Positions 1 to 2,860 of a stretch of DNA of 2,860 nucleotides are shown piece by piece. Numbering within the stretch: the first letter of the stretch is position 1; each line of letters opens with the position of its first letter. This stretch comes from Escherichia coli (GTDB taxonomy: Bacteria; Pseudomonadota; Gammaproteobacteria; Enterobacterales; Enterobacteriaceae), in assembly GCF_003334785.1 (NCBI RefSeq), contig NZ_QOWV01000055.1, one strand, 5' to 3'. Both the position numbers and the translations under genes were made by a program. The notes beneath the pieces were generated by a model. That model was not told where the DNA came from, did no database searches, and saw nothing but the letters and a program-made list of their open reading frames with translations.

Positions 1-81
<81 letters not shown>

Positions 82-865
82 AAGGGGTAAGCTGAAATCG
101 TTTATGGATTACATCGACATATGCCTGGCAGAGAATGTCCGGAATGACGAGGTTATCTTTGCGGAGATTAAGGCAATGGTATACGGGCCGACGTTCCATG
201 CCGCGTTACTACATTCAGCCCGGACGTAAAATGCGCCCGTCAAAAAGAACGGTTCGCTTCGAAACTCAGCCAGGATACCACCTCTCCGCCACACCCGGGA
301 AGAAGTTGATATGGTGGTTGCCGGACAACAGCGCTCCTGGATTGACTGCTGCATCACTCAACCACGCTGAATATCAAAGGAGAGCGTTACCGGTTAAAAG
401 AGAAACGTAAAGCTGTGGTGATGACCCAAAACGCAACGCCTGTCAGTGAGGATGAAATGGTGAAAAGCGGACAGCATCAGTAACGGAAGTATCTTAGCGG
501 GTACGAAAATGGCAGGATCGTGACATTGACAGAATATCTCCTGATCATCCTGAATGACTGCAGTTGCTGTAGAAAAGTAAGCTGTCTCCACCCACGGCAC
601 CACTTAACAGGCATTCCGTAACTTCCCCCAGACTTACTATGACGCATTATCGGTGCACTGAAAACGGGAGAGTGCGCTTAAAACCGCAGACCGCATGCGG
701 GTGTTACTGCATGACAGTCTGGCCGTATTGTGAGATGTCGGCAGGAACCGATGTCCGCGCAGGGGGGAACTTCCTGCAGTACCTGACGCTTCAAATGGTA
801 TTAACCGTAGGGTGTTGTTGGTTCCGGATCGCGGAAATGGGAGCACAGGTCTGCTACGGGGTGTA

Positions 866-900
866 CCTCTGACAGTATATCCGGCTCGCTCATCTGACAG
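866..900 (+). repeat. Direct repeat CCTCTGACAG / CATCTGACAG, 25 bp apart
   Basis: TCTGACAG occurs exactly at 868-875 and 893-900; the 10-mers 866-875 and 891-900 are 9/10 identical. A related TCTTGACAG lies at 957-965. Confidence 0.5.
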
Positions 901-958
901 CCTCTCTCCCGGAAAAGACCAAAAATGAGATCGTCTCCTCAACAGCAGAGAAGAGGTC

Positions 959-986
959 TTGACAGACAGGCTACATTGCATACGAT
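959..986 (+). promoter_or_regulatory. Candidate sigma70-like promoter (TTGACA-N16-TACGAT)
   Basis: Perfect -35 hexamer TTGACA at 959-964, a 16-nt spacer, then TACGAT at 981-986 (4 of 6 matches to TATAAT). Prediction by eye only; -10-like hexamers are common by chance. Confidence 0.3.
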
Positions 987-1049
987 TTATGAAGAAAAAG
1001 ACAGCAAATATGGAGGTTATAGCGGAGAATACCCTACGAAATTCCTATG

Positions 1050-1100
1050 AAAAACGATTGAAAAAAATATCAAATTCGATTCGTTTTTATATGCTTTTTG
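1050..1100 (+). terminator. Weak candidate terminator-like hairpin (AT-rich stem, possibly bidirectional)
   Basis: AAAAACGA (1050-1057) pairs with TCGTTTTT (1081-1088), giving an 8-bp stem with a 23-nt loop, followed by ATATGCTTTTTGG. Only 2 of the 8 pairs are GC and the loop is large, so this is weak. Confidence 0.2.
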
Positions 1101-1303
1101 GGAGCGTGGCGATGACGAACTGTTGCATGTGCAGAGGAGAATGCACCCGGAAGCACCAGAATCATCCAGAAAGGCAGAACGATTACGCATCAAACCAGGA
1201 GACAGCAATATCAAGGTAATATACTGATTTAAAATGAATTTACAGCAATACATAAAAACATTTTTTACTTAAAGGAGACAGATGCGCTGAAGAGAGTGCA
1301 GGT

Positions 1304-1319
1304 ATTTTTATATAAAAAT
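1304..1319. repeat. Perfect 16-bp AT-only palindrome ATTTTTATATAAAAAT
   Basis: The sequence 1304-1319 equals its own reverse complement. It sits in the AT-rich block about 280 bp upstream of the CDS start. Function unknown. Confidence 0.5.
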
Positions 1320-1540
1320 GAGAAGTTTACGGGATGTGTATCCGGCACACTATGACCGGAGAATATCAGTCAAGCTTAAAAAGACAATAAATACAGTGAG
1401 TTAAATACACAGAGAAAACGTAGTATCAGAGGGTACATCTTACAACAGAGACTGAATTTCCGGTTTTTCATAACCGGCGCATTCCGGAAAGTGCAGGCGG
1501 CCCGGAGGTTTTCTGACGCCACTACCTGGTAGATTGTTCT

Positions 1541-1553
1541 GTACATCATGTAC
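1541..1553. repeat. Inverted repeat GTACAT-C-ATGTAC (6-1-6), operator-like
   Basis: Perfect 6-bp arms around a single central C, 48 nt upstream of GTG 1602. A second, CCTGG-centred inverted repeat CTACC-T-GGTAG lies at 1522-1532. Short inverted repeats of this size are expected by chance, so this is a sequence fact with uncertain function. Confidence 0.4.
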
Positions 1554-1601
1554 GGAGGTTTTTGTTTGCTTTTTTAAAATCTGCAAATGTGAGAAAAGCA
1601 G

Positions 1602-2765
1602 GTGAGGTGTATTGTGGGAAAGGAACTGGATGATATCTGCACCAGCTGTCCGTATATCGATGCTGTAAAACGGCACAAACAACAGCTCGGTGCCATAGAG
1701 GAATATACACAGTGGTTAAAAAAAGAACCACGGGCATCTTATTTTTTTCTGTTCCAGCTGTATACCCGCATTCACAATACATTTTTCTCCCAAAAGCAAC
1801 AACTCCCGTTCACTCCCGGTGGCACTCACTGCCCGGAACCTGATGTCACCCTTCGGGACTTAACGCTTTCCCCTGGCTACCACAGTGATTATGCCCCTCA
1901 ACCCATTCCGGAGATGGACAGTTCTGCTGTTGTTCCACCAACTAATGAAAACACCTCGCCTCCGGAAGATACTCCCGACAACACTCCGGCCGGAGGCAAT
2001 ACCGGACAAGCGGAAAAGACCAGAAACGCAGGACTCACACCCATTCCTGAAAAACGTTCAGGAATGCCCCCGGAACATCTGCGGTTTGCCACGGGGTTTC
2101 CATCGCAACCGAAGATTGCCGGTCCCAGAGAAAAGCCGATGCGCACCGTGCATCCGGATAAAATCTACCGTGAAATTATATGGTTCTGCTCCAGTTACCT
2201 GCTGAAATCCGGACCAGAGGCTACGAGGACGATTATCAACTCAGTATTCTCTGAATGGGCCAGCATAAACAATGATTACCCCTCCCCCTTTTCGTGGGTG
2301 GACAGCAGGGACAGTGAACAGTGTGACTGGTTATGGAACGCCATGCAGGTCCGGTGTGTGGGAACCCCGCTGAATCCCCTTACCCCGGAGCAGAAATACT
2401 GGTTTGCCTGCGCCACGTTTGATAACTGGGAGGGCTGGAATGAGCAACAGGTACAGTTTTTACTGGAAAGTAATCCCAGACGGAACAGAGCGAAGTTTAC
2501 GCAGGTCTCCTTCCAGGCCCCCAGGATTCAGCATAAAGCGATTCTTCTTGATGAGCTGAAAAGTGCCCGGGAGCAACAAAAAAGGCGTGATGAACGTGCT
2601 GATGGTTCCGTCCCTCTGAAACTGTCCGGAAAAATCCACAAACAGCTTGAAAGTATTGCCCGAAGTCGTGGTGTCCTCCCAAAAAAACTGCTGAATGAAA
2701 TGATTGAGCAGGCGTACCATGATTTGGTGGCAACCAGGCAGAACAGCCAAATCGATTCCAGATAA
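1602..2765 (+). CDS. Hypothetical protein, 387 aa (383 aa if the GTG at 1614 is the true start). By eye it has four parts: an N-terminal segment with a CxxC motif, a Pro/Thr/Asn-rich low-complexity linker, a Trp-rich central region, and a C-terminal ribbon-helix-helix-like motif. Family not recognised.
   Basis: Longest ORF in the window (1164 nt), stop TAA at 2763-2765, with a strong intrinsic terminator about 30 nt downstream. The sequence reads like a real protein rather than an off-frame translation. The frame opens after TGA 1590-1592; there is no in-frame ATG before codon 105 (1914), so a GTG start is inferred. GAGGT at 1604-1608 lies 5 nt before the GTG at 1614. Low-complexity linker roughly aa 91-186 (nt ~1872-2159). 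Trp-rich region aa ~190-300 (8 Trp, 4 Cys). C-terminal aa ~336-375 (nt ~2607-2726), SVPLKLSGKIHKQLESIARSRGVLPKKLLNEMIEQAYHDL, fits a strand / helix / Gly turn / helix pattern. Confidence 0.75.
   Translation: MRCIVGKELDDICTSCPYIDAVKRHKQQLGAIEEYTQWLKKEPRASYFFLFQLYTRIHNTFFSQKQQLPFTPGGTHCPEPDVTLRDLTLSPGYHSDYAPQPIPEMDSSAVVPPTNENTSPPEDTPDNTPAGGNTGQAEKTRNAGLTPIPEKRSGMPPEHLRFATGFPSQPKIAGPREKPMRTVHPDKIYREIIWFCSSYLLKSGPEATRTIINSVFSEWASINNDYPSPFSWVDSRDSEQCDWLWNAMQVRCVGTPLNPLTPEQKYWFACATFDNWEGWNEQQVQFLLESNPRRNRAKFTQVSFQAPRIQHKAILLDELKSAREQQKRRDERADGSVPLKLSGKIHKQLESIARSRGVLPKKLLNEMIEQAYHDLVATRQNSQIDSR
1604..1608 (+). promoter_or_regulatory. Putative Shine-Dalgarno (GAGGT) for the GTG at 1614
   Basis: GAGGT matches the core of the AGGAGGU consensus and sits 5 nt upstream of the in-frame GTG at 1614. 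The GTG at 1602, which the ORF track uses, has no SD at a workable spacing. Confidence 0.3.
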
Positions 2766-2793
2766 TTTCAGACAGATATTATTTCCGTGAATC

Positions 2794-2832
2794 CCCCGCC
2801 ACCTTTCCGGTGCGCGGGGTTTTGTCTTTTTT
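2794..2832 (+). terminator. Rho-independent terminator for the 1602..2765 CDS
   Basis: GC-rich hairpin: CCCCGCCACC (2794-2803) pairs with GGTGCGCGGGG (2809-2819), about 10 bp with one bulged C and a 5-nt loop TTTCC. It is followed directly by the T-tract TTTTGTCTTTTTT (2820-2832). Confidence 0.8.
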
Positions 2833-2860
2833 CACCGGGAATACATGTATGAATCCGTCT

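Follow-up and report, generated by a model that had tools for sequence, protein, structure and literature searches.

H-NS nucleates at phased A-tract curved regions of horizontally acquired DNA, and curvature alone does not require a sequence-specific box. At R1 parC, 11-bp iterons flank a promoter and are bound by ParR, and the DNA is AT-rich and curved (PMC2241845). At TP228 parH/OF, degenerate boxes with AT-rich spacers are bound by ParG, and both the degeneracy and the orientation of the boxes are tolerated (PMC3130281). Pathogenic E. coli also have sRNAs encoded on islands; one of them, Esr41, comes from OI-43/48 (PMC8565820, PMC5286369), where its gene maps between z1181 and z1182, and its 3′ end is a GC-rich palindrome with a long poly(U) (PMC8565820).

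Here, we analyze a stretch of 2,860 nt of Escherichia coli DNA (hereafter, “the window” refers to this whole stretch), for which a preliminary description had read a promoter, a hairpin and a T-run between positions 959 and 1100 as a possible sRNA gene of ~100 nt, with a small Cys-rich protein as the alternative. Our analysis shows that the hairpin and the T-run belong to an array of six phased 11-bp units upstream of a gene for a 383-aa orphan protein. The array exists and is phased, and distant island families share its type, its strand and its association with the gene. It appears to be undescribed so far and is an element of a familiar kind.

The resemblance to parC and parH is an architectural analogy, not a demonstrated membership. 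Direct repeats of about one helical turn and a conserved association with a downstream operon, two of the features by which a parC/parH-type site would be recognized, are both found here. Like R1 parC, the array consists of tandem 11-bp repeats, five or six in a row, in AT-rich and probably curved DNA beside a (here candidate) operon promoter. However, the two have no sequence similarity, and whereas two sets of iterons flank the parC promoter, a single set of about six degenerate units follows the candidate promoter here; no ParM or ParR genes are present and the binder is putative. With TP228 parH/OF the array shares short degenerate boxes and regular AT-rich spacers, which extend over ~100 bp upstream of the genes that are, or here would be, regulated, and the tolerance of the ParG boxes for degeneracy matches an array in which only the first two boxes are well conserved. 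The dimensions differ (5-bp YTAYG boxes with spacers of 5-6 bp, versus 4-bp ACTC boxes with spacers of 4 bp at parH/OF), there is no ParF or ParG here, and an operator/centromere role is putative for the array. Phased A-tract curved DNA and H-NS nucleation regions resemble the array too, in being rich in A+T, in having A/T tracts in phase with the helix and in lying upstream of island genes; the array differs from them in adding a sequence- and strand-specific YTAYG box that is conserved across families.

The window and its genomic island

The window is identical to a stretch of the chromosome of E. coli AR434 and sits in a CP4-44-type genomic island adjoining tmaR(yeeX)-yeeA. Strain EC958 is another carrier, with the region at NZ_HG941718.1 2,254,942-2,255,362. 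CP4-44/CP4-57-type islands occur in a large share of E. coli genomes, with Ag43 adhesins, CbtA-type toxins and YeeP-type GTPases as cargo, and we know of no described control of their rightward operon. The local order is alpA, a gene for a 200-aa protein, IS21/IS100 debris, a gene-free gap of ~1.1 kb, the 383-aa gene and a YeeP-type GTPase gene, which in intact islands is followed next by Ag43. A Rep-like gene (REP_ORF2-G2P or YagK_YfjJ) lies ~6.5 kb from the array. The island holds many pseudogenes and IS remnants; an IS21-family remnant occupies the window's first ~565 nt, and in it the IstB C-terminus ends at position 483. In the PGAP annotation, positions 900-1320 are blank in nearly every RefSeq genome that has the segment.

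Positions 520-1620 were found in 2,093 of 5,426 complete E. coli genomes (about 39%), always at 90% identity or more and almost only in chromosomes. Three records in the plasmid collections match (two from E. coli, one from K. pneumoniae), all with the island segment, and the phage collections hold no record matching the window. From ~880 onward, the non-coding stretch and the 383-aa gene form a single co-inherited module with a common divergence history, unlike positions 300-900, which are 10-30% diverged.

To describe variation within E. coli, we used 68 good-quality copies, representing 37 haplotypes over positions 900-1330. These copies came from complete genomes, from protein-anchored look-ups and from one metagenome scan seeded on the 24-mer at 1123-1146, which was masked in later statistics. 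Three ENA contigs (L008, L017 and L018) were indel-rich and noisy and were left out of the population analysis; a divergent copy, L012, is 80.5% identical overall (~20% diverged). The 37 haplotypes are visibly recombinant mosaics; recombination among them is frequent, and 24% of sites are variable overall. Among close copies, the non-coding positions 900-1613 diverge by 2.0-4.2%, versus a pS of 3.4-4.8% for the adjacent gene. We therefore do not claim extra constraint on 900-1613, whose divergence in these copies is about the synonymous divergence of the neighbouring gene. The stretch 879-1228 has a higher identity in L012 than elsewhere, a difference that is inseparable from the frequent mosaic recombination.

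A phased 11-bp array upstream of the 383-aa gene

The array, its core, the gene to its right and the terminator of that gene are located as follows:

1034-1099, + strand: six phased 11-bp units, CTACGAAATTC / CTATGAAAAAC / GATTGAAAAAA / ATATCAAATTC / GATTCGTTTTT(A) / TATGCTTTTTG
1034-1049, + strand: conserved core of the array, CTACG-N6-CTATG, matching the pattern YTAYG-N5-7-YTAYG
1614-2765, + strand: gene for the 383-aa orphan protein, whose homologues always lie between a copy of the array on the upstream side and a gene for a YeeP-type GTPase on the downstream side
2795-2819, + strand: strong intrinsic terminator that follows the 383-aa gene (-16.5 kcal/mol, z -3.5)

Each unit of the array is a YTAYG-like box plus an A/T tract of 5-6 bp. 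The tracts start at 1039, 1050, 1061, 1072, 1084 and 1095, and the whole array takes up 66 bp. The period-11 self-match here is the best of the whole window and is significant (z 3.8), with the best segment starting at 1033/1034; TRF made no call on the array, the units of which are degenerate. Its inner units are among the most variable sites in the E. coli copies, and the second box reads CTGTG in a common haplotype. Copies with this CTGTG haplotype are mostly without the 5′ end of the 383-aa gene and form a single lineage; we rejected “intact motif goes with intact gene” as a line of evidence, since it reflects that one lineage.

The 383-aa protein has no match in Pfam, NCBIfam or PDB, and its AF2 model is confident for residues 181-383 only, all of them helical. 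The GTDB species representatives contained no match to close-relative patterns of the protein or to a 24-mer from the conserved core, and a scan of IMG/VR with the 383-aa family profile returned one truncated locus, which was unusable. A HMMER search identified distant relatives of about 350-380 aa, 22-36% identical to the protein, in a family of at least 61 cluster representatives. At every distant locus, the homologue stands between ~500-630 nt of gene-free DNA on its upstream side and a YeeP-type GTPase gene on its downstream side; beyond the gene-free DNA lies a variable leftward block with AlpA, Gp2/Rep-like and YagK/YfjJ-like genes. BLAST of the distant upstream regions against the window gave no detectable DNA similarity.

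In six independent families, the pattern YTAYG-N5-7-YTAYG occurs once per locus, on the gene's strand only and in the upstream gene-free region only. The pattern has no second occurrence in these loci (3.5-9 kb each) or elsewhere in the window, and for AT-rich DNA the empirical background amounts to 0.046 occurrences per 550 nt. An 8-mer, ACCCTACG, is common to four of the six families, and in the window and the six other loci alike, self-similarity is highest at a period of exactly 11 (P≤0.017). The regular expression was defined after seeing the data, which is mitigated by a held-out model test with rough E-values. A model made from the five distant arrays only has its top match at window positions 1027-1098 (ungapped, 72 positions, 20.3 bits, E about 6e-6 by a rough calibration), and the same model finds the L012 equivalent at E about 1e-4, again roughly calibrated.

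The distance from the array to the start codon is 130-175 nt in five distant families, the leftward neighbours differ between loci, and the distance from the array to the leftward block ranges from 343 to 505 nt. The tight spacing on one side and the changing neighbours on the other tie the array to the rightward gene. In the window and in L012, the array stands 580-600 nt from the gene, with ~450 nt of lineage-specific sequence between them, so the window's array may be a displaced or vestigial copy. Some loci have A-tracts as spacers and others have T-tracts, with the orientation of the boxes unchanged, and the array has no conserved reading frame.

Promoter candidate, hairpin and small reading frames

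The elements that made up the preliminary description, and the sites of variation within them, are:

959-986, + strand: sigma-70-type promoter candidate (TTGACA 959-964, 16-nt spacer, TACGAT 981-986), with a predicted start at ~993
1050-1088, no strand assigned: inverted repeat previously described as a hairpin, made of array units 2-3 (A5-CGATTG) and unit 5 (CGATTCG-T5)
1061-1067, no strand assigned: A-run polymorphic in length and sequence (A7, A8, A6CG, A6TT, A6CC)
1095-1099, no strand assigned: T-run previously taken for a terminator tail, polymorphic in length (T4 to T7 among copies)
989-1219, + strand: 76-codon ORF from ATG 989 (86 codons from TTG 959), frame not conserved
1112-1219, + strand: previously described 35-codon ORF (ATG 1112, TAA 1217-1219), intact in 67 of 68 copies

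Both hexamers and the 16-nt spacer of the promoter lie exactly where they had been placed, with 10 of 12 matches to the sigma-70 hexamers. The match alone is within chance: a match of at least 10/12 arises in 38% of dinucleotide-shuffled windows, and in 13% if only the + strand of 900-1613 is considered, and the promoter scan found 2 promoter-like sites versus 3.4 expected. Variation among copies speaks for the site. Across the 68 copies (37 haplotypes), the hexamers are variable at none of their 12 positions, versus 6 of 16 in the spacer (Fisher p=0.021); against the variable fraction of sites overall, the invariance of the hexamers has a p of about 0.035. The spacer is 16 nt long in all 68 copies, and the candidate is intact in the divergent L012. 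Because the hexamers and their spacing are invariant while the bases of the spacer vary, it is plausible that 959-986 is a real sigma-70 promoter, and we take the conservation of the hexamers as modest but genuine support for a functional one. Promoter-like sites are present in the distant loci too, none of them aligned with the window's 959-986; in one distant locus (L014), the sole such site is downstream of the array. In the window, the array begins ~41 nt past the predicted start site and ~48 nt downstream of the promoter candidate.

The inverted repeat is also where it had been reported, followed by T-rich sequence: it has 13 pairs, a 12-nt loop and 3 G-C pairs, and TTTTTATATGCTTTTT comes next. 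Its proposed role as a terminator is not supported by closer inspection. Units 2-3 and unit 5 of the array make up the arms of the hairpin, and unit 6 supplies the T-run; the first T5 (1084-1088) already serves as the stem's 3′ arm, and ATATGCTTTTT comes after it. The fold amounts to -8.1 to -8.3 kcal/mol (z -1.3 to -1.5) and is matched by 13-22 of 200 shuffles, and as DNA it amounts to -6.3 kcal/mol (z -0.6). The terminator at 2795-2819, our internal yardstick, reaches -16.5 kcal/mol (z -3.5). The terminator scan of the window made no call at 1050-1088. Intrinsic terminators combine a G+C-rich stem of ~5-14 bp, a loop of 3-8 nt and substantial stability, a combination that 1050-1088 does not have.

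The hairpin is variable at 12 of 39 sites, above the average of the region, and indels fall in its 5′ arm (the A-run), its loop and its 3′ arm, as well as in the T-run. Covariation, which the preliminary description had named as a check on the structure, is absent from the stem: 12 of 13 pairs never vary and there are no compensatory changes, while G1083A breaks a C-G pair in one whole lineage and a 5-nt deletion in another lineage removes 3 stem pairs. The whole “sRNA” (993-1100, 108 nt) folds no better than shuffles on either strand (z -1.1). A search of Rfam 15 on both strands at E≤1 found no match in the window, and our search of the literature on this locus (sequences, accessions, yeeP/Ag43 TSS data and EC958 transcript maps) found nothing usable. 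The hairpin at 1050-1088 is not a credible terminator. A change of spacer type along the array, from A-tracts to T-tracts, creates the apparent stem, and we judge the hairpin and the T-run to be incidental by-products of this switch. With the terminator unsupported, the sRNA of ~100 nt is unsupported as well. For genome scanning, this is a caution that a repeat array switching from A-tracts to T-tracts mimics the “hairpin plus T-run” of a terminator.

The start, the stop and the upstream GGGAG of the 35-codon ORF are present in the window as described, but the ORF had been mis-delimited: it is the 3′ part of the 76-codon ORF from ATG 989, which spans the hairpin and the T-run. ATG 989 has no Shine-Dalgarno sequence and precedes the point where the transcript is predicted to begin. 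The GGGAG Shine-Dalgarno sequence 7 nt upstream of ATG 1112 occurs in no more than 8 of 68 copies (GGGAA in 30, GGGCA in 29). Conservation of the frame, also named as a check, gives a divided result. The ATG and stop of the 35-codon ORF are kept in 67 of 68 copies, L012 included, whereas frameshifts or stops, from at least 8 different events, disrupt the 76-codon ORF in 14 of 68 copies (12 of 37 haplotypes). One of the alleles of the A-run, +1 A, shifts the frame of the 76-codon ORF and is annotated by PGAP as a 79-aa CDS; this allele and the -5 deletion each fuse the N-terminal part of the ORF to another frame. We rejected the fused 79-aa ORF as a real gene, its variants being 2 synonymous versus 15 non-synonymous.

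Variants within the 35-codon ORF are 7 synonymous to 10 non-synonymous. In the 989/1112 frame, 18 of 47 variants are synonymous, versus 8 of 47 in each other + frame, an excess with P=0.07 under a spectrum-preserving null (0.13 for any frame); a minus-strand frame with the same wobble position scores 19. The first 21 codons of the 35-codon ORF are perfectly identical with L012 over 63 nt, with zero synonymous differences. The region is T-poor, so several frames are open by composition, one minus-strand frame included. Public ORF calls hop across all three frames, and gene callers report the 76-aa ORF on more than 1000 contigs. Family scans of the 383-aa protein and of every ORF of ~70 aa or more in the gap gave no NCBIfam or Pfam match and only insignificant PHROG matches (E>0.05). 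All relatives of the small ORF come from the same locus, with none found beyond this E. coli locus, and the distant loci have no counterpart of it. Long ORFs in several frames are what T-poor sequence yields, and calls of sRNAs or small genes in such regions need comparative data.

Interpretation of the proposed control region

We consider the chances about even that 959-1100 is a DNA-level, operator-like array together with a promoter, in the control region of the operon of the 383-aa gene and the GTPase. The candidate sigma-70 promoter at 959-986 would fire rightward. With one 11-bp unit per helical turn, the boxes would lie on one face of the duplex, and the array would act as double-stranded DNA, as a cooperative binding site (operator) that is probably intrinsically curved. 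Its putative binder, an island-encoded or nucleoid protein, would set the expression of the rightward operon, in a mode resembling that of the ribbon-helix-helix proteins that coat the tandem repeats at R1 parC or TP228 parH/OF. We infer promoter firing, protein binding and the identity of the binder, as well as action at the DNA level, the last because an exchange of A- and T-tracts is neutral for the duplex but not for RNA, because no frame is conserved, and because there is no stable or covarying RNA fold. Against this explanation stand the lack of alignment between the promoter-like sites of the distant loci and that of the window, a divergence of the region about as fast as that of the neighbour's synonymous sites, the high variability of the inner units and the CTGTG haplotype.

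More tentatively, and with well under an even chance, the array could be the operator/centromere-like site of a new family of regulators, namely the orphan proteins of 350-390 aa encoded immediately downstream. If this is true, an orphan regulator controls the YeeP/YfjP-type GTPase operon in CP4-type integrative islands across Enterobacteriaceae, with the 959-986 promoter as its target, and in many islands Ag43 and CbtA-type genes would be controlled also. The array and the orphan gene provide a concrete handle on the regulation of CP4-type islands, in the form of a candidate site and a candidate binder.

Other explanations read the same sequence as RNA or protein. An independent sRNA of ~100 nt, starting from the 959-986 promoter and terminating at the hairpin and T-run, would draw on the invariant hexamers, on a hairpin and T-rich sequence that do exist, and on the precedent of Esr41, an Hfq-dependent sRNA of OI-43/48 in EHEC, which it would resemble as a short intergenic transcript of a horizontally acquired island (PMC8565820, PMC5286369). 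The GC-rich palindrome and long poly(U) of Esr41 are, however, both missing at 1050-1100, and the island sRNAs Esr41/EcOnc were ruled out as the identity of this element by their different locus and GC-rich terminator. Given a stem of -8 kcal/mol that the terminator scan does not call, a U5 that belongs to the stem and not to a tail, the variable positions, indels and length-variable T-run, a stem pair broken in a whole lineage where covariation should have been, the unremarkable fold of the transcript, the lack of an Rfam match, and the fact that the same sequence is explained as DNA repeat units whose A- and T-tracts are swapped between loci, we regard such an sRNA as extremely improbable. 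The array could also work within a longer RNA, as part of a long 5′ leader of the 383-aa gene in which the repeats, hairpin and U-run form a pause site, an attenuator or a platform for an RNA-binding protein. It lies downstream of the predicted start, if the promoter fires, it always has the same orientation as the gene, and further terminator-like hairpins occur at 1283-1300 and 1537-1557 (z about -2.2). We nonetheless find a leader improbable, as the tract swaps between families alter the RNA completely and the duplex not, no conserved or stable RNA structure is present, and in L014 the sole promoter-like site is downstream of the array. A small protein, either the 76-aa product of 989-1219 or the Cys-rich 35-aa product of 1112-1219, with the two ORFs possibly coupled via an ATGA overlap made by +2 T-run alleles, is a weak alternative and a distinctly unlikely one. 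The near-complete retention of the 35-codon ORF, the synonymous enrichment and the many calls of the 76-aa ORF are consistent with it. They are offset by the recurrent disruption of the 76-codon frame, the hopping of ORF calls, the openness of several frames by composition, a synonymous excess that is marginal and exceeded on the minus strand, the poor translation signals at both ATGs, the lack of family matches, of homologues beyond the locus and of an ORF in the distant loci, the blank annotation by PGAP in nearly all RefSeq genomes, and an identity with L012 that is free of the synonymous changes expected of a coding region.

Two further explanations remain. In one, the region has no specific function: it is AT-rich, curved, acquired DNA in a decaying island, in which the hexamers are spurious and silenced (e.g., by H-NS) and the repeats are a by-product of composition or slippage. 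An island full of pseudogenes and IS remnants, a promoter match within chance, a divergence close to the synonymous level, frequent recombination among haplotypes, the lack of a TRF repeat and the variability of the inner units all fit this account. It does not predict that five other families whose upstream DNA is unalignable would share the YTAYG core along with its 11-bp phase, its strand and its association with the gene, nor that the hexamers would be invariant next to a variable spacer (p about 0.02-0.035), and we consider it unlikely. In the other, the array is not an operator but an iteron-like origin or a centromere-like site of the excised island, used by the leftward Rep-like protein of the Gp2/YagK-YfjJ type. 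Phased short direct repeats beside AT-rich DNA would suit such a site, a REP_ORF2-G2P or YagK_YfjJ gene is present in every distant leftward block as well as in the window's island, and the parC and parH arrays are centromeres as well as operators (PMC2241845, PMC3130281). However, it is the distance to the rightward gene that is tight, versus the looser one to the leftward block, where the gene order varies. When rearrangement in the window's lineage separated the array from the Rep-like gene, the array remained with the rightward gene, and its surroundings showed no gene for a partition ATPase or an actin-like protein. We consider an origin or centromere very improbable.

Besides the operator-like array at 1034-1099, the array model has a weaker match further along the gap, in inverted orientation:

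1380-1425, - strand: weak second match to the array model, reading ACTACGTTTTCTCTGTG on the minus strand (12 bits, E about 0.0025 by a rough calibration)

This weaker match falls within a block that has 90-96% conservation in L012 and in which a GAAAAC copy-number variant occurs.

Divergence boundary and recombinant history

The left end of the window is an insertion sequence remnant common to all copies of the module, in which the IstB C-terminus encoded by the istB fragment ends at 483; over 3,000 plasmid records contain IS21 sequence that matches positions 78-514 (~88%). Farther right lies a sharp boundary: to its left the copies differ by 10-30%, and to its right a single low-divergence history is common to the non-coding leader and the gene for a 383-aa protein. 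The haplotypes, i.e., the E. coli variants of the region, are recombinant mosaics.

Features of the window and of two distant island loci
1-565: IS21/IS100-family remnant with istA and istB fragments
880-900: sharp divergence boundary
1283-1310: small hairpin (-8 kcal/mol, z -2.2), TGCGCT-N6-AGTGCA and then T5
1380-1425, minus strand: weaker, inverted second match to the array model (ACTACGTTTTCTCTGTG)
1537-1580: terminator-like hairpin (-12.8 kcal/mol, z -2.3), with palindrome TGTACATCATGTACG and then GGAGGTTTTTGTTTGCTTTTTT
1614-2765, plus strand: gene for the 383-aa protein, of an uncharacterised family
L087 ~2313-2325 and L088 ~1561-1573: additional shared motif AACTCATTGATT, in two distant families

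Compared with L012, a diverged E. coli copy with an overall identity of only ~80%, the window is perfectly identical over the 63 nt from 1112 to 1174, where the 35-codon ORF has its first 21 codons. Recombination, constraint at the nucleotide level or chance could account for the run.

Elements around the main array

The model built from the arrays of five distant island loci has its weaker second match within a block conserved at 90-96% in L012, where haplotypes have either one or two copies of a 6-nt unit, GAAAAC. This match could be a partner site for the main array (six phased 11-bp units), ~390 bp away.

Two hairpins lie between the array and the 383-aa gene. The smaller varies across E. 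coli haplotypes in its loop only, its stem being invariant. The terminator-like hairpin is only ~40-75 nt upstream of the gene start. Several haplotypes have a duplication of a 9-nt unit, TTCTGTACA, in this stretch (1537-1580); the T-rich part is similar to distal units of the array in L087 and recurs at window positions 1001-1018 and 1083-1099 (repeat search, D12/D13).

In L087 and L088, AACTCATTGATT lies ~42 nt upstream of the array, and a third family, represented by L089, carries the related TCTCAATGATT upstream of its own; a motif of the L087/L088 type is absent from the window.

The 383-aa protein and its distribution

At E<=0.001 the protein family comprises 61 cluster representatives; it has no match in Pfam, NCBIfam or PDB, and its gene is always followed by a YeeP/YfjP-type GTPase gene. 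The core of the protein is Trp-rich and invariant (ATFDNWxGW), residues 60-149 form a disordered segment, and the C-terminus is possibly RHH-like.

The window also occurs, at 99.9% identity, in a 1.04-Mb Klebsiella pneumoniae "plasmid" record (NZ_CP079635.1; plasmid match H2). This is an odd location because the element is otherwise found almost wholly on E. coli chromosomes; the record may be misassigned or chimeric, or the element may have been transferred recently.

Follow-up and report, generated by a model that had tools for sequence, protein, structure and literature searches.

About one in seven E. coli genes starts at GTG. The gene described here resembles the E. coli genes whose GTG start is led by a Shine-Dalgarno sequence: its GTG is positioned 6 nt past a GAGG core, and its N-terminus is conserved in homologues. 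The reading frame opens just 7 codons upstream of this GTG. Compared with the Shine-Dalgarno-led GTG genes, the sole oddity is an ATG-TGA pair, polymorphic between TGA and TGG, located 22 nt upstream of the start. In ClpB, IF2, and CheA, an internal start gives rise to a second isoform. The gene shares with them an in-frame ATG at a domain boundary, but here the internal ATG is not accompanied by a conserved ribosome-binding site.

The protein product can be compared with the Arc/MetJ/CopG superfamily of ribbon-helix-helix proteins. TraY of the F plasmid is a tandem ribbon-helix-helix protein, and phased tandem repeats are common as operators of ribbon-helix-helix proteins. The C-terminal 40 or so residues of the protein are modelled as a strand and two helices, as in the superfamily, and a phased tandem repeat is present upstream of the gene as a candidate site. 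However, unlike ribbon-helix-helix proteins, the protein lacks sequence matches of this kind in Pfam, NCBIfam, and the PDB, is far larger, with an N-terminal hairpin and a disordered linker, and contains a tryptophan-rich helical domain of about 150 residues without a known relative.

The gene is located in a stretch of 2860 bases of E. coli DNA, hereafter the window (Table 1). It is very probably an ordinary gene that starts at GTG 1614 by means of the ribosome-binding sequence GAGGTG and encodes 383 residues, with codons 1–100 translated and ATG 1914 internal. The GTG 1614 start is already known from the RefSeq annotation WP_000514100.1. A literature search found nothing about this gene.

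Table 1 Features of the window discussed in the text, with the evidence for each.
Feature	Position	Strand	Evidence or remark
Sigma-70-like site TTGACA-16-TACGAT	959..986	+	Consensus scan; sole + strand site upstream of the gene
Tandem direct repeat CTACG-N6-CTATG	1034..1049	+	11-bp period; operator-like candidate
Terminator-like hairpin with T-rich tail	1537..1576 (hairpin 1537-1557)	+	About 40 nt before the start codon
ATG-TGA start-stop pair in the frame of the gene	1587..1592	+	TGA closes the frame upstream; 22 nt before the start
Alternative GTG, 387 aa	1602..1604	+	Judged not to be the start
Shine-Dalgarno sequence GAGGTG	1604..1609	+	Six consecutive pairs with the 3' tail of 16S rRNA
GTG, most likely translation start	1614..1616	+	Best Shine-Dalgarno sequence; paralogue comparison; starts of distant homologues
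Protein-coding gene	1614..2765	+	383 codons and TAA; ORF list; RefSeq WP_000514100.1, hypothetical protein, on an identical locus
Conserved N-terminal module, residues 18-56	1665..1781	+	Homologue identity, AlphaFold, dN/dS
Linker, residues 62-147	1797..2054	+	Variable length, poorly conserved, predicted disordered, pLDDT <50
GGAG and first in-frame ATG	1910..1916	+	Judged not to be a start
All-helical C-terminal domain, residues 181-383	2154..2762	+	Conserved; AlphaFold model

Genomic context and distribution

The window is a chromosomal segment of many E. coli strains, in which it occurs with 100% identity, and 1948 of 5426 complete E. coli genomes contain at least 80% of it. At least 1000 public contigs encode exactly the same 383-residue protein sequence. 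Strain L37 carries the segment within an island of the CP4-44/CP4-57 type. The segment is bordered on the 5' side by IS100 and remnants of the IS21 family, and the IS100 directly 5' of the window is intact. The 3' side carries a YeeP-type GTPase pseudogene, a dynamin-family gene, RdcB, a patatin-like gene, and DUF932, as well as an antirestriction gene, yeeS, yeeT, and cbeA/cbtA. Within the window, positions 78–514 are a remnant of an IS21-family element at the istA/istB junction, which is 88% identical to IS21 and annotated as two pseudogene fragments.

A gene for a YeeP/YfjP-type GTPase is positioned downstream on the same strand at every locus with enough flanking sequence. It is the immediate next gene except in locus L007, where an IS21 fragment and unrelated genes lie in between. 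Genes of the AlpA and YagK/YfjJ types are located upstream. The GTPase gene adjoining the gene in the window begins at ATG 2849, and its copy in strain L37 contains a frameshift. Between the stop codon of the gene and this ATG, the sequence forms a terminator-like hairpin followed by a T-run (2805–2830).

The divergence among the paralogues is mosaic. When window positions 1614–2762 are compared with loci L005, L007, and L008, synonymous divergence is 0.18–1.1 in codons 6–60 and 0.09–0.17 in the C-terminal domain, a pattern suggestive of intragenic recombination.

Conservation within the first 100 codons

Relatives of the protein were sought by a protein search of 5.8 billion proteins and a profile search of 1.84 billion representatives. 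The protein search identified full-length relatives of 364–372 aa with 27–32% identity in Citrobacter koseri, Cronobacter sakazakii, and metagenomes. The profile search extends the family to about 20% identity, with members from other Enterobacterales. The relatives align from their own N-termini in both alignments. The neighbours of the protein in AFDB50 are all named "Uncharacterized protein" and come from Enterobacterales. The protein belongs to an uncharacterised island family of Enterobacterales.

In comparison with 16 distant homologues, residues 18–56 are conserved at the same level as the C-terminal domain: the mean identity is 29% and the mean BLOSUM62 score 1.37 in the N-terminal module, against 30–33% and 1.45–1.57 in the C-terminal domain. 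The module contains the motif W34-L-K-K-x-x-R40-A-x-x-F-F-L-F (residues 34–47, nt 1713–1754), located well 5' of ATG 1914. Its residues W34 (1713–1715) and R40 (1731–1733) are invariant in all 20 sequences of the alignment. AlphaFold2, supplied with the 20-sequence alignment, predicts that residues 13–62 form a helical hairpin (pLDDT about 90). Among four E. coli paralogues, the dN/dS of codons 6–60 is 0.13–0.65 and below 1 in six of six pairs, being just moderately below 1 in some of them, for example 0.65 between the window and L007. The least conserved part of the protein is found around codon 105: residues 57–148, which include that encoded by ATG 1914, have 6–8% identity to the distant homologues.

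The initial annotation left the true N-terminus, and the translation of the first 100 or so codons, uncertain, and proposed an alignment of homologues as a check. Such an alignment reveals conservation within residues 1–104, in support of the long form, and conservation does not begin near codon 105. Since distant relatives retain part of the sequence encoded by the first 100 codons, these codons are judged to be translated. Judged by sequence conservation and the predicted fold, codons 1–100 are demonstrably coding and the long form is confirmed. The doubt over the N-terminus stands in so far as the start codon could not be fixed from the raw sequence alone, and falls for the translation of codons 1 to about 100, of which homologues conserve about 18–56.

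Choice of the start codon

The frame opens after TGA 1590–1592 and offers in-frame GTGs at 1602 and 1614, as initially annotated; every coordinate of that description proved accurate. There is no ATG, GTG, or TTG in frame between GTG 1614 and ATG 1914. With GTG 1602 as codon 1, this ATG is codon 105; in the 383-residue protein, it encodes residue 101. The only in-frame codons of interest between the start candidates are non-canonical, such as ATT 1611, CTG 1626, and similar ones. An ATG would be missing near the 5' end because the gene starts at GTG 1614 behind a strong ribosome-binding site. Methionine makes up about 2.8% of E. coli residues, and (0.972)^99 is about 0.06. A run of about 100 codons without methionine is therefore statistically unremarkable, being expected in roughly 6% of cases. 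The fold of the start region (1530–1660) is likewise unremarkable in comparison with shuffled sequences (z −1.38).

We infer that translation initiates at GTG 1614. The Shine-Dalgarno sequence of the start had been rated as modest, which does not hold for this codon: the duplex of GAGGTG with 16S rRNA has an energy of −11.2 kcal/mol, within the top 1.1% of window positions, and its GAGG ends 6 nt before the GTG. The site has the canonical arrangement of a Shine-Dalgarno-led start, in which sequence complementary to 16S rRNA is positioned 5–10 nt ahead of the start codon. Downstream of GTG 1614, the protein is conserved. The stretch upstream of it is unconstrained as coding sequence, since it contains an indel or is replaced by unrelated sequence in paralogues. 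The protein would then begin with the sequence GKELDDICTSCPY..., with or without Met.

Distant homologues begin at a corresponding position. At six distant loci for which the DNA was read, the gene begins with an ATG 1–7 codons past the opening of the frame. The alignment includes four of these six proteins; their start coincides with the aligned position or, in P0035 and P0037, is located 5' of the conserved module. The ATG starts of distant homologues fall within about two codons of the 1614 position. In paralogue L007, the frame is disrupted by a 16-nt duplication right after the GTG (L007 positions 5990–6030). It is recovered through an ATG contained in the duplicated copy, so that the protein again begins just before L-D-D-I-C.

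The other GTG, at 1602, is the first canonical start codon in the open frame and could give rise to a protein of 387 residues. It is an improbable start, as its duplex with 16S rRNA reaches −3.7 kcal/mol, about the median of window positions, and the codon overlaps the Shine-Dalgarno sequence of GTG 1614. The paralogues also speak against it. Loci L005 and L006, which have 77% protein identity, lack 5 nt between the two GTGs, and the equivalent of 1602 is out of frame, while the equivalent of 1614 is still GTG. An indel that is not a multiple of three indicates that the stretch is not coding. In L008 (72% identity), the sequence upstream is unrelated and an ATG is located exactly at the equivalent of 1614. 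The four extra residues that would be added from 1602 are without counterpart in most homologues. GTG 1602 might conceivably act as a minor start.

Initiation at ATG 1914 can be imagined in two forms. The more extreme one, that only a short protein is made and the first 300 nt, open by chance, serve as an untranslated leader, agrees with ATG 1914 being the first ATG of the frame and having GGAG ahead of it. We nevertheless consider it extremely improbable. The GGAG (1910–1913) abuts the ATG with zero spacing, as initially noted, and has a duplex energy of −5.4 kcal/mol; paralogues have ATGATG at the equivalent position behind C-rich sequence, without a Shine-Dalgarno sequence. The frame of every homologue is open and has its start near the aligned N-terminus, the motif of residues 34–47 is conserved at an overall identity of 20–31%, and the helices of the N-terminal module are predicted with confidence. 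In the other form, the full-length protein from GTG 1614 is accompanied by a shorter isoform from ATG 1914 that lacks the N-terminal hairpin. ATG 1914 is located at a domain boundary, inside the predicted disordered linker, and each of the four E. coli paralogues compared has a methionine at this place in the linker, where three of them read ATGATG. However, distant homologues do not have a methionine there, and neither in the window nor in any of the paralogues does this ATG have a conserved ribosome-binding site of its own or a usably spaced Shine-Dalgarno sequence. A second isoform is therefore unlikely. Initiation at GTG 1614 remains our preferred reading.

Start-region alleles and public annotation

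The ATG-TGA pair upstream of the gene differs between E. coli alleles. Alleles other than that of the window have TGG in place of TGA 1590, and their frame is open to the ATG 9 codons upstream of the GTG. The TGA and TGG alleles are about equally common in E. coli, as exact matches to a 51-mer spanning the site number 955 for the window (TGA) allele and 988 for the TGG allele in 1975 records. ATG 1587 is not preceded by a Shine-Dalgarno sequence (−0.8 kcal/mol). The opening of the frame to this ATG may result in a slightly longer N-terminus in the TGG alleles, not in the window. The start common to both alleles is GTG 1614.

The NCBI pipeline places the start at the ATG in two of three TGG loci (L010 and L012), and at the GTG in the third (L009). 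The start regions of L009 and L012 differ at a single base, some 40 nt 5' of that ATG. The public forms of the protein are inconsistent, with lengths of 383 aa and 391/392 aa; UniProt contains the 392-aa form.

Structure of the C-terminal domain

The all-helical C-terminal domain is predicted with a pLDDT of 84–96 for most of residues 181–380. The score dips to 72–81 at residues 291–310, to 74 at residues 331–340, and to 62 for the last few residues. Residues of about 333–370 (nt 2610–2723) resemble a ribbon-helix-helix fold, and the last 40 or so residues (VPLKLSGKIHKQLESIARSRGVLPKKLLNEMIEQAY) have the corresponding pattern of a hydrophobic strand followed by two helices. We modelled a fused dimer from two copies of residues 300–383 joined by a glycine-serine linker. 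The model contains the strand-helix-helix arrangement twice (E34–38/H40–53/H57–81 and E143–147/H149–162/H166–192), with a pLDDT of 57–81 over the blocks containing these elements. The top matches of the fused model in a Foldseek comparison with the PDB are chains of the F-plasmid relaxosome, which are non-significant (E≥1.5).

Sequence-profile searches of Pfam, NCBIfam, PADLOC, and the PDB do not place the protein in the ribbon-helix-helix superfamily. In Pfam, the protein has no match at E≤10, and 20 members of its family have none at E≤0.001. NCBIfam and PADLOC give no matches, and the PDB search returned nothing at E≤10. The only two matches in PHROGs both have E>0.05. No solved structure has a significant match to the C-terminal domain. 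From the modelled fold, we speculate that the protein may be a ribbon-helix-helix DNA binder.

Candidate upstream control region

The approximately 1.1 kb upstream of the gene contain no conserved ORF and are 80–98% identical among the paralogues. A consensus scan found no sigma-70 promoter in 1480–1600, which agrees with the initial annotation. The candidate promoter at 959–986 is about 630 nt before the start codon, and neither of its hexamers varies among the leaders of five E. coli paralogues, even in the diverged L008. The transcription of the gene probably originates far upstream, with 959–986 as the candidate promoter suggested by the sequence. Promoter scans of the distant loci yielded no more sites than shuffled sequences, and none that could be placed by conservation across lineages. 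The block 850–1200 is 88–98% identical between paralogues, the coding regions of which are about 80% identical. An ORF at 959–1219 (86 aa) was considered as an unannotated gene and rejected, as L007 carries a 2-nt indel in it and its frame stops early in L008. A small RNA extending from the 959–986 promoter to an A/T-rich hairpin at about 1053–1090 was also dismissed, its fold being no more stable than those of shuffled sequences (z −0.87). The window has no Rfam match at E≤1.

The tandem repeat downstream of the candidate promoter belongs to the pattern YTACG-N6-YTAYG. All nine loci checked have this pattern on the + strand upstream of the homologous gene, and a count over both strands of 189 kb found it at no other place. 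The 10 hits compare with about 1.4 expected, or 0.03 expected per window, statistics that are indicative only because the pattern was derived from the same sequences. Copies are located at L002 5846–5861, L004 5850–5865, L013 1615–1630, and L014 5858–5884. The repeat is the sole upstream DNA similarity between lineages detected by blastn, and for this reason it looks like an operator. It precedes the ATG by 130–155 nt in distant loci, and the start by 571–599 nt in the E. coli group. Two copies of a 17-nt direct repeat, GTTTTTATATGCTTTTT (1083–1099) and GTTTTTGTTTGCTTTTT (1558–1574), flank about 475 nt that are missing from the distant loci. Their position on both sides of the extra sequence suggests that the gene was separated from its control region by an insertion long ago. 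Terminator-like hairpins at 1283–1300 and 1537–1557 fall within this extra stretch.

The terminator-like hairpin ahead of the gene (1537–1576) is kept with base changes in L005, L007, and L008. It might serve as an attenuator or mark where a transcript from further upstream ends. Another element, at window positions 1272–1310, reads AAGGAGACAG-ATG-CGC-TGA and forms a two-codon mini-ORF after a perfect Shine-Dalgarno sequence. The mini-ORF overlaps a terminator-like hairpin with a T-run (1283–1300). L008 keeps this hairpin, not the ATG.

Discussion

In the mechanism that we propose, the ribosome would be set at GTG 1614 by the GAGGTG at 1604–1609. The 383-residue product would begin with a helical hairpin, formed by residues of about 13–62, followed by a disordered linker that begins within the first 100 codons. 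ATG 1914 would be an internal methionine codon of the linker. The question of the start site is of small importance, but its answer fixes the N-terminus of a widespread hypothetical protein. It also exposes the inconsistency of the public annotation, in which near-identical start regions are assigned proteins of 383 and 391/392 aa.

Of more use than the start-site question are the side observations. We speculate, with considerable doubt, that the protein is the founding member of an undescribed regulator family of CP4-44/CP4-57-type islands, a dimeric binder of the ribbon-helix-helix type that recognizes the upstream YTACG repeats and thereby controls the operon. The operon would begin with the gene of the regulator itself and that of the YeeP-like GTPase. 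The N-terminal hairpin would be a separate module for regulation or interaction, joined to the rest of the protein by the disordered linker. The orphan family, found beside a YeeP-type GTPase and a conserved repeat array, provides a testable handle on the regulation of very common cryptic islands.

Follow-up and report, generated by a model that had tools for sequence, protein, structure and literature searches.

Ribbon-helix-helix (RHH) regulators of the Arc/MetJ/CopG type (e.g., CopG 2CPG, Mnt 1MNT, SvtR 2KEL) are usually 45-100 aa long, and their motif, about 45 aa in length, lies at the N-terminus or close to it. They act as dimers, which place a beta-ribbon in the major groove of the DNA, often on tandem phased repeats; some of them, the plasmid regulators CopG/RepB and CopB/RepA, control replication. 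RHH antitoxins (ParD/PrpA 7YCV, MazE4 5XE3, TacA 7ZG5, FitA 2BSQ) have the RHH domain at the N-terminus, a toxin-binding tail at the C-terminus and an adjoining toxin gene. MatP (PF06303 + PF17414; PDB 3VEA, 4D8J, 7NYW) is a protein of 150 aa encoded by a single-copy chromosomal gene, which in Escherichia coli K-12 lies between ycbZ and ompA; it recognises matS, a palindrome of 13 bp, and organises the terminus of the chromosome. To our knowledge, MatP occurs only in enteric and related Gammaproteobacteria.

Most E. coli genomes contain integrative islands of the CP4-44/CP4-57/SRL type, which carry Ag43, the toxin-antitoxin pairs CbtA/CbeA, antirestriction genes and a variable cargo of defence genes. 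As far as we know, their control is poorly understood beyond AlpA-driven excision. The AlpA/Vis/Rox regulators of P4-like and CP4-57-type islands share both the neighbourhood and the presumed task, control of a cryptic element, with the protein described here, which is encoded in a stretch of 2,860 nucleotides from E. coli (contig NZ_QOWV01000055.1; the window). AlpA, however, is a small winged-helix/HTH_17 protein (PF05930), whereas the island protein is an RHH protein of different fold and with no described role. We hold it to be somewhat more probable than the contrary that this island-backbone gene encodes a sequence-specific DNA-binding protein, proposed to be a dimeric regulator of the island control region. 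The features of the window are collected in Table 1.

Table 1. Features of the 2,860-nucleotide window; residue numbers are those of the 387-aa open reading frame that begins at position 1602.
Feature	Position	Strand	Basis or remark
IS21-family remnant, internally deleted	78..514	+	88% identical to IS21 istA/istB in >2,000 plasmids; PGAP pseudogene fragments
Candidate sigma-70-like promoter TTGACA-N16-TACGAT	959..986	+	Consensus scan, 10/12
Five 11-bp-phased CTAYGAA-like direct repeats, CTACGAAATTC CTATGAAAAAC GATTGAAAAAA ATATCAAATTC GATTCGTTTTT	1034..1088	+	Candidate operator or iteron array
Hairpin with T-run, terminator- or attenuator-like	1537..1565	+	Terminator scan; about 50 nt 5' of the start codon
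Shine-Dalgarno sequence GAGGTG	1603..1608	+	5 nt 5' of GTG 1614; read from the sequence; AGGTG kept in paralogues
CDS, 383 aa + stop (WP_000514100.1)	1614..2765	+	12 nt shorter at the 5' end than the frame first read
N-terminal helical repeat, motif WLKKxxRAxxFFLF	1632..1799	+	aa 11-66; partial duplicate of the core Trp motif
Pro/Thr-rich linker	1800..2153	+	aa 67-184; predicted disordered, poorly conserved
Trp-rich helical bundle (PSPFSW..QC.W.W..., ATFDNW)	2154..2522	+	aa 185-307
Long basic helix (HK.LLDELK.A..Q.KRR)	2523..2600	+	aa 308-333; putative equivalent of the MatP 'MKQTIRARRKRH' helix
Ribbon-helix-helix motif	2607..2726	+	aa 336-375: strand VPLKLS, helix A 343-356, turn RG, helix B from 360
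Conserved block AATTTCAGACAGATATTAT..CGTGAAT, then hairpin CCCCCGCCACC/GGTGCGCGGGG (2793-2819) and T-run	2766..2832	+	Terminator scan
Next gene, YeeP/YfjP-type GTPase	2849..2860 (start)	+	PGAP; conserved neighbour; frameshifted in this strain

In the original prediction, made from the letters of the window and a program-made list of its open reading frames, the frame at 1602..2765 (+; 387 aa) was taken for a gene. The gene is real, and intact homologues in many genera argue that it is not a chance open reading frame; its start had been placed 12 nt, or four residues, too far upstream. The conserved start codon is GTG 1614, on which PGAP agrees: the homologues begin with MEKELDD or MEKEPDD at the matching position, the codon is ATG in the diverged island L010, and in three paralogous islands a 5-bp indel between 1602 and 1614 breaks the longer frame. 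The gene had also been regarded as the only convincing one in the window, which does not hold in this form, since the window also contains the IS21-family remnant and the first codons of the GTPase gene.

The protein is not an orphan, as had been supposed, but belongs to a broad unnamed family of Gammaproteobacteria with at least 150 clusters at 50% identity and with full-length members in several genera. The query itself has no match in Pfam, NCBIfam, PADLOC or the PDB sequences, and none to the Pfam and NCBIfam models even at E<=10; its two PHROGs matches (E 0.058 and 0.11) were discarded as chance level. Literature searches with the accession, with yeeP/yfjP/ykfA and with 'MatP-like' found no paper mentioning it. 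The protein is an unstudied, conserved and unannotated backbone component of the islands. That the gene has been overlooked may be because CP4-44 of K-12 has lost it altogether.

The AlphaFold model is confident (pLDDT 80). The N-terminus carries a partial second copy of the Trp motif of the bundle, tethered by some 120 residues of disordered linker rich in Pro and Thr: aligned with the core by hhalign, the N-terminal segment gave a probability of 96.5% (E 7.4e-10), W38 and R44 are nearly invariant in the family alignment, and the helices at 19-66 have a pLDDT of 89-97. The linker had been described as Pro/Thr/Asn-rich and probably disordered over aa 91-186, and both composition (18-20% Pro in the linker; 20% Pro and 49% P+T+N+S+G for residues 91-186) and pLDDT (<50 over 84-137, low across 62-184) bear this out. 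No part of the gene is less conserved; nucleotide identity between paralogues is about 50% here. The unusually Trp-rich region reported before is a conserved domain: eight of the nine Trp of the protein fall within aa 190-290, and W219, W232, W243, W245, D274 and W276 are conserved across 103 relatives (pLDDT 90-97). In the basic helix, which is a helix over 308-333 in the model and aligns with MatP 64-80, Q325 and R329 are nearly invariant.

The C-terminal 45 or so residues form a ribbon-helix-helix, as the original prediction had proposed for roughly the last 40. The segment VPLKLS-GKIHKQLESIARSRG-VLPKKLLNEMIEQAY fits the pattern of strand, helix A, turn and helix B, which is also kept in homologues at about 30% identity; L341, L349, A353 and I368 are conserved across the 103 relatives, the last three of them nearly invariant. 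Searched against the PDB, the C-terminal family profile found almost only RHH proteins, in register and with E 0.007-0.07, namely SvtR (0.0068), pRN1 ORF56, CopG, HP0222, MatP, Mnt, MazE7 and Reg576. Although the query itself stays below threshold for every curated RHH model (Pfam RHH_1, RHH_3, RepB-RCR_reg), single family members match RHH_1 (9.7e-5), RHH_3 (9.1e-5) and RepB-RCR_reg (8.2e-6), and NCBIfam gave sub-threshold matches to RHH-type regulators. The AlphaFold model superposes on RHH domains at 1.5-3.4 A and has their three-dimensional fold. In the single-chain model the strand segment is coil, as expected for an RHH strand that is unpaired in the monomer. The likeness to Arc/MetJ/CopG regulators extends to the motif of about 45 aa, to the hydrophobic pattern and turn in register and to the fold matches; it should be noted, however, that in the island protein the RHH domain ends a large multidomain chain.

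The tightest superpositions are those with RHH domains of type II antitoxins (ParD/PrpA, MazE4, TacA, FitA, MazE9), and a YeeP-type GTPase gene lies directly 3' of the gene in most islands. Both would suit an RHH domain that is mainly protein-binding and antitoxin-like and that neutralises or regulates the GTPase or another island protein, DNA binding being secondary. We regard this as extremely unlikely. Whereas antitoxins of this type have the RHH domain at the N-terminus of some 80-100 aa, here it is at the C-terminus of 383 aa, is not followed by a toxin-binding tail and has no toxin gene adjoining; the neighbours are the GTPase gene and a non-coding leader, and PADLOC found nothing. Members from Serratia and Psychrobacter have no GTPase gene adjoining, and in island L009 an insertion separates the two genes. 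Moreover, the basic helix (K+R 21%) points to nucleic-acid binding.

The best PDB match of the full-length family profile is MatP, collinear over residues 10-140. When aa 186-387 were aligned with MatP alignments by hhalign, probabilities of 92.3% and 90.2% (E 5.5e-7 and 1.5e-6) were obtained, as compared with <=0.2% for reversed and <=1.9% for 30 column-shuffled controls, and swapping the order of the MatP domains lowered the score from 42 to 28. The bundle alone is only weakly similar to MatP (probability 20-31%) and aligns to the N-terminal bundle of MatP inside the collinear match. With 14-16% identity the relationship is remote. Indeed, none of 103 family members matches the Pfam model of the MatP N-domain (PF06303), two or three of the 103 touch MatP_C (PF17414) with E 0.004-0.03, and the NCBIfam MatP model gave no match. 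A first search for MatP homologues had returned near-identical E. coli sequences only and was of no use as a profile; with a single MatP sequence, hhalign aligned the RHH domain alone (29% probability), and this comparison was set aside.

Bundle, basic helix and RHH domain together appear to be a module collinear with MatP, minus the C-terminal coiled coil: the chain stops some 12 residues past the RHH core, at residue 387, without a counterpart to MatP residues 136-150. Among the MatP domains, whose roles have been described, the coiled coil is important for protein-protein recognition (PMC12756933). The island protein further differs from MatP in its length of 383 aa, in its extra N-terminal repeat and disordered linker and in being island-borne. 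In its C-terminal half it seems to be a remote cousin of MatP. If so, the family comprises the first distant MatP relatives outside the core genome and bears on the origin of the Ter-organising system. It is conceivable, if rather unlikely, that the island family is the branch of the MatP lineage that lives on mobile elements. MatP would then have been domesticated from a DNA-binding protein of such an island, or the islands would have captured a MatP-like module and elaborated it; in the strongest form of this proposal, the island protein would mark island DNA through matS-like repeats of its own and interact with chromosome-organising machinery of the host such as MukBEF, and would so affect compaction, silencing or segregation of the island, beyond simple repression. 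A search of the window for matS itself gave one site with two mismatches, which is chance level (reached in 50/200 shuffles).

The gene is part of the syntenic backbone of CP4-44/CP4-57-type integrative islands, which comprises AlpA, a YfjJ/Gp2-like Rep, the YeeP GTPase, DUF932, antirestriction, RadC and CbtA/CbeA genes. It had been thought to stand alone, whereas its place, next to the AlpA/YfjJ module and leading the string of genes from the GTPase to CbtA, is kept even where the proteins are only about 30% identical, a synteny that spans E. coli to Citrobacter, Serratia and Psychrobacter. Horizontal acquisition, as already proposed, follows from its position within an integrative island flanked by IS elements. 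The 3' part of the IS21 remnant is common to paralogous islands, and the window aligns to L009 and L006 from positions 179 and 323 onward, respectively.

PIMEs, AlpA-bearing mobilisable elements with trbJ/trbL/repA (bioRxiv 10.64898/2026.01.12.698999), were considered as a description of the island and rejected as a different element family. They bear on the idea that the protein assists a relaxosome in the manner of TraY, TraM or NikA; it would bend an oriT for the relaxase of a helper plasmid, by which the island would be mobilised. We consider this very improbable, because the characterised PIMEs differ in gene set and contain no such protein, because TraM scores no better than the RHH domains of antitoxins, and because neither a relaxase nor a T4SS gene, a coupling protein or a recognisable oriT was found in the eight loci examined.

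The state of the island could mean that the gene is a decaying relic without current function in this E. coli lineage, the island having been degraded by IS elements and frameshifts. The GTPase and cbtA genes are frameshifted, IS100 and IS21 remnants lie just upstream, many shortened copies of the gene are found among database sequences and, as mentioned, the gene has disappeared from CP4-44 of K-12. Among E. coli paralogues, dN/dS is moderately below 1 (0.50-0.73 overall; 0.62-0.78 for the linker) and about 1 for the C-terminus in comparison with L009; values of 0.5-0.7 among E. coli copies suggest relaxed constraint. There is nevertheless but a small chance that the gene is a relic, since core and RHH domain are 88-99% conserved between paralogues, full-length homologues occur across genera, and, among 5,426 complete E. 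coli genomes, the approximately 1,950 with at least 80% of the window have the reading frame intact. This alternative also concerns the present activity of the protein, not its identity.

The long non-coding leader noted earlier is present as a gene-free region of about 1.1 kb. An 86-aa open reading frame within it (959-1219) is probably non-coding, since both L009 and L010 have a 2-bp indel that disrupts it. The most conserved non-coding block, at about 900-1200, holds the promoter candidate, of which both hexamers are kept in each of the four E. coli-type islands, even in the diverged L010. Downstream of this site follow the CTAYGAA-like repeats. In each of six loci (the window, L006, L009, L010, L002 and L004) they are the top-scoring phased array of the whole locus, always upstream of the gene and on its strand. 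Their score was reached by 0/200 shuffles in four loci and by 3/200 and 18/200 in the other two, the motif having been derived from two of the six scored loci, the window and L002. In the control region of L002 and L004, apart from the array, no other block near the gene is conserved; the distant loci of Serratia and Psychrobacter lack the array. The best candidate site consists of direct 11-bp-phased repeats rather than of an inverted repeat, and judged from its conservation in both island types near a promoter-like site, the array is the best candidate for the site of the protein.

The protein probably controls the island's own genes. In analogy to all RHH proteins, two chains would each give a strand to a two-stranded ribbon for reading the major groove, and the basic helix and bundle may add flanking DNA contacts as in MatP. 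The dimer would bind repeated sites in the island control region, most plausibly the CTAYGAA array, and could from there act as a regulator of its own transcription, of the downstream operon and/or of the alpA-yfjJ module.

The same repeats with their A-tracts resemble iterons, and an array that is origin-like would be bound by an origin- or iteron-binding accessory or copy-control factor of the excised island, acting together with, or controlling, YfjJ/YagK, an inovirus Gp2-like rolling-circle Rep; alternatively, the protein would compact or segregate the excised circle like MatP or ParG. This is unlikely in our view, yet deserves to be kept in mind. In the remotest members a wide intergenic region lies between the gene and the YagK_YfjJ (REP_ORF2-G2P-like) gene, which it faces, the commonest sub-threshold Pfam/NCBIfam matches are RepB-RCR_reg and PRK13702 ('replication regulatory protein RepA'), and MatP, the closest solved relative, organises DNA and is no transcription factor. 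However, replication of the island is only putative, in E. coli-type islands some 4 kb separate yfjJ from the gene, with which alpA shares its strand, and an array downstream of a promoter-like site suits an operator equally well. The missing coiled coil, which in MatP is important for protein-protein recognition (PMC12756933), also speaks against this reading. For the regulator of the island control region that we prefer, the RHH domain with its MatP-like module makes the protein a concrete candidate, and the 11-bp-phased repeats are a specific candidate for its DNA site. Should it turn out to be an ordinary autorepressor, several thousand 'hypothetical proteins' would gain a useful annotation, and this would be no surprise.

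Two hairpins frame the gene. The stem at 1537-1565 is kept in L010 through two compensatory pairs, and an alternative pairing over the Shine-Dalgarno sequence and start codon is possible, judging from four sequences. Rfam gave no match at E<=1 on the whole window, and so the leader belongs to no described RNA family. On the other side, the original prediction saw the gene's own terminator: a hairpin with a T-run does follow the stop codon, but the block to which it belongs is conserved across islands and remains with the GTPase gene in L009, where the insertion separates the two genes. The block is 87% identical in the Citrobacter locus L002, though the proteins are only about 30% identical, and the stem of its hairpin shows compensatory changes in L002 and L004. 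It is an intrinsic terminator or else an element in the leader of the GTPase gene.

A search of the upstream regions for over-represented 7-8-mers gave nothing convincing. CAGACAG is enriched in every island locus, a 7-mer chosen after the fact that has no extended flanks and that other 7-mers almost equal in frequency in L010. In the collection of complete genomes, a median of three places per genome match some part of the window, the IS21-family remnant being counted too.

The gene at 1614-2765 (plus strand) encodes a predicted ribbon-helix-helix (RHH) protein; it also has an internal repeat, a disordered tether and what is probably a MatP-like module. A very common family of islands conserves this protein, which has so far gone without annotation. 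The query has no match in Pfam, NCBIfam, PADLOC or PDB sequences, and its matches in PHROGs are at chance level. A word-indexed search returned close E. coli copies and homologues of 27-32% identity in Citrobacter and Cronobacter, and a profile built from the sequences of these three groups and run against 1.84 billion cluster representatives found 150 proteins at E <= 0.001, of which 46 are at E <= 1e-10. The protein is thus not the orphan of the original prediction, though its relatives are unnamed: all members that bear a name, from Enterobacterales to Psychrobacter, are labelled "hypothetical protein". Family members are mostly 280-390 aa long and match the Trp-rich core plus the C-terminus. 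Nearly invariant in 103 full-length members are W38, R44, W232, W243, Q325, R329, L349 and I368 (residues numbered from position 1602). The Pro/Thr-rich segment had rightly been taken for a disordered linker: it contains 18-20% Pro, is poorly kept between relatives and is predicted to be disordered.

The RHH assignment of the C-terminus also stands. When the C-terminal ~80 residues of 61 diverse members were made into a profile and searched against the PDB, the matches were SvtR, pRN1 ORF56, CopG, HP0222, MatP, CopG-family regulators, Mnt, MazE7 and Reg576; almost all are RHH proteins, with strand, helix A and helix B in register. It should be noted that these matches are individually weak (E 0.007-0.5). 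Single family members match Pfam RHH_1 (9.7e-5), RHH_3 (9.1e-5) and RepB-RCR_reg (down to 8.2e-6) as well as MatP_C, RHH_7 and RHH_10, and, below threshold in NCBIfam, an IncFII "RepA" regulator and the LexA-regulated protein model PRK11675. The protein is very likely an RHH DNA-binding protein.

The top PDB match of the full-length family profile is MatP, the organiser of the chromosome terminus, collinear over MatP residues 10-140; the family motif QC.WAW.YL is aligned to ECGWKWAYL of MatP, and mkKAWsQKK.R to MKQTIRARRKRH, with the RHH following. Because the E-value of this match is just 0.014, the link was tested further by local hhalign. Residues 186-387 align with a three-genus MatP alignment over 115 columns (probability 92.3%, E 5.5e-7) and with 108 MatP sequences from many Enterobacterales genera (90.2%, E 1.5e-6). 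In control runs the probability does not exceed 0.2% with the reversed MatP alignment or 1.9% in 30 column shuffles. If the order of the two MatP domains is swapped, the score falls from 42 to 28 and only the basic helix and the RHH remain aligned. The C-terminal half is therefore probably a MatP-like module. Since the island-borne protein lacks the coiled coil of MatP and is 2.5 times longer, only the module is named "MatP-like" and the protein is kept outside the MatP family. The N-terminal helices (aa ~11-57, WLKK..RA..FFLF) duplicate the Trp motif of the core (aa ~210-251; hhalign probability 96.5%, E 7.4e-10), so that the order from N to C is repeat 1, disordered linker of ~120 residues, repeat 2 (the helical bundle), basic helix and RHH. 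In the MatP database entry P0174 (197 aa) residues ~38-84 are tandemly duplicated, perhaps through an error of assembly or annotation.

The open reading frame 1602-2765 appears in a mechanical ORF list and is a gene as predicted, but its start is not at 1602: in the alignment to three paralogous islands of E. coli, an indel of 5 bp falls between 1602 and 1614, homologue starts map to 1614 (ATG in one) behind the Shine-Dalgarno sequence GAGGTG, and PGAP uses 1614, too (WP_000514100.1, 383 aa). Comparison with the paralogous islands L006, L009 and L010 shows a mosaic gene, with 88-99% identity (dS 0.08-0.23) in the 3' half (core and RHH, 2100-2760) and 50-80% (dS 0.22-0.78) in the 5' half with the linker (1614-2100). 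Such a pattern suggests that islands have recombined or undergone gene conversion with one another, or that the 3' half is constrained at the nucleotide level. Among E. coli copies dN/dS is 0.5-0.73, which suggests relaxed constraint, and the copy under study may be decaying.

The window is E. coli chromosomal DNA matched at 100% by many complete genomes, and at least 80% of it is present in 1,948 of 5,426 genomes. The gene lies in an integrative island adjoining yeeA/tmaR, and the horizontal origin proposed for it holds. The annotated island locus (L001) carries, in order, two zinc-ribbon proteins and an "inovirus Gp2 family" (YfjJ/YagK-like) protein; an AlpA-type HTH protein and a 200-aa ORF; IS100 and an IS21 remnant; the gene under study and a YeeP-type GTPase gene; dynamin/RdcB/patatin genes; and DUF932, antirestriction, YeeS (RadC), YeeT, CbeA/CbtA and YeeW. 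The gene does not stand alone, as had been thought, for homologues of 30% identity retain these neighbours: AlpA and the ~200-aa ORF, divergent across ~500 bp, the family gene, the GTPase, and downstream DUF932, antirestriction, RadC and CbeA/CbtA. In the E. coli-type islands L006, L009 and L010 the gene shares its strand with the alpA module and has ~1.6 kb of non-coding DNA ahead of it, and in the Citrobacter-type islands L002 and L004 the module is divergent. The two island types must accordingly differ by an inverted or rearranged control region. K-12 CP4-44 (L013, MG1655 2,066,020-2,072,500) has lost the family gene; its yeeP, which follows IS5/IS2 scars, is reduced to a truncated pseudogene, and the small RNA IsrC lies between yeeP and flu. 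The recently described PIME elements are a separate family.

In the region L001 10190-12483/window 1-514, a complete IS100 ends ~10 bp ahead of the window; the IS21-family remnant is internally deleted and, since its 3' part is common to paralogous islands, old. A site on the upstream side of an OLD-family nuclease gene in the Citrobacter locus matches positions 4-77 at 85%. The dynamin family, RdcB family and patatin-like phospholipase genes sit between the GTPase and the DUF932/antirestriction genes; other islands have Ag43 in or beside this slot. The cluster looks like variable cargo and is possibly a defence system.

Features in and beside the window
Feature	Position	Remark
IS21-family remnant	78-514	
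Promoter-like candidate TTGACA-N16-TACGAT	959-986	kept in all four E. coli-type islands
Five CTAYGAA-like units, 11-bp spacing	1034-1088	candidate site
Hairpin and T-run	1537-1565	~50 nt ahead of start codon; conserved, compensatory changes
YeeP-type GTPase gene	from 2849	frameshifted
Dynamin/RdcB/patatin cluster	L001 15938-20303	downstream of window

The best conserved non-coding stretch upstream is ~900-1200 (94-98% identity to L006/L009), and in the Citrobacter-type control region an array of the same CTAYGAA-like kind is all that is strongly conserved close to the gene. When six loci of the two island types were scanned over their whole length for four phased units, the best score fell upstream of the gene in each, at homologous places: -571 to -599 for one island type and -151 to -155 for the other. 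In four loci none of 200 shuffles scored as high as the real sequence; 3 of 200 did so in a fifth and 18 of 200 in the sixth. Since the motif was derived from the window and L002, these two are not independent tests.

Beyond the fold assignment, domain architecture, family and synteny, which the comparisons establish, a tentative reading is that the protein regulates transcription of its island. It would dimerise through the RHH, and ribbon, basic helix and bundle would read DNA by analogy with MatP on matS (for the MatP domain roles see PMC12756933). Its targets would lie in the island control region, with the phased array as prime candidate, and by binding there it would control the operon to which it belongs and/or the alpA-yfjJ module. 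The strongest competing reading gives it a part, together with the Gp2-like Rep, at an origin or iterons or in copy control, or else has it organise the DNA of the excised circle in the manner of MatP/ParG. In Serratia and Psychrobacter 0.45-1.1 kb separate the family gene from a YagK/YfjJ (Gp2/Rep-like) gene that faces it, AlpA being near in both and an integrase adjoining in Psychrobacter; the GTPase gene is absent beside the family gene in these loci, and the locus scan found no array there. A relaxosome-accessory or antitoxin-like role is less likely because neither a relaxase nor a cognate toxin is adjacent.

For 1512-1625, RNAalifold of four paralogues predicts a conserved hairpin (1539-1556), a further stem made by the T-run, and long-range pairing of ~1512-1528 with the Shine-Dalgarno/start-codon region (three compensatory pairs; four sequences are too few to judge). 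This folding could be a translational or transcriptional attenuator. The best conserved block of the leader coincides in part with an 86-aa ORF (959-1219, plus strand; TTG start, further ATG codons inside at 989 and 1010). The conservation of the block is probably not protein-coding, because a 2-bp indel near 1098 breaks the frame in L009 and L010.

Behind the stop codon there is indeed a hairpin with T-run, but what had been called the gene's own terminator is a conserved island element: the block 2766-2832 (L002 11140-11217, L009 12954-13059) is conserved far beyond the flanking genes, with 87% identity in Citrobacter versus ~30% between the proteins and compensatory changes in its stem, and in L009, where an insertion parts the gene from the GTPase gene, it remains with the latter. 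The block may serve the YeeP-type GTPase gene, as its leader or as a regulatory element, no less than it terminates the gene under study. The heptamer CAGACAG occurs in both conserved flanking blocks (963-969 and 2769-2775). It is enriched in every island locus (L001, L002, L006, L010) over dinucleotide shuffles, none of which matched the observed count (12 versus 1.0 expected in L010, 8-9 versus 2-3 elsewhere); it was selected post hoc, shows no consensus beyond the seven bases, and in L010 some other 7-mers come close to its frequency.
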